Origin: Victivallales bacterium
GTDB lineage: Bacteria; Verrucomicrobiota; Lentisphaeria; Victivallales; GWF2-38-69
Direction of reading: 5' to 3'
Assembly (NCBI GenBank): GCA_036011305.1
Contig: DASCNA010000095.1
Coordinates: 12,800 to 76,799, forward strand
Length of the DNA: 64,000 nucleotides
Below the pieces are notes generated by a model. That model did not search any database and was not told the origin of the DNA. It saw nothing but the letters and a program-made list of their open reading frames with translations. Position numbers and translations under genes: made by a program. Below, piece after piece: positions 1-64,000 of the stretch (position 1 is the stretch's first letter; the number at the start of each line of letters is the position of its first letter).

Positions 1-436
1 ATCTGATACCAAAACCATAACCAGGAATATCCATTGTCGCCATAGAGTCAAGAAAGCAGGCTGCCAGTCTTCCAAGTCCGCCGTTCCCCAGACCTGCGTC
101 AAATTCTTGTTCATAAATCTCTTCAATATTCATGCCTAATGTTCTTAAAAGCTGGTTTGCAGTATGCTCCATATCCAAATTATCTGCAGTATTCTGAAGA
201 GAGCGACCTATAAGAAACTCTAATGACAAATAATAAACTCTTTTACAGTTTTCTTTTTCATATTTTCTGCTGGTAGCAAGCCATTTATCCAGCAGCTTAT
301 CCCTTAATGAAACAGCCAGTACTTTGTACTTGTCATATTCATTGGCTTCAAATTTGTCTTTTCCTACTATGTGATGCAAAATGTGTTCACACAATACTTC
401 ATAGTCATACAGCTTGTGAGATTCTTTTTTGTCCAT
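1..436 (-). CDS. glgP: Glycogen/starch phosphorylase, N-terminal part (runs off the window's left edge)
   Basis: Not in the ORF track; translated by hand from ATG at 436 (GAGGT SD upstream): MDKKESH...RVYYLSLEFLIGRSL...DAGLGNGGLGRLAACFLDSMATMDIPGYGFGIR, the classic GT35 phosphorylase signatures. Confidence 0.95.
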   Translation of the reverse strand, partial: MDKKESHKLYDYEVLCEHILHHIVGKDKFEANEYDKYKVLAVSLRDKLLDKWLATSRKYEKENCKRVYYLSLEFLIGRSLQNTADNLDMEHTANQLLRTLGMNIEEIYEQEFDAGLGNGGLGRLAACFLDSMATMDIPGYGFGIR

Positions 437-519
437 AACATACCTCTTTAAATTTATTATTAATTAACATCAAATATTAAATTTTATGTAAAAAATAGTT
501 GTAGAATTATATTTTCAGC

Positions 520-3500
520 TTAATGCATCAATTTCCATATTCTGTAAAATTCAGTAATTCCCCATGCCTGAGCATCACAACCCTTTTCTTTATGAGGGAA
601 ATCACCATCAAGAATTTCCGGTAGATAATCAAGACATCCGTATTCAAATAAAAAACTGGAAGAGGATAATACGCTTATTGAATGTTCTTTGCCTTGCTGA
701 CCAAAAATTTTCATGTAAGCTTCACAATAAGATGGGAAGAGCCATGTCCATGCTGTCCCATTATGATATGCAGGCTTTCTTGTTTCATTTTCATTCCCTG
801 TATATGATCCGAAATAAGGATTGTCGGGATTATTCAATAGTTTTCCGTTATCATAAATAGGCATTTTATAAATTGTATTTCGATCAGCTAGACTCCTTAT
901 TGCTCCCGGTATTATTAATTCATAACAAATTTCAAGCATTGAAGCGGCAAGCTCTACATTGTCAATCACATTTAAAGTAATGGCTAATAGTTGGTTCGGT
1001 CTGATATGATCATCTGCACTAGAATCAGCAGCCGGGGAAAAATTTTCACAATGAAGACAGTCAGACAAGTAACGCCTACCTGTTTTAAAGCCGTTTTCAT
1101 TAACCTCATCAAATATAAAATAATCTTGTATCGATTTTTTTGTTTTTTTTGCCAATTTCTTCCATTTAGCATTAGCATCCGTTTCCGATAGAAATTCTAA
1201 AGAGTAAAACCATAAAGCTTGAATTTCTATTGGATATCCTGTTCTTGGTGTACCAGCTGGATAATTGGTATCCATCCAGGTAAAATGAGATGGGCTGAAT
1301 ACAAGATTACTTGTTTTATCTACTTGTATACCATTTGGGGTTCCAGCTATATATCCTTCAGCAAGTAGAATTAGGGAATCAAGAAGAGTTTTGTTTTCAT
1401 TAACTTTTTCTGATAATATATTGTTGTTTCCTGCTTTTATGCAATAATCTTTGCATACAGCAAAAAGCCATAATTGAGCATCTGAAGTATCTCTATTACC
1501 GACAGTTGAGCCATGAATTGTATTTGGGAGAGTGCCATTCTCAATAAATTTAGCAAACAGAAGTATAATTTTTTTAACATCTTTTAATTTGCCTGCGGTA
1601 ATTAACCCTCGCGCGCATATTAAAGTATCTCTACCCCAATCCAGGAACCAAGGATACCCGGCAATTACTGTTTTTAAACTATCCCTTTTAACTATGAATG
1701 CGTCAATACTTCTTAACAGTACTTTTTCTATAGAAATATCTGCCGCGACCGATAAATATTTATTATTAATGTGATCTCTAAAGTCAAGTTTCTTTTTCTC
1801 TTTATCAGTATTTACCTGAGCAATTACTTCAATCTGCTCTCCACCTATTAGATCAATACTGAAGTAACCCGGACTGAATAAATCGCCAGTACTGTCCATT
1901 CCTCTTTCTGACTCAATTTTATGATAAATTGAATATTTGTATTCGGGGTTTATTTTGAAATCTCCTTTAGTCCCCAGCATGGTCAGTGATCTGTCATTTG
2001 AAGGCGTAAACGTAAAACCTTTATCAAATCCAGAAACAGATTTCTCCCATTTGTTTTTTAAATCATCATTTAACTTTGTTTCTTCATGGAAACACCTGTC
2101 TTCTATATCAGGTCTCAATATTAAATGAATATCAGTAGTATCATCTAATAAATGGTCCTTGTTATCTGTGTTATGTCTAATAATATTCAATCTTACTAAA
2201 TTATATCCTTTATGCATTATCATACTTATGCTTAAATCAGTGTATAACCCATTGCCTATGGGGATATGAAAATTCCAAGTTCCGCCACCGTCAACATTAA
2301 TATGAAAATTAGTTAAATTATCAATTTTTAATTCTGTAGATCTGCCTTGATAAAGAATCCAGGTTCTGCATCTGGTAAACATGATATGTCTGTCAACAGG
2401 AACTTTTGGATCCAGGTTTGTAGCAAGGAATGCATCATATTTGCTGTTTATTTCACCCCATGCAACACTTGTATGTATCATTCCACCCCTTTGATTGCCA
2501 TTGAAGAAGACGCTGTTATTATGTATCACTTCAGGATGTGTTAAGAGCGTTTTGATACTGGATATATCTTTTGCTAAATATAAAACTTCAGATTCACCTT
2601 TATGGCATTTGTTAGAAGTAAAAACTGATATTTCAATATTAAAAGTTCTATGTCCATTTGATTTAATTTTAGGAGGTATAATTAAAACAATGTATTTTCC
2701 ATTTGAGCAAGCTAGACCATCAGTATGTACAATTACCTGTTTGTTCTTCAAAAGAGAAATTCTAAATCTGTATGGAGTTGTTATCATCAAAATATGATTA
2801 TGAGGGATGATAACTTTTCGCTTTAAATCTATTGGCCAGTTCCACTTGGTAACCGGTATTGGAGATTTGGAAGGATATAAATTTTTAATAAATTCATATG
2901 GGTTTTCCAGAAGACGTTTTTCAATGTTTTCAATATCAATATCGGAAACAATATTTGTCCCGTTTTTCCATGACAAAATACTTAAAGCACATGCTTTCGC
3001 TCTTTGTTTCACAATTTTATCTGGCCTTAAAGTATTTTTTATTTCATTTTCGCGTATCATTACTAAATCGGACTGTTTAGGTGATAAACAGAGTGCTTGA
3101 CCTGGACAAAGCTGTAATGAATATGTTTGTTGGTTAAGAACTATTTTTCTATCAGCGATTAGATCGTAAACAGGTTCTTTGCAGAAATCAGAAAGATCAA
3201 GTGACTTGAAATCCAGATCAGAAGAATTTTTACAATCCAGATTAATAAGAATGAGCAATTGTCCTTTTCTGTCTTCATTGAAACGTTTAACAGCTAAAAT
3301 ATTTTCATGACCACTCTCAAAAAATATTATCTTAGCTCCATTATAAAAACATTGATGAGCGATGAGAATTATATTTAATCTGGATATTTGTTCTATCTGA
3401 TTGACTTTACAACCCCAGTTTAATGCACTGGATTCATGAACATCTATTTTTTCCTGAGCGAACCATTCTACTCCGTTTGTAAATCCAAAACTTCCATTAT

Positions 3501-4824
3501 CCGATAACAGTGCAGATAAACTTGTTCTCATTTTAGAATAAGTATTTGAAGTAGATGCAAGTCTATTGTTATCATGAGTTTCGGCATAATGAACCATTAA
3601 ACCGTTTTCCAGGCTGATTTTATGGGAAGTGGATATATAAGATTCAATTTGAGATTTTGAATAATTTTGAAAAAGTTCTGAATATGCCCAGTCCATATTT
3701 GCTCTGTTCAGCAAGTCAATAGTTATTTTAGGGTCGCCGCCAAGTCCTTCAAGAAGAAAGATGGTACTGCAGTACTGTGACCTGACTTTTGCTATAATAT
3801 ACTCCCATGCCTCAAATGGTATCATGTATCCGGCATCACACCTAAAACCATCTACACCTCTTGATGACCATGTTATGAACATATCTGCTAAATATTCACA
3901 CAAACGCTGGTGAGTATGATCAAGCTTAGTTAAGTAACCCCATGTTACGCCCCAGACTCCAGGAGATATAATGGTACCATCTTCATCTCTAACTAACCAT
4001 TCAGGATGTTCTTCGTGTATTTTTGCCGCCCATCCAGTATGGTTAATAGCTACATCAATGATGACTTTTGCATCTCTTGAATGTATTGCATCAACAAGTT
4101 CTTCAAATTGTTCCAAGGGAGTTGCTTTCTTATCAAATTCAGCTAAAGAGGGATCTATATCGGTAAAATCCAGTGATGCATAGGGACTGCCGAAACGTCC
4201 CATTCTGCCATAGACAGTAGGGGTGGGATTAACGGGGAGCAAGTGTATGATTCTACAGTTAAGTTTGTCTATTATAAAATCAAGCTCTTTTATCAAATCT
4301 CTGAAAGTACCTGATGGAGGTATAATTGTAAATCCTTCTTTGTCAAACTTGAGCATATCGTCATTTGTGAGTCCTTCGACAGGCTTTGAGAACATATAGT
4401 TTTTGTTTGATCCAAACTGTCTTGGGAATGCGCAGTATATACTGTTAGCACAGCAAAATTGAGCAGGTTCTACGTTAATATTAATATTATCGCATCCAGG
4501 CCAGAGCGGTTCAAGTTCATCTTCTTTTAAAAAAAAAGTCATGGCTGAAAAATGACCTACTTCAAGAAGCGCCAGCGTAATAGAGAATTCCGTATCTGAA
4601 CGTTTAATTAACGGAATATCATGCCAGTCCTGACCGCTTACTGAACGTTTTGAATGCACATGTTTGATAATCTCTTTTCTTCGAGTAACTGCTCGTCCTA
4701 AGTTTGTTCTTAAAAATGCTTTACCTTTTGTAGGTTCTGAAATTTGAAGGCAAAATTGAATAGAGTCTCCCCTAAAGTATAATCTACAACACCCTACATC
4801 AGGATTCTGTGTTAATTTAACCAT
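520..4824 (-). CDS. Bifunctional glycogen debranching enzyme (GH13 domain + amylo-alpha-1,6-glucosidase GDE_N/GDE_C)
   Basis: GH13 regions DVAINHTG, GFRCDAGY, LLEGLG, ETHDN; C-terminal IAGYPWFLDWGRDT, TWMD, YHNGTAWTW, GCDAQAW; directly upstream of glgP. Confidence 0.9.
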   Translation of the reverse strand: MVKLTQNPDVGCCRLYFRGDSIQFCLQISEPTKGKAFLRTNLGRAVTRRKEIIKHVHSKRSVSGQDWHDIPLIKRSDTEFSITLALLEVGHFSAMTFFLKEDELEPLWPGCDNININVEPAQFCCANSIYCAFPRQFGSNKNYMFSKPVEGLTNDDMLKFDKEGFTIIPPSGTFRDLIKELDFIIDKLNCRIIHLLPVNPTPTVYGRMGRFGSPYASLDFTDIDPSLAEFDKKATPLEQFEELVDAIHSRDAKVIIDVAINHTGWAAKIHEEHPEWLVRDEDGTIISPGVWGVTWGYLTKLDHTHQRLCEYLADMFITWSSRGVDGFRCDAGYMIPFEAWEYIIAKVRSQYCSTIFLLEGLGGDPKITIDLLNRANMDWAYSELFQNYSKSQIESYISTSHKISLENGLMVHYAETHDNNRLASTSNTYSKMRTSLSALLSDNGSFGFTNGVEWFAQEKIDVHESSALNWGCKVNQIEQISRLNIILIAHQCFYNGAKIIFFESGHENILAVKRFNEDRKGQLLILINLDCKNSSDLDFKSLDLSDFCKEPVYDLIADRKIVLNQQTYSLQLCPGQALCLSPKQSDLVMIRENEIKNTLRPDKIVKQRAKACALSILSWKNGTNIVSDIDIENIEKRLLENPYEFIKNLYPSKSPIPVTKWNWPIDLKRKVIIPHNHILMITTPYRFRISLLKNKQVIVHTDGLACSNGKYIVLIIPPKIKSNGHRTFNIEISVFTSNKCHKGESEVLYLAKDISSIKTLLTHPEVIHNNSVFFNGNQRGGMIHTSVAWGEINSKYDAFLATNLDPKVPVDRHIMFTRCRTWILYQGRSTELKIDNLTNFHINVDGGGTWNFHIPIGNGLYTDLSISMIMHKGYNLVRLNIIRHNTDNKDHLLDDTTDIHLILRPDIEDRCFHEETKLNDDLKNKWEKSVSGFDKGFTFTPSNDRSLTMLGTKGDFKINPEYKYSIYHKIESERGMDSTGDLFSPGYFSIDLIGGEQIEVIAQVNTDKEKKKLDFRDHINNKYLSVAADISIEKVLLRSIDAFIVKRDSLKTVIAGYPWFLDWGRDTLICARGLITAGKLKDVKKIILLFAKFIENGTLPNTIHGSTVGNRDTSDAQLWLFAVCKDYCIKAGNNNILSEKVNENKTLLDSLILLAEGYIAGTPNGIQVDKTSNLVFSPSHFTWMDTNYPAGTPRTGYPIEIQALWFYSLEFLSETDANAKWKKLAKKTKKSIQDYFIFDEVNENGFKTGRRYLSDCLHCENFSPAADSSADDHIRPNQLLAITLNVIDNVELAASMLEICYELIIPGAIRSLADRNTIYKMPIYDNGKLLNNPDNPYFGSYTGNENETRKPAYHNGTAWTWLFPSYCEAYMKIFGQQGKEHSISVLSSSSFLFEYGCLDYLPEILDGDFPHKEKGCDAQAWGITEFYRIWKLMH

Positions 4825-5173
4825 AAGAATTCCTCTAATATATATAATTTATGAGCAGAATATTTATTTTATTTTATCATAATAGTTAAAATTATTAGAT
4901 AGCTTAATAAAAAAAATATAGAGCAAAAAACAATAATTTTTGATAAATAACAAAGACATAGAATTTCATCAAACAATTTGTACATAGATGATAATTTAAA
5001 TTTTATAGTGAAAAATTAATTCAATTAGTGTAAAATTTTATATTAACAAAAGATATCATTAATGTATACTGCAATGATTATGTATTTTATTAACATTAAA
5101 AAATTATTAATTGCAAACATAAACTGATTCTCATTTGCACAAAATCGGCATTAACAAAAGGAGAAGTAGACAT

Positions 5174-5587
5174 ATGGATAAAGAGAATGGAAAGGAGAAA
5201 CATATTTTAACGAAGCCTGATGGTGAACTTGTAATTAGAACAATTGCAATGCCCAGAGATACTAATCCGACAGGTGATATTTTTGGTGGTTGGCTTCTGT
5301 CTCAAATGGACATTGGCGGGCTTATTGCAGCAACAGAAATAGCTAAAGGAAGAACTACTACTGTTGCAATTAATGCCATGAGATTTTGGAACCCTGTACA
5401 TGTCGGAGATATTATCTGCATCCACGCTGCACTGAAAAGAGTTGGCAGAACATCAATAACTTTTTTAATAAATGCATGGGCAGTAGAACAGTATTCAAAA
5501 AAAGAAAAACATCTTGTAACTGAGGCTGAATATACATATGTATCTATAGATTCAGATGGAAGACCAACAGAAATTAATAAGAGCTAA
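5174..5587 (+). CDS. yciA: Acyl-CoA thioesterase, YciA/hotdog family
   Basis: AMPRDTNPTGDIFGGWLLSQMDIGG and VGRTS motifs; ATG at 5174 after GGAG is preferred to the TTG at 5135. Confidence 0.88.
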   Translation: MDKENGKEKHILTKPDGELVIRTIAMPRDTNPTGDIFGGWLLSQMDIGGLIAATEIAKGRTTTVAINAMRFWNPVHVGDIICIHAALKRVGRTSITFLINAWAVEQYSKKEKHLVTEAEYTYVSIDSDGRPTEINKS

Positions 5588-5651
5588 GAATAATAAAATA
5601 TAATTTCTTCCTTATTTTCTATATTGATCTTCATGTAATTAATTTGGTCAA

Positions 5652-5840
5652 CTCCCAATTTGACTGGGAGACTTAACAAAGTTTGATTTCTGCTTAAAGG
5701 GATAACACCAATGGACGATAAGATATTCTCACATACTAAATGTGAATGCAAATATCATGTAGTATTCATCCTTAGCTATAGAAAGAAGCTGTTTTAGAGT
5801 CAATTATGCAGCTATGTTAGAAATATATTGAAAATGAAGG
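5652..5840 (+). mobile_element. tnpA: Degenerate IS200/IS605-family element (left-end hairpin + tnpA fragment)
   Basis: Hairpin CTCCCA-atttgac-TGGGAG at 5652-5670; ATG 5711 gives MDDKIFSHTKCECKYHVVFILSYRKKLF* (5797), matching the IS200 TnpA N-terminus SHTKWECKYHVVFIPKYRRK; a frameshifted YIENE-like C-terminal trace follows. Confidence 0.8.
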
Positions 5841-6084
5841 TATGTCTAAAAAAACGTTAAATATAGGAATTCATTTTCCTCAAACCAAGGTGTTTATTAA
5901 ATGCTCTTTATTATAAACATTAAGCTTTGATATTGAGTTTTTTGCCTGAACCATTTACTGATTTATTATCAGGCAATTCGATTTATCCCTTAAACTAATA
6001 GGGGGTCTGTGTATAAACTGACAAAACGGTTCGCTTTTTTGAACATTTAGTTTCAAAAACAGTCTATTATTGTTTTCTAATATT

Positions 6085-7899
6085 TTAGTTATCTGAATAT
6101 TTAATAGATATCTGCTTAAACTTATTTTCTACTTTTAGGAATGCATCAACTACAACAGGATCAAAATGTTTACCTTTTTCGTTTATTATAATATTTCTAG
6201 CTTTCTCATGAGTAAATGCTTCTTTATATATACGTTTTGAAGTTAATGCATCGTATACATCAGCTACTGCCATTAATCTTGCAGAGAATGGTATTTTTTC
6301 TCCTTTTAATCCACTTGGATATCCAGTACCATCCCATTTTTCATGATGGCAGTATACTATATCCAAAGCATGTCGAATAAAAGAATTTTTCTCTACTTGA
6401 TATTTTTTTGTTTTTAGAATATCTCTGCCAATTTCTGTATGTTTTTTCATTATACTGAATTCTTTTGAAGTAAGTTCGCCTGGTTTTAGTAATATTGAAT
6501 CAGGGATACCCACTTTACCTATATCATGTAGTGGTGCTGCTTTTATAATGCTAGTAAGATTCTTTCTATCTAATAATAAGTGATATTTATTATTTTTACT
6601 TAATTCAATTCCTAAATTCTTTATATAATATTTTGTCCTTCGAATATGAAAACCTGAATCATTATCTCTGTGTTCAATAATATTAGCTAAACGTTCAACA
6701 GTAATATCCCTAATTACCTGAGTATCTAATTCCGCAGCTATTCTTCGTTTGATTTCTTTATTTAAAGCATCACGTGATGCTGTAGTCTGTTGTAGTTTTT
6801 TTAACATTTCCTCAAAAGGAATTGATAATTGAGCAATTTCATTACTAGATTTCATGTCGAATTTATAATTCAAATTGCCTGTTGTTACAAATTCTATTCC
6901 TTTTTTTAATTTTTTTATAGGTATAACTATTGAGTTTGATAATAATATTCCAATAAGAAGTATAATAGCTAAAGTAATTAGGCCCATTAGCAAAATATAT
7001 CTCCACCAATAATTGAGATATCTATATGCCTCATCTTGTGATTGTTCAGCTACAAGTATCCACTTAATAGAATTATACTTGAATATCATTGAAGCACCCA
7101 CTACTCCTACTCCATTATAATCTTTCCAACTTCCACTGACTTCTCTGTTTGTGCTGATTCCAATTTTTACAGGATATAAACTGGTTATCTGATTAGAAGG
7201 TAATTTTTTGATACTATTAGATATTATTATTCCGTCTGAATTAGTAAGATAAATATTCACACTTTTGTCAAGTTTACCACTCTGTGTTTGGGCTCCCAAT
7301 TTTAATGCTGTAGTTCCAGTTAAAATGTCAATAATTCCCTGCATTTTGTAATGAATAACAATTGTTCCAATTCTTTGTAGTGGTTTGTTAACCTTAGTAA
7401 GAGGAACTGCAATATCCATATCAACAATACCACTTTTCCCCTTGTATAAATCTGAGAAGAAGATTCTCTCATTACCTGTAACACTTCTATTCTTTTGTTT
7501 TGAATAATTATCTATGTTTTTTTTACAGGTAGTAACTATCAATTTATTTTGAATATCAAAAATACTAACACCATTAAGGTTTATATCCAGTGATTTTTTG
7601 TTAATTAATAAATGATGCTTTAATTTTTGTTTTAATTCTTCTTTGTCATCGTTTTGTGTAATAGATGTTAAAGTTTTTCTTATATAACCATCAGAACTAA
7701 AATCAATTGCTCTGGTTTTTAAGGAATTGAAATATAATAAAATTTCTGCTTCTTTAGAGTCTACAAATAGTGTCAGTTGAGCTATTGCTTGTTTTTTTAT
7801 TAACTCTTTTCCAAAATAATAGGTAAAAATATTAATGATACTCATAGGAATAACAAGAACCAAAAGTACTAATAATAGAATTTCTATTTTTATTTTCAT
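6085..7899 (-). CDS. Membrane sensor HD-GYP c-di-GMP phosphodiesterase (TM-Cache-TM-HAMP-HD-GYP)
   Basis: Two TM segments, HAMP (PIKKLKKG...NEIAQL), HDIGKVGIPDSILLKPG, HHEKWDGTGYP, ADVYDALTSKRIYK. Confidence 0.92.
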   Translation of the reverse strand: MKIKIEILLLVLLVLVIPMSIINIFTYYFGKELIKKQAIAQLTLFVDSKEAEILLYFNSLKTRAIDFSSDGYIRKTLTSITQNDDKEELKQKLKHHLLINKKSLDINLNGVSIFDIQNKLIVTTCKKNIDNYSKQKNRSVTGNERIFFSDLYKGKSGIVDMDIAVPLTKVNKPLQRIGTIVIHYKMQGIIDILTGTTALKLGAQTQSGKLDKSVNIYLTNSDGIIISNSIKKLPSNQITSLYPVKIGISTNREVSGSWKDYNGVGVVGASMIFKYNSIKWILVAEQSQDEAYRYLNYWWRYILLMGLITLAIILLIGILLSNSIVIPIKKLKKGIEFVTTGNLNYKFDMKSSNEIAQLSIPFEEMLKKLQQTTASRDALNKEIKRRIAAELDTQVIRDITVERLANIIEHRDNDSGFHIRRTKYYIKNLGIELSKNNKYHLLLDRKNLTSIIKAAPLHDIGKVGIPDSILLKPGELTSKEFSIMKKHTEIGRDILKTKKYQVEKNSFIRHALDIVYCHHEKWDGTGYPSGLKGEKIPFSARLMAVADVYDALTSKRIYKEAFTHEKARNIIINEKGKHFDPVVVDAFLKVENKFKQISIKYSDN

Positions 7900-7901
7900 A
7901 T

Positions 7902-8162
7902 TTACGTAGGAAAAATATATGATTTTGCTAGGTTGCGGCCATTCGATTTTGCCTTATATAAGGCTTCATTCGCATAGTTAATAACATCTTTTGTCGATAA
8001 AGTTTTATTTGTAGTAATAGAGGCTATACCAAAGCTCAGAGTAAGATATTTTGAAACCTTTGAATTGATATGTTCTATTTTTCTTTCTCGTATATTTTTT
8101 TGAATATTATCGATAATGGTAAGGGCACCGAAATTATTTGTATTAGGTAAAATAAAGACAAA
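7902..8162 (-). pseudogene. Diguanylate cyclase (GGDEF) C-terminal remnant
   Basis: Hand translation: FVFILPNT...IEHINSKVSKYLTLSFGIAS...YANEALYKAKSNGRN...*; begins right after a TAA at 8163-8165 and ends 2 nt before the HD-GYP ATG. Confidence 0.85.
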
Positions 8163-8209
8163 TTAGCACTTTAAGTTCACATAGGAATGCTAATTTGACT
8201 TATATTATT

Positions 8210-8689
8210 CTATTTAATAGAAAAATTAATCAAAGGAAAAGCCGGTAGAAAACCATTCTCTAGTTCACACCACAAACCAATTTGAAGTTGATATGATTTT
8301 TTAGTTCCAATATTAACCAAGCCTATTTGAGTCCCTGATGTATTTTCACCTGCATTCCATAATCCTATTTGGGCACCTACAGTGCCTTTGGTGACATTGT
8401 AAAAACTAGTTTGAAGTCCATATACATTATTAGTATAACTTACACAACCTAAGTCAAGACCTGCCACATAATTATCTACGCTGCCGTAATTGCCTACTCC
8501 TAAAGTCATTCCCCATACATTAGCTTCTGATGGCCACCCAATATCAGGCCACCAACATAATTTTACAGGAGTTATTATAGTTGACTTAGCTTCAGATTTT
8601 TCTGCTGCTTGATTTGCAAATACAGCTGTCCCGCATACTGTTAAGAAGACGACAAGCAACATCTTTAACATCATTTTCTTTCCTTTCAC
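8210..8689 (-). CDS. Secreted/outer-membrane protein with G-x-Q-I-G-L-x-N repeats (LA_2272-like)
   Basis: Signal peptide (AVFA), repeats GAQIGLWN, GTQIGLVN, QLQIGLW, C-terminal FPLINF; strong AGGAGG SD. Confidence 0.7.
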   Translation of the reverse strand: MKGKKMMLKMLLVVFLTVCGTAVFANQAAEKSEAKSTIITPVKLCWWPDIGWPSEANVWGMTLGVGNYGSVDNYVAGLDLGCVSYTNNVYGLQTSFYNVTKGTVGAQIGLWNAGENTSGTQIGLVNIGTKKSYQLQIGLWCELENGFLPAFPLINFSIK

Positions 8690-8777
8690 AATCTCACCCT
8701 CCTTTTTTGTTTGATTACTACACGTGAATACAAATATCGTATTCTAGTCGAATGTCTTTAGCGTGTATACTTTATCA

Positions 8778-8806
8778 AGTATATCAAGAATAAACTTTAA
8801 TGTCAA
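8778..8806 (-). promoter_or_regulatory. Sigma70-type promoter for the 8210-8689 gene
   Basis: Minus strand TTGACA-17 nt-TATACT. Confidence 0.7.
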
Positions 8807-9006
8807 TTTTTATATCGTACGGTGTTATAATTGAGTCTCTATTTCAGAGTACATAATTGTATGTCTACCAATATACTCTAAACATAACTATTGAGGTTAA
8901 CGCATATTGAATTATGAGAAAAACTTACACAAAAAAACACACTCATAACAAACTCTAAGATAGTTTCAAAAGAATATATATTTATTGGCGAATAATATTG
9001 TTATTC

Positions 9007-10224
9007 TCACTCAAGTGGTCTGCAAGTTGCTACTTTGCTGCCGTATTTATGATGTACAGGTCTTTGATCCAATTTGGGATCGACACCATTTTGAAAAAGC
9101 ATAATAATATCAGAACCTCCAAATAAAAAATAACCGAATTCATTGCCCTTCAATAATGTGCTGCCTACAGTTGCTGTCATATTAACTGAGGATACCTGAC
9201 ACATTCCAACAGGAATAATAGCAACTTTCCCAATATTTTGATAATGAGATTGAGCCGTATCAAGAATAATGATACCTCTAGCCTGAGAAAATTCATAACC
9301 ATCCAAGGAGGAATCATCTCCATCAAACTGCATTTGACCATCAATGTAGACAGTGCAATATACTAATCCCTGTACGGGGCGGCATTCAAGAACTTTACCT
9401 GATACAGGTGCGTGAAATCTGTGATAATCATAAGGTCCAAGAAAGGAGTGTGTAAATGTTCCGTTTGTAAAATCATTTTGATATGGACTGTCAGTTAGAA
9501 GTTCGTTTATACTGGCAAAAGTATGTGTCTTTTTTATTTTAATCTTATTAATGGTAGAATCTGCTGAAATATCAAATTTGGTTTTGTATGTACAATCTGC
9601 AGGTGAAACAATGACTGTATTATCATTTGGACTGTCTATAGGGCGTAACCCTGGATTTAAATCACGTGCAAAAAACTGATTAAAAGTTAACCATCCACTA
9701 GGTGAATTTGGCCTGAAAATACCAGTTTCAGCGTCAGTTATCATTGAGTCCTGTATATTATATCTAGGTGATTTTTCAATAAATGATTCTAACACTGAAT
9801 CACTGAAAGAATCTGGAGTATTTAAAAAACTTCCCCATAGATCTGCATAATCACTCAGCCACTTACTAAACCATGGATCATTCTGAATTTTCTGCGGTTC
9901 TTGATTATTTTCAAGTTTTATTTTTTGATCAATAAGCCAGTAAAAATGTCCTAATCGGTCAGAAACTTCCTGATTTTGATTATTATCCGGGTCAATCCAG
10001 GCATCACCGTCTTGATTAGGAGTCCATTTTGCAAAGTTTTCTAAATAAGTAATGTATTCATGAATAGTTTTAGGCCAGCAAAGAGCATTATATAAAACTT
10101 GGTCAAGCTTTTCCTGTGCTAATTCATCCGCATGTTTAATTGATTTTTCCAGTAATTCCTCAAGAAGTTTATCTGATTCAAGTTTTTCCTGAAGCGATTT
10201 TATAACATGATTTGAAGTTTTCAT
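9007..10224 (-). CDS. Phosphatidylserine decarboxylase family protein (soluble, PSD2/PsiD-like, pyruvoyl-dependent)
   Basis: TFNQFFARDL, SPADC, DYHRFHAPVSG, IPVGMCQVSS, GYFLFGGSD self-cleavage motif. Confidence 0.85.
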   Translation of the reverse strand: MKTSNHVIKSLQEKLESDKLLEELLEKSIKHADELAQEKLDQVLYNALCWPKTIHEYITYLENFAKWTPNQDGDAWIDPDNNQNQEVSDRLGHFYWLIDQKIKLENNQEPQKIQNDPWFSKWLSDYADLWGSFLNTPDSFSDSVLESFIEKSPRYNIQDSMITDAETGIFRPNSPSGWLTFNQFFARDLNPGLRPIDSPNDNTVIVSPADCTYKTKFDISADSTINKIKIKKTHTFASINELLTDSPYQNDFTNGTFTHSFLGPYDYHRFHAPVSGKVLECRPVQGLVYCTVYIDGQMQFDGDDSSLDGYEFSQARGIIILDTAQSHYQNIGKVAIIPVGMCQVSSVNMTATVGSTLLKGNEFGYFLFGGSDIIMLFQNGVDPKLDQRPVHHKYGSKVATCRPLE

Positions 10225-10480
10225 GATTTACCTCTGAATTGAACAATTTTTTATATAAAAATGATTAAAATTATATACATAATTACGATAATTACTTACA
10301 TATATTTTTCCTCTTGAGAATTGATACTTTTTTAATCATATTTCAAAGATCGTTATATACTGAATTTTTTGCTGATGTAAAATCAGAGCAATAATGAATC
10401 AGTTAATTACCAAATTTTATAAGTTTAATATGATGCTTATAAAATTTGGCATAAAATTTATTTATGAAATGATTTATTAT

Positions 10481-12133
10481 TTATTTCCACTTTTTCCATA
10501 CATTGATCAGCCCGTTAGTTGAACTGTCATGAGACGTAACTTCCTTGCTTCCTTCAAGTAAAGGTAATATTTTACTTGCAAGATGTTTCCCAAGCTCTAC
10601 TCCCCATTGGTCAAATGAGTAAATATTAAGAATTACACCCTGTGTAAATATCTTATGTTCATAAAGTGCAATCAGTTTACCCAGCATATTCGGTGTTATT
10701 TTCTTTACAAGAATTGAGTTGGTTGGCCGGTTACCTTGAAAAACTTTGAATGGAATAATATCTTTAACTTCATCAATTGTTTTGCCTGCTGCAGTAAACT
10801 CATCTTCAACCTGTTTTCTAGTCTTGCCAAAAGCAAGTGCTTCAGTCTGTGCAAAAAAGTTTGAAAGAAGTTTTTGATGATGGTCTCCAATCGGATTATG
10901 AGAGATAGCAGGGGCTATAAAATCACATGGAATATGCTTTGTCCCCTGATGTATCAGTTGATAAAATGCATGCTGTCCGTTTGTTCCAGGTTCGCCCCAT
11001 ATAATAGGTCCGGTTTGATAGTCAACTTTATTGCCGTTTCTATCAACATATTTTCCATTGGATTCCATATTACCCTGCTGGAAATATGCTGAAAAACGAT
11101 GCATATACTGATCGTATGGAAGAATAGCTTCAGTTTCTGTTCCATAAAAATTATTATATAATATTCCTATCAATGCCAATATTACTGGCAGATTATCTTT
11201 AAACTCAGCATCTCTAAAATGTTTATCCATTTCGTGAGCGCCTTCAAGTATTTTTACATAATTATCAAATCCAATACTTAATGCTATTGATAGTCCTATA
11301 GCTGACCATAAAGAGTAGCGTCCTCCGACCCAATCCCAGAATTCAAACATATTTGCGGTATCTATACCAAACTCAGCCACAGCTTTATCATTTGTTGACA
11401 GTGCAACAAAATGTTTAGCTACAGCCGACTTATCTTTTGCTGCAGTTAATAGCCATTCACGTGCTGAATACGCATTCGTCATAGTTTCCTGAGTCGTAAA
11501 AGTTTTAGAGGCTATTAGAAAAAGAGTAGTTTCAGGGGTTAAATTTTTTAATGTCTCAACAATATGAGTTCCATCAACATTTGAAACAAAATGAGTGTTA
11601 AAATCTTTTATTTTGAAGTGTTTTAGTGCTTCAGTAGCCATAACTGGCCCCAGATCTGAACCTCCTATGCCGATATTAACAACATCTGTAATTTTCTTAT
11701 TTGAATAGCCTTTCCATTCACCACTGTGAATTTTAGAGCAGAATGTCTCCATTTGTTCAAGCACTGCATTAATTTTAGGCATTACATCATCGCCATCCAC
11801 AAATACAGGTGTATTACTGCGGTTCCTAAGGGCTGTATGCAAAACTGCACGGTTTTCAGTTCTGTTTATATGTTCACCGTTAAACATGGCATTGATTGCA
11901 TCTTTAAGACCAGATTCGTCAGCGAGTTCTAGAAGATTCACAAACAGATCTTCTGTTATAAGGTTTTTAGAAAAATCAAGTAGAATTTCATCATTAAAAT
12001 TACGGGAGAACTTATTAAAGCGTTTATTATCTTGATCAAACAGATCTTTCAATTTTAGGTTTATATTACGATTGAATTTATCTGTTATTTTGCCCCAGGC
12101 TGCTGTATCTTTAGGGTTTATATTTTTAAGCAT
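10481..12133 (-). CDS. pgi: Glucose-6-phosphate isomerase
   Basis: [43 protein letters not shown]. Confidence 0.98.
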
Positions 12134-12425
12134 TTTTTTCTCCTTTTCTCTCCTTATTAAATAAAATAATATTTTAGTTTAAATGACTAATTAACTAAAG
12201 TCCAACAATTATTCAAAAATTGATTGATTTACACAAAATTATTTTAAGTAAAAACCAAAGATTATGAGAAATTAAGTAAAATAAATATAGCCAGCTATTT
12301 TCGATAGAAGTTGAATAAATTCTTTTTTGTAATGTTGTAAGGGAATGTTTGAAATTACTGAAAATTATGACTTATTTGAGAGAGAAAGAGAAGATAGAAT
12401 CCCGCTTTACAAAATTAAATTACCG

Positions 12426-12443
12426 CAGTTAACATGTTTACTG
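12426..12443. promoter_or_regulatory. Candidate operator palindrome between divergent pgi and pyk
   Basis: CAGTTAACATGTTTACTG, an 18-bp palindrome with one mismatched pair. Confidence 0.4.
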
Positions 12444-12632
12444 TGATCTATCATAAATAATTGCTCATTAACATAATGGTAATATTTTAATGATTTATTA
12501 GAATTATATATACAGTCAATTGATTAATATCATTTTGGAATTGTACATCTTAGTTACCGTTTCTTGTCTGTTCTGCTGACAGGATGAACTGAATATTATT
12601 TATTTATAATAATTAACTTAAAAGGAGTAAAC

Positions 12633-14066
12633 ATGAAAAAAGCTAGGATTATAGCAACCATTGGACCAGCTTCAAATAAACTTGCTACTATTGAAAGTAT
12701 GGCAAGAGCCGGTGTGAATGTATGTCGTTTAAACTTTTCTTTCGGCAGCAAAGAAGAACATCTTAAAATGATAGCAACTATACGTCAAGCTAGTAAAAAT
12801 ACTGGAAAATCCTTAGCTATAATGCAGTGTCTGCAAGGGCCAAAAATAAGAATAGGCAAACTCAAAAACCCTGTTGATGTAAAAAAAGGACAGGATATAA
12901 TTTTATCGGGAAATACTACTCATGACAGCGAATTCAATTTCCCCACCACCTATGCACAAATCGCCTCTGATACAGAAACTGGGAAAAGAATTCTTATAGC
13001 AGATGGAAGAGTCATATTAACAGTTATTGAATCATATCCTGGAAATAAAGAAGTAAAATGTAAGGTTATTGAAGGTGGAACAATATTAACAGGGAAAGGT
13101 ATTAACCTGCCATACACAAATATATCACTCCCATCACTTACCGAGAAGGATATTGAAGATGCTAAATTCGGGGCAAAGTCTAAAGTTGACTATATATCTT
13201 TTTCTTTTGTGAGAAAAGGATCTGACATTGTTCAGTTGAGAAAACTGCTCGATGAAAACGGTGGAGAAAAAATACCTATAATTGCCAAGATAGAAAAGCC
13301 AGAGGCCGTAGAAAATATGGATGAAATCATTCAGGAGTCAAATGGTATTATGGTTGCTAGAGGAGATTTGGCAGATGAATTATCATTTGCAAAAGTGCCA
13401 ATTGTACAGAAAGAAATTATAAAAAAAGCTAATAAAAAAGGAAAAATAACAATCATTGCAACTGAAATGTTAAGTTCAATGATAGAAAATCAGCTACCTA
13501 CAAGGGCTGAAGTAAGTGATGTGGCAAATGGTATATTTGATGGCTCGGATGTTGTTATGTTATCTAATGAAACTGCTATGGGGAAATTTCCAGTGTTGTC
13601 TGTAAAAACAATGACTGAAATTGTAGAAGAAGCAGAAAAAGCTTTTGTCGGAGAGCCGTTTTACAATGATTTGGAACTACCAGATGTACATAAATTTAAT
13701 GAAGCAATATGTGCTTCTGCTGCGCATTTGTCATATGATTTAAATAACGATGCAATAGCAATATTTACAAGATCCGGATTAACGGCTCAAATATTGGCTA
13801 AATATAGACCTGGCTGTACTATTTTTGCCGCGACTGACAGAGAAGAAACATATTATAGATTGGCATTCTCTCACGGCATTTTTCCTATATTACTTGAAGA
13901 TAATATTTTTAAAGATGAATCGGCAAATGCTAAAGCAATTCCCACGTTGCTGTCACACTTGTCCAAAAGAAAACTTCTTAATAAATCTAAAAACTTAATT
14001 GTGATAACAGGTGATTTTTCGGAAGGAAGATGGAAAATAAACACAATAAAAGTCATAAAAATTTAA
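12633..14066 (+). CDS. pyk: Pyruvate kinase (divergent active-site motifs)
   Basis: IIATIGPAS, GPKIR, IIAKIEK, MVARGDL, PTRAEVSDVAN, MLSNETAMG. Confidence 0.95.
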   Translation: MKKARIIATIGPASNKLATIESMARAGVNVCRLNFSFGSKEEHLKMIATIRQASKNTGKSLAIMQCLQGPKIRIGKLKNPVDVKKGQDIILSGNTTHDSEFNFPTTYAQIASDTETGKRILIADGRVILTVIESYPGNKEVKCKVIEGGTILTGKGINLPYTNISLPSLTEKDIEDAKFGAKSKVDYISFSFVRKGSDIVQLRKLLDENGGEKIPIIAKIEKPEAVENMDEIIQESNGIMVARGDLADELSFAKVPIVQKEIIKKANKKGKITIIATEMLSSMIENQLPTRAEVSDVANGIFDGSDVVMLSNETAMGKFPVLSVKTMTEIVEEAEKAFVGEPFYNDLELPDVHKFNEAICASAAHLSYDLNNDAIAIFTRSGLTAQILAKYRPGCTIFAATDREETYYRLAFSHGIFPILLEDNIFKDESANAKAIPTLLSHLSKRKLLNKSKNLIVITGDFSEGRWKINTIKVIKI

Positions 14067-14280
14067 CTTGCTAAATTTGGTGCACTGGATTTATAACTGG
14101 AAAAGATTTTATCGTGGCATTGTCAAGAAAATACCAGGATAAGAAGCGTCCATTGCTGTTGTCCTCTGTCCAAATTTTGCATGAGTACGATAATAACCTA
14201 ATCGATACGGCTATCTTTTACAAAGCAGGAAATAAGGAATAATTAGTCTAGCGAATTAGTGCTTGCAAACAGATTTTTTT

Positions 14281-15222
14281 TTACAGATCTTTTATATACA
14301 ATAGAAATTCAGGATCGTCAGGCATATTTTTTATTACAATTTCTGTATTAGTAAAATTTTCAGAATTAACATTATAACGATAGATTTCTCTCTTTTTCCT
14401 GTTTGCAGCATAAAAGTAGCACTTATCGCTATTCACTGTCATACCTGATATATTTTCTACAGAACCTTTTACAGGCTTAAAAAATAAGGCAGGTTTATTC
14501 AAAGATGCAGCCTGAATCGAGTTTCTACAGCTGACATAAAGTAATTCCTTGTAGATTATCAAGTGAGTAGGTTTCTTTAAATTATTGCTTTTATCTATCA
14601 ATGAACCTTCTTTATTGTATGTTTTTACCAACCCTGCTTGTTCATCACACACATATAACAGTTCTTTGTGAAGTAGTACCGATCGAACAGAATGATAAAT
14701 AATATTATTTCTTATATCCAGTTTTAGACCCTGGTGTGTATGAATGGATTTCGTTTTTTGAACACCTGGCAGATTTTTCTGAGAACTGGCCACAAATGTA
14801 CCGGGTAAAAATTTTTTCCCTGAAGGAAGCCCACGAGGAAGAGGTGCAGGTTTTCCACTGTCCAGAATTAATCTTACTACTACGTTACTATCCTGATTCG
14901 ATATAAAGCAGTAACCTGATTCTTTATCAAATGTCATTGCAAATGGATGATCAATAGAATTAATTTCATCATGCGAGGTATATATTGCATCAAAATCATA
15001 ATGCAAACCCTTACCTTTGAAACGTAAAATCTGACTCTTTCTTCTCCGTCCATTGGCAACATAGAGATACCCATTGCAGAAAATCATATCACGTAACTTG
15101 GCATTATGCAGTAAATTATCAGCATTAGATAGAATCTTGGCATTGATAATTTTACCATCGTCGCTATATGCGAATATATTGGAAACTCCTGTACTTCCGC
15201 CATGAAATGTAATAAAAATCAT
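14281..15222 (-). CDS. Hypothetical beta-propeller protein (NHL/YncE-like)
   Basis: Repeated LYVAN/LYVCD/LYVSC/FYAAN blade-like segments. Confidence 0.5.
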   Translation of the reverse strand: MIFITFHGGSTGVSNIFAYSDDGKIINAKILSNADNLLHNAKLRDMIFCNGYLYVANGRRRKSQILRFKGKGLHYDFDAIYTSHDEINSIDHPFAMTFDKESGYCFISNQDSNVVVRLILDSGKPAPLPRGLPSGKKFLPGTFVASSQKNLPGVQKTKSIHTHQGLKLDIRNNIIYHSVRSVLLHKELLYVCDEQAGLVKTYNKEGSLIDKSNNLKKPTHLIIYKELLYVSCRNSIQAASLNKPALFFKPVKGSVENISGMTVNSDKCYFYAANRKKREIYRYNVNSENFTNTEIVIKNMPDDPEFLLYIKDL

Positions 15223-15278
15223 GTAATTCTCTTATAGTGATATTTAACTGCAAAACAAAGGCTGATACAAAATAAAAT

Positions 15279-15309
15279 AACCAGGGAAATATCAAATTGT
15301 TCCCTGGTT
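15279..15309 (-). terminator. Intrinsic terminator after the GGGtGRT gene
   Basis: AACCAGGGAA...TTCCCTGGTT stem, T-rich tail on the minus strand. Confidence 0.65.
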
Positions 15310-15350
15310 GTTTTGTGTATTATTCTAGTTTGATTGATTTTGTTGATTAT

Positions 15351-16352
15351 TTATCCTATCATAGCCTGTTCAACTGCTACAGATACTGCTACTGAAGCGC
15401 CTACCATAGGACTGTTCCCCATTCCAATAAGGCCCATCATTTCCACATGTGCTGGAACAGATGAAGACCCTGCGAACTGTGCGTCAGCATGCATTCTTCC
15501 CATAGTATCTGTCATACCGTAAGAAGCAGGACCTGCACCCATATTATCAGGATGAAGTGTTCTTCCTGTTCCACCGCCGGAAGCAACAGAGAAATATTTT
15601 TTACCAAGTTCGTTACATTCTTTTTTATATGTACCTACAACAGGATGTTGAAATCTTGTAGGATTGGTAGAATTACCGGTAATCGATATGTCAACTTTTT
15701 CAAGGTGCATTACAGCAACCCCCTCTCTGACATCATCAGTTCCATAGCAATTAACTTTTGCTCTTTCTCCTTTAGAAAAAGCTCTTCTTTCGACAATTTC
15801 CAGTTTATTAGTAAAATAGTCAAATTTAGTTTTGACATAAGTAAAACCGTTAATTCTGGAAATTATATACGCAGCGTCCTTACCTAAACCATTTAAAATA
15901 ACTCTTAAAGGTTTTTTCCTGAATCTATTAGCAGAATTACAGATACTAATGGCTCCTTCAGCATTTGCAAATGATTCATGCCCTGCAATCATAGCAAAAC
16001 ATTCTGTGCCATCGTTTAGCAGCATTCCTGCCAATCGACCATGTCCTAAACCAACTTTTCTGGTTTCAGCAACAGAACCAGGAACACAGAATGCCTGCAG
16101 TCCTTCTCCAATACAATGTGCTATTTCTTCAGATTTCTTACATCCTTTCTTGATAGCGATAGCTGCTCCGACAGTATAGGCCCAGCAGGCATTGTCAAAA
16201 CATATATTCTGTACACCTCTTACTATCTTAGCTACATCAAGACCTTTTTCCTTGCAAATAGCATCAGTTTCTTCTATCGAATTTATGCCATATCCTTTTA
16301 ATATTTTTAATAATTTATCCACTCTTCTATCATATCCTTCAAAAAGTGACAT
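15351..16352 (-). CDS. GGGtGRT protein (conserved, function unknown)
   Basis: SVASGGGTGRTLHPDNMGAGPASYG, GHESFA, GNSTNPTRFQHPV. Confidence 0.92.
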   Translation of the reverse strand: MSLFEGYDRRVDKLLKILKGYGINSIEETDAICKEKGLDVAKIVRGVQNICFDNACWAYTVGAAIAIKKGCKKSEEIAHCIGEGLQAFCVPGSVAETRKVGLGHGRLAGMLLNDGTECFAMIAGHESFANAEGAISICNSANRFRKKPLRVILNGLGKDAAYIISRINGFTYVKTKFDYFTNKLEIVERRAFSKGERAKVNCYGTDDVREGVAVMHLEKVDISITGNSTNPTRFQHPVVGTYKKECNELGKKYFSVASGGGTGRTLHPDNMGAGPASYGMTDTMGRMHADAQFAGSSSVPAHVEMMGLIGMGNSPMVGASVAVSVAVEQAMIG

Positions 16353-16363
16353 ATCGAAACTCC

Positions 16364-17056
16364 TTACTCTTCTCTTGGGTCAATTTCTTTAACAGCTTCA
16401 TTAAAACGGCCATAAACTCCGCTGGCTTCTTCCAGTGCTTTATTTGCGTCTTCCCCATGCCTGATAAGATTCATCATTTTGCCAAGATTAACATATGTGT
16501 ATCCAATTATTTCTCCGTTTTCATCAAGCCCCTGTTTCAAAACATAACCTTCTGCAACTTCAAGATATCTTGGTCCTTTTTTAGTGGTACCGTACATTGT
16601 ACCGAGTTGACTTCTAAAGTTTTTGCCTAAATCGTCAAGAGCAGCTCCAATAGGGAGACCGTTTTCAGAAAAAGCTGTTTGACTTCTTCCATAAGCTATC
16701 TGGAGAAACAACTCTCTCATTGCTACATTTATGGCATCACATACTAAATCAGTATTTAAAGCTTCAAGTATGGTTTTGCCGGACAGAATTTCAGCCGCCA
16801 TTGCTGCAGACTGCGTCATACCAGAACACCCTACAGTTTCTATGAGTGCTTCCTCTATAATCCCATCTTTAACGTTTAGAGTAAGCTTGCAGCCTCCCTG
16901 TTGAGGAGCGCACCATCCTACACCATGTGAAACTCCTTTAATATCATTGATTTTTTTTGCCTGGGTCCATTCGCCTTCCTGCGGGACTGGAGCTGGACCA
17001 TGATTAGGACCATTTGCTACACAGCACATGTTTTTTACTTCTGTAGTAATTTCCAC
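16364..17056 (-). CDS. NifU/IscU N-terminal-like Fe-S scaffold protein, partner of GGGtGRT
   Basis: HGVGWCAPQQGGCKLTL, ETVGCSGMT, TDLVCDAI; GTG start with GGAG SD; 11 nt from the next gene. Confidence 0.85.
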   Translation of the reverse strand: MEITTEVKNMCCVANGPNHGPAPVPQEGEWTQAKKINDIKGVSHGVGWCAPQQGGCKLTLNVKDGIIEEALIETVGCSGMTQSAAMAAEILSGKTILEALNTDLVCDAINVAMRELFLQIAYGRSQTAFSENGLPIGAALDDLGKNFRSQLGTMYGTTKKGPRYLEVAEGYVLKQGLDENGEIIGYTYVNLGKMMNLIRHGEDANKALEEASGVYGRFNEAVKEIDPREE

Positions 17057-17273
17057 TATTGCCTCCGAGTATTAGATGTTAATAATAAATGATAAAAAAT
17101 ATTACATTACAAATGCATAAAATATTTATTTTATACTGCCAGTAGGACTGATATAAAGCTAAATGTCAGTAAAGCTGTTCCAGTAAAAAAATGTTAATTA
17201 ATTGACTGTATTATAATATTAATCAGATATTAGTAAATTTCCAGTCTGACATAAAACAGACAATATTCTCAAG

Positions 17274-18722
17274 TTACCACCATTCAGGAGGCTGTCCGGT
17301 ACTTGCAAGTACACTCAACCAACCTCTATGGTCGTTTCTCATTCTGCGTTTAATATTCGTAATAGCAGATAATGGTATATTTGTAAATTCACCTTTCCAG
17401 TGTCCAATCAGCATATCAGTTTTTCCTGCCATTCCTGCATCGACAGCAAAACGAGCTAAATCAGCACAGAAAATACTGTCCTGACTATTTGCAGGCACAC
17501 TTCTGATCTGATAACTTGGGCTAATGTACTTAATATTAACTTTCATATCCCATTTATCTGCGAAGTGAGTTCCTAAATCATCTCGCAAATAAAGTCCAAT
17601 ATCATTAAATTTTGTATTTCCTGAATCATCAGTTCCATTCTGAACACCAATTATATTCTGGCCAGCTCCTTCTGAAACAGCTATTACAGCGTGTCCTTTT
17701 GCCTGAAGAACTTTTTTAACTTCATCATAAAGCCCGCCATTTTCTGCAAAATTTAAATTCATTTCAGGAATAAGACAGAAATCAACATTTCCACTAGATC
17801 TTGTTGCATAAGCAGTGATAAATCCTGCCTCACGACCCATTAATTTTACTATACCAATTCCATGAGGAGTACATGTTGCTTCTACATGAACACGGTTCAA
17901 TGCTTTACTTGCTTCTTCAACTGCTGTCTGAAAGCCAAAGCTTTTTTCAACGAACGGGATATCGTTATCAATTGTTTTTGGTATACCGATAATTGAGATT
18001 TTAAGTTTCCGTTTTTCAATTTCTTCAGCTAGTGCATGAGCGCCTTTCAGTGTTCCATCCCCGCCAATACAAAATAAAATATTAATACCTTTATCCTCTA
18101 GAGATTGGATCATTTCTTCAACAGGTGGATTGCCTCTTGAACTTCCCAGTACGGTTCCGCCTCTTTTATGTATATCATCAACTTCTTCCGGGGAAAGAAT
18201 AATAGGAGGGTGTTCAGGATTTTGAGCTAATCCCTGATAGCCGAATCTAAATCCCCATACTTTTTTTACTTTATACCAAATCTCAAGTTCTTTAACTATA
18301 GATCTTATAACATCATTAAGTCCTGGGCATAAACCTCCACAGGTTATAATACCGGCTTTAGTTCTACTTGGGGCATAGTAAATCTTACTTCTTGGTCCTG
18401 CCTTTTCAAAACTTACTGTATCGGGTTCTTTATTAATATTAACAAGAGTATCAAAACGAATTCTATCCTTACTATCTCTAATATAATATGTTTTTTTTAA
18501 TTCAAGGTTTTCAATATTTGACAGCGGTGATTGTAATTTAGCTTTTCCAAAACTTTTTACATTTAAATCTATATCTGTGGTGCTGGTAGTACTACTAAAC
18601 TTACAATCAGTTTCAGAGTTTATAGCAATATCATCAGAGTTATCATTTTTTTTTAATTCAATAATTTTTTCAATTTCTATAGGTTCTTCATCTTTATTAT
18701 CACTATTTGTTTTTTCTTTCAT
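17274..18722 (-). CDS. pfkA: ATP-dependent 6-phosphofructokinase (PPi-family-like, group X)
   Basis: TCGGLCPGLN, GGTVLGSSRG, IGGDGT (GGDG = ATP type), PKTIDND, KLMGR. Confidence 0.92.
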   Translation of the reverse strand: MKEKTNSDNKDEEPIEIEKIIELKKNDNSDDIAINSETDCKFSSTTSTTDIDLNVKSFGKAKLQSPLSNIENLELKKTYYIRDSKDRIRFDTLVNINKEPDTVSFEKAGPRSKIYYAPSRTKAGIITCGGLCPGLNDVIRSIVKELEIWYKVKKVWGFRFGYQGLAQNPEHPPIILSPEEVDDIHKRGGTVLGSSRGNPPVEEMIQSLEDKGINILFCIGGDGTLKGAHALAEEIEKRKLKISIIGIPKTIDNDIPFVEKSFGFQTAVEEASKALNRVHVEATCTPHGIGIVKLMGREAGFITAYATRSSGNVDFCLIPEMNLNFAENGGLYDEVKKVLQAKGHAVIAVSEGAGQNIIGVQNGTDDSGNTKFNDIGLYLRDDLGTHFADKWDMKVNIKYISPSYQIRSVPANSQDSIFCADLARFAVDAGMAGKTDMLIGHWKGEFTNIPLSAITNIKRRMRNDHRGWLSVLASTGQPPEWW

Positions 18723-19302
18723 TTCTATATATCATCCTAATATTTTGAGCATGATTCATCAATAATGAAATAATTTATAAGCCTGGACTCTTGGCTAATC
18801 AGAAATTATTAGTTTTTCAATAAATACATAGTAGCGTATATAAAGATAATATAATATATATCAACTAAATGCCAGGTATTAAGCTCTATGTTTCTTTCAT
18901 AAACATCAGAGCATCCTATATAATTATTGCTTTTTATATAAATGAAGGGAGAATAGAGCCTTAATTTAGTGATAGAAACCAAAAAGGAGGAAGAATTAAG
19001 CTCTGGTATTGGGAAAATAATTTTTGGGGAATATGTGAGATAAAAGTACTCAGAGCTTAATCCCTTAAGTAGCTAATAAACTAGAGGAGGTTATCGGCAA
19101 ATCAAACAGTTTCTAGGTGTTTCAGTGTTTTGCCTACAAAATTATTTGTTTCTGCATAAAACAATTTCTCATTCGCACTAAATAGCAGATTATCCGGTTT
19201 TATGTAATTTGAGAATATTAATTTAACAAAAAGTATGTCATATTATATTCAAATCTATTTTAAATTTAACTGAATATATCTAATAACTGGATTATAAATT
19301 GT

Positions 19303-20253
19303 GTGAATATAATTATGGATAATATATTTGAAAATAGTTTCAATTTAGATATAGAGTTAAACTGTAAAAAGTTTACTGAAAATTGTATTAATTTTATATC
19401 ATCTTATCAGGAGAAATTGAATAGAGATGGCGTTGTCATTGGGTTGAGCGGTGGGCTTGACTCAGCAGTTATTGTAAAATTATGTGTATTAGCCGTGGGT
19501 AAGAAAAATGTTAAAGTTCTTATTTTACCGGAAAAAGATTCAAATAAATTAAATATTCAAGATGCTCTCAATTATGCAAAATTACTGGGTGTAAAGTATA
19601 AAAAAATCAATATTACTCCATTTGAGAAGAAATTCAGGCTCTATCACTCATTTATTCTGAACTGTATTCCTCTTCTACGAAGCCAGAGAAATAGACTTAC
19701 AGAAAAAATGAATGCTTATTATGAGAAAAAAACTGGGACAAATTTCTTTGAATCTAGCTTGGCAGGTATTAGAGGTAAGAAATTTTCAAAATATCTGAGA
19801 AAAGTCAATGCATATTATCGCGTAAAACATAGAATCAGAATGTTATTACTTTACAAATACGCTGAACTTGAAAATAGAATGGTGGTTGGAGCTGCTAATA
19901 AGACTGAAAAAATGATAGGTTTTTTTGTGAAACACGGTTGTGATCATGCATCGGATATAATGCCTATTTTGAATTTATACAAAACGCAGGTGAGGTTGTT
20001 AGCTAAATACCTTGATATACCGAGTATTTTTTTAGATAAGCAGCCGTCACCTGACATTGTACCAGGGGTTATTGATGAAAGAGTAATTGGTATTAAATAT
20101 GAGTTGCTTGATAAGATTTTATTCTTAATTGAAAATAAAAAAAGTAATGATGAAATCAGTGATGTCTTAGATATTGATGAAAGCAAAGTTGACTATGTAA
20201 AAAGTCTGTTAGATAAATCAGAACATATGCGCAAAGTATATGACATGATATGA
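19303..20253 (+). CDS. nadE: NH3-dependent NAD+ synthetase
   Basis: GLSGGLDSAV, RIRMLLLY, NKTEKMIGFFVKHG, LYKTQV, PSPD; likely start ATG 19315. Confidence 0.9.
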   Translation: MNIIMDNIFENSFNLDIELNCKKFTENCINFISSYQEKLNRDGVVIGLSGGLDSAVIVKLCVLAVGKKNVKVLILPEKDSNKLNIQDALNYAKLLGVKYKKINITPFEKKFRLYHSFILNCIPLLRSQRNRLTEKMNAYYEKKTGTNFFESSLAGIRGKKFSKYLRKVNAYYRVKHRIRMLLLYKYAELENRMVVGAANKTEKMIGFFVKHGCDHASDIMPILNLYKTQVRLLAKYLDIPSIFLDKQPSPDIVPGVIDERVIGIKYELLDKILFLIENKKSNDEISDVLDIDESKVDYVKSLLDKSEHMRKVYDMI

Positions 20254-20499
20254 TATAAAACATATTTTTGCTCTAAATTCTGGAATGGCACGGTTACAGT
20301 TTCAAATAATATAGTTAATGTTCTCCCAGCAGTATACCAGTTTCTCTGTTTTTATTGTCAGAAATATATGCTTGTTCCAAATATAAAGTATACAATAAGA
20401 AGCTTTTATAAGATTATACTGCTGGAACTCAAGATTATAAATCAATATCTAGGATAAAATTAACATTTTAAAACAGAAATTACTGTTAGTTTTTTTCTT

Positions 20500-20961
20500 A
20501 TGTATAAAGTATATTATGCACTTAAATTAAGAAATTTGAGTGAGAAAATGATTCTGAGTTTTTCCCGAAGAGAAAAAATATACTTATTCGGTATGTCTGC
20601 CTACATAATAATCGGGTGCATAATAGCCGCTACAGTAAATTTGAGAATTATTAATAGTAGATTTAATAATGAATCAGTGTACTTCAATCTATTCATAAAT
20701 AATTATTTTTTATACATTATTTGGATTATCGGATATATTGGAGGAATTACTGTTTTTCTACTTTTATTTAAAAGTATATTAATTGGGATTTACAGGAGAA
20801 AAATAAAAAATAGTTACCTGTTTATCTTGCTCGTCAATTTTATTTTAATTCTTGTTTTCTATCCATTCTGGATTCTTCTTCTTCCAACATTTGTATGGAT
20901 AATTATAGATATTATTTGTATTGTATTTTATGTTTGTGTTTTAAGTTTAATTCAAAATTAA
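20500..20961 (+). CDS. Hypothetical ~4-TM membrane protein (apparent paralog of 60441-60872)
   Basis: Hydrophobic ORF; shares EK, FK..K-rich loop, YP and WII pattern with the 60441 protein. Confidence 0.6.
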   Translation: MYKVYYALKLRNLSEKMILSFSRREKIYLFGMSAYIIIGCIIAATVNLRIINSRFNNESVYFNLFINNYFLYIIWIIGYIGGITVFLLLFKSILIGIYRRKIKNSYLFILLVNFILILVFYPFWILLLPTFVWIIIDIICIVFYVCVLSLIQN

Positions 20962-21010
20962 TAACAATTATACATGCGGGAATAAAGAGATAAAGTATGG
21001 TCTATTTTTA

Positions 21011-21039
21011 TTGCAGTTTTACACTTTTTTAAATAGAAT
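21011..21039 (+). promoter_or_regulatory. Sigma70-type promoter for the lyxose isomerase-like gene
   Basis: TTGCAG-17 nt-TAGAAT. Confidence 0.45.
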
Positions 21040-21118
21040 GTGGGTGTATCTTTTCAATAGGGGATTTTATTTTATCAAGTTTAATCCATTATGATATTTA
21101 ATTAAATTTTAAGAGAAA

Positions 21119-21814
21119 ATGGTAATGAAACGCTCAGAAATTAACAATGCAATAAAAGAAGCTGTCAAATTATTTGATAAAATCGGATTTAAATTACCTC
21201 CTTTTGCCTATTGGACTCCTGAAGAATGGGAGGGAAAAGGACAGAATGTACAGGAAATCAGAGAAAACATGTTAGGCTGGAACGTTACTGATTTTTGTAA
21301 GGGCGATTTTAATAAATGCGGCCTTTTAGATTTTACTGTCAGAAATGGGAATTATCATAAACCTGAACGATATGCAAAAAAATATGCAGAAAAAATTATG
21401 ATGACGGGTGAAGGACAGGTAACTCCTATGCATTTTCATTGGAAAAAATGCGAAGATATTATAAACAGGGGAGGCGGAAATTTAATACTGAAGCTCTACA
21501 AATCTACTGATGATGAAAAACTGTCTGATGATAATTTCAGAGTTAAAATTGATGGAGTAGAAAAACAGTGTAACCCGGGTGAAATCGTAATTCTTTCTCC
21601 AGGTGAAAGCATATGCCTTGAACCTTATATTTATCATACTTTCTATGGAGAAAAGGGAAAAGGTGTTGTTGCAGTAGGAGAGGTGTCTGATGTGAATGAT
21701 GACAAAACTGATAATAGATTCCTTAATCCAATAGGTCGCTTTGCTGAAATTGAAGAAGATGAACAGCCTGTTTATTTGCTTTGCAACGAATATCCTGATT
21801 CAGCGAATTTCTAA
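21119..21814 (+). CDS. D-lyxose/D-mannose isomerase family cupin (DUF1498)
   Basis: MKRSEIN, YAEKIM, PMHFHWKKCEDIINRGGG, YHTFYG, GEVSDVNDD. Confidence 0.88.
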   Translation: MVMKRSEINNAIKEAVKLFDKIGFKLPPFAYWTPEEWEGKGQNVQEIRENMLGWNVTDFCKGDFNKCGLLDFTVRNGNYHKPERYAKKYAEKIMMTGEGQVTPMHFHWKKCEDIINRGGGNLILKLYKSTDDEKLSDDNFRVKIDGVEKQCNPGEIVILSPGESICLEPYIYHTFYGEKGKGVVAVGEVSDVNDDKTDNRFLNPIGRFAEIEEDEQPVYLLCNEYPDSANF

Positions 21815-21830
21815 GAATAAATTACGAAGA

Positions 21831-21856
21831 AAAGCCCTGATTGCCCCAGGGCTTTT
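21831..21856 (+). terminator. Intrinsic terminator (possibly bidirectional)
   Basis: AAAGCCCTG-attgccc-CAGGGCTTTT. Confidence 0.8.
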
Positions 21857-21983
21857 AATATATGGTTTAAGTATGCTCATAATATATAAAATTATTTAAA
21901 AGAGTATATGTTCCATTTACTGCTACATGAGTTGTTATAAATATATATTTCAGAAAATATCCAGGAATAGTTTAGATATCATT

Positions 21984-22265
21984 TTATTTTTCTATTATAC
22001 CTTTTGATAATTTTTCCAGAAGAGATAGCTCATTTTTAAATTTCGTCTGCACTAAATCATCCATTAACCTATTTCCTATGGTTTGATGCAATTCATTCAG
22101 TTTATCAATAGCTATACTTTCACTTTTTTGATTGATTTGAAGTTCAAACAGTGCCAGTTCAGCTATATAAGCAGTTTTCATCTTAACATATTTATCCATA
22201 CGTCTTACTAATTTATTCTTATATTTATTGTAATCTGTTTGTGTTCTAATGGTTCTTTTCGTCAT
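21984..22265 (-). CDS. Hypothetical helical protein
   Basis: 93-aa ORF, AGGT upstream, no recognised motif. Confidence 0.5.
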   Translation of the reverse strand: MTKRTIRTQTDYNKYKNKLVRRMDKYVKMKTAYIAELALFELQINQKSESIAIDKLNELHQTIGNRLMDDLVQTKFKNELSLLEKLSKGIIEK

Positions 22266-22527
22266 GATTTATTAACCTGTTTTGAGGCAGTTTTATGTTG
22301 ATGCGTAAAATTTTAATACTCAAATAAAAAATAGATAGTCCTGTTTATTAAATATTTTAGTAATCTTTGATTTTTTTTGAATGAGATTATAATTTCCTGA
22401 TACTTTGCATAGAAAGTTTTCATTAAATAAAAGTTTTTCTACCTATTGAATAAAAAATAATATTCTCTAAAATACCTTAGCTAAATACATGTAAAATTTT
22501 ATTTAATTTACAGCTTAGGATTATTTT

Positions 22528-23304
22528 ATGGCCAATTACAAGCAGCACCTCACCGGTGGAATTATTTATGGAATATTATGTATGCTAATGGCTATTTTTA
22601 GCCTTGGATTTACAATTGTGAATGGTTTTACTATTTTTGTACTTGGGACTTTAGGCAGCATTTTACCGGATATTGACAGCGACACAAGTATACCTGTACA
22701 ACTGCTTTTTGAAACCATAGGTATACTTATTCCCATTATTGTTCTTAAAAATTATTTTTCTAAAGAATTGAATATAGAGAATATGATATTTCTTATTGTT
22801 ATCGGATACATTCTTGTTAGATATGGAATATCATTAATTTTCTATAGGCTGACTGTTCATAGAGGTATTATTCACAGTATACCTGCTGCTGTTATTGCAG
22901 GAGGAATTGTATTCTTTTTATTTTATGATTCTCAATTTTATATCAGGCTTATTTATGCGTTATCATGCACAGGCGGTTTTATTGTTCATCTGCTTATGGA
23001 TGAAATATGGTCAGTAGACCTGGCTAATATCAGAATAAAAAATAGTTTTGGCACAGCATTGTCATTACGATCAAATTCAATAATTTCAACAGTTACTGCT
23101 TATTTGTTAATTGCATTAATAGTTGGTTATATATTGACTAATGTACAGATTCCTGATAAGTTTAATACAAAACAGGATAAACCTGCAATTGTTCTATTAG
23201 ATGAAAAAACACCTGATTCTTTAAATATAGCGAATGAGTTTTTGCTTGATGTTAATTCTACCTGGGTTACTCTTTATAAAAAATATTTTACAAATCAAAC
23301 TTAA
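22528..23304 (+). CDS. Membrane-bound metal-dependent hydrolase (YdjM-like)
   Basis: MANYKQH, LPDIDSD, HRGIIHS, HLLMDE plus TM helices. Confidence 0.85.
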   Translation: MANYKQHLTGGIIYGILCMLMAIFSLGFTIVNGFTIFVLGTLGSILPDIDSDTSIPVQLLFETIGILIPIIVLKNYFSKELNIENMIFLIVIGYILVRYGISLIFYRLTVHRGIIHSIPAAVIAGGIVFFLFYDSQFYIRLIYALSCTGGFIVHLLMDEIWSVDLANIRIKNSFGTALSLRSNSIISTVTAYLLIALIVGYILTNVQIPDKFNTKQDKPAIVLLDEKTPDSLNIANEFLLDVNSTWVTLYKKYFTNQT

Positions 23305-23609
23305 TCATATCAGATTTTAGATTGCTGTCATCCCATATATTTTGAAGTGTGAGTATAGTCTGTACCCACTCAAGATGAATTATGGGATTTTATTACCTGT
23401 TAATTATGTTGTATTGACGTATCTAAAATATCTTTCCTTTAAATTATTTCTTCAAAAACTAATTAATTTATAAATCAGACTCAAAATATTTTATAATATT
23501 GTCTAAAATATATTTGGAAGGAAAAGATGCTCCAAATTCACTTGGAAAGTAATAGTACGTAATTTAATATTCCAGATTTTTTTACCTATAGAAAGATAAT
23601 TTTAAAAGT

Positions 23610-24143
23610 GTGTATTATTCTAAGCGGGAAAGTATAATTATGAAAATGATTAGCTCTTATTCAATAATTCTTATGGGAGTTGCAGGGGCAGGTAAAACTA
23701 CAATTGGGAAAAAACTTGAAAAGATATTTGGTTATAAATTTTATGATGCTGATGATTTCCATCCAACTGAAAATATTAAAAAAATGCGAAAAGGTATTCC
23801 ATTAACTGATGATGATCGTCTTGGTTGGCTGGAGAACTTAAATAATCTATTGGCTGATAGTGAACAAAAATTAGAGCCGATTGTATTGGCTTGTTCTTCG
23901 TTGAAGGAGAAGTATAGGTGTATCTTGACAGAGAATACTAAATGTGTTTTTATATATTTAAAAATCAGTAAGAACTGTGCAATAAATCGTTTAGAAAACA
24001 GAGTCGGACACTATTTTAATGCTTCATTAATTGATGCTCAGTTTGATGACCTTGAAGAACCTGAAATATGTGTTGAAATTGATGCTGATAAATCAATTCC
24101 TGAAATTATAAGGAAAATCAAATTAGAAATGAAAACTCCGTAA
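23610..24143 (+). CDS. gntK: Gluconokinase
   Basis: MGVAGAGKTT, DADDFHP, PLTDDDR, LACSSLKEKYR; likely start 23640. Confidence 0.9.
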   Translation: MYYSKRESIIMKMISSYSIILMGVAGAGKTTIGKKLEKIFGYKFYDADDFHPTENIKKMRKGIPLTDDDRLGWLENLNNLLADSEQKLEPIVLACSSLKEKYRCILTENTKCVFIYLKISKNCAINRLENRVGHYFNASLIDAQFDDLEEPEICVEIDADKSIPEIIRKIKLEMKTP

Positions 24144-24154
24144 AACGGAGTTTT
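24132..24154. terminator. Bidirectional terminator between convergent genes
   Basis: AAAACTCCG-taaaa-CGGAGTTTT. Confidence 0.75.
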
Positions 24155-24178
24155 ATCTATAAATATTGGATATTGAAG

Positions 24179-24676
24179 CTATTTTACAAGTTTTGCTGTA
24201 TATAAACTGTAACCTGTTCCATTTTGGTTAAATTTATTTTCTTTACCTGTTATTAAAATGGTTGGATCCTTGTAAGTACTTGTTATTGTCATTCCTTTAT
24301 ACAGTGAATTTTTAGAAAAAAGCTGGAATCTTGCTCTGCTTTTTCTGTTATTCATAACAGAATTAAATTGATCAACAACCCAGGTGTGATTTATTCTTGC
24401 GATGTATTCGTAACCACTACCGCTCTGATGTCCAGTGTTTAGTATTTCAATTGGCTCAATCAGATAAGTATTATTCTTAATTGTCCCGAAAGGGAGACCT
24501 TCAAGAGATTCCATATTTAAGAACTGGCCATTCTTTGTGCTGGTTTCTATTTTCTTTGAGTCTTTAGCTGCAAAAGCTGTTGCAGTAAACATAAAGGTAC
24601 AGCTAATTAAAGCTAAAAGAGTTATTAATTTTCCTGCCCAATGAATTTTTGTTTTTGAATACATATAATTCTCCAT
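24179..24676 (-). CDS. Hypothetical exported protein
   Basis: Signal peptide ending ATAFA; no known motif. Confidence 0.6.
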   Translation of the reverse strand: MENYMYSKTKIHWAGKLITLLALISCTFMFTATAFAAKDSKKIETSTKNGQFLNMESLEGLPFGTIKNNTYLIEPIEILNTGHQSGSGYEYIARINHTWVVDQFNSVMNNRKSRARFQLFSKNSLYKGMTITSTYKDPTILITGKENKFNQNGTGYSLYTAKLVK

Positions 24677-25013
24677 TATAGTTATAGGTTAAATAATAGT
24701 TCAACATCATTATAATTAAATGTTAGATCATTTCTATAGTATTAAGCAATACTTATTTCAAATCGATTCAGATTAATTTGTATAATTATGTTAAATAATA
24801 TTTCTGTTATAAAAGCATGATACAGTATATTTGCTTTAGAATTCTAAACTTGTTAAATCCAGACTGGTTAAGTTAGGTTATTGTTAGTTTTATTGTATTT
24901 CTCTTGTAAGATTTTAAGTTGGAAGCATATGTATTGATACAGTTAATTTATTAGAATGAAAATTTTCATTAAATTGAAAAATTGACTGGCAATAATAAAA
25001 AAAAGGAAAAATT

Positions 25014-25793
25014 ATGAAAAATGAAAATATATTGAAATACAAAGCATTTATATGTGATATGGACGGCGTAATATATCATGGAAATAAATTACTGCCCGGA
25101 GTGCATAAATTTGTAGAATGGATGCAAAAAGAAAATAAAGATTTTATTTTTTTGACAAATAACAGTCAGATGACTCCAAGAGAACTTCAGGAAAAATTAA
25201 AACGCTTAGGGTTAAATATTGAAGAAAAACACTTTTATACAAGTGCTTTGGCCACTGCTGCTTTTCTTCACCAGCAATGCCCTAACGGTAGTGCATATGT
25301 TATTGGAGAAGCTGGAATTACAAATGCACTTTATAATGTTGGTTATTCCACAAATGAAATTAATCCAGACTATGTAGTATTCAGTGAATCCAGCAGTCAT
25401 AGTTATGAAAAAATTCATAAGGCTGTAAATTTAGTATTGAATGGAGCAAAACTGATTGGAACTAATCCTGATTTAACCGGTCCAGGCGATAATTGCACAG
25501 TGCCTTCAACAGGAGCTCTTATAGCACCTATTGAGTTAGCTACTAATAGAAAAGCCTATTTTGTCGGTAAACCTAATCCATTAATGATGAGACATGCTTT
25601 AAAAAGATTGAATCGTAAACGCGAAGAAACTCTTATTATCGGAGATAGAATGGATACAGATATTATAGCTGGTGTTGAATCTGAAATTACTACAGTATTG
25701 GTTTTAAGCGGTGTTACTTCAAAAGAAGATTTGAAGAATTTTGCTTATCAGCCTCACTATATTTTTGAGGGAGTTGGTGAAATTATTAAATAA
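25014..25793 (+). CDS. nagD: HAD-IIA hydrolase, NagD family
   Basis: CDMDGVIYHG, LTNNS, TNPD, GKPNPLMM, IGDRMDTDI. Confidence 0.9.
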   Translation: MKNENILKYKAFICDMDGVIYHGNKLLPGVHKFVEWMQKENKDFIFLTNNSQMTPRELQEKLKRLGLNIEEKHFYTSALATAAFLHQQCPNGSAYVIGEAGITNALYNVGYSTNEINPDYVVFSESSSHSYEKIHKAVNLVLNGAKLIGTNPDLTGPGDNCTVPSTGALIAPIELATNRKAYFVGKPNPLMMRHALKRLNRKREETLIIGDRMDTDIIAGVESEITTVLVLSGVTSKEDLKNFAYQPHYIFEGVGEIIK

Positions 25794-25960
25794 AATTTAA
25801 TTTTACAATTTGATATCTAAATTTCTTGTTTTTTGGGTGATATCAGAGTTAACTAGTAATTTTGTTACTGATGTATCAGTAATTATTGAAAAATTACGAC
25901 GTTTTAATATAATTTTAGTAAAGAAGATACTTGCACTCTTTAGTATGTCTAAAAAATTAT

Positions 25961-26170
25961 ATGAAACGCATCAGGCTAAATATATTATTCTTCATCTTCA
26001 TATCTATTTTTTTCAGTATTCTGTTTGTATTGCTTATCCTAATTTCTTTAAATGTTTTCGATTCACTGAAAATTAATTCACTTAACCATACCACTCGTGA
26101 TAGGATAGATTTTATTAACTATAATTTGCGAAACCAAATGAAAAAGCAGGCATTGTTTGTCAATAATTAG
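25961..26170 (+). CDS. N-terminal TM fragment of the downstream PP2C sensor (in frame, ends at TAG)
   Basis: MKRIRLNILFFIFISIFF... signal-anchor; same frame as 26192 with only the TAG at 26168-26170 between. Confidence 0.65.
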   Translation: MKRIRLNILFFIFISIFFSILFVLLILISLNVFDSLKINSLNHTTRDRIDFINYNLRNQMKKQALFVNN

Positions 26171-26191
26171 TTTAAATCTGCTGTCAACAGT

Positions 26192-28144
26192 TTGAAATTT
26201 ATCGGTTCAAAAGCACAAAAAATTTTACAAGAAGATAATATTTATTCAAGTGAGGGTGAACTTAAGTTTTCTTTTGATGATAAAACAAAAAAATATCAAT
26301 ATTCAGAGAAAAGTTTTTTAGATAATTTGGAAGGTGAAGATTACTATTTTACTGTTAATTACTGGGGTAATAGAAAAGAACTCAAAGGTGTTCCTGTTTT
26401 AAAATATCATAATCAAATGTCTCAATTAAAGCTACTATGTGAACAGAGCGCTATTAGCCATGAAACAATATCAAGTATTTTTATCTGTTTTAAAAATTCT
26501 TTGTTTATTGAACAAGTAAATTCCAAAAAAAACTATGATTTAACAAAATCAGGAAGATATATTAAATCTTTAGTAAAAAAAATTTATAAATATAAATACG
26601 AACCAGGTAAACCTATATTTACAAGTATTTTTAAAAAGCGTAAAGGCAAACTTGTTTTTTATATTTTATATCCAGTTTATAATTCAAAAAATGATTTAGA
26701 GTTTATAGTAGGTTGTTCAATTCCTTATAATATGGCAATTTCGTATATTTATAATATTTTTTCAGAGGGAGAGTATGAAAAATATGATATTATAAAACTA
26801 TTTATTAGTAATAATGGTAATATCCTTTATCTTCCTCGAAAATATGCTGAACTTTTTTCTCTACCAGTTAATAAAAAAGAAATACCTCTTGATTCTGATA
26901 AATTCATCTACAACATGAACTTATTGGCTTCATCCAATCCAGTAGTTAGGGAACTAGGTAATTTGCTTCTTAGTGAACCGGCAGGAACAACTTATATTCA
27001 ACTCAGGGGACAGTCATATTTATTGATTTTTTATACTATACCTGTAAATAAGTGGAATATAATACTTTTGGTAAATAACACCCATTTTCAAAAACCTATC
27101 AAAAAACTAAACTTATATTTTAATAATATCTTTGATAAATTTATAAAATGTTTAATAATATGCTTTCTGGTAATATTAGTCTTAGGCTTTATTTTTTCAC
27201 TATTTTTCTTTAAAAGTATTTTTATAAAACCTGTCAGAAATATAAGAGACAAGTTTAATCTCTTGGGAAAAGGGAATTTTAATATAGAGACAAAAGAAAA
27301 AGGAGTAAAAGAAATATATGATTTGTCTCTGTCTTTTAATAATGTAGGAAAACAGTTAAAAAATTACACGGATAATCTGCAAAATGAAATTAAAGCAAGA
27401 CAGATAATTCAGACAGAGCTTAAAATTGCGGGGGAAATACAGGAATCAGTTTTACCTGCTATTACTGAAGGGTTTATAAGAAAAGAATTTACATTATTTG
27501 CCAGACTTATTTCTGCTAAGGAAATGTCGGGTGATTTCTATGACTTTTTTTATGTAAGGCCTAATAAACTTGCTCTTATACTGGCAGATGTATCAGGGAA
27601 GGGAATAACTGCTGCATTTTATATGAGTATGTCAAAGGCAATAATAAAAGAGGCATGCCTGTCATCTGAGACATTAGGTCCCGGAAAGATATTAAATTAT
27701 GTGAATAAAACTCTTTGCAGGAATAATGAAAAATCAATGTTTCTGACTCTGTATTTATGTATTTACAACATTGATACAGGAGAACTGGAATTTTCTAATG
27801 CCGGCCATCATGAGTTTACCTATCTAAAAAGCAACGGTAATATTTCAACTGGTGGAATATTATCTAAACCGGCAATAGGTATTTGCGAAGAAACTGAATT
27901 CAACAGTTCTAAACTTAAAATACAAAAAGGTTCAACAGTGATTTTTTATACTGATGGTATAACTGAGGCACCTGATTCAAGCAATAATGAGTATGGTAAT
28001 GAAAGATTGGAAAAGATTATTGAAAAGAATTATCTGGATAAAATTTCTGATCTAGGAGACTTGATAATTAAAGACGTGCTGGATTTCCAAAAAGGCGAAA
28101 AGTTTGATGATATAACACTTTTAATGTTTAGAAGAAATGAATAA
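26192..28144 (+). CDS. Cache-HAMP-SpoIIE/RsbU (PP2C) phosphatase, lacking its first TM because of the upstream in-frame stop
   Basis: SGDFYDF, LADVSGKG, NAGH, YTDGITEA, DDITLL; HAMP after a TM segment. Confidence 0.88.
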   Translation: MKFIGSKAQKILQEDNIYSSEGELKFSFDDKTKKYQYSEKSFLDNLEGEDYYFTVNYWGNRKELKGVPVLKYHNQMSQLKLLCEQSAISHETISSIFICFKNSLFIEQVNSKKNYDLTKSGRYIKSLVKKIYKYKYEPGKPIFTSIFKKRKGKLVFYILYPVYNSKNDLEFIVGCSIPYNMAISYIYNIFSEGEYEKYDIIKLFISNNGNILYLPRKYAELFSLPVNKKEIPLDSDKFIYNMNLLASSNPVVRELGNLLLSEPAGTTYIQLRGQSYLLIFYTIPVNKWNIILLVNNTHFQKPIKKLNLYFNNIFDKFIKCLIICFLVILVLGFIFSLFFFKSIFIKPVRNIRDKFNLLGKGNFNIETKEKGVKEIYDLSLSFNNVGKQLKNYTDNLQNEIKARQIIQTELKIAGEIQESVLPAITEGFIRKEFTLFARLISAKEMSGDFYDFFYVRPNKLALILADVSGKGITAAFYMSMSKAIIKEACLSSETLGPGKILNYVNKTLCRNNEKSMFLTLYLCIYNIDTGELEFSNAGHHEFTYLKSNGNISTGGILSKPAIGICEETEFNSSKLKIQKGSTVIFYTDGITEAPDSSNNEYGNERLEKIIEKNYLDKISDLGDLIIKDVLDFQKGEKFDDITLLMFRRNE

Positions 28145-28199
28145 GGTTTTAGCACAGTATAAAGTTATGTTTCGGTAAAGACAAATGTTTGACATTAGT

Positions 28200-28430
28200 T
28201 TAAACATTTCTTTTGAATATGAGCAGAGTAATATCATCAAAAAGATTTCTTTCTTCAAAATCACGAACCGATCGAACTATTTTATTGGATAAGTCATATA
28301 AAGACAAATTAATATTATCTTTTATGAGTTTAAAGAATTTCTTAACAATATGTGTATTGTTTCTATTATACTTTTGTATATTTGAATTGCAGTGAACTAT
28401 GGAACAATATAGTATAATAGATCTATTCAT
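28200..28430 (-). pseudogene. C-terminal remnant of a second SpoIIE/PP2C paralog, tail-to-tail with the first
   Basis: LYDLSNKIVRSVRDFEERNLFDDITLLIFKRNV vs ISDLGDLIIKDVLDFQKGEKFDDITLLMFRRNE. Confidence 0.75.
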
Positions 28431-28453
28431 AAACTATAATTTTTTATTTAATA

Positions 28454-29671
28454 ATGAGTGAATTTAAATTTCAAAAGTACCTAAGCAAAATTGACAGAAC
28501 AAGAGAAATTCAAAGTAATTTCAGTATTAAAAATTATTTATTATCAATTGTTATACCGGTATATGGTGAATATGAAGACTTGGGACAGGTACTTTATAAT
28601 TTAACCTTTAATGATAAAAACCTTTTAAAAAAAACGCTTATTACTATTATTATTAATTCTCCAGCCTACTTGCCTAATACTAAATATATTGAGATAAACA
28701 ACAGGCTTTTGAGTGAGTTAAAGAATAATAATTTTCAGAATAAATTCAAATTGCACAATTTAAATCTATGCTGGATAGATGCTTCGACTGCAGGAAATGA
28801 ACTTTCTGGAAAAGGGGGAGTCGGCAGAGCCAGAAAACTTGGAATGGATTACAGTTTATTTTATATGAATTGGAATTTATCTCCTCTGATTATCAGTTTA
28901 GATGGAGATACGCTCGTTGAGGAAAAATATTTGGAATCTATTTTTAGATATTTTGAATCAAATAATCATATTGTCGGAACTTCTATTTCATTCAAACATC
29001 AAAAAGCAGATAGTGTACTGGATGAATCAGCGATAAGGGAGTATGAAGTTTATTTGCATGATTATGTATATAAATTAAAAAATGCTAAATCTCCATATGC
29101 ATATTATACAATTGGTTCTGCGATGGCTTTTAGGGCTGAATACTATATCAAAGCAGGCGGTATGAAAACGCATAGAGGGGGAGAAGATTTTTATTTTATG
29201 CAGTCTCTCAGAAAACTAGGGAAAATAGGTCATATAACAGATACTTCTGTACATCCTTCTTCTCGTATTTCAGGAAGAGTCCCTTTTGGTACAGGACCAA
29301 GATTAAAAAAAACAGTGGGAGGCAGTGAATTAAAACTGTACAATCCTAAGATTTTTGATCTGCTTGGAAAAACTTTAAGAGAAGTTAGAAAATGGCTGGC
29401 CTGTAATGATCTAAGCTATTCAGAGTTAGAATTGAAACTGGATTCCAGATGTTTAGATTTTCTAGAGGAGAATAATTTTTCTGAAATCTGGGATAAAATT
29501 GTAGAGAACAATTTAAAAAAAAGAGATAAGTTATCTAAGAAAAATAAAAAGAAACTACTTTGTGCTTTCCATGTCTGGTTTGATGCATTTAAGACTTTAA
29601 AGTTTATTCATTACCTGGAAAATGAATATCCAGAAGAATTCCCTAAAATAAATATACAAAGCATTAAGTGA
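28454..29671 (+). CDS. GT-A fold glycosyltransferase family 2-like protein
   Basis: SIVIPVYGE, GVGRARKLGMD, SLDGDT, GGEDFYF, RVPFGTG. Confidence 0.75.
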   Translation: MSEFKFQKYLSKIDRTREIQSNFSIKNYLLSIVIPVYGEYEDLGQVLYNLTFNDKNLLKKTLITIIINSPAYLPNTKYIEINNRLLSELKNNNFQNKFKLHNLNLCWIDASTAGNELSGKGGVGRARKLGMDYSLFYMNWNLSPLIISLDGDTLVEEKYLESIFRYFESNNHIVGTSISFKHQKADSVLDESAIREYEVYLHDYVYKLKNAKSPYAYYTIGSAMAFRAEYYIKAGGMKTHRGGEDFYFMQSLRKLGKIGHITDTSVHPSSRISGRVPFGTGPRLKKTVGGSELKLYNPKIFDLLGKTLREVRKWLACNDLSYSELELKLDSRCLDFLEENNFSEIWDKIVENNLKKRDKLSKKNKKKLLCAFHVWFDAFKTLKFIHYLENEYPEEFPKINIQSIK

Positions 29672-29750
29672 TTAGATTTTACTTATTTTGGATTGGATTT
29701 AAAATTTGGAGCTTATTCTTACATGAAATCCCATCATAAATCTAAAATAA

Positions 29751-30404
29751 TTATGGAAGATAGGGCATTTTTTCTATTCTTTCAATAATACCTACGGTAA
29801 AACGCCCTGTAGTTATCCCCACAATCATACCTGCAATTACGTCGCTTACAAAATGGTAGTCTAATCCGATAAGACCAACCATAACGCAGATAGATAATGT
29901 TATTGCCAGCCATTTTAATTTAGGATATTCGAGCCATACAACAGTCATAGCTGCAAAAATAACACAGGTATGTCCTGACGGAAATGACTGGTATGCCAAA
30001 CCAGTATGGAAAAAATTAAATCCGTAAGCATCCATGCCGATAAGTGAAAGGTTTCCATTGATATAAGTTTGAGGCCAGTATCTACCAAATACTCCTTTTA
30101 GCAGGTCTTTAATAATTACTACTGTAACTATGCTGGTACAGTAGCTAAAAAGAAATTTGTCAAAAAGAGAAAATAGCTTTCTGGCATATCTGGTAAATAG
30201 ATATATGTAAAGAATAGGGACAGTAAAAAAAATGACATTAGCTATATGTTCCAAACAATAGAATATCAACATGAGTGTTGTATATTTACTCAAATAATCA
30301 TGTACCGCAAATGCCACAGGTTTATCAATATATTTATAGAAAATTATGATTAAAATAATTCCTATACCTGTTAGTAATAAATGTTTTTTAGTTTGCTGTT
30401 TCAT
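29751..30404 (-). CDS. PAP2 family phosphatase
   Basis: KGVFGRYWP, SFPSGH, YHFVSDVIAG. Confidence 0.9.
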   Translation of the reverse strand: MKQQTKKHLLLTGIGIILIIIFYKYIDKPVAFAVHDYLSKYTTLMLIFYCLEHIANVIFFTVPILYIYLFTRYARKLFSLFDKFLFSYCTSIVTVVIIKDLLKGVFGRYWPQTYINGNLSLIGMDAYGFNFFHTGLAYQSFPSGHTCVIFAAMTVVWLEYPKLKWLAITLSICVMVGLIGLDYHFVSDVIAGMIVGITTGRFTVGIIERIEKMPYLP

Positions 30405-30456
30405 GTAAGTGAAAAATGTTATTGTATAAAGTTAATACTATTATAAAATATTTTAA

Positions 30457-31047
30457 TCAAGATTTCAATTTCATTGCCCATTGAGCTTTATCTATTATTA
30501 TAGGTTTTGATTTTTTCAACTTATTTATAAGTTCTAAAGGTGTTGATCCTGTATTTATAGCTTCCTTCAAGCTTTCATGAATAAAACCTTCTGTTATTGC
30601 ATGATTGATGAAAGAAATAAGTTTATCATAAAAACCACTGATATTTAAAAAACCACATGGCTTTTGATGGAGATCGAGTTGGCTCCATGTAATCATTTCA
30701 AATATTTCTTCAAATGTACCGAAACCGCCGGGCATTGCGATAAAACCGTCTGAAAGATTTTCCATTAAAGCTTTCCGCTCGTGCATTGTATCTACAATTC
30801 TGAGGTCTTCTAAATCATTAAATGCAACTTCTTTATCTACAAGGTGCCTTGGCATAACGCCTGTAACCTTTCCACCGTGTTTTAGAACTGTTTTAGCAAT
30901 AACTCCCATTAATCCTACATTGGAACCACCGTAAATAAGATTAATATTTTGCTCTGCTAGAGCTTGACCGAGTTTTACGGCATTTTCCTTGTATTCTATT
31001 CTAGTTCCTGGGCTGGAACCACAAAAAACACATATTTTTGAAAGCAT
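30457..31047 (-). CDS. LOG family nucleotide phosphoribohydrolase (TIGR00730-like)
   Basis: ICVFCGSS, YGGSNVGLMG, MHERKALM, PGGFGTFEE. Confidence 0.92.
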   Translation of the reverse strand: MLSKICVFCGSSPGTRIEYKENAVKLGQALAEQNINLIYGGSNVGLMGVIAKTVLKHGGKVTGVMPRHLVDKEVAFNDLEDLRIVDTMHERKALMENLSDGFIAMPGGFGTFEEIFEMITWSQLDLHQKPCGFLNISGFYDKLISFINHAITEGFIHESLKEAINTGSTPLELINKLKKSKPIIIDKAQWAMKLKS

Positions 31048-31169
31048 CTATTTTACCTTTTTGTTTTACGTTTCTTATAAATTACAATTAAGTAGCAAAC
31101 AACAACAGCTATTAATAGAGAAATATATTTTGTCATATTGTTTTGTCTAGTTTATATTCAAATAAAAAA

Positions 31170-31197
31170 ATGTCACAGAAATATTTTCCTGTGACAT
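31170..31197 (-). terminator. Intrinsic terminator after secDF
   Basis: ATGTCACAG...CTGTGACAT followed by a T run on the minus strand. Confidence 0.7.
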
Positions 31198-31224
31198 CAG
31201 TATATTAAATTTTTAAAATTTAAC

Positions 31225-33717
31225 TTAATCTTTAATTCCTGTCACTTTTTTATGCCAATGAGCTACAAGAGGAGAAGCTACAAATATAGATGAGTAGGTT
31301 CCTACTATTATACCTGCAAGCATAATAAGGGCAAAATTGTTTATCGATACTCCGCCGAATATATATAAGACTAATACTACTACAAAAGTTAAAAATGAAG
31401 TAATTACAGTTCTGCTCAATGTCTGGTTAATACTTAGATCTATAATCTCTCTATATTTTAAATCTTTACGCAGTTTTAAATTTTCGCGTATTCTGTCAAA
31501 AACAATAATTGTATCATTTACGGAATAACCTACAACTGTCAATAATGCCGCTACAACAGTCAACGATATTTGCCTATCGAATGCAATCAATACGCCTGTT
31601 CCGATTATTACATCATGAAGTAATGCAATTATTGCCGCTATAGCATATGTCAATTCGAATCTTAGAGATACATATATTATCATTCCAGCAAAAGAAAGAA
31701 GTATTGCTATAATTGCCGCTGTCGCAAATGATGAACCTACAAGGCCTCCAATACTAGTTTCAGACGCACCAGAAAATTTAGCATTAGGAAACTGTTTATT
31801 CAGTAATTGAGTAATTGTTGACATTTCACCACTGGAGTTCTTAGGCCTGGTCTGTTTATCAATCAGAATATCTATTTTGTTTCCTGCTATTGGAGAAGAT
31901 TTATACGAAATATCGGTTTGATAACCTTCTTTTCCAAGGAATTTTTTTACTTTACCTTGTGATATGTGTTTTTGATAATTGAGAACAATTTGTGTCCCAC
32001 CGGTAAAATCAACGCCTAATATAGTTTTATGTTTTATTACTCCAATTGTTATTGAAGCTATCATTAGGCATAAAGATATAATGATACAATATTTCCACAG
32101 ACTTAAAAATTTAATTTTAGTATTGTGGAAGATTCTTAGCATTGTAAGCTTACGTATATGAAAATATCTGTTGTAAATATCGAAAATCAATCTTGTTACA
32201 AATATGGCAGTGAACATACTGCAGACTATACCGATACTTAAAGTAGCACCAAATCCTTTTACCGGTCCTGATCCCTGCCAGTATAGAATTAAACCAACCA
32301 ACAATGTTGTTATATTTGAGTCAAATATTGTAATAAAGGCTCTTTTATAACCAATATCAATGGCATTAGTTAAAGTTTTATTCGACTCTATTTCCTCTCG
32401 AATCCTCTCATATATGAGCACATTCGCATCTACCGCCATACCTATAGTAAGGATAATAGCAGCAATACCAGGTAGTGTCAGTGTTGCCCCTAAAGATGCC
32501 ATTGCTCCAACAATAAGGATAACATTTGCAATTAGTGCTATATTAGCAACAAGACCTGCTTTCATGTAATAAATCAACATGAATAAACCTACGCCGATTA
32601 GTCCAAGAATACCTGCTATAGAACCACTGTATACAGATTCTTTACCCAAGGTAGGGGCAGTATCAAAAACTGAATCGATATGAATTGTTGCCGGTAAATT
32701 ACCACAGGCTAATGCGGTTGCTACATTTGAAGCTTCTTCCTGTGAAAAATCACCTGAAATTGAAGCATTACCACCATAAATTGCAGTTTGTATATTCGGT
32801 GCTGAATACAAAGTACCGTCCAGAACAATACCTAATCTCCGTCCAACATTTTTGCTTGTAACTTCACCAAATTTTTGAGCACCTTTAGAGTTAAACTCTA
32901 AAGAAATCTGTCTTTGTCCGTATTGGTCAGTAACAACATTTGCATTGGTAATATCCATACCGCTCATTTGAGGATGTATTTGAACAAAATCAGTTTCCAG
33001 GCTTTTTTTGCCAAATCTGTTAGAATTGACCATAGTCATACGCTCATAACCTACAGGTGGAATGAAATGCTCTTTATCCGCATTGTATTCTGATACAAGT
33101 TGAGCGTTATTTTTAGCCAGCAGTCTGAATTCAAGTTTTGCAGACATCTGAATAAGTCTTTTGTATTCTTGCTTCTGCTCTTCTGTAGAGACAGGTATTT
33201 TTAAAGAAATTCTTTCAGAACCTTCTGCTGCAATTTCTGGTTCAACCAATCCGGATTTATTAATTCTATTTCTTAATATATCCATTACCCTGTCTCTTAG
33301 TTGAGAAATAGGGATCTGAGTTTCACCTTTTTTTACTTTATTAGGAATTACGCTTACATCAAATTCAGTTCCACCGTTTAGGTCAAGTCCAAGCTTAATC
33401 GAACTGGCGCATTTTGATCTTACAATTCGTAATGCTTGCTGGTTGGTAAGAACGTCAGGAATATTAATTATTTTAGCCAAATCCACATTAAGGTCTTTAG
33501 CAGCTAACTCTACTGCAGTTGTAGGAAATAGGTTTTTATCAGCTTTTTCCTTTTCTTTTGCTAGTGCTATGACTTTTTCAACCTTGGGATTATTATTAGT
33601 CATAGATCTTAATTCTTTATAAAAATTCTGCTGTGTTAGCGGAAACATTGACCATCCAAATACTACAAGAATGATAATTACAAGAATTAGTCTTCCTAAA
33701 ATTGGCTTTTTGTTCAT
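31225..33717 (-). CDS. secDF: Fused protein translocase subunit SecDF
   Basis: LGLDLNGG, GMAVDANVLIYERIREE, GVDFTGG, GYSVNDTIIVFDRIRE. Confidence 0.96.
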   Translation of the reverse strand: MNKKPILGRLILVIIILVVFGWSMFPLTQQNFYKELRSMTNNNPKVEKVIALAKEKEKADKNLFPTTAVELAAKDLNVDLAKIINIPDVLTNQQALRIVRSKCASSIKLGLDLNGGTEFDVSVIPNKVKKGETQIPISQLRDRVMDILRNRINKSGLVEPEIAAEGSERISLKIPVSTEEQKQEYKRLIQMSAKLEFRLLAKNNAQLVSEYNADKEHFIPPVGYERMTMVNSNRFGKKSLETDFVQIHPQMSGMDITNANVVTDQYGQRQISLEFNSKGAQKFGEVTSKNVGRRLGIVLDGTLYSAPNIQTAIYGGNASISGDFSQEEASNVATALACGNLPATIHIDSVFDTAPTLGKESVYSGSIAGILGLIGVGLFMLIYYMKAGLVANIALIANVILIVGAMASLGATLTLPGIAAIILTIGMAVDANVLIYERIREEIESNKTLTNAIDIGYKRAFITIFDSNITTLLVGLILYWQGSGPVKGFGATLSIGIVCSMFTAIFVTRLIFDIYNRYFHIRKLTMLRIFHNTKIKFLSLWKYCIIISLCLMIASITIGVIKHKTILGVDFTGGTQIVLNYQKHISQGKVKKFLGKEGYQTDISYKSSPIAGNKIDILIDKQTRPKNSSGEMSTITQLLNKQFPNAKFSGASETSIGGLVGSSFATAAIIAILLSFAGMIIYVSLRFELTYAIAAIIALLHDVIIGTGVLIAFDRQISLTVVAALLTVVGYSVNDTIIVFDRIRENLKLRKDLKYREIIDLSINQTLSRTVITSFLTFVVVLVLYIFGGVSINNFALIMLAGIIVGTYSSIFVASPLVAHWHKKVTGIKD

Positions 33718-33771
33718 TTAATATTCCTTGATACGATCCTTTTTTGGTTAATTATTTCTTATATTAAATAA

Positions 33772-34092
33772 TTATTTAGCGATTTTTTCAATAACTCCAC
33801 TGATAGAACCACGACTTACTTCTACTTTTACGTTATCAGCTATTTTTACTAAAGCAGTTTTGTCTTTAATAGTTGAAACTGTGCCTATTAATCCACCTGC
33901 AGTAACAACTTTGTCTCCAGCTTTGATTTCATTAAGCATTTGTTGACGTTTTTTTGCTTTTTTCTGCTGAGAGCGGAATAGCAAGAAATACATTACAATG
34001 ATGATTAAAATAAAAGGTCCAAAACTAACAAGCATTCCCTGTAAGCCACCCTGTTTTGCTGCAGCTGTTGCTAAATTTGCTAATATTTCCAT
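33772..34092 (-). CDS. yajC: Preprotein translocase subunit YajC
   Basis: YFLLFRSQQKK, GDKVVTAGGLIG; upstream of secDF. Confidence 0.95.
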   Translation of the reverse strand: MEILANLATAAAKQGGLQGMLVSFGPFILIIIVMYFLLFRSQQKKAKKRQQMLNEIKAGDKVVTAGGLIGTVSTIKDKTALVKIADNVKVEVSRGSISGVIEKIAK

Positions 34093-34136
34093 TTGAATAT
34101 TCCCCTAATGTTTGTTTTTTAAATAAATGAAAGATT

Positions 34137-34173
34137 ATTAATAATGAAGTGAAAAGTCCACTTCATTATTAAT
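34137..34173 (-). terminator. Hairpin/terminator after rpsA
   Basis: ATTAATAATGAAGTG...CACTTCATTATTAAT perfect 15-bp stem. Confidence 0.6.
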
Positions 34174-34188
34174 TATATATATTTGATA

Positions 34189-35946
34189 TTATGCTTTAGT
34201 ATCTAATTCGTCAAGTCCTGAATTTTCAAAAGCTTCACCCATATCAACTAAAGCTTCACCGGCTTTGAGTGCTTCAGCTACTTTTTCGCCTTCTTTAGTA
34301 AGATCTTCGTGTGAATAATCTTTTTGAGCTGCTTTAATACTAAGTCCAATTCTTCTGTCATCTTTATCAATTTTGATGACACGAGCTTGAACATCCTGAC
34401 CAATTTTTAATACATCTTTAACTTTGTCGATATGATTGTCACTAATTTGTGAAACGTGAATCAGACCGTCAATTTTATGAGAAAGTTCTATGAATGCGCC
34501 GAAAGCAGTAATTTTTGTTACTTTACCTTCAACGATATCACCAATTTTGTAGAATGTATCTATATTTTTCCATGGGTCTTCTTCAAGTTGTTTCATTCCC
34601 AGAGAAATACGCTGCTGTTCAGGAGCAATTGCTAAAATAACGGCTTCTACTTCATCGCCGTTTTTCAAAAGTTCAGCAGGATTGTTTATTTTACGAGTCC
34701 ATGACATATCTGAAACATGAATCATACCATCTATATCGTTTTCAATTTCAATGAATGCGCCATAGCTGGTCATATTTCTAACTTTACCTTTGATTTTGCT
34801 TCCAACAGGATATTTTTCGGCTAAAACTTCCCATGGATTTGGTGTTGTCTGACGTAAACCGAGGGAAATCTTCTTAGTATCAGGCTGCATATCAAGAACG
34901 ATAGCTTCAACTTCGTCGCCTAAGTTAACTACTTCTGTAGCTCTGCTTATGCGTTTAGTCCATGACATTTCTGAAACATGAATTAGACCTTCAATTCCAT
35001 TTTCTACTTCAACGAAAGCTCCATAAGGCATAATATTAACAACTTTACCTTTTACTTTACTTCCAACAGGATATTTCTCAGCTACTGTTTCCCAAGGATT
35101 TTTAGTTTTTTGTTTAAGTCCGAGTGACACTCTTTCTTTATCATAATCAATATCAAGAATCATTACATCAAGTTCCTGACCTACTTCCAGCATTTCTGAA
35201 GGATGAGATATTCTTCCCCATGACATGTCTGTAATATGAAGTAGTCCGTCAACTCCGCCCATATCAATAAATGCACCGAAATCTGTAATATTTTTGATAA
35301 TACCTTTGTAGATTTCGCTTTTTTTCATTTCTTTTAATAGCGTAGAACGTTTATCAGCTCTATCTGCTTCAAGAAGTTCTCTTCTTGAAATGACAATATT
35401 TTTTCTTTCTTCATTGATCTTAACGATTTTAAAATCGTAAACAAGACCAATCAGATCATCTAAGTTTCTTACAGGAACAATATCAATCTGTGAGCCAGGC
35501 AAGAATGATTCAACACCTTCAACATCTACAATAATACCGCCTTTAACGCGATGTTTCATAGTACCTTTAACAATGCTGCCTTCATTGTAAGTAGAAGTAA
35601 TTCTAGCCCAGTCTTTAAGAAATCTGGCTTTTTGTATACTTAAGACAGGTTGGTTTTTATCATTTTCAATTTCTTCAAGTAGAACATCAAGTTTATCATT
35701 TATCTTTACAGTATCCCAGTCAGTGAATTCCTCTTTAGAAATAAAGCCTTCTGCTTTACAGCCGATATCTACAAGTACTCCGTTATCTCTTTTTTCTGCT
35801 ACTCTGCCCTGAATAATTGAACCGACAGTAAATCCGCTTGTGCTGCTACTGTCCATTAGAGATTCCATGGAAGGCATGTTTTCTAAGTCTAGGAAGGATG
35901 GTAAGTTTAATTCTTTGATTGTTTTGTTAGTTGGTTGAGTTGACAT
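34189..35946 (-). CDS. rpsA: 30S ribosomal protein S1
   Basis: Six S1 repeats (FGAFIDMGGVDGLLHITDMSW, YGAFVE...GLIHVSEMSW, etc.). Confidence 0.97.
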   Translation of the reverse strand: MSTQPTNKTIKELNLPSFLDLENMPSMESLMDSSSTSGFTVGSIIQGRVAEKRDNGVLVDIGCKAEGFISKEEFTDWDTVKINDKLDVLLEEIENDKNQPVLSIQKARFLKDWARITSTYNEGSIVKGTMKHRVKGGIIVDVEGVESFLPGSQIDIVPVRNLDDLIGLVYDFKIVKINEERKNIVISRRELLEADRADKRSTLLKEMKKSEIYKGIIKNITDFGAFIDMGGVDGLLHITDMSWGRISHPSEMLEVGQELDVMILDIDYDKERVSLGLKQKTKNPWETVAEKYPVGSKVKGKVVNIMPYGAFVEVENGIEGLIHVSEMSWTKRISRATEVVNLGDEVEAIVLDMQPDTKKISLGLRQTTPNPWEVLAEKYPVGSKIKGKVRNMTSYGAFIEIENDIDGMIHVSDMSWTRKINNPAELLKNGDEVEAVILAIAPEQQRISLGMKQLEEDPWKNIDTFYKIGDIVEGKVTKITAFGAFIELSHKIDGLIHVSQISDNHIDKVKDVLKIGQDVQARVIKIDKDDRRIGLSIKAAQKDYSHEDLTKEGEKVAEALKAGEALVDMGEAFENSGLDELDTKA

Positions 35947-36003
35947 TTTTAATTAGTTTCCGTTTGATTTGTTGTTACTTTAATTGTTTATGTTAATAAA
36001 AAT

Positions 36004-36028
36004 TGACTCCTTACGTTCCAAGGAGTCA
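36004..36028 (-). terminator. Hairpin between the EF-G paralog and rpsA (terminator or rpsA leader element)
   Basis: TGACTCCTT-acgttcc-AAGGAGTCA, T-rich tail on the minus strand. Confidence 0.6.
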
Positions 36029-36091
36029 TAAATAAATTATCTAAAGTATTAATTTTTTGTGAAATTTCAAATAACAATATAAAAATACTGT

Positions 36092-38104
36092 CTATTTGGT
36101 TGCTTCTTCAAGTTCTTTTTTGTGGTTTTTAATTATCTCTTTAGCAACATTTGAAGGAACCATTTCATATCTTGAAAATTTCATATCCACAGAACCGTTA
36201 CCCTGTGTAATACTTCTTACTTCCGTAGCATATCTTGAAAGTTCAGATAAAGGAACATCTGCTTTCACTACCTGCATACCTTCTTCTACACCCATGCCGA
36301 GGATTCTACCTCTTTTCTGATTTAAGTCACCACTGATATCGCCCATATACTGATCAGGAATAGTGATTTTTAATGCCTGAATAGGTTCAAGTAGAATAGG
36401 TTTAGATTTTTCTACTGCATCACGGAATGCTGCTCTTGAAGCAATTTTGAATGCCATTTCTGAAGAGTCAACATCATGAAATTTTCCATCATATACAGTA
36501 ACTGTAATATTTTCAACATTACATCCAGCTAAAGGTCCATCGACCATTGCTTCCAGAACGCCTTTTTCTACAGCAGGAATATAATTTTTAGGAATATTTC
36601 CGCCGACAACAGCATTTTTGAATTCATATCCTTCAGTGTTTGGCTCTACTCTTAAGTAAACTTCAGCAAATTGTCCGTGTCCACCTGTCTGTTTTTTGTG
36701 TCTGTAATGTCCTTCTCCATTTGATGTAATTGTTTCTCTGTAAGGTATTCTTGGACTGTCGGTGTTTACTTCAACTTTACTATCTTCCTTCAATTTTTTA
36801 ATTACCAATGATAGATGTTGATCGCCCATTCCAGAAAGAAGCATTTCATGTGTTTCAGGATGTCTTTCAAGTTTAACTGTTGGATCACTTGCTGATATTT
36901 TATTTAAACCTGTACCAATTTTATCTTCTTCACCGCTTTTTGCTGCAGTGATTGCATATGACATAATAGGACAAGGGAACACCATAGGAGCTAGTTCCGG
37001 AGCTTTACTGGAAGTAGCAAGTGTATTATCTAAAGAAGTAGATTTTAATTTAACCATGGCACCGATTGTGCCAGGGACAGCTTCTGTTAATTTATCCTGA
37101 TTTTTTCCATTTAGCAGAAGTATGCTTCCAAAACGTTCTTTAGTATTTTTTGTAACATTGAATATTTCAGAATCTGATTTAAATGTTCCGTTATATACTC
37201 TGAAGAAAACTAACTGGCCTAAGAACGGGTCAGTTATTGATTTGAAAACTTTAGCTAGTCCTGTACCTGTTTCTGATACTTCAATTTTACTTCCGTCTTC
37301 TGTAGGAACCTTCCTAGATAAAGGAGTTGGAAAAAGGTTGACAATACTATTCATTAATTCCTCAATTCCCAAATCTTTTTCTACACTTCCAAAAAATACA
37401 GGAACCAATGAACCTTCCTGAATAGCTTTTGTCAGTCCTTCTGATTTTTCTTCTTCTGTAAGTTTTTCTCCATCTAAATAACGCATCATCAGTTCTTCGT
37501 TAGATTCAGCTACTGTATCCATGATCTGTTCACAGTATTCTTCTGCGTCTTCAGGTACATCATCATCACGAAGAATATTTACTACTTTACTAAAATTTGC
37601 TGCATCTGCATTTGGAACAGTAATAGGAATACAAATTGTTTTTCCATAAGTTTCGCGTATTTGTTTAACAACTTTATGATAATCTGCTGTTTCTTTGTCC
37701 ATTCCGTTAACAAAAAAAGCTCTTGGAACATTATTTTTCTTTGCTATTTTCCAGGCTCTAGCACTGCCAACAAGTAATCCGTCTACTGCATCTACAACAA
37801 TAAGTGCCATATCTGAATTTGAAATTGCAGCTATTGGCTCTGCTACAAATTCTCCATATCCAGGAGTATCAGTGAAATAAAAATTATGCTTTTTCCATTC
37901 ACAGTTTAAAGCTGTTGCATAAATACTGCTCTGCTTTGCCTGTTCTTCTGGTGTATAGTCAGACACACTGTTCCCCGCAGTAGTTTTTCCCAACCTATCT
38001 ACTTTGCCTGCTTTAAAAAGGATCAAATCTGAAAGAGATGTTTTTCCTGAATTTAAATGGCCAGCGATTGAGAAGTTTCTAACATTATTTGCCGAAATTT
38101 TCAT
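36092..38104 (-). CDS. fusA: Elongation factor G paralog (EF-G2-like)
   Basis: GHLNSGKT, DTPGY, GMGDQHL, YRETI, KKQTGGHGQF, HDVDSSEMAF; not in an rpsL-rpsG operon. Confidence 0.9.
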   Translation of the reverse strand: MKISANNVRNFSIAGHLNSGKTSLSDLILFKAGKVDRLGKTTAGNSVSDYTPEEQAKQSSIYATALNCEWKKHNFYFTDTPGYGEFVAEPIAAISNSDMALIVVDAVDGLLVGSARAWKIAKKNNVPRAFFVNGMDKETADYHKVVKQIRETYGKTICIPITVPNADAANFSKVVNILRDDDVPEDAEEYCEQIMDTVAESNEELMMRYLDGEKLTEEEKSEGLTKAIQEGSLVPVFFGSVEKDLGIEELMNSIVNLFPTPLSRKVPTEDGSKIEVSETGTGLAKVFKSITDPFLGQLVFFRVYNGTFKSDSEIFNVTKNTKERFGSILLLNGKNQDKLTEAVPGTIGAMVKLKSTSLDNTLATSSKAPELAPMVFPCPIMSYAITAAKSGEEDKIGTGLNKISASDPTVKLERHPETHEMLLSGMGDQHLSLVIKKLKEDSKVEVNTDSPRIPYRETITSNGEGHYRHKKQTGGHGQFAEVYLRVEPNTEGYEFKNAVVGGNIPKNYIPAVEKGVLEAMVDGPLAGCNVENITVTVYDGKFHDVDSSEMAFKIASRAAFRDAVEKSKPILLEPIQALKITIPDQYMGDISGDLNQKRGRILGMGVEEGMQVVKADVPLSELSRYATEVRSITQGNGSVDMKFSRYEMVPSNVAKEIIKNHKKELEEATK

Positions 38105-38181
38105 AATTATTATGATCTCCGATATTTTATTTTAATTGTGTTAATATAAAAAATTAATTTTATCTACATTTAAAGACGATA

Positions 38182-38210
38182 AGTATAATATTGTTTTTTA
38201 TGTATTACAA
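38182..38210 (-). promoter_or_regulatory. Sigma70-type promoter for the EF-G paralog
   Basis: Minus strand TTGTAA-17 nt-TATACT. Confidence 0.5.
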
Positions 38211-38237
38211 AAGTGAAAAATAATATTTTAATGAATA

Positions 38238-38786
38238 TTAGAAAAAATCACTGTCACTCAACTTCTTAAACGATGGATGAGATAGATCTCTTTTTGATAA
38301 TATAGGATCTGATATTGGCCAGTTAATATTAATTTCCGGATCATCCCATAAAAATCCGCGTTCATCTTTAGGTGAATAATATTCATCACACTTATATAAG
38401 AATTCAGCATAATCACTTAAAACACAAAAACCATGAGCAAAACCTCTGGGTATAAAAACCTGTTTTTTGTTTTCAGCTGTTATAATAAAACTTTCCCATT
38501 GTCCAAAAGTAGGAGATTTTTTTCTTACATCAACAACTACATCAAATACTTCACCCAAGGTTGCACGAATAAGTTTTGACTGTCCAGGATTTAACTGGTA
38601 GTGAAGTCCTCTCAATGTTCCTTTAGTTGATGCAGAATGGTTGTCCTGAACAAACTCTGCCCCAATACCGATGTCTTCATATTTCTTCCTGTTATAACTT
38701 TCTAAAAAAAAACCGCGATTGTCATCGAACACAGTAGGTTCAATTACCAAAATTCCATCAAGTTTACAAGTACTTACTTTCATCAA
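38238..38786 (-). CDS. rfbC: dTDP-4-dehydrorhamnose 3,5-epimerase
   Basis: DNRGFFLESY, FVQDNHS, GTLRGLHYQ, GFAHGF, YKCDEYY. Confidence 0.95.
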   Translation of the reverse strand: MMKVSTCKLDGILVIEPTVFDDNRGFFLESYNRKKYEDIGIGAEFVQDNHSASTKGTLRGLHYQLNPGQSKLIRATLGEVFDVVVDVRKKSPTFGQWESFIITAENKKQVFIPRGFAHGFCVLSDYAEFLYKCDEYYSPKDERGFLWDDPEININWPISDPILSKRDLSHPSFKKLSDSDFF

Positions 38787-39017
38787 CGATTAACCCTGAA
38801 TTTACTTTAAATATTTTAACAAGTTGAATAGAATATAAATGGCAAAAAAATATATTTCCATTAAAATTTGGGAAATAATTAAATTGAAGTTACCTGAACT
38901 GAATTAATCTTTCTGTGAATTAAACTAAAGATTACTTTTTATTTCGTCATAATTAGTTTAAATTATAATTTTTATTGTTAAATATTCATACTTATTAAAT
39001 AAATAATTTCAGAGGAT

Positions 39018-39806
39018 ATGATGAAATTAAAAGATTTTAAATTAAAAAAAGCTAACAAAGAAAAAATTTCACTCATAACATGTTATGATTATAGCTTTGC
39101 TGAAATAATCAATGATACAGATATCGATTGTGTGTTAGTAGGTGATAGCGGTTCTATGGTAATGCATGGTTACCCTACAACAGTTCACGCTACAACTGAA
39201 ATGATGGCTGATATGATAAGAGCTGTGGCTAAGGGCGCCGCGGATAAATTTATAATTGGAGATATGCCTTTTCTTTCTTACCGCAGTGGCTTAGACAAAA
39301 CTATGGATTGTGTTGACAGTCTGATGAAAGCCGGAGCAAATGCTGTAAAACTTGAAGGAGTTGAAGGTAACAAGGAATTAATTAGACATATTATTGAATC
39401 CGGTGTGCCTGTTATGGGACATATAGGACTTACACCTCAATCCGTAAATGCTTTTGGCGGATATGTTGTTCAGGGCCGTGACCAGGAAAATGCTGATAGG
39501 CTTATTGAGGAAATTAAACTTCTTGAGGAATTAGGCTGCTTTGGTGTTGTACTGGAGTGTATTCCTGCTGACCTAGCTGAAAAAATGTCTAAAGCTGTTA
39601 AAATACCTACAATTGGGATTGGAGCCGGTTTTAACACAGACGGTCAGGTGTTGGTTTTACATGACATGCTGGGAATGAAGAAAGATTTAAATATGAAATT
39701 TCTCAGAAAATATTTGAATTTATATGATGAAGTAAAATCTGCTATCAATAAATATAATAAAGATGTAAAAGACGTTACTTTTCCAAATAAAAATGAATGT
39801 TTCTGA
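39018..39806 (+). CDS. panB: 3-methyl-2-oxobutanoate hydroxymethyltransferase
   Basis: TCYDY, LVGDSG, DMPF, VKLEG, GHIGLTPQ, GIGAG, DGQVLV. Confidence 0.96.
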   Translation: MMKLKDFKLKKANKEKISLITCYDYSFAEIINDTDIDCVLVGDSGSMVMHGYPTTVHATTEMMADMIRAVAKGAADKFIIGDMPFLSYRSGLDKTMDCVDSLMKAGANAVKLEGVEGNKELIRHIIESGVPVMGHIGLTPQSVNAFGGYVVQGRDQENADRLIEEIKLLEELGCFGVVLECIPADLAEKMSKAVKIPTIGIGAGFNTDGQVLVLHDMLGMKKDLNMKFLRKYLNLYDEVKSAINKYNKDVKDVTFPNKNECF

Positions 39807-40584
39807 TATGAAGATTAGAATTTTTGAAGATATCCCAGAGTGGACCAATTTTAGAAAATCAATTTCCAGTTCTAAATCTTTAGGTGTTGTGATGACTATG
39901 GGGGCACTTCACAGGGGACATCGCACTTTAATTGAACGTAGCAAGAAAGAGAATGATTTAACTGTTGTTACTATCTACCTTAACCCAACTCAGTTTAATA
40001 ATGAAAATGACCTTGATAACTATCCTTCTACATGGGATGATGATGTAAAAGTATTGGAATGCTTAGATGTAGATTTTTTATTGGCTCCTAGATATGATCA
40101 GATATATCAGGATGATTATAGGTATGTTGTCACTGAGAATGATTTCAGTAAAATTTTATGCGGAGGCGCAAGGCCCGGGCATTTTGACGGTGTATTGACT
40201 GTTGTTATGAAGCTTTTAAACATAACTAAAGCAGATAGGGCTTATTTTGGAGAAAAAGATTATCAGCAGTTTCATCTTATAAAAGGAATGCGGGATGCTT
40301 TTTTTATTGATACTGAGATTATTCCCTGTGCTATAGCTCGGGAAAAAGATAACTTGGCTTTGAGCTCGAGGAATAAACTTTTGACTGCAGGAGGTAGAAA
40401 ATTAGCTGCTTTTTATGCTAAAGCTATAAGAGAAAATACTGAAATTGATAAAATAAAATTAAAACTTGAAAATAATAATATAAAAGTTGATTATCTGGAA
40501 GAAAGATATGGTCGTCGTTTTGCTGCAGTATTCATAGATGACGTAAGGTTAATTGATAATTTTGATTTGAAGGAGTTAGAATAA
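39793..40584 (+). CDS. panC: Pantoate--beta-alanine ligase
   Basis: TMGALHRGH, NPTQF, RPGHFDGV, FGEKDYQQ, LSSRN, RLIDN. Confidence 0.95.
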   Translation: MNVSDMKIRIFEDIPEWTNFRKSISSSKSLGVVMTMGALHRGHRTLIERSKKENDLTVVTIYLNPTQFNNENDLDNYPSTWDDDVKVLECLDVDFLLAPRYDQIYQDDYRYVVTENDFSKILCGGARPGHFDGVLTVVMKLLNITKADRAYFGEKDYQQFHLIKGMRDAFFIDTEIIPCAIAREKDNLALSSRNKLLTAGGRKLAAFYAKAIRENTEIDKIKLKLENNNIKVDYLEERYGRRFAAVFIDDVRLIDNFDLKELE

Positions 40585-40585
40585 G

Positions 40586-40954
40586 ATGGAAAGAACAATG
40601 TTAAAATCTAAAATACATATGGCTACAGTTACTGAGGCCAATTTAGAATATTTTGGTTCCATAAGCATTGGACCTGACATGAGAGCAAAAGCTGATATGA
40701 TACCGTTTGAAAAAGTAGATATTTATAACTGTAATAACGGACAGAGATTTTCAACTTATGTGATTGAAACAGACAAGGAAGGTGAAATCTGTTTAAACGG
40801 CGCAGCTGCCAGACTTGTTGAAAAAGGTGATAAAGTTATTATCGCTTCTTATGCACAATACGGAGAAAGAGAAGCTTCTGAATTAAAACCTTATCTTGTT
40901 TTTGTTGATGATAAAAACAGTGTCAAAGAAGTAAGACGAGAAGTACCTAAATAA
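40586..40954 (+). CDS. panD: Aspartate 1-decarboxylase
   Basis: MLKSKIH, YFGSISI cleavage site, NGQRFSTYVI, CLNGAAAR. Confidence 0.96.
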   Translation: MERTMLKSKIHMATVTEANLEYFGSISIGPDMRAKADMIPFEKVDIYNCNNGQRFSTYVIETDKEGEICLNGAAARLVEKGDKVIIASYAQYGEREASELKPYLVFVDDKNSVKEVRREVPK

Positions 40955-41011
40955 TATTTACTGAATATATAACATAGACAATAATTAGTATTTCTCTTCT
41001 ATAAGTAAATA

Positions 41012-42823
41012 CTAATTATTATTTGTGATATCTTTATAAACAGAGAGATAGTATTTTTTATTAATTAATGTTTTTTTTGAAAATTTGGCTTTTATTGTTC
41101 GAACTTCGCCATCGGGTCTGATAATTCTGAATTTTCTTTTGGAGGGGTAGGAGTTATCTTTATAATATTTAGCCTGTTTGGGTCTGTCTTCAGGATGAAC
41201 ACAATGATTTAACCAAAACTCCGTTCCGCCTTCATAAAGTTTTTTTTCTGGGTAACCTAACATCTCAACTGCGGCCTGATTAAGAAAGTAAATATCTTTT
41301 CCCTTCAAGGCCGTAATAATGAACCCGTCAGATATTGAATTCAAGCAGAGTTCCAGGAGTTCTTTCATATCTTCTTTTTTCTTTTTTTCTGTAACATCTT
41401 TACTGATTGTCAGTGTATATTCGGTTCCCAGGAATACTTTTTTTCGTCTAGTTGATTCTATCCAAACAATTTTGCCATCAGGTTTTATAACTCTGTACTC
41501 ATCATGTTCAGGCCATGTTCTTGAAATCAGGTATGTTTTTTCTCTTTCTCTATCATCTGGATGAATATAGTTAAGCCATAATTCAATTCCTGATTTATAA
41601 AATTCTTCAGCAGTAAAACCGAAAATTTTATCTGTAGAGTTGTTAGAATATCTGGTAATATCCTTTTTAGATTTTTTATCAAAGCTGCTTAAAGTCAAAG
41701 CTGATTCCATCGCATCAACATTTAAACGGAGCAGTTCACTTATTTCTTCACTTTTTCTCTTTTCTGTAATATCCCTGATTACTGAACACATAAATTCTTT
41801 ATTTAACAGATGTTGAAATTCACATGTTGCCTCTATCAGACGTATGGAGCCGTCAGGCCTTATTATTCTGTATTCTCTTCGATCCGGCCAGAATTTGTTC
41901 CTATAATATTGGGTCTGTTCATCACGGTCATCAGGATGGACACAATTTTTTAACCAGAAATCCACTCCGCCTTTTTTATATTTTTCAGAAGATACGCCAG
42001 TTATTTGTTCTATCACTTCACTTACAAAAAAATATGAATTCTTTTCTATATCTCGAATACAGTATGCATCTGATACAGAGCTTAATGACAGTTCCAGCAT
42101 TTCTCTTATTTCTTCAGTACGTTTTCTTTCAGTTATATCTACAAAAAAACCTGTCAATCCGGCTATTTTTCCCTCTGAATCAAATATCGGATATTTTGAA
42201 ATCAATCCCCATTTTTTTTTTCTAGTTCCAGGTATTGTCCCCTCAAAATCTACAAGAGGTTTGCCTGTTAATATTACATGTCTATCCTGCTTTTCATTAG
42301 TTCTGGCTTCATTATGACTGAAAAAATCATAATCATTGCGGTTTAACACGTGATCTTCTGTAAATTGAGATGATGTATCTTTAAGAAATTGGTGATTTAC
42401 TGTAATATATTTCAGGCTGGTGTCTTTAACATAAAACATAAATTTCATAGATGTCATTATGGCTTTAATTATTGTTGTTGTCTGATTATATTTTTCAAAC
42501 ATTTCTTCAAGTTTTGTGACAAACACTTTTTGAATGGCTTCCTGAGAGAAATCATCTTTACCTGAAAAAGCACGCCATGAATATGTCAAATCACTGATTT
42601 TACCTTCAGATAAAGGATATTCAGGTTCCAGATCGGATATTTCGTTAACTGAAACATTCAGAATTTCAGCTAAAATTCTTGTTTTGCTTTCATTTGGTTT
42701 AGTTTTATTTTTTTCCCATGACCATACTGTACTTCTATTAACACCAACTTTTTTAGCAGCAAAAGTCATGTTGATTTTTTTCTTCAATCGAAGTGATTTG
42801 AATTTTTCTGAATAAAACTCCAT
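41012..42823 (-). CDS. XRE-family HTH regulator fused to four PAS domains
   Basis: AAKKVGVNRSTVWSWEKNKTKP HTH; a PAS ending DITERK; three repeats W-L-x-x-x-V/IHPD/EDR...YRII/VKPDG. Confidence 0.85.
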   Translation of the reverse strand: MEFYSEKFKSLRLKKKINMTFAAKKVGVNRSTVWSWEKNKTKPNESKTRILAEILNVSVNEISDLEPEYPLSEGKISDLTYSWRAFSGKDDFSQEAIQKVFVTKLEEMFEKYNQTTTIIKAIMTSMKFMFYVKDTSLKYITVNHQFLKDTSSQFTEDHVLNRNDYDFFSHNEARTNEKQDRHVILTGKPLVDFEGTIPGTRKKKWGLISKYPIFDSEGKIAGLTGFFVDITERKRTEEIREMLELSLSSVSDAYCIRDIEKNSYFFVSEVIEQITGVSSEKYKKGGVDFWLKNCVHPDDRDEQTQYYRNKFWPDRREYRIIRPDGSIRLIEATCEFQHLLNKEFMCSVIRDITEKRKSEEISELLRLNVDAMESALTLSSFDKKSKKDITRYSNNSTDKIFGFTAEEFYKSGIELWLNYIHPDDREREKTYLISRTWPEHDEYRVIKPDGKIVWIESTRRKKVFLGTEYTLTISKDVTEKKKKEDMKELLELCLNSISDGFIITALKGKDIYFLNQAAVEMLGYPEKKLYEGGTEFWLNHCVHPEDRPKQAKYYKDNSYPSKRKFRIIRPDGEVRTIKAKFSKKTLINKKYYLSVYKDITNNN

Positions 42824-42942
42824 AAATATATAAATTCTATAAATTCAGTTTAATTACTATCTTGCGAATTATTTTGATAAGTTATTCATTAAATAAAAAT
42901 TTTATTGCTTTTGCACTGTTGCGTTTATCAATTAACACTATT

Positions 42943-42983
42943 AATACAACGCATTATGTTAAAAATACAACACCAAAATGTTA
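42943..42983. promoter_or_regulatory. Tandem operator-like repeats in the divergent XRE/carboxyltransferase promoter
   Basis: AATACAAC-gcatt-ATGTTA (42943) and AATACAAC-accaaa-ATGTTA (42964), 21 bp apart. Confidence 0.5.
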
Positions 42984-43101
42984 GATTGCTGAAATAATCT
43001 ATAATTTATTTTGAGTTTATCTTTATTTGATTTTTATTATAAATCATATTTAGAATAGTGAAATTTAAAAACAAACATCAAAAAAGGGGTAAATCGGGAT
43101 A

Positions 43102-44652
43102 ATGAATACAGAAAAGGCTATTTCTGAGCTTATTCAGAAAAAAGAAAAAGCTCTCCTGGGTGGTGGTTTAAAAAAAATCCAACAACAGCATAAACAGGGA
43201 AAATTAACTGCAAGGGAAAGGATTGATTATCTTTTAGATACAGGAAGTTTTGAAGAATTTGATTTGCTGAAAGAGCATCGTTGTTCTAAGTTTGGAATGG
43301 AAAAAATACAACACCCTTCTGACGGTGTAATTACAGGTTACGGAACAATTGACAAAATGCCTGTTTATATTTTTGCTCAGGATTTTACTGTTTTTGGTGG
43401 CTCACTTTCAGAAACCTATGCGGAAAAAATTATAAAAATAATGGATCTTGCAGTTAAATCAGGTGTTCCTATTATCGGTCTGAACGACTCAGGCGGTGCT
43501 AGAATTCAGGAAGGAATAGAAAGCTTGGCTGGGTATGGAGAAATTTTTCATAGAAATGTAAAATGTTCCGGAGTTATACCTCAAATTTCGGCTATTCTAG
43601 GCCCATGTGCAGGAGGAGCAGTTTATTCTCCAGCAATTACAGACTTTAATATTATGGTAAGAAACACTTCTTCTATGTTTGTTACAGGGCCAAAAGTTGT
43701 AAAAGCTGTAACAAATGAAGACGTTGATATAGAAACCCTCGGTGGAGCTGAAATAAATAATTCTAAAAGCGGTAATGCCCATTTTGCTGTGGATACGGAA
43801 CACGAAGCTTTGAAAACTGTAAAAAAGCTTATCACTTATTTGCCGCCAAGTTATAAACATGGTCAGGTTGTTTCACACTGTTCAGATCCTATGTTAAGAG
43901 AAGAGGATTCCTTAAATAAAATCATTCCTGAGAACTCTAATCAGCCATATGATATGAAACAGATTATATCAGCAGTAGTTGACGATGAGAAATTTTTGGA
44001 AGTTCACCAGTCGTTTGCTATGAATATAATTGTAGCTTTTGCTAAACTAAATGGAAGAACTATCGGTATTGTTGCAAATCAGCCTAATTATCTTGCAGGA
44101 GTTCTCGACTGTAACTCTTCAAGAAAAGCTGCCAGATTTGTAAGATATTGCGATTCTTTTAATATCCCTATTTTAACTTTTATTGATGTCCCAGGATTCC
44201 TTCCCGGAACAGATCAGGAATACGGTGGAATCATTACCCATGGTTCTAAACTGCTTTTTGCTTATTCAGAAGCCACTGTTCCTAAAGTGTCTGTTATTAC
44301 AAGAAAAGCTTATGGCGGTGCTTATGACGTGATGAGTTCAAAACATATTGGCGGTGATATAAATTACGCATGGCCGACAGCGGAAATAGCAGTGATGGGT
44401 GCTGAAGGGGCTGCTGAAATTATTTTCAAAAAAGATTTAAAAGATTCTGATAATCCTGAAGAGCTTTTAAAAGAAAAGATTTCATATTATAAAAAAGAAT
44501 TTGCCAATCCGTATCAGGCTGCTAAAAGAGGTTATATCGATGATATAATTATTCCATCAAAAACAAGAGGAAAATTAATCAGAGCTTTTGAAATACTGTC
44601 ACATAAAGAAGAACAGGCTCCTGAAAGAAAACATAGTAATATTCCGTTGTAA
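43102..44652 (+). CDS. Acyl-CoA carboxyltransferase (PccB/MmdA/transcarboxylase 12S family)
   Basis: [64 protein letters not shown]. Confidence 0.93.
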
Positions 44653-44692
44653 TTGAGTATCCTTAAAATCATAAGATAAATTAGGTGAAGAA

Positions 44693-46519
44693 ATGAAAAA
44701 GATAAAATTTATGGATACATCATTTCGTGACGGTTTTCAGTCATGTTTTGGAGCAAGAATTAAAACAGAAGATTTTTTACCGGCACTTAAAGTCGCAGTA
44801 GATTCAGGAACTGTAAATTTTGAAATTGGTGGTGGTGCAAGATTTCAAAGTCTCTATTTCTATTGTCAGGAAGATGCTTTTGACATGATGGATAAATGCC
44901 GCGAAGTTGTAGGAAGTGATATCAATCTTCAAACTCTGGCAAGAGGAGCTAATGTTGTCGGACTTGTTTCCCAGTCAAGAGATATTATTGAACTTCATGC
45001 TAAGATGTTTAAAAAACACGGTGTGGATACAATAAGAAATTTTGATGCTCTTAATGATGTTAGAAACCTTAAATATTCAGGACATAAAATAAGTGAGAAC
45101 GGTCTAAAGCATCAGATTACAATAACTCTGATGGGATTGCCTCCTGGTATTGGAAAAGTATATGAGCATTCTCCTGAATATTATGTTGAAACTTTTAAGA
45201 AAATTCTAAAAGCAAATATACCTTTCGATAGCTTATGTCTAAAAGATGCTTCCGGTACTACATGTCCACAGATTGTCTATAAAACAGCAAAAGGGATAAA
45301 AAAACTTTTACCTGAAGGAGTGGAGCTTCAGTTTCATACACACGATACAGCCGGAATGGCTATTGCCTGTAATATGGCGGCTATTGAAGGCGGAGCAGAT
45401 ATTATTGACCTGGCAATGCAGCCGTGCAGCGGGGGGACAGGTCAGGCAGATATACTTGGAATGTGGCATAAATTAAAAGATACTGATTATACACTTGACA
45501 TTGATTATTTAAAAATCATGCAGGCAGAAGAAGCATTTATAGAACATATGGATAAATATTTTCTTCCTCCTGAAGCCAGAGAAATAAATCCTTTTATAAT
45601 TTTTTCTCCAATGCCGGGAGGTGCATTAACTGCCAATACACAGATGATGCGTGACAATAACTGTCTTAATTTATTTCCAAAGGTTATAAAAGAGATGCAG
45701 GAAGTAGTTGAACGCGGCGGTTTCGGAACTTCTGTTACCCCTGTTTCCCAGTTTTATTTTCAGCAGGCTTTTTCTAATGTGACACAGGGTAAATGGGCAA
45801 ATATTACAGAACCTTATGGCAAAATGGTGTTGGGCTATTTTGGTCAGACTCCAGCTGAACCAGATCCTGAAATAGTGAAAATGGCATCTGAACAGTTGAA
45901 CTTACCTCCTACAAAAGAGGATGTTCATGATCTTAATGACAAAAATCCGAAACTTGGCATAGAATATGCAAGAAAACAGCTTTTGAAAAACAATCTTCCT
46001 GTAACAGATGAAAATATTTTTATTGCTGCAGCATGTGAAATCAAAGGAATTGATTTTCTAAAAGGTGATAAACCCATGGGGATTAGATACAAAAAAGATG
46101 TTGTTGAGAGAGCTTCTCTGAGAGCACAAGAAGAGGAAGATAAAAAGAAAAAAGAAGATGAAATATATTATAATGTTACTATTGAAGGTAAAACAAAAAA
46201 ATATGTTCAGATTCTATCCGGATTAGCCAGTGATGCTCAGTATCCTATTAAATTAATTCATGAAAAAGTAACCGGTACCAGTGGAAAATCAGGTTATGAA
46301 GTCAGATCTCCAATGCCGGGGTCTGTTTTCAAAGTTCTTGTTACAGAAGGGCAGATTGTGGAACGCGGTGAAACTGTAATTATTCTTGAAGCTATGAAAA
46401 TGGAATCAAAAATTGTAGCTGAAAAGCCCGGAAAAGTGATTGAGATACTTATTGAAAAAGGGCAGACAGTTGAGTCTAACGAATTAATGCTTCTTCTCCA
46501 AAAAATAGAAGATAAGTAA
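44693..46519 (+). CDS. Pyruvate/oxaloacetate carboxyltransferase fused to a biotinyl domain (OadA/PycB/5S+1.3S type)
   Basis: FRDGFQS, LKDASG, FHTHDT, MPGGAL, VTPVSQ, C-terminal EAMKM. Confidence 0.92.
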   Translation: MKKIKFMDTSFRDGFQSCFGARIKTEDFLPALKVAVDSGTVNFEIGGGARFQSLYFYCQEDAFDMMDKCREVVGSDINLQTLARGANVVGLVSQSRDIIELHAKMFKKHGVDTIRNFDALNDVRNLKYSGHKISENGLKHQITITLMGLPPGIGKVYEHSPEYYVETFKKILKANIPFDSLCLKDASGTTCPQIVYKTAKGIKKLLPEGVELQFHTHDTAGMAIACNMAAIEGGADIIDLAMQPCSGGTGQADILGMWHKLKDTDYTLDIDYLKIMQAEEAFIEHMDKYFLPPEAREINPFIIFSPMPGGALTANTQMMRDNNCLNLFPKVIKEMQEVVERGGFGTSVTPVSQFYFQQAFSNVTQGKWANITEPYGKMVLGYFGQTPAEPDPEIVKMASEQLNLPPTKEDVHDLNDKNPKLGIEYARKQLLKNNLPVTDENIFIAAACEIKGIDFLKGDKPMGIRYKKDVVERASLRAQEEEDKKKKEDEIYYNVTIEGKTKKYVQILSGLASDAQYPIKLIHEKVTGTSGKSGYEVRSPMPGSVFKVLVTEGQIVERGETVIILEAMKMESKIVAEKPGKVIEILIEKGQTVESNELMLLLQKIEDK

Positions 46520-46541
46520 AAACAGACATAATTGTAACATT

Positions 46542-46579
46542 AGCTTATTACTCTGGTAATCCAGAGTAATAAGCTTTTT
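46542..46579 (+). terminator. Intrinsic terminator closing the two-gene carboxyl-transfer operon
   Basis: AGCTTATTACTCTGG-taat-CCAGAGTAATAAGCT-TTTT, perfect 15-bp stem. Confidence 0.85.
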
Positions 46580-46708
46580 ATTTATCTACTTATACAAAGG
46601 ACTTAGAAAGTATGATCTTAAAATAATATTCTTAAGTATTTTAACAATTTTTATACTAAAATAGTATTTATATTTAAAGTGTAGGTTTTTAATTTAATAG
46701 GTTGTATT

Positions 46709-47722
46709 ATGAGTTTTATTTTAGGGATTTTAGCTGTAATTTTTGCGGGAGTTCTTGATGGTTCTTATGCTATACCGATTAAATACATGAGAAATATAGA
46801 AGAAGATAAAATATGGTTTTATTTTTCATGGTGGGCATTTTTGATTATACCTATAATAACACTTCTGCTTATCGATATTCATGTATTCAATTATATCAGT
46901 AAAATCAAAATACTCTATATTATCATTCCTTTCATCATCGGTATGCTTTGGGGGATTGGAATGATATGTGTCAGCCTGGCATTTAAAATGATAGGCATAG
47001 GTGTTAATTTCGCTGTTCATATCGGAATAGGAACAGCAGGGGGTGTTCTTTTTCCACTAGTTTTTATTCATTACCGTAAAATTAATACAACGTTTGGATA
47101 CCTTGTATTAATTGGTGTCCTTTTATTCATCTTCGGCGTTATATTTGCAGGAAGAGCAGCTGAAGTCAGAGATAAGGAATTAAAAGAATCTGAGAATAAA
47201 TCAACTCATTATCTGCTTGGAATAATATTATCTGTAATTGGAGGGGTGGCATCTTCAATTCAGGGGTTTTCATATATGTATTCCATAGTGGGAATAAGAA
47301 ACCAAGGTTTGATAAACAGTAGTAATCAACTTTTCTTAGCCCTGCTTCCATGGATTATAATTTCAATCGGTGCTTTTATCCCTTTTACTGTTTTTTTCTA
47401 TATCAAAGGACGTAAAAAAAATCTGAATTTTAAAATCAGTAAGATTTCTATTTTTAATCATATATCAATAATGATAATGGGACTATTCTTTTTTGAATGT
47501 CTTTTTCTGTATACAAAATCATCTCTCGATTTTGGAAAATTAGGTACAATTATAGCTTGGCCGCTGTTTATGTCATTTATTGTACTTTCTTCAAATATCT
47601 GGGGTTTTATATTTAAAGAGTGGCAAAAAGCTGATAAGAAAGCCTGCAGGCTTATCTGGTTATCTGTATGTGTACTGATAATGGCTGTTATTGTTGTTTC
47701 TATTTCCACTAATTATCAATGA
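46709..47722 (+). CDS. RhaT-like (L-rhamnose/H+ symporter family) DMT sugar transporter
   Basis: GSYAIPIKY, GMLWGIG, SNIWGFIFKEW; ~10 TM. Confidence 0.75.
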   Translation: MSFILGILAVIFAGVLDGSYAIPIKYMRNIEEDKIWFYFSWWAFLIIPIITLLLIDIHVFNYISKIKILYIIIPFIIGMLWGIGMICVSLAFKMIGIGVNFAVHIGIGTAGGVLFPLVFIHYRKINTTFGYLVLIGVLLFIFGVIFAGRAAEVRDKELKESENKSTHYLLGIILSVIGGVASSIQGFSYMYSIVGIRNQGLINSSNQLFLALLPWIIISIGAFIPFTVFFYIKGRKKNLNFKISKISIFNHISIMIMGLFFFECLFLYTKSSLDFGKLGTIIAWPLFMSFIVLSSNIWGFIFKEWQKADKKACRLIWLSVCVLIMAVIVVSISTNYQ

Positions 47723-47880
47723 TATAATTCATTCTTAATCAAAAATATCAAAAGATATATTTTGAGAATGTTTGTTTTTAATTTTATATAAAATTAAAAC
47801 AACTTGTAAAAATTAATATAATTAAATATATTCAGTAATTTAGGGACAAATATTAATACCTCTGAAGGGAGAGATTAATT

Positions 47881-48540
47881 ATGGTGGACGTACTTGCAAT
47901 AACAGCACATCCTGATGATTTAGAGGCAGGAGCTGCAGGGTTTATGCTTAAAGCTAAATCAAAAGGCTTAAAAACCGGTTTGATTATACTTACCAAAGGG
48001 GAAGCTGGAAAAGATGGTAATGCAGCTATTAGAGAGATAGAAGCAAAAAAAGCTGCAGATATTCTGAAAATAGATGAACTAACACATCTGGATTTTCCTG
48101 ATGCAGGTATTCAGAATAACAAAGAAACTCTGGATATCATTGTTCCCTTAATAAGAAAAGCTTCACCTGATATAATTTTGACTATCCATGCAGATGACTA
48201 TCATCCTGATCACTGTGCCGTATCAAAATTAGTTGATAAGGCTGTATTTGTTGCAGGTCTTAGAGGTAACTCAGAGGATGATTCCACATGGCATCCAAAA
48301 AATACTTTTTATTTCTGTATAAATTCCAAATATTTTAATAAAAAACCAGATTTTATTTTAGATATTTCAGATGTTTGGGAAACTAAAAAGAAAGCTGTTT
48401 TAGCACATGCATCACAACCAATTATTGAAATGATTGAAAATCAAAGCAGGTTTTTTGGTATGATTCATGATATAAAATACGGTGAAGGATTTTTTTCAAA
48501 ATATCCGTTTCTTATGAATGATATAAGTTGCCTGTTTTAA
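47881..48540 (+). CDS. PIG-L family N-acetyl deacetylase (BshB1-like)
   Basis: AHPDDLE, LTKGEAG, HPDH, HASQ. Confidence 0.88.
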   Translation: MVDVLAITAHPDDLEAGAAGFMLKAKSKGLKTGLIILTKGEAGKDGNAAIREIEAKKAADILKIDELTHLDFPDAGIQNNKETLDIIVPLIRKASPDIILTIHADDYHPDHCAVSKLVDKAVFVAGLRGNSEDDSTWHPKNTFYFCINSKYFNKKPDFILDISDVWETKKKAVLAHASQPIIEMIENQSRFFGMIHDIKYGEGFFSKYPFLMNDISCLF

Positions 48541-48583
48541 GTAAACATAGAATAATAATAAATAGTAAGTATAAGATTTTATT

Positions 48584-49873
48584 GTGGCGGGAGCTAATAA
48601 AAAAACATGTATATATAGCATAATGCTTATAGTATTTATGTTTGTACTTCCTTTTCTTATTTCCGGCTGTGGAAAAACTGAACATAAGTCAGGTATTGCT
48701 TATCTTAAAATGTCATACTGGGATGAAAACCAGAAAACTTCTATTGAAAGCCTTATAAAAGTTTTCGAGAAGAACCATCCTGATATTAAGGTAAAACCTG
48801 AACTGATTCCATGGAATCAGTACTGGATTAAATTAGATGCAGCCGCATCTGCACATGAACCCCCGGATGTTTTCTGGATGAATGTATACCTGCCTAAATA
48901 TGTCAGGGCAGGTGTAATTATTCCATTTAATAAATTTATTAAAAAAGATCATTTGAATCTTAATAATTATTTTAAAACAAGTATCAAACTTTTCTCCTAT
49001 AGGGGGAAGCTATATGCAATGCCTGTGCAGACAGATTGTATTACAGTTTATTATAACAAAGCTATTTTTAATAAATATCATGTTAAATATCCTGAAAACG
49101 GATGGACCTGGAATGATATGATAAAAACCGGTCTTCTCTTGAAAAAAAGGATAAACCAGGCAGGTGTAAAGGGTGTTTATCCTCTTGCTATGGAGTTAGA
49201 CCCACAACCGTCATACTTTAATCTTATATATCAGGAGGGAGGACGTATTCTTTCTCCTAACGGAAGGAAATCTGAATACGATACTCCACAGGTGATAGCT
49301 GCTTATAAAAAGATAATCTACTTAATGCATTCGGGTATAATGCCAAGTTTCAATATTTTATCTGACACAAAAGGTTCTGAAATGTTTATGTCACAAAAAG
49401 CAGCTATGCTTTATATGGGAACATGGATGGCAAAAGTATTTGACAATACCAGTTTTGCTAAAAATATAGGTGTAGTGGTTATGCCTAAAATAAAAAACAA
49501 TATAACTATGCAGAGCGGTGTTGGTTATTCTGTTTCAGCTTACACAAAGTACCCGGAAGCAGCATGGAAACTTGTTAAGTTCCTGTCCGGCCCTGAGGGC
49601 AGCAGAGTTTTTGCAGAATCGGGTTCCAATATACCTGCCTACAAGAAAGCTAAAAAATATTATATAAAGAGTTTGAAACATATTAATGCAAATGTTTTTT
49701 ATGATGCATTGAAGCACTCTGTTCCTTTTCCTACTTCGCCCACTATCTCAACGTGGTTCGGCTTGATAAGAGAATATGAGCCTGACATATATAGTGGGAA
49801 AATACCGGTAGCTACTTCAGTTAAGGAAATTGCTGTACAGATGAATATTATTTTAAGCAGAGTTAAAGACTAA
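48584..49873 (+). CDS. Sugar ABC transporter substrate-binding lipoprotein
   Basis: Lipobox ISGC, FEKNHPDIKV, PDVF, YYNKAIF, AAWKLVKFL. Confidence 0.9.
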   Translation: MAGANKKTCIYSIMLIVFMFVLPFLISGCGKTEHKSGIAYLKMSYWDENQKTSIESLIKVFEKNHPDIKVKPELIPWNQYWIKLDAAASAHEPPDVFWMNVYLPKYVRAGVIIPFNKFIKKDHLNLNNYFKTSIKLFSYRGKLYAMPVQTDCITVYYNKAIFNKYHVKYPENGWTWNDMIKTGLLLKKRINQAGVKGVYPLAMELDPQPSYFNLIYQEGGRILSPNGRKSEYDTPQVIAAYKKIIYLMHSGIMPSFNILSDTKGSEMFMSQKAAMLYMGTWMAKVFDNTSFAKNIGVVVMPKIKNNITMQSGVGYSVSAYTKYPEAAWKLVKFLSGPEGSRVFAESGSNIPAYKKAKKYYIKSLKHINANVFYDALKHSVPFPTSPTISTWFGLIREYEPDIYSGKIPVATSVKEIAVQMNIILSRVKD

Positions 49874-49875
49874 TT

Positions 49876-50781
49876 ATGATGACTAAGAAAAGAATATTGA
49901 CAGGTAAAAAACTTAATGAAATTAAATGGGCATGTATATTTTTGGCTCCAATGTTTATCGGTTTGTTTGTTTTCTATATTTATTCTTTTGGAATGAATAT
50001 TTTCTACAGTTTTACAAATCTTGATTCATTAGGCAGTTTTTCCTGGATTGGATTGGATAATTATGTAAGAATGTTTCAGGATAGATATTTTTATGAAGCC
50101 TTATTCAATACGTTTAAATATGTAATAATAGCTGTTCCTTCAATCGTTATTTTATCTACTTTGATTGCTGTACTTCTGAACCAGAAAATTAAATTTAAAG
50201 GTATTTACAGGACACTTATTTTTATACCTGCAATAACAATGCCTGCAGCAATAGGACTGTTATGGAGATGGCTTTATAACTACCAGTACGGTGTAATTAA
50301 CATTATATTAGCAAAATTCGGTATTCAGCATGTCGCATGGCTTTCTGATGGCAGCCTGGTAATAGTCTCAGTTTCTGTTGTTATTGTATGGAGCATGGTG
50401 AGTTATCTGATGATAATAGTACTTGCCGGGCTGCAGGATATACCGAAAGTATATTATGAAGCAGCTATCATTGACGGGGCAGGGCCGTTTAAAACATTTT
50501 TCTGCATTACTCTACCCTTGCTTACTCCTACTCTGTTTTTTGTTACAGTCATTACTGTTATTAATATTTTTCAGGTTTTTGATTTCATTCTTTTAATGAT
50601 ACCTCAGGGTAGTGCTGGTCTGCATTCTGCAATGTCTCTTGTTTACTATTTTTATAACCAGTCATTTGTACTTTTTGATAAGGGATATGGTGCTGCTATT
50701 ACCATAGTACTGTTTTTTATCATTCTTATTATAACGTTGATACAGCTTAAACTTCAGAAAAAATGGGTCCATTATAATTAA
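49876..50781 (+). CDS. Carbohydrate ABC transporter permease 1
   Basis: GLDNY, LAGLQDIPKVYYEAAIIDGA. Confidence 0.92.
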   Translation: MMTKKRILTGKKLNEIKWACIFLAPMFIGLFVFYIYSFGMNIFYSFTNLDSLGSFSWIGLDNYVRMFQDRYFYEALFNTFKYVIIAVPSIVILSTLIAVLLNQKIKFKGIYRTLIFIPAITMPAAIGLLWRWLYNYQYGVINIILAKFGIQHVAWLSDGSLVIVSVSVVIVWSMVSYLMIIVLAGLQDIPKVYYEAAIIDGAGPFKTFFCITLPLLTPTLFFVTVITVINIFQVFDFILLMIPQGSAGLHSAMSLVYYFYNQSFVLFDKGYGAAITIVLFFIILIITLIQLKLQKKWVHYN

Positions 50782-50786
50782 TTCAG

Positions 50787-51620
50787 GTGGAATATAATAC
50801 GATGAAGAACAATAAAAAATATTTAATACATATAATAATTATTTTTATAATTATACTTACTATTTGCCCATTTTTGTGGATGATTCTGACTTCTTTAAAA
50901 ACCTTTCAGGAGAGTATTCAGATACCTCCGGATATTTTTCCTAAGATATTTCAGTGGCATAATTACTCAACTGTCTTTAAACAGTTTCCGTTCCTGGCAT
51001 TTTATTTTAATACTTTTGCTTCAGTTATTGGTGTTGTAATAGGACAGGTGATAGTAAGTTCAATGGCGGCATATGCTTTTGCAAAAATAGAATTCCCGGG
51101 AAGGGATGTACTATTTGTAATAATGCTGGCCCTATTAATGATTCCGAGTCAGGTATTTATAATTCCACAGTTTCAGATAATGGTGAAACTGCATTTAACA
51201 GATACTGTGATTGCTCTGATACTGCCTGGAATATTCAACGTATTCGGTACTTTTTTATTAAGACAGTTTTTTATGTCAATCCCCAAAGAATTAACTGAAG
51301 CTGCACTAATTGATGGATGTAATCATTTTCAGATTTATTATAAAGTAATGCTTCCTCTTGTTAAGCCTGCTCTGATTGCGTTGTCTATATTGACTGCCAT
51401 GTGGACATGGCAATCTCTTCTATGGCCCTTGATTGTGAATAGTTCATTAAACAAGGAAACACTATCTGCAGGTCTGGCCTTGCTGATAGGTCAGCATAAT
51501 ACTGTATATCCTCTTGTCATGGCTGCTGGCGTGTTGTCCATATGGCCTATGATTATAATATTCTTTGTCTTTCAGAAAAAATTTATTGAAGGTATATCTA
51601 TTTCAGGGAGTAAAGGATGA
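50787..51620 (+). CDS. Carbohydrate ABC transporter permease 2
   Basis: AAYAFAK, LRQFFMSIPKELTEAALIDGC, FQKKFIEG. Confidence 0.92.
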   Translation: MEYNTMKNNKKYLIHIIIIFIIILTICPFLWMILTSLKTFQESIQIPPDIFPKIFQWHNYSTVFKQFPFLAFYFNTFASVIGVVIGQVIVSSMAAYAFAKIEFPGRDVLFVIMLALLMIPSQVFIIPQFQIMVKLHLTDTVIALILPGIFNVFGTFLLRQFFMSIPKELTEAALIDGCNHFQIYYKVMLPLVKPALIALSILTAMWTWQSLLWPLIVNSSLNKETLSAGLALLIGQHNTVYPLVMAAGVLSIWPMIIIFFVFQKKFIEGISISGSKG

Positions 51621-51992
51621 GTCAATATTTCTTGGATAATAATAATGACAAAGATAAATATTGAATATAAGAATAATACAAGATACTAGAATCCAGGCAG
51701 GAGCAGTGTATTTTCAGCTTCTTACAAGATTTTCCATTGTTGTAAATATGATAATAAAGTAGAGTGTATGAGATATCTTTTCTTTTGAAAAGTAAGAGTT
51801 TAGCTTCTAAAAATTCGTATGTGTAAATTCTGAATAAGCAATTACATGAACTTTTGTCACGTATATGGCAAGGAATGCAGGGTAATAGATAGTAAATACA
51901 TATAATTCATTAAGATTAAACATCTAAATTGTTATATTTACCCCAATAGATTACATTATACTGTAAGAGATTATTCATAATAAATAGTTTGA

Positions 51993-52643
51993 TTGGAAAA
52001 AGTTATGGAGCAAATTCTAGTATATGCAGATAGTCTTTCCTGGGGAATAATCCCGGATACTAGGAATAGGTTGCCATTTGAACAAAGATGGCCGGGAGTA
52101 TTTGAGAACATGCTCAATAAATCAGGAGCAAACATCCGAGTTATTGAAAATTGTCTTAATGGTCGTAAAACTAGTTGGAGTGATCCTTATAAAGAAGGGC
52201 GTGATGGTTCGCAGGGATTGGCTCAGATAATTGAGATGCATTCTCCACTAAAGCTTGTCATTCTGATGTTAGGTTCAAATGATTTTCAGTGTACTCATGA
52301 TAATAATGCATGGATGTCAGCCCAAGGTACTGCTAAATTAATTCAAATAATACGTAAAGCACCAATTGAACCTGGTATGCCACTGCCGGATATAATGATT
52401 ATAGCGCCACCAACTATTGTAGAGCCAAAGAGAGCAATGGCAAGTAGGTTTAAAGGCTCTGAAAGAAGGTGTATTGGTTTAGCTCAGGAGTTAAAAAAAA
52501 TTTCTGAGGAATATTCGGTATTTTACTTCAATGCAGGCAGCGTGACAGACGCGAGCCTTGTAGATGGAGTTCATCTAGATAAAAATCAGCATAAATTACT
52601 AGGAGAGGGCATTGCGTGTGCTGTATTAGATACCATAAATTAG
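51993..52643 (+). CDS. SGNH/GDSL hydrolase
   Basis: YADSLSWG, CLNGRKT, MLGSND, DGVH; likely start 52005. Confidence 0.88.
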   Translation: MEKVMEQILVYADSLSWGIIPDTRNRLPFEQRWPGVFENMLNKSGANIRVIENCLNGRKTSWSDPYKEGRDGSQGLAQIIEMHSPLKLVILMLGSNDFQCTHDNNAWMSAQGTAKLIQIIRKAPIEPGMPLPDIMIIAPPTIVEPKRAMASRFKGSERRCIGLAQELKKISEEYSVFYFNAGSVTDASLVDGVHLDKNQHKLLGEGIACAVLDTIN

Positions 52644-52680
52644 AGAAACTCCATTAGGCTTTAAAGATGGAGTATCTCTA
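52641..52680. terminator. Hairpin between convergent genes
   Basis: TAGAGA-a-ACTCCAT...ATGGAGT-a-TCTCTA. Confidence 0.5.
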
Positions 52681-52742
52681 AGAGTTATAGCAATTTCTTG
52701 AAAACCATGTTGTAAAAAGGTCTACAGTGTAAGTTCAATTAA

Positions 52743-53729
52743 TTAGCTCTTCGGCAGTATTTTATTGAGTGGGCATACTTTAAGGCATCTGGAACATGAT
52801 ATATTTATTTTAAGCCACTGTTTAAGGCACTTTGATGCATCAATCTGCCAGCGCTGTACACCTTCGTTGCTGCATGGGGTTATATGGTTATAATTTTGTT
52901 TTTTACTACTATCAATAGCTCCTGCAGGACAGTTATTGGAACACTTGGAACATTTACTGCAAAAATCTTTTATTCCCATAGTAATTGGTTTATCAATTTG
53001 CAGAGGCATATTTGTAATGACTTTTGAGATTCTGATAAGTGAACCTAACTCAGGAGTTACAAGCATGCCGTTTCTACTCATTTCACCAAGGCCGGCATCA
53101 ATAGCTAATGGTATACTAAGTGCGAAATTGTTATCATGACATAGAGCTTTATAACCTGAATTTCTTATAAAAAGTGCTAATGATGATGCACATAGGCTTC
53201 CTTTAAGATAACCTATCATAGTTGCATTCTGGGCATCACACTCCGTCCCTTCAAGAATAGCAGATGAATCCATGGCACTCAGGAGGACTACTGCATATTT
53301 CATATCATCATCAAGTTTTATTTCTGTTCCTTCTTTTGAATAAGAATAAATCCAATTTTTATTCAATTTGCAAATACCTGATTTGTCTGCACTGAAAAGT
53401 GATGCTGCAGCCTTAACGTTTTTAGTGTTTTCTAAAATGTCTTGGTTATTTATTGAAAAATCAGAATTTTTTTCTGAAGCAATATTTGTTTCCAAAAGCT
53501 GAGATTTGATCGTCTCTACAGTTGAAGCAAGTGTTTTTGAAAAACTTTTATTATCATGCAGACTATCTGATGCATGACACTCATTATTAAAAAGAACTTT
53601 ATTGTTTCCACCAAATTTTTCAGGATATTTTCGCAATATGCTGAATGCCGTGTTCCTCTGATCAAATCTTCTATATATTTTTTTATCTATAGAGTAAGTA
53701 GGCTTATCTATTTCTGTAATTTCAAACAT
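52743..53729 (-). CDS. Reductive dehalogenase/QueG-like cobalamin 2x[4Fe-4S] protein without TAT signal
   Basis: RRFDQRN, ADKSGICKLNKNWIYS, AGLGEMSRNGMLVTPELG, DKPI, CSKCSKCSNNCP, KC-x10-CSRCLKVCP. Confidence 0.8.
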   Translation of the reverse strand: MFEITEIDKPTYSIDKKIYRRFDQRNTAFSILRKYPEKFGGNNKVLFNNECHASDSLHDNKSFSKTLASTVETIKSQLLETNIASEKNSDFSINNQDILENTKNVKAAASLFSADKSGICKLNKNWIYSYSKEGTEIKLDDDMKYAVVLLSAMDSSAILEGTECDAQNATMIGYLKGSLCASSLALFIRNSGYKALCHDNNFALSIPLAIDAGLGEMSRNGMLVTPELGSLIRISKVITNMPLQIDKPITMGIKDFCSKCSKCSNNCPAGAIDSSKKQNYNHITPCSNEGVQRWQIDASKCLKQWLKINISCSRCLKVCPLNKILPKS

Positions 53730-53785
53730 AATTAAATCCTTAAAATTTGATACATTTTTCTTCTTGCTTATAAAGTATACTCCAT

Positions 53786-54631
53786 TTAATATTGTTGCAC
53801 AAAATTATTAAATTTATGTGTTTCCAGGAACTTAGTGATATGTGTACAATTTGTAGGAATATTTAATACTGATAAACTTGAAGCTGTCGTTTCTTTCAGT
53901 AATTTTTTTAATATAACTGAACCTAAAGATATATCTCTGAATTTATTATCTATTACCAATAAGGGTATATCTCCTGTTTTTATTTCTATGATACCATATC
54001 CTTTTACTTCAGTATCTAATACAGCCTGAACATAAGAAAATTTTGTATTATCATTTTTTATTGAAGTGATAGAATTTTGCCATGAAGGTTGAAAATCACA
54101 CCATTTTTTAAGTTTAATCCAATCAATATTTAGAAAATTTGTTTTTAGAATTTTTATATTCTTTGGTGAATCGAAATCTGAGACATATTTATTAATATTT
54201 TTAAAACAGTTAAATTTTCTGATTATCTTAAATCCATATCCTTTATAAAGATTTAAAGCCTTTTCATTTGAAGTGAGGACTTCCAGAATATATTTATCGA
54301 TATTATTCTGTTTTAATAGTTTTGAATTTTCTTCTAAAATCTTTTTAGCCAGTTTTAATCCCTGGTATTTTTGCAGGAGACCGGTTCCTGAATCATAAGC
54401 AACAAGTTGCTTGTTAATTATTCTTTTTCCATTCAGAATAAAGCCAATCAGATTTTTGCCGTCAAAAACACCTGCTGAAACATTGAAATCTACACTTCGC
54501 CTTTTCATCATATTAGAAAATTTTTCTAACGACATATCAAGTTTGATCTGATAATTTGAAAAAGCATCAATAAAAACATTATAGATGATTTCTAAGTCGG
54601 TTTTTCCTAAATTGTTATATTGCAAATTCAT
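53786..54631 (-). CDS. Tandem GNAT acetyltransferase (probably truncated a few codons early)
   Basis: AFSNY, YDSGTG, YQGLKLA, LEVLTSNEKALNLY, PSWQNS. Confidence 0.85.
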   Translation of the reverse strand: MNLQYNNLGKTDLEIIYNVFIDAFSNYQIKLDMSLEKFSNMMKRRSVDFNVSAGVFDGKNLIGFILNGKRIINKQLVAYDSGTGLLQKYQGLKLAKKILEENSKLLKQNNIDKYILEVLTSNEKALNLYKGYGFKIIRKFNCFKNINKYVSDFDSPKNIKILKTNFLNIDWIKLKKWCDFQPSWQNSITSIKNDNTKFSYVQAVLDTEVKGYGIIEIKTGDIPLLVIDNKFRDISLGSVILKKLLKETTASSLSVLNIPTNCTHITKFLETHKFNNFVQQY

Positions 54632-54673
54632 ATCAATTTTATATATTTTTACAGAGAACTAAAACAAAGAATA

Positions 54674-55381
54674 TTATTTGTTAATAATATACTTTGAATA
54701 ATATAAGTTTACTTCCAAATAATGTTGTTTATTCTCAAGTTTATTAACTAACATATTGAACGGGTCAGATACACTAAATTTTTCGACAAATAAATCATAG
54801 AGATAGGAAGACGATAGTAAAACATGAGCCAGTTCATTTGCAGTAACTTTTATAATAGTTTTTTCATTACAGGCTATTATTTCAGTAAAGTTATCATTAT
54901 CTGAAAAGTTAATTTTGTGGTTATAATTTGATACTGATTTTATTATATCAATATCAAACTTATGTAAAAAGTCATTAAATAAAATTTCAAAATCATAAGG
55001 AATAATAATTGTCTGTTTATGACATACTCTTCTTAATTCCTTTACAAGGGAAGGGGAATTAGCGTAAAATAATGAACCTGCAAAAGTAACGATATCTACT
55101 GAACCATCAGATACAGGCAGATCTTTTCCGGAACCTTGTAAATATGTTATTTTTGCATTTTTAGTTGCCTCTTCTAACATAGATTTGCTTGGATCAATTC
55201 CATAAACATGTGAGCAGTATTTTGTCAGAGCTTTAGCAGAATATCCAGTACCGCATCCCACATCTAAGCCTTTCTGAAAAGATTCATTTTTAGTAAGCAC
55301 ATGTTCTAGAATTATTTCATGTAAAGCTGGGCGAAATGCAGAGTAGTGACCTGCAATAATTTGATTATATTTTTCAGTCAT
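54674..55381 (-). CDS. Class I SAM-dependent methyltransferase
   Basis: YSAFRP, GLDVGCGTG, GIDPSKSML. Confidence 0.88.
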   Translation of the reverse strand: MTEKYNQIIAGHYSAFRPALHEIILEHVLTKNESFQKGLDVGCGTGYSAKALTKYCSHVYGIDPSKSMLEEATKNAKITYLQGSGKDLPVSDGSVDIVTFAGSLFYANSPSLVKELRRVCHKQTIIIPYDFEILFNDFLHKFDIDIIKSVSNYNHKINFSDNDNFTEIIACNEKTIIKVTANELAHVLLSSSYLYDLFVEKFSVSDPFNMLVNKLENKQHYLEVNLYYSKYIINK

Positions 55382-55398
55382 GATTTATAATGTTATTT

Positions 55399-56250
55399 TT
55401 ATATTTTCTTACAATCTATTAATACGAATGGGATGCTTAGTTTAAAGCAACCTTCTCTATTTGCTTTTTCATTCATCTGATTTTCGATTAGTTTAAAAAT
55501 TTCAACCTGCTTGGTTGTTGGAACAATATCTTTCCATCCATCCAAGAATCCTAATTTAATGAAGAAGTGGTTAAGCATTGTTGTTCCGTCAGTAAATTTA
55601 TACTCAAACTGGTCATGTAGTACATTGAGTATAGAGAAGTTATGCTGTTCTAGTATTGAAGTAAATTCTTTTAACGGTTTTCTTTTTTTGTAAATCTGAT
55701 CCTGCATTTTATTCAATTCAAAATCCATATCTAATCCAATTAATACACTCTTCATGATGTCATAAAATTCCATCATTGTTGTGTTTAAATTCATTGTCTG
55801 AATAAATTGGCCTCCACTCTTGAGAATTCTGGAACATTCACTCAGTACTTTTTCCAGATCAGATACATTATTGATTCCGTTATTACTAGTTATCAAATCT
55901 AAGGAATTATCATCTAGGGGAATAATTTCTGCCATCCCATGTATAAGTTCAATATTAGTGAGTCTATAAAAATCAATTTTCTTACAAGTTCGCTTTACAG
56001 CTGAATCCAATGGGTCTATTCCATAAAATTTACACGTTTTCCCCAGTCTCATCGCCAATTCTGTTAATGGAAAACCTGAGCCGAATCCTATATCCAATCC
56101 TATTAAGTTTTTCTTTATATTAACATTTTCCAGTAGTTTTAATCCGAATGGTGCAGACCAGATTGGAGTTTCATCAAATAACTCGACTATTTCATTATAA
56201 TTTATATTTAAGTTTGAATTCGTTATTGTTACCATATTTCTAGTCTCCAT
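55399..56250 (-). CDS. Class I SAM-dependent methyltransferase
   Basis: LDIGFGSGFP, GIDP, DLITSNNGIN, RILKSGG. Confidence 0.88.
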   Translation of the reverse strand: METRNMVTITNSNLNINYNEIVELFDETPIWSAPFGLKLLENVNIKKNLIGLDIGFGSGFPLTELAMRLGKTCKFYGIDPLDSAVKRTCKKIDFYRLTNIELIHGMAEIIPLDDNSLDLITSNNGINNVSDLEKVLSECSRILKSGGQFIQTMNLNTTMMEFYDIMKSVLIGLDMDFELNKMQDQIYKKRKPLKEFTSILEQHNFSILNVLHDQFEYKFTDGTTMLNHFFIKLGFLDGWKDIVPTTKQVEIFKLIENQMNEKANREGCFKLSIPFVLIDCKKI

Positions 56251-56354
56251 AATTATTGTGAATTCAATACTTACTTAATATGTAAGTAGCAATTATTTCT
56301 TCAAATTATATACTTAAATATAAATTATAGAACTTATTTAGAAAGGGAAAAATA

Positions 56355-57095
56355 ATGGATTTTTTTTATAAGTTTAACATGCGAAATAATTTGGATAATT
56401 ATATTGAGTCAGCTTCTATAGAAAAGTTGAAGCCTTCAATAGGAGGTCAGATATTTCATTTTACAAGCGAAGATGTTCCATATATAAAAAATATAGAATC
56501 TGTTAAATTTGTAAATAAATATATGAAGAATGCAAAACATTTTAAACATGATTCTCTTATTTTAAAATATGCATGTGAAGAAGCTGATATGGATGGTGTT
56601 TTTATTGAAGCAGGAGTAGCTACAGGATTAACGACTAATTTTATTGCTGCTCTTAAACCATCAAAAAATATTTATGCCTTTGACTCTTTTAAAGGTTTAC
56701 CAAGCAATTGGGAAATAGGTAATATTAACATTAAGAAAGGTGCTTTTGCATTGAGAGATGGTTTTAAACCTATATTAAGTCATAATATCAAAGTAATTAA
56801 AGGCCTTTTTAATGATACTATGCCTGTATTTAAAAATGAAATACTGAAAGACGCAAAAATATCTTTTATTCATATTGACTGCGATATATATGAATCTGCA
56901 CGTGATATTTTTAATGCTTTAGGGGAAAACATGATAAGCGGGACGATTTTAGCTTTTGATGAGTTGTATAACTATCATTCATTTGAAGCTGGTGAATTGA
57001 AAGCTTTAAATGAATTTTTAGAGAGTTCTGGCAAAGAAGTGGAATTTATTGCTTTTAATGAAAATCAATACCAAGTAGTAGCGAGAATTAAATAA
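56355..57095 (+). CDS. TylF/MycF-like O-methyltransferase family protein
   Basis: EAGVATG, FDSFKGLP, IKGLFNDT, HIDCDIYES, FDE. Confidence 0.82.
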   Translation: MDFFYKFNMRNNLDNYIESASIEKLKPSIGGQIFHFTSEDVPYIKNIESVKFVNKYMKNAKHFKHDSLILKYACEEADMDGVFIEAGVATGLTTNFIAALKPSKNIYAFDSFKGLPSNWEIGNINIKKGAFALRDGFKPILSHNIKVIKGLFNDTMPVFKNEILKDAKISFIHIDCDIYESARDIFNALGENMISGTILAFDELYNYHSFEAGELKALNEFLESSGKEVEFIAFNENQYQVVARIK

Positions 57096-57198
57096 AAATT
57101 TCTAAGAGAATAGATTCCATGTAAGAATCTTCCTTTTTATGATATAAAAAAACTCTTTCGATTTTTTTGTACTTGAACTGTCTTTATAGTTAGAGAAT

Positions 57199-58626
57199 CT
57201 AACAGATCTGCTTCATTTCTATTCCTAGAAGTGAAGCTAGCTTTTCAATTTTACCCGATAGATGACCTATCCCGATAGCACAATGATGTGCTGGTCCGTT
57301 TTTAGCCCATTGATTCATGAATCTTTTTGCACCAATACTAAAATGATACCGGCTGTTTGTATTGCCAATATTTAATATTGGACCGGGCACAGATTCGCCT
57401 TCGGCAATTAGAAGCATTAGCTTTCCATCACCATGCTGAACAACTGAGAGAATTGTTACTGGACCATGTTTTACAGTCATTTGTATTGAAAGACCCTTTC
57501 CCGGTTTACCATGATATACAGGAAGTGGCACCAAGCCGACATCGCCCTCTGAAATATCAATATGTGCCGGTCCGTCATGGCCGAGATAAATAACATCATC
57601 TTTGAAGTCTGCCAGGTAAAATTCGGCAAAGGAACCGCCTGCATTAAAGATATCCATTATCTTCATTGCCTGTACATTTTTAACTTCGCCTTCACCTGCT
57701 ATAGGAATTCCTCTTCCTGTAAGCAATGTGTTTCCGGCTATCACAGAAGTAACAATATTTTCATATTCATTACCACTTGATCCTTCATAGTAATAAGCCA
57801 TAGAACCTAAATTATGTTTTTCAATTAAGCGATCAAGTGCAACTGATGTTTTTGCTGCTCTCACAACATCTTCTTTTTTACAATTAGATGAAATATCGAA
57901 TTTTCCCCCAAACTCCTTAATCTTTAATTGAACATCTTCATCTGTAACAGAACTGCGAAACTCAACCAGCTCACACATTTCCAATAACTCAAAATGATTA
58001 CCAAAAACTGCTGCCTGTTGTGTTAAATCGCTATAAACATCAAGCATACCGCTATAGTAGTTTCCAAGTATACCGACTCTATTATCACTCATCTCTTTTT
58101 TTACTAATGCCGCCTGTACCCATTCGTTTATTTCATTCCAGGCTTCCTTATCTTTAAGATATCCTGAAACCTGATAATATGAGATACCGGCTCGATTAAA
58201 GACACATGCGATTTCCGGCAAACTGCATGCCTGACAGTGTTCCAACCATACACCTGTCATTTTCCAACGATCACCCAGATTATTGAAAGATTCGTAATCA
58301 AGCTGTTCTACTGGCTGTAGATTTAGAATTATTACAGGAACTTTAGCTTTCTGCACTACTGGTAAAACAGTGGACGACAATGCATAAGTTGTAATAAACA
58401 AAAAGATTATTTCTACATCTTCCCGGAGAAATTGTCTGCCGGCAGTTTTTGCCTTTTCAGGAGTATCCACAAGGCCTGCATCAATTACCTGTGTTCCGAA
58501 TGCACTTATTTTATTCTTTACTGTTTGATGATATCCTAGTAAGTTATCTTTTAATCCGTCAAATTGATCCCAATATGTATCTAAACCTATGCTGAAAAAT
58601 CCAACTCTCATTTTTTCATTACTCAT
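57199..58626 (-). CDS. L-fucose/L-arabinose isomerase family protein
   Basis: GEGEVK, GSFAEF, GHDGPAH, GNTNSR, GPAHH. Confidence 0.82.
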   Translation of the reverse strand: MSNEKMRVGFFSIGLDTYWDQFDGLKDNLLGYHQTVKNKISAFGTQVIDAGLVDTPEKAKTAGRQFLREDVEIIFLFITTYALSSTVLPVVQKAKVPVIILNLQPVEQLDYESFNNLGDRWKMTGVWLEHCQACSLPEIACVFNRAGISYYQVSGYLKDKEAWNEINEWVQAALVKKEMSDNRVGILGNYYSGMLDVYSDLTQQAAVFGNHFELLEMCELVEFRSSVTDEDVQLKIKEFGGKFDISSNCKKEDVVRAAKTSVALDRLIEKHNLGSMAYYYEGSSGNEYENIVTSVIAGNTLLTGRGIPIAGEGEVKNVQAMKIMDIFNAGGSFAEFYLADFKDDVIYLGHDGPAHIDISEGDVGLVPLPVYHGKPGKGLSIQMTVKHGPVTILSVVQHGDGKLMLLIAEGESVPGPILNIGNTNSRYHFSIGAKRFMNQWAKNGPAHHCAIGIGHLSGKIEKLASLLGIEMKQIC

Positions 58627-58794
58627 AATTTGCTCTCTATTTTTAATATATATATTTGAAATTAGTAGCCGACAGTCATTGAAAGTTCATTTCAGCATCC
58701 AGCTATGAATGACTGCTGATAATATTAATGTGAAAAGGCCTGCTGTAACAAGTATTTTGTATTATGGTTTGTATACCTTCCCATTTCATCTGGT

Positions 58795-59595
58795 TTATTC
58801 AATTACATATCTAGGATAAGTTGATTTGGCATTTTCTGCTATTTTTATATCTATATCCAAAGTAATATATTTATTATTTTCGTCTGTAAGAGCAAGAAGT
58901 CGACCATAAGGAGAAATAATCCATGATTTGCCTTCCCAAGGTAAATTATTACTATCAATTCCGCCTCTATTTGAAGAAAGACAATATGAACCGGATACGA
59001 TTGCAGCAGATTTTCCTCCTGCTATCCAGGAGTCGCAATAGTCATCAGGAAAAATAGTACCGTCATAAGCAGGAGTCGCTCTTGGGCAGGACAGAATGTG
59101 AATACCTTCTCTTCCATATTTCCTGGCGTGTTCTGTAAACCATAAATCTGTGCAAATCATAATGCCGGTTTTTACATCATCATGGCAATTATGTGATGTG
59201 AAATCCAATTTCCCTCTCTGAGTCCAGACAGGTTCCATAAACCATTTTTCATTTGGGAGATAATATTTTCTATGGATCGGTTGGTATCCATGCTCATGAT
59301 CCCAGACAAATCCTTCGTTAAATCTTGCACTTCCTTCAGAAATAGGTCTTGAGGTTACAATTGTTTTAGCATGTAATTCTGTTAATTTGTTTTTAATCCA
59401 GAAATCATGGGCCTTCAAGGCTTCATCCCAAATTTCATCATCGAACTTATCGAATGACCCTAGCCATGAATAAAAGGGCATTTCAGGAAGAACAACAAAT
59501 TCACTTTTTTCCTTCTGAGTGTGTTCTATTAATTCATCCCAATCAAGAAGCAGATCTCTGGAATCATTTCTTAACTGACAAACTGTTACTTTCAC
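58795..59595 (-). CDS. Carbon-nitrogen hydrolase (nitrilase superfamily)
   Basis: Glu-Lys-Cys triad: LPEM, HRKYYLP, MICTDLWF. Confidence 0.88.
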   Translation of the reverse strand: MKVTVCQLRNDSRDLLLDWDELIEHTQKEKSEFVVLPEMPFYSWLGSFDKFDDEIWDEALKAHDFWIKNKLTELHAKTIVTSRPISEGSARFNEGFVWDHEHGYQPIHRKYYLPNEKWFMEPVWTQRGKLDFTSHNCHDDVKTGIMICTDLWFTEHARKYGREGIHILSCPRATPAYDGTIFPDDYCDSWIAGGKSAAIVSGSYCLSSNRGGIDSNNLPWEGKSWIISPYGRLLALTDENNKYITLDIDIKIAENAKSTYPRYVIE

Positions 59596-59617
59596 TTTTA
59601 ATACCTCATTAGTTAGA

Positions 59618-60175
59618 TTATTGCTTTATAAATTTTATTATTTCATCTATTTCAGGTACATAGCCATTATAAGTAGAAACTTTTAATGTCGGTTCATTAA
59701 AATCAGGTGACTCGTAGTCAGAGCCAGTAATAAATTGACCAGTATCTTTATATATCGACACTCTTTTGTCTCCATGAAAAAATTCTCTATTCGAATCTTC
59801 CAAACCTCTTTCTAAATGTCGTCTAGCGCATACTTCTGCATCTAGATCACATATAATTATAAAAGGTTTTGCAATTTTCTGTATTCTTGGTACAATCAAG
59901 CTCCACAGATTATGTTGAAAAGCAGCTTCAATAACAAGTGAAACTTTTCCTCTCAAAAGATATAAAATAGACTCAAAAAACAAATCATTTATTTTATTAT
60001 TTGTATCTTCGGGTAATTTATCGTGCCTTACATTGAAAGTATTTACAAATCCTTCTTTGATCTCATCTCTACTTAACTTTGGCAAGTACAATTCCCTGCT
60101 TAATTTACCAGCAAGAGTAGTTTTACCTGAACCAGGTCTTCCTGTAACAATAATACATTTTGCTTTAATATTCAT
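59618..60175 (-). CDS. Small P-loop kinase (AAA_33-like)
   Basis: TGRPGSGKTT, SRDEIKE, VIEAAF. Confidence 0.8.
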   Translation of the reverse strand: MNIKAKCIIVTGRPGSGKTTLAGKLSRELYLPKLSRDEIKEGFVNTFNVRHDKLPEDTNNKINDLFFESILYLLRGKVSLVIEAAFQHNLWSLIVPRIQKIAKPFIIICDLDAEVCARRHLERGLEDSNREFFHGDKRVSIYKDTGQFITGSDYESPDFNEPTLKVSTYNGYVPEIDEIIKFIKQ

Positions 60176-60440
60176 AGCATTTAATTGTTTTGAAATTATT
60201 ATTTATCCATTTCCTTTGAAAACTCCGGCCAAGCAATGCTAGGTTCGGAGTAATAATTTGATATTAATGAATCTACACTCTGAGAGTGACATGATTATAA
60301 AAGTACCACCAATCATAAAACCCCACATACATAAGAGGGATAATAAAAATCATTATATTAACATGAAGTAATATTATCTATATTTTTAAACTGATAAAGT
60401 TCATAGCATTTATCAATATCAGTATTGGTGATTTTTTAGC

Positions 60441-60872
60441 CTAGGTTCTAGGTTTAAAATAAGGATGGAAGGTATCTACTAAGTAAAAAAATATAAATAT
60501 AACCGCAATAAAATTTAGAATTATCCATATATTTAAATCTGTTAAAATATAAAAATATGGATAATATAGAATCATATATACCAGAAAAAAAATCAGTGCA
60601 GAACAGTGATATAATTTTCTTTTTACCGTATTATTTTTGTATGTTTTTATAAAAATTTTAAATGTTATGATAAAGAGAAAGGCTAAGTTGATAAAAACAA
60701 TAAAGCATAAAACAAAAATAGGATTATCCAATTTGTGAGTGTACTCCTCAAGATAATCTTTTATGATATCTAAAGTAACCAATATATTCAGAATATCGAA
60801 TATGAAAATAATAAGTATACATATTAAAGATGATATACAAATTAAAACTTTTTCTTTTATTGGATAGAACAT
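60441..60872 (-). CDS. Hypothetical ~4-TM membrane protein (apparent paralog of 20500-20961)
   Basis: Hydrophobic ORF with YYP...WII pattern. Confidence 0.6.
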   Translation of the reverse strand: MFYPIKEKVLICISSLICILIIFIFDILNILVTLDIIKDYLEEYTHKLDNPIFVLCFIVFINLAFLFIITFKIFIKTYKNNTVKRKLYHCSALIFFLVYMILYYPYFYILTDLNIWIILNFIAVIFIFFYLVDTFHPYFKPRT

Positions 60873-61021
60873 TAGTTATTAAGTTAAACCTTAGATTTTA
60901 CATGTGATACGTTTATGTTTTGAATTGCTTTTTTTATTCATTCAATAATATTATAACTCTAAAGTAAAATTAATTGAGGATAGAACCTGAAAACTTAACT
61001 ATAAAATAGGCATATTTTATT

Positions 61022-63580
61022 TCAATAATGCTCCTTATGGTTATCAATGGGCGAATGTTTATGATAATGGCCATTAGAATGCATTCTGTTATGCAAACTG
61101 CGATGCGCTGAAGTCAGGACCATGCGCATGCGTTTGTAGACCTTGTCTTGTGCCCGTGTACCAACTGTGTCAAGATAAGCTAATGATCCCTCTATTTGCT
61201 CCAGAATCGTGACTGCGTCTGCTTTGGCAAAAAAATGTGATCCTTCGACATTAACCATAACTGCTGAGGAATGGGCTGCAATCATTTCTGATTTACCAGG
61301 ATATTGGGCGCGAACAAGTAATGCAATCCAGGAACTGCGATCAAGTTTTATTGAAAAATGCCCTTTGGCAGCGTTTTTTTCAACAGCTTTGCTTGCTCGA
61401 ATCTCACCGTTTATAATCAGATCTACTCGTGTCATGGGAATTGTGACACTGGCAATATTCCATTCAATATCAACTGTACCTCCATTAGCAGACATATTGA
61501 TTGTACTGCCTGGAAGTTTGCCGTCAGCAGTTATTTCCATAAGCGGGCCGTAGGTTACAAACGTATTGCCTTTACAGATAGATTTTTTCCAAGCATCATA
61601 TGAAAACTGTGTGTTTTCCGGAATATAGGCATATGTACGGATTGCTCCAACTGCAGTGTTTGCACTCATCTTGTCTGTACCAGCAACTGCTGCAACTTGA
61701 TAACCACAGTTCAAATATCGATACCAGTCAGATAAAGAATATGGGTCAATTCCACTGAAGTGATCACCCCAGCTTGTCATTTCAATACCGTCAACATTGC
61801 CGCTTACGATAGCAGCAGCGTTTTCCATGCGAGGATGAGGAAAATGCGGTAGAACAACAATGCCATTTTGATTTTTGCACTGCTTAGCCCATTCCGTTAG
61901 AAGCACTTCAACTGGATCGCCAATTGCAGATTCATCGGGACCACCAGTTGTCATAGGAGAAATCATATTACCTTCATATCCGATTAATGAGATATGGCCC
62001 ATGACATGCTGGCGATTTTCAGTACCGACTCGTACCAGATATTCATCACCATCATTACCATCTTCTTTTGTGCTATGAGTGGTTTTACCGTCAAAATCAC
62101 CTGCATTAGTCATTAATTCTCCCCATTGACTAGCAAGAAGATTTACGACGTTTACACCTTCTGCTGCACCTTCCAGAAGGGCAGTCTGAGGTGATAAAAA
62201 GTGTACGTGTGTGTCAGATGTGACCCAACCCTTTTTGCGCCATGGTAAAAGTTTTTCAATTTCAATTATAACCTCTGTAGTTGCAGGTGTTATATTAATC
62301 TTTTTACGTATTGGTTTTATTTCAAATCCTTTGGCAATTTCAATGTAAACTGTTCCTAAGGGAAGTTTAATTAAAGTTTCACCATCAATATAGGTGCAGC
62401 GATGGGCTCCCTGATGTACAAATTCTGGGGCATAATCTTCAAACCAGGCATCATTGGGAATACGGTGACGATCTACTGGGGACAGATACTCACATGCTGT
62501 TCCATGCGCATGCAGTTTGCATGCAACTTTAGTTTTAGTTCCTTTTAGAACGACTTTAATTCGAATATTCTGGTCGGCTGATGGCAATGGTTTGATTATA
62601 CCAGTGTTGTTCAGCATTTTTGCACTGATTTTTTTATTGCCCTGCATATGAAAACAGGCATTAGCGTGGGCTGTGTACTCTATCAGAACATTATGTTCTG
62701 ATAGATTTGGTACTTTATTATTATATGTTTTTGTCCATTCATCGTGGGGATAAACTGGTTGTGGTTGAGCCGAAATAATCTGTCCCATATCAATTTGAAC
62801 TTGTTTTAGGAGTCCCTGCTCATTAAGAGTTGGATCAAATTTTTCTCCTTCTGTTAACGTAAGAAGAGCTTTTTGGCGAGATTGCCATCTTAGAGGATTT
62901 TCTGATGTATTTCCTGCTGATAGTGCAGATAGAATAATTGCTCCTGAAACTGGTTCCAGCTCCATTCCGATAATTATTTTGTCAGGACACGGGTTTTGCC
63001 ATGCATACAGCCAATTAATCCAGGAGTCCATGTCAGGTTGCTTGGCTCTACCCTGACTGACTCCCCAAGCATGAAAAACTTGTTCATGATGGGCAGGTAA
63101 AGGATGTTGTTTTTTATGAGCCACTGCCTGTATGCAGTTTTCTCCCCATGGGCGTTGTATCATTCCTATGTGATGACGTCTGGTAATCGGGATTGTTTTA
63201 CTGTTTCCATCTGCATATTGAATAATGTAGTTAGCTGCATGTTCATTGAGTTTGCCAACTCCCTGCATTGGTGAAATAAATCCATATTTATTATTTTCAA
63301 TAGGACGAATATCTGATGTATGTAAAAAGACAAGCCATTTTGATTTGAATGGATTGAGTTTAATGGAAACAGGTTCGTTCTTTAAGTAAACTGCCTTGTT
63401 GATTGTAAACGGGATACCCCATGATACACATTCACCATGCGGTGCATTTTTAAGATTTTCTTTTAGTAGTTTTGAAACAGGCTTTTTTCCCAAACTTACA
63501 AAGCTTGTATTACCAGATAAAGGGACAGGTGTGAATTGTTCAGTACTAGGTCCGTCTTTGATCATTGTCATAAAATCCAT
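61022..63580 (-). CDS. CehA/McbA-family (PHP-like) metallohydrolase, carbamate hydrolase-like
   Basis: SDTHVHF, GAAEGVNVVNLLASQWGEL, ENRQHVMGH, PHFP, WYRYLNCG, AGTDKM, TFVTYGP. Confidence 0.82.
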   Translation of the reverse strand: MDFMTMIKDGPSTEQFTPVPLSGNTSFVSLGKKPVSKLLKENLKNAPHGECVSWGIPFTINKAVYLKNEPVSIKLNPFKSKWLVFLHTSDIRPIENNKYGFISPMQGVGKLNEHAANYIIQYADGNSKTIPITRRHHIGMIQRPWGENCIQAVAHKKQHPLPAHHEQVFHAWGVSQGRAKQPDMDSWINWLYAWQNPCPDKIIIGMELEPVSGAIILSALSAGNTSENPLRWQSRQKALLTLTEGEKFDPTLNEQGLLKQVQIDMGQIISAQPQPVYPHDEWTKTYNNKVPNLSEHNVLIEYTAHANACFHMQGNKKISAKMLNNTGIIKPLPSADQNIRIKVVLKGTKTKVACKLHAHGTACEYLSPVDRHRIPNDAWFEDYAPEFVHQGAHRCTYIDGETLIKLPLGTVYIEIAKGFEIKPIRKKINITPATTEVIIEIEKLLPWRKKGWVTSDTHVHFLSPQTALLEGAAEGVNVVNLLASQWGELMTNAGDFDGKTTHSTKEDGNDGDEYLVRVGTENRQHVMGHISLIGYEGNMISPMTTGGPDESAIGDPVEVLLTEWAKQCKNQNGIVVLPHFPHPRMENAAAIVSGNVDGIEMTSWGDHFSGIDPYSLSDWYRYLNCGYQVAAVAGTDKMSANTAVGAIRTYAYIPENTQFSYDAWKKSICKGNTFVTYGPLMEITADGKLPGSTINMSANGGTVDIEWNIASVTIPMTRVDLIINGEIRASKAVEKNAAKGHFSIKLDRSSWIALLVRAQYPGKSEMIAAHSSAVMVNVEGSHFFAKADAVTILEQIEGSLAYLDTVGTRAQDKVYKRMRMVLTSAHRSLHNRMHSNGHYHKHSPIDNHKEHY

Positions 63581-63705
63581 CCTATAATTTTATATGGAAT
63601 AACACTGGAATTTACCAACCCTCGATTAGTCGGTCCGATGGAATGATTCTATATGTGTTCTCATAATTTTCTCCATTAGTGAACTTTATAACCATCTTTT
63701 CAATA

Positions 63706-64000
63706 TTACATATGAATTAATTTATATTTCGTTGAACCAAGTCCTACTTTTTCAGCATATTCAAATTGTTTAAACCCTCTGAATTTTTTACCTTTCTGTT
63801 TAACCAAATCATAGCAGGCTTTATCTATCGCAACAGGATCGGTTGAGATAAATATCCCGATATCCTCTATTAAAGGTTTCATTTTTTTAGGTTCACAATC
63901 GCAACCCCTTGTGATATTTTGAGCAAAATTAATATAGATGTTATTTTTATCTTTTTGTGCAGCATAAGCATATTCAATTAATTTTTCTCTGAATGGGTTG
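63706..64000 (-). CDS. DUF362 Fe-S protein, C-terminal part (runs off the window's right edge)
   Basis: Hand translation: EKLIEYA...NITRGCDC...DIGIFISTDPVAIDKACYDL...YAEKVGLGSTKYKLI*. Confidence 0.82.
   Translation of the reverse strand, partial: NPFREKLIEYAYAAQKDKNNIYINFAQNITRGCDCEPKKMKPLIEDIGIFISTDPVAIDKACYDLVKQKGKKFRGFKQFEYAEKVGLGSTKYKLIHM

Follow-up and report, generated by a model that had tools for sequence, protein, structure and literature searches.

A Two-Gene Operon of a Marine Lentisphaerota Bacterium, Related to Soluble Subunits of Two Different Na+-Pumping Decarboxylases, as a Candidate Two-Protein Transcarboxylase

Introduction

Transcarboxylase is the textbook enzyme of ATP-free carboxyl transfer and, to our knowledge, detailed knowledge of it is limited to the three-subunit 26S complex of Propionibacterium. 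In this complex the separate 12S, 5S and 1.3S subunits transfer CO2 without ATP, and the N-terminal peptide of 1.3S glues 12S to 5S. In the Na+ pumps of the Oad and Mmd types carboxybiotin is decarboxylated by the beta subunit, and the carboxylation of biotin requires a biotin carboxylase. Genes annotated in Lentisphaerota as "oxaloacetate decarboxylase alpha", "pyruvate carboxylase subunit B" or "biotin attachment protein" are currently taken as evidence for a Na+ pump or for an ATP-dependent carboxylase.

The mmc clusters of the syntrophic propionate oxidisers Pelotomaculum and Desulfotomaculum contain an MmdA-like alpha subunit, epsilon and gamma subunits and a "5S", and are read there as a propionyl-CoA:oxaloacetate transcarboxylase (PMC8892533, PMC6046458). 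In the literature covered, to which subscription journals mostly do not belong, no transcarboxylase was found described in which 5S is fused to BCCP, nor any in Lentisphaerota.

The operon considered here was found in the metagenome-assembled genome (MAG; 5.32 Mb, 93% complete, 6% contamination) of a marine Lentisphaerota bacterium. It lies in a window of 64,000 nucleotides, which is the whole stretch of DNA that was analysed and to which all coordinates refer. What is new is the derivation of its two genes, as judged from profile comparisons and trees, from the soluble subunits of two different sodium-pumping decarboxylases.

Results and Discussion

Anatomy of the Operon and Its Surroundings

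The gene order read in the initial annotation, namely an acyl-CoA carboxyltransferase followed by a keto-acid carboxyltransferase fused to a biotinyl domain and then by a terminator, was borne out by the open reading frames, by Pfam and NCBIfam searches and by the hairpin at the operon end (Table 1). The same searches agreed with it that the operon holds no biotin carboxylase and no Na+-pumping beta or gamma subunit (OAD_beta, OAD_gamma). Since the short spacer carries a ribosome-binding site and no terminator, genes 1 and 2 are probably co-transcribed.

Table 1. Features of the operon and of the adjacent DNA (positions in the window).
Feature	Position	Strand	Size or remark
panBCD	39018-40954	+	adjacent to the operon
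Divergent regulator, HTH_3 and several PAS domains	41012-42823	-	603 aa
AT-rich intergenic region, regulator/gene 1	42824..43101	.	278 nt
Gene 1, acyl-CoA carboxyltransferase of 12S/MmdA/PccB type	43102-44652	+	516 aa
Intergenic spacer, ribosome-binding site AGGTGA before the second ATG	44653..44692	+	40 nt, without terminator
Gene 2, OadA-type pyruvate/oxaloacetate carboxyltransferase with C-terminal biotinyl domain	44693-46519	+	608 aa
Domains of gene 2 (residues)			TIM barrel ~1-295 (HMGL-like), PYC_OADA 302-503, linker, Biotin_lipoyl 536-600
Lys569 codon of gene 2, predicted biotin attachment site	46397..46399	+	EAMKME motif
Intrinsic-terminator-like hairpin and T-rich tail, operon end	46542..46585	+	hairpin 46542-46575

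The junction between the two genes was spanned without differences by contigs of other marine metagenome runs, X2 record 6 (44327-45096), X3 record 13 (44492-46155; X4 appears to duplicate the X3 data) and X8 record 29 (44641-44791), and the gene order is therefore not an assembly chimera. The runs containing 43000-46600 or a part of it were marine or seawater DNA metagenomes in 20 of 20 cases and none was RNA, which makes them uninformative on expression.

The terminal hairpin, 23 nt past the stop codon, has a stem of 15 pairs, six of them G-C, around a loop of 4, with TTTTTATTTAT after it; across the region terminator-like sites were not in excess (2 found, 3.1 expected from shuffles). The AT-rich region upstream of gene 1 presumably houses the operon promoter, and the sequence AAGGGG is located about 12 nt upstream of the gene 1 ATG. 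Promoter-like hexamers (43011-43040 and 43027-43056) were not above chance (39 found, 33.5 expected), and an Rfam search of 40900-47000 at E <= 0.1 gave no match, so no riboswitch or leader was detected upstream.

The adjacency of panBCD and of a PAS regulator, already noticed in the initial annotation, was confirmed. The regulator, which possibly acts on the operon, was 28% identical (231 aa aligned, E 3e-20) to a protein with HTH and PAS domains encoded in an epimerase-carboxyltransferase-BCCP cluster of the same genome (contig C159). Beside the only other complete pair that could be inspected (locus L145) no HTH/PAS regulator was present; that pair is flanked by genes for a peptidase M15 and for a protein of the beta-lactamase family. 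Because the neighbourhood of that pair is different, the suggested link between the operon and panBCD as a supply of CoA precursor was rejected as unsupported.

Gene 1 Is Related to MmdA

Gene 1 covered the full Carboxyl_trans profile (PF01039, E 7.8e-193) and matched the solved structures of PccB (3n6r, 662 bits) and of 12S (1on3, 576 bits), by which it provides the 12S-type acyl-CoA carboxyltransferase that a transcarboxylase must contain. It did not qualify as a MmdA proper, with 780.6 bits to TIGR01117 (mmdA) at a cut-off of 998.8 and an operon that lacks genes for beta, delta and a separate gamma. Its identity was 72-74% to the MmdA of the mmdA-D-C-B operons of a sister genus, which comprise mmdA, a gene for 111-113 aa, a BCCP of 141 aa and an OAD_beta of 374-378 aa, and 57% to the epimerase-linked paralog on C159. 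Gene 1 and three close homologs grouped, in a quick tree built from 37 carboxyltransferases, with the 5S-linked copy of genome G009 (SH-aLRT 90), and the MmdA genes of the mmdA-D-C-B operons fell in the same starred (95) set. By these comparisons gene 1 is a paralog of MmdA, the alpha subunit of the Na+-pumping methylmalonyl-CoA decarboxylase.

The position equivalent to D422 of ScPccB, read from a fragment of gene 1 (residues 2-69, gapless against 1xnv 394-461), is occupied by Asp in gene 1 and by Cys in the MmdA copies; the 5S-linked copy of G009 and the epimerase-linked paralogs both have Ile. The position was rejected as a predictor of the substrate in this group.

Gene 2 Is Related to OadA

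In Pfam gene 2 matched PYC_OADA (E 1.8e-28) and Biotin_lipoyl (E 2.8e-17), and its best NCBIfam matches were PycB (NF006761, 315.6 bits, cut-off 402) and oadA (TIGR01108, 312.8 bits, cut-off 756.5). To the Propionibacterium-type 5S (NF008984) it scored 218.2 bits at a cut-off of 827. Gene 2 thus remained below the equivalog cut-offs of 5S, OadA and PycB alike; the Lentisphaerota/Chlorobi-type OadA subfamily as a whole is divergent from the curated TIGR01108 model. The best-scoring solved relative was PycB (5ks8, 183.3 bits), with 5S (1rqb, 171.8 bits over residues 7-503) and OadA (2nx9, 153.4 bits) also matching. The initial annotation had seen in gene 2 a fusion of 5S with 1.3S. It is no new fusion, given the NF008984 score and the succession of carboxyltransferase, PYC_OADA and biotinyl domains, an arrangement usual in the OadA family, to which gene 2 belongs.

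Residues D13, K184, H215 and H217, which by the 5S structure we take to be metal ligands, were invariant in the gene 2 alignment (A1), and the D / K-D / H-x-H motif matches that of 5S (1rqb), as in keto-acid carboxyltransferases of the 5S type. In the same alignment E566, A567, M568, K569, M570 and E571 were invariant. The biotinyl segment aligned with 1.3S (1dcz, 1o78) and with the biotinyl domains of PycB, so that the A-M-K-M carrier of a transcarboxylase is present as a fused domain and not as a separate 1.3S.

The trees and the gene neighbourhoods indicate that gene 2 is a recent paralog of OadA. Its relatives were found beside OadB at 49 of 80 genome_contigs loci and at 27 of the 29 loci of the same order (a sample was checked with Pfam). 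The five copies of gene 2, among which P0002 and P0003 are 12S-linked by inference only, formed one clade (UFboot 100/SH-aLRT 96) in a carefully built 30-row tree, on long stem branches (0.34 and 0.42), nested in a 100/100 clade with OadB-linked OadA of the same Victivallales-like family, and a tree of 106 rows gave the same topology. The paired copies are, on this phylogeny, a distinct paralog lineage. Across 76 OadB-linked homologs 224 columns reach a conservation of 90% or more; gene 2 departs from ten of these, each time conservatively, which points to purifying selection on the gene. When the columns separating carboxyltransferase-linked copies from pump-linked OadA were sought, none of the 224 conserved columns was altered in all five copies; there is thus no sequence mark of a change of partner, and this comparison does not distinguish the readings discussed below.

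Recurrence of the Pair

As regards the conservation of the operon, the pair is present in three of ten genomes of the family, and at L145 its panBCD/PAS surroundings are not retained. The same gene order occurs in G009 (contig C164, L099/L145), with a spacer of 66 nt and unrelated flanking genes, and in G007 (contig C445, L015), of the sister genus; G005, the most complete genome of that genus (97%), is without the pair. Homologs of genes 1 and 2 with 90-94% identity have the same longest contigs (25,812 and 4,296,673), and they probably share contigs. Besides the pair, G007 carries oadG-A-B and G009 carries mmdA-D-C-B with its own BCCP of 141 aa; as it coexists with complete pumps, the pair is not merely the leftover of the loss of a beta gene. 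No beta subunit was found beside the pair at any of the three loci seen, and a biotin carboxylase gene was found within one of 109 related loci (L072).

Pumps, Carboxylases and Pathway Genes in the Genome

A profile search of the 93%-complete assembly found neither OAD_beta nor OAD_gamma, and tblastn of the assembly with four OadB and three OadG from relatives gave a best E of 0.25. The absence of OAD_beta is not secure, because of the completeness of the MAG and because a relative with a pair about 90% identical appears to have also an OadA-type protein (P0006) and an OadB (P0249), with the same longest contig of 4,296,673. Gene 2 is the only PYC_OADA protein of its assembly.

The further genes named in the initial annotation as worth a search were found in part. 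The single biotin carboxylase is AccC, encoded on contig C7 in a canonical accB-accC pair; a methylmalonyl-CoA epimerase and two mutases are encoded, together with MeaB and two succinate CoA-transferases; pyruvate carboxylase and PEP carboxylase were not found. The epimerase gene adjoins the other carboxyltransferase paralog (C159) and not gene 1. The full accA/accD/accB/accC set is present, by which an ATP-free synthesis of malonyl-CoA, one of the roles first suggested for the operon, is not needed; this role is not supported. As for the other suggested role, propionate fermentation, no fumarate reductase was found in the genome, where the sole full FAD_binding_2/Succ_DH_flav_C protein is NadB, and two crotonase-type (YgfG), biotin-independent methylmalonyl-CoA decarboxylases are encoded, so that the classical Wood-Werkman propionate cycle is not evident. 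With these decarboxylases and two PEP carboxykinases, neither the formation of propionyl-CoA nor the supply of oxaloacetate requires the enzyme of the operon.

Proposed Reaction and Alternative Readings

The two-subunit transcarboxylase of the initial annotation stands in its anatomy and stays the best reading. The chance that the operon encodes an ATP-independent methylmalonyl-CoA:pyruvate transcarboxylase, arisen independently of the Propionibacterium enzyme, is judged somewhat better than even. In its favour count the make-up of the unit, its recurrence, the separate lineage of the paired copies, their coexistence with complete pumps, the failure to find OAD_beta in the assembly, the intact motifs of gene 2 and the purifying selection on it, the pathway genes, the failure to find a pyruvate or PEP carboxylase, and the mmc precedent. 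Against it count the insecure absence of OAD_beta, the lack of a diagnostic change in gene 2, the missing pair in G005, the decarboxylases and PEP carboxykinases by which the enzyme is not required, an acyl-CoA substrate that the sequence leaves unfixed, and the scores of gene 2 below all three cut-offs. The joint action of the two proteins, their substrates and the direction of the reaction would be as follows. The MmdA-derived gene 1 product would form a hexameric acyl-CoA carboxyltransferase and move the carboxyl group of (S)-methylmalonyl-CoA onto the biotin of the C-terminal domain of gene 2, from which the OadA-derived TIM-barrel site would hand it to pyruvate, giving propionyl-CoA and oxaloacetate in a reversible reaction. 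The biotinyl domain of the OadA copy would serve as carrier for both carboxyltransferases, and since this copy brings its own domain a separate 1.3S-like subunit would be unneeded. As the operon has neither a beta subunit nor a biotin carboxylase, carboxyl exchange would be all the net chemistry that two carboxyltransferases with a common biotin could carry out. A likely use would be to couple methylmalonyl-CoA derived from succinate (by the mutase, epimerase and CoA-transferase genes) to an ATP-free synthesis of oxaloacetate. Chances appear evenly balanced that the MmdA and OadA alpha subunits were duplicated and the copies joined recently in one marine Lentisphaerota family, as a second origin of transcarboxylase in a minimal two-protein form. 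In a complex prediction gene 1 (alignment A2) was combined with the stretch 455-608 of gene 2 (A1). The score was 0.00, where 0.32 is the mark; no control was folded, and the result counts neither for nor against the reading.

It is unlikely, though worth weighing, that the products are two soluble alpha modules which load the carboxybiotin of gene 2 for decarboxylation by an OadB/MmdB beta subunit encoded elsewhere, so that the pump would take oxaloacetate as well as methylmalonyl-CoA. The frequent adjacency of the gene 2 family to OadB (49/80 and 27/29 loci) and the retention of all pump-type conserved columns would suit such a pump, and the other pair-bearing genomes have a beta subunit (G007, G009 and probably the 4.3-Mb relative, with P0249). 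The beta could then lie in the unassembled part of a MAG 93% complete or in the oadGAB or mmd operons of the relatives. Against it, OAD_beta and OAD_gamma were not found in the 5.32 Mb, and the beta operons of the relatives already hold their own alpha (OadA) or alpha with BCCP (MmdA, MmdC). The pair is a clade of its own with long stems, its own terminator and no adjacent beta in the three loci seen, and the co-transcription of two alphas of different substrates away from a pump would be left unexplained. Quite unlikely is a pair of ATP-dependent carboxylase parts that borrow AccC, with gene 2 of PycB type and gene 1 of PccB type sharing the biotinyl domain. The top matches of gene 2 include PycB (5ks8, NF006761) and those of gene 1 in the PDB are PccB (3n6r), and a single biotin carboxylase is encoded in the genome, in which neither a different pyruvate carboxylase nor a PEP carboxylase was found. 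Moreover, epimerase-carboxyltransferase-BCCP clusters occur in genomes without beta and without OadA, such as the single-contig G008, so that borrowing of AccC may be usual in the family. Gene 2, however, is under the PycB cut-off and nests among OadB-linked OadA and not with PycB, biotin carboxylase genes are nearly lacking at the related loci (1/109), and the sole one of the genome belongs to accB-accC.

A transcarboxylase working on another acyl-CoA, for example forming malonyl-CoA and pyruvate from oxaloacetate and acetyl-CoA, or using another short acyl-CoA, is considered very unlikely. It would be in line with the variation of the specificity-linked position between Asp in gene 1 and Ile in the G009 5S-linked copy, since Asp/Ile swaps at the D422 site of ScPccB shift the acetyl/propionyl preference of actinobacterial enzymes (PMC7835884), and with the location of the epimerase gene beside the C159 paralog. 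The Asp of gene 1 is nevertheless the state of propionyl-CoA carboxylase, the nearest paralogs of gene 1 are the MmdA of mmd operons, and a complete accABCD is available for malonyl-CoA.

If the methylmalonyl-CoA:pyruvate transcarboxylase reading is true, a soluble group-transfer enzyme has been made from pump parts, and the pair is a minimal natural two-protein transcarboxylase, showing how, by a swap of modules, the energetics of biotin enzymes can change from the pumping of ions to the transfer of groups. The pair would also be a much simpler engineering scaffold for the ATP-free carboxylation of pyruvate or acyl-CoAs, and the decarboxylase, carboxylase and biotin attachment annotations mentioned above would have to be re-read in the reconstructions of marine and gut Lentisphaerota. 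If the pair is instead a set of extra alpha modules of a pump, the finding is ordinary.

Comparison with Known Systems

With OadGAB the locus shares the OadA architecture of gene 2, whose closest sisters in the tree are OadB-linked and whose family is flanked by OAD_gamma and OAD_beta; it differs in that the neighbour of gene 2 is an acyl-CoA carboxyltransferase, OadB and OadG being neither adjacent nor found in the 93%-complete assembly. It resembles MmdABCD(E) in the high identity of gene 1 to the sister-genus operon MmdA, but gene 1 is without adjacent MmdB, MmdC and MmdD, and no carrier other than the biotinyl domain of gene 2 is encoded in the operon. PycB of the PycA/PycB enzymes is composed, like gene 2, of a carboxyltransferase, a PT domain and a BCCP. 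Gene 2, in contrast, scores under the PycB cut-off and has no PycA-type biotin carboxylase adjacent. The mmc clusters likewise combine a MmdA-like alpha with a "5S" and have no beta, a likeness in logic; they are large pathway operons of Firmicutes with, where described, a separate gamma carrier, whereas the pair is a stand-alone two-gene operon of Lentisphaerota (PMC8892533, PMC6046458).

The pair has in common with the transcarboxylase of P. freudenreichii (EC 2.1.3.1) the combination of an acyl-CoA carboxyltransferase, a keto-acid carboxyltransferase and a biotinyl carrier, in an operon with neither biotin carboxylase nor membrane subunit. Unlike the 12S, 5S and 1.3S of that enzyme, it makes do with two genes in place of three, since its carrier forms the C-terminal part of the keto-acid subunit, and it has no free N-terminal peptide of the 1.3S type. 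By its NF008984 score (218 against 827) gene 2 is no 5S ortholog, and it appears as a paralog of OadA, as gene 1 does of MmdA. This double descent, together with the lack of a free 1.3S-type peptide, suggests that the pair originated independently of the Propionibacterium enzyme.

Results and Discussion

Organization of the operon

The initial annotation described an acyl-CoA carboxyltransferase gene (gene 1) followed by a keto-acid carboxyltransferase gene with a biotinyl domain (gene 2) and a terminator. This two-gene operon was borne out by the open reading frames, domains, spacer and hairpin listed in the table, and by contigs of other marine metagenome runs that spanned the gene 1/gene 2 junction with zero differences. 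The stretch itself is present in marine metagenomes, and the nearest named homologs of its genes are from Victivallales/Lentisphaerota. The metagenome-assembled genome (G000) comprises 5.32 Mb in 337 contigs, with a completeness of 93.1% and a contamination of 6.0%; the window spans positions 12800-76799 of its contig C95. Gene 1 scored 780.6 bits against TIGR01117 (mmdA), below the cut-off of 998.8, and gene 2 was under three curated cut-offs (PycB, 315.6 vs. 402; OadA, 312.8 vs. 756.5; 5S, 218.2 vs. 827). The genes past the terminator are unrelated to the operon; the deacetylase among them was slightly under the bacillithiol BshB1 cut-off (178.6 vs. 182.5).

Features of the operon and of related loci in G000
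Feature	Location	Strand	Description
HTH_3 + PAS regulator	window 41012-42823	-	flanks the operon
Gene 1	window 43102-44652	+	516 aa; full-length Carboxyl_trans (PF01039, E 7.8e-193)
Intergenic spacer	between gene 1 and gene 2		40 nt; contains AGGTGA
Gene 2	window 44693-46519	+	608 aa; HMGL-like, PYC_OADA and C-terminal Biotin_lipoyl (536-600)
Hairpin	23 nt past gene 2 stop codon		15-bp stem and T-run
Downstream genes	window 46709-51620	+	RhaT-like sugar/proton symporter, BshB1-like (PIG-L) deacetylase, sugar ABC transporter
C159 cluster (L013)	C159:32300-47600, outside the window		epimerase, mmdA-like carboxyltransferase (522 aa), free 131-aa BCCP, 168-aa protein without assigned role, MFS transporter, HTH/PAS regulator
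HTH_3 + PAS regulator of the C159 cluster	L013:3523-4263	-	flanks the carboxyltransferase cluster
Genes divergent from the C159 cluster			korABC, methylmalonyl-CoA mutase, YgfG-type decarboxylase, succinate CoA-transferase, MeaB
Mutase/YgfG/succinate CoA-transferase set	C159:40235-44718
Mutase/YgfG/succinate CoA-transferase set, second copy (L014)	C260:5000-9636

Gene 2 and the OadA family

Thousands of gene 2 homologs, 61-68% identical, were found in Lentisphaerota, Kiritimatiellota and Chlorobi, annotated as "biotin attachment protein" or "pyruvate carboxylase subunit B". Species-representative genomes gave 592 confirmed relatives, and for the best 80 of them the neighbours were surveyed by tblastn. 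OadB was a neighbour at 49 of these 80 loci and OadG alone at two; 22 loci, chiefly from Chlorobiaceae and Chloroflexota, had neither within flanks of at least 2 kb on each side, six had neither on flanks too short to judge, and one (L015) had an acyl-CoA carboxyltransferase. When 41 flanking ORFs at 23 of these loci were searched against Pfam, OAD_beta was verified at 12 loci and OAD_gamma at many of them. Within the order, a homolog occurs in 41 of 60 genomes (42 of 61 counting G000), and among 29 same-order loci OadB adjoined it in 27, the carboxyltransferase in one (L099, contig C164 of genome G009) and neither partner inside the 1.5-kb flanks of the last. A biotin carboxylase gene lay inside only one of the 109 loci (80 + 29). 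With OadB mostly adjoining and biotin carboxylase rare, the combination of carboxyltransferase, PYC_OADA and biotinyl domains is that of the Na+-translocating oxaloacetate decarboxylase alpha subunit, and by homology gene 2 is an OadA and no new fusion. As for the fused 5S-1.3S protein proposed in the initial annotation, the same architecture is found in OadB-linked homologs, and gene 2 misses the 5S equivalog cut-off.

Across 76 OadB-linked homologs, 224 columns were at least 90% conserved. Gene 2 alters 10 of them, every change being conservative (median 3 and maximum 17 in pump-linked copies), and none of the 224 is altered in all five paired copies. The EAMKME biotinylation motif is intact, and D13, K184, H215 and H217, a motif common to 5S and PycB, are kept. 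These intact motifs and exclusively conservative changes predict a functional gene 2 protein, inseparable by sequence from a pump alpha subunit.

Beside this OadA subfamily, the OadB of Victivallales, Chlorobium and Desulfobulbales-like genomes (L016, L017, L020, L057, L067, L071, L079, L094, L143) measures 504-587 aa, its OAD_beta domain being preceded by an N-terminal extension of 150-230 aa that matches no Pfam family; in other lineages (L073, L081, L089, L092) it has the ordinary size of 375-389 aa. Many Chlorobiaceae (L018, L019, L026-L034, L060) carry a full-length, biotinyl-bearing gene 2 homolog that has neither OadB nor OadG within 8 kb, and a class I fumarase gene lies directly upstream of the solitary copy in both Pfam-checked loci (L027, L060); oadG and oadB are present at three Chlorobium loci (L020-L022). 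The copies of L023-L025, L035 and L063 (Chloroflexota, SAR202, Moduliflexus) match gene 2 residues 1 to ~470-500 only (62-70% identity over the match), and are 5S-like, without a biotinyl domain and with no OadB near. In the aligned homolog of L058 (a Cloacimonadales MAG), which may not be biotinylated, the biotinyl-lysine is replaced (K569N) and the preceding conserved Ala is Phe.

Gene 1 and its paralogs

Gene 1 homologs (E ≤ 1e-80) were found in eight of nine other family genomes and in none of 51 genomes of the order's other families. They occur in three contexts. Type (a), 54-58% identical to gene 1, is linked to an epimerase and a free BCCP and is found in G000 and the eight other matching family genomes. 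Type (b), 72-74% identical, is the MmdA of an operon of mmdA, a 111-113-aa gene, a 141-aa BCCP and a 374-378-aa OAD_beta, found in the sister genus (G005:C23 and G009:C11; the first three genes on G007:C50). Type (c), which has a gene 2 homolog immediately downstream, is found in the window, on G009:C164 (71% identical to gene 1, 66-nt spacer, unrelated flanking genes) and on G007:C445 (L015).

A quick IQ-TREE analysis included 37 carboxyltransferases, the partial G007:C445 copy and a G007:C516 fragment being excluded. Gene 1 and three close homologs clustered with the 5S-linked copy of G009 (SH-aLRT 90, unstarred), this group and the mmd-operon MmdA clade (98) both fell within a starred set (95) of 15 rows, and the epimerase-linked type was distant (branch of 0.66). 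From its position in this tree gene 1 is assigned as an MmdA paralog. The residue equivalent to ScPccB D422 is Asp in gene 1 (ungapped alignment to 1xnv); Asp here favours propionyl-CoA in actinobacterial carboxylases, though other determinants exist (PMC7835884). The position is Ile in the G009 5S-linked copy and in epimerase-linked paralogs, the C159 copy included, and Cys in MmdA copies; since it varies within the group, it was not relied on for the gene 1 substrate.

The paired lineage and beta subunits

The gene 2 FastTree had 106 rows, after removal of tblastn alignments shorter than 560 aa or starting beyond the first 10 query residues; 30 of these (all 10 family-clade rows and 20 chosen others) entered a careful IQ-TREE. 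In the latter, the window copy, P0002 (91%), P0003 (90%), L015 and L099 formed a single clade (100/96) with two long stems (0.34 and 0.42), inside a 100/100 clade shared with the same family's OadB-linked OadA. For P0002 and P0003 the carboxyltransferase linkage is inferred, from longest contigs (25,812 and 4,296,673) that match in length those carrying gene 1 homologs of 94% and 90% identity. The two trees indicate that both members of the pair are family-internal duplicates of pump alpha subunits, which have since travelled together.

The pair is present in three of the ten family genomes: G000, with no beta subunit found, G007, which also has oadG-A-B, and G009, which also has mmdA-D-C-B. 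G005 (97% complete, of the genus of G007 and G009) has both pumps and no pair. Identical copies lie on a 442-kb contig. The 4.3-Mb contig with the 90% homologs seemingly also encodes an OadA-type protein (P0006) and an OadB (P0249) 71% identical to that of G005. Conservation of the operon, suggested earlier as a check, was partial: the gene order recurs in G007 and G009 and was not seen in the other family genomes, G005 included.

Biotin enzymes and pathway genes in G000

Of the genes that the initial annotation proposed to look for, mutase and epimerase are both present, a biotin carboxylase occurs once, on C7 adjoining accB, and OAD_beta was not found in the 93% complete assembly by profile search. 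A tblastn search of G000 with seven queries from relatives, four of them OadB and three OadG, gave none (best E 0.25). Both accA and accD were found, and no PYC_OADA protein besides gene 2. PEP carboxykinases of the ATP and GTP types are present; PEP carboxylase and fumarate reductase were not found in G000, whose sole full-length fumarate-reductase-like flavoprotein is NadB. The two mutase/YgfG/succinate CoA-transferase sets, in an assembly with 6% contamination, both resemble E. coli sbm-ygfG-ygfH.

The C159 carboxyltransferase, 57% identical to gene 1, is flanked by the methylmalonyl-CoA epimerase and the free BCCP. Clusters of this type occur in G000 and eight of nine other family genomes, some of which (the single-contig G008 is an example) lack both beta subunit and OadA, so that the cluster's biotin must be loaded or unloaded by something else, perhaps AccC. 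The HTH_3 + PAS regulators flanking both G000 carboxyltransferase clusters are paralogous (28% identity, 231 aa, E 3e-20), and the clusters may share regulation.

Proposed reaction and alternatives

The alpha subunit of Oad and Mmd pumps does no more than transfer the substrate's carboxyl group to biotin, and the membrane beta subunit, named "carboxybiotin decarboxylase" in some sources, decarboxylates the carboxybiotin. Two alpha-type carboxyltransferases of differing substrates with one biotinyl domain, and neither beta subunit nor biotin carboxylase, would leave carboxyl exchange alone possible: (S)-methylmalonyl-CoA + pyruvate ↔ propionyl-CoA + oxaloacetate, the transcarboxylase reaction. 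On balance, the operon probably encodes a transcarboxylase for ATP-independent carboxyl exchange between methylmalonyl-CoA and pyruvate. The G000 gene set allows methylmalonyl-CoA to be made from succinate, but no fumarate reductase was found. Our best guess at the role is ATP-free provision of oxaloacetate, coupled to the conversion of succinate into propionate, in a genome equipped in any case with YgfG decarboxylases and PEP carboxykinases.

The main rival, which we consider unlikely, is that both proteins are extra alpha modules supplying a beta subunit encoded elsewhere: relatives with the pair also have beta, so its absence from a 93%-complete genome may be an assembly gap, but the pair coexists with complete pumps whose alpha subunits and carriers are their own, a point in favour of a distinct role. 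Carboxylation of the gene 2 biotinyl domain by AccC, giving a PycB/PccB-type ATP-dependent system, seems decidedly improbable, and we give very little weight to a variant of the transcarboxylase reading with a different acyl-CoA substrate.

Comparison with known systems

In the part of the literature covered, no carrier-fused transcarboxylase, and none of any kind in Lentisphaerota, was found. A gut-genome survey places a two-subunit "MMCT" in Actinobacteria only (PMC9403272). The nearest printed precedent comes from syntrophic propionate oxidisers, for whose mmc clusters a propionyl-CoA:oxaloacetate transcarboxylase has been inferred; these clusters unite a 5S subunit with alpha (MmdA-like), epsilon and gamma subunits (PMC8892533, PMC6046458). 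The D. gibsoniae cluster is reportedly without the epsilon and gamma genes (PMC4148979). The candidate would work like Propionibacterium 12S/5S/1.3S but stands outside its subunit families, as the 5S score indicates. Descent places its parts in the OadA and MmdA families, although the defining beta and gamma/delta partners are missing. Judged from its sequences, the operon is assembled from pump subunits, and this origin sharpens a transcarboxylase interpretation that is plausible.
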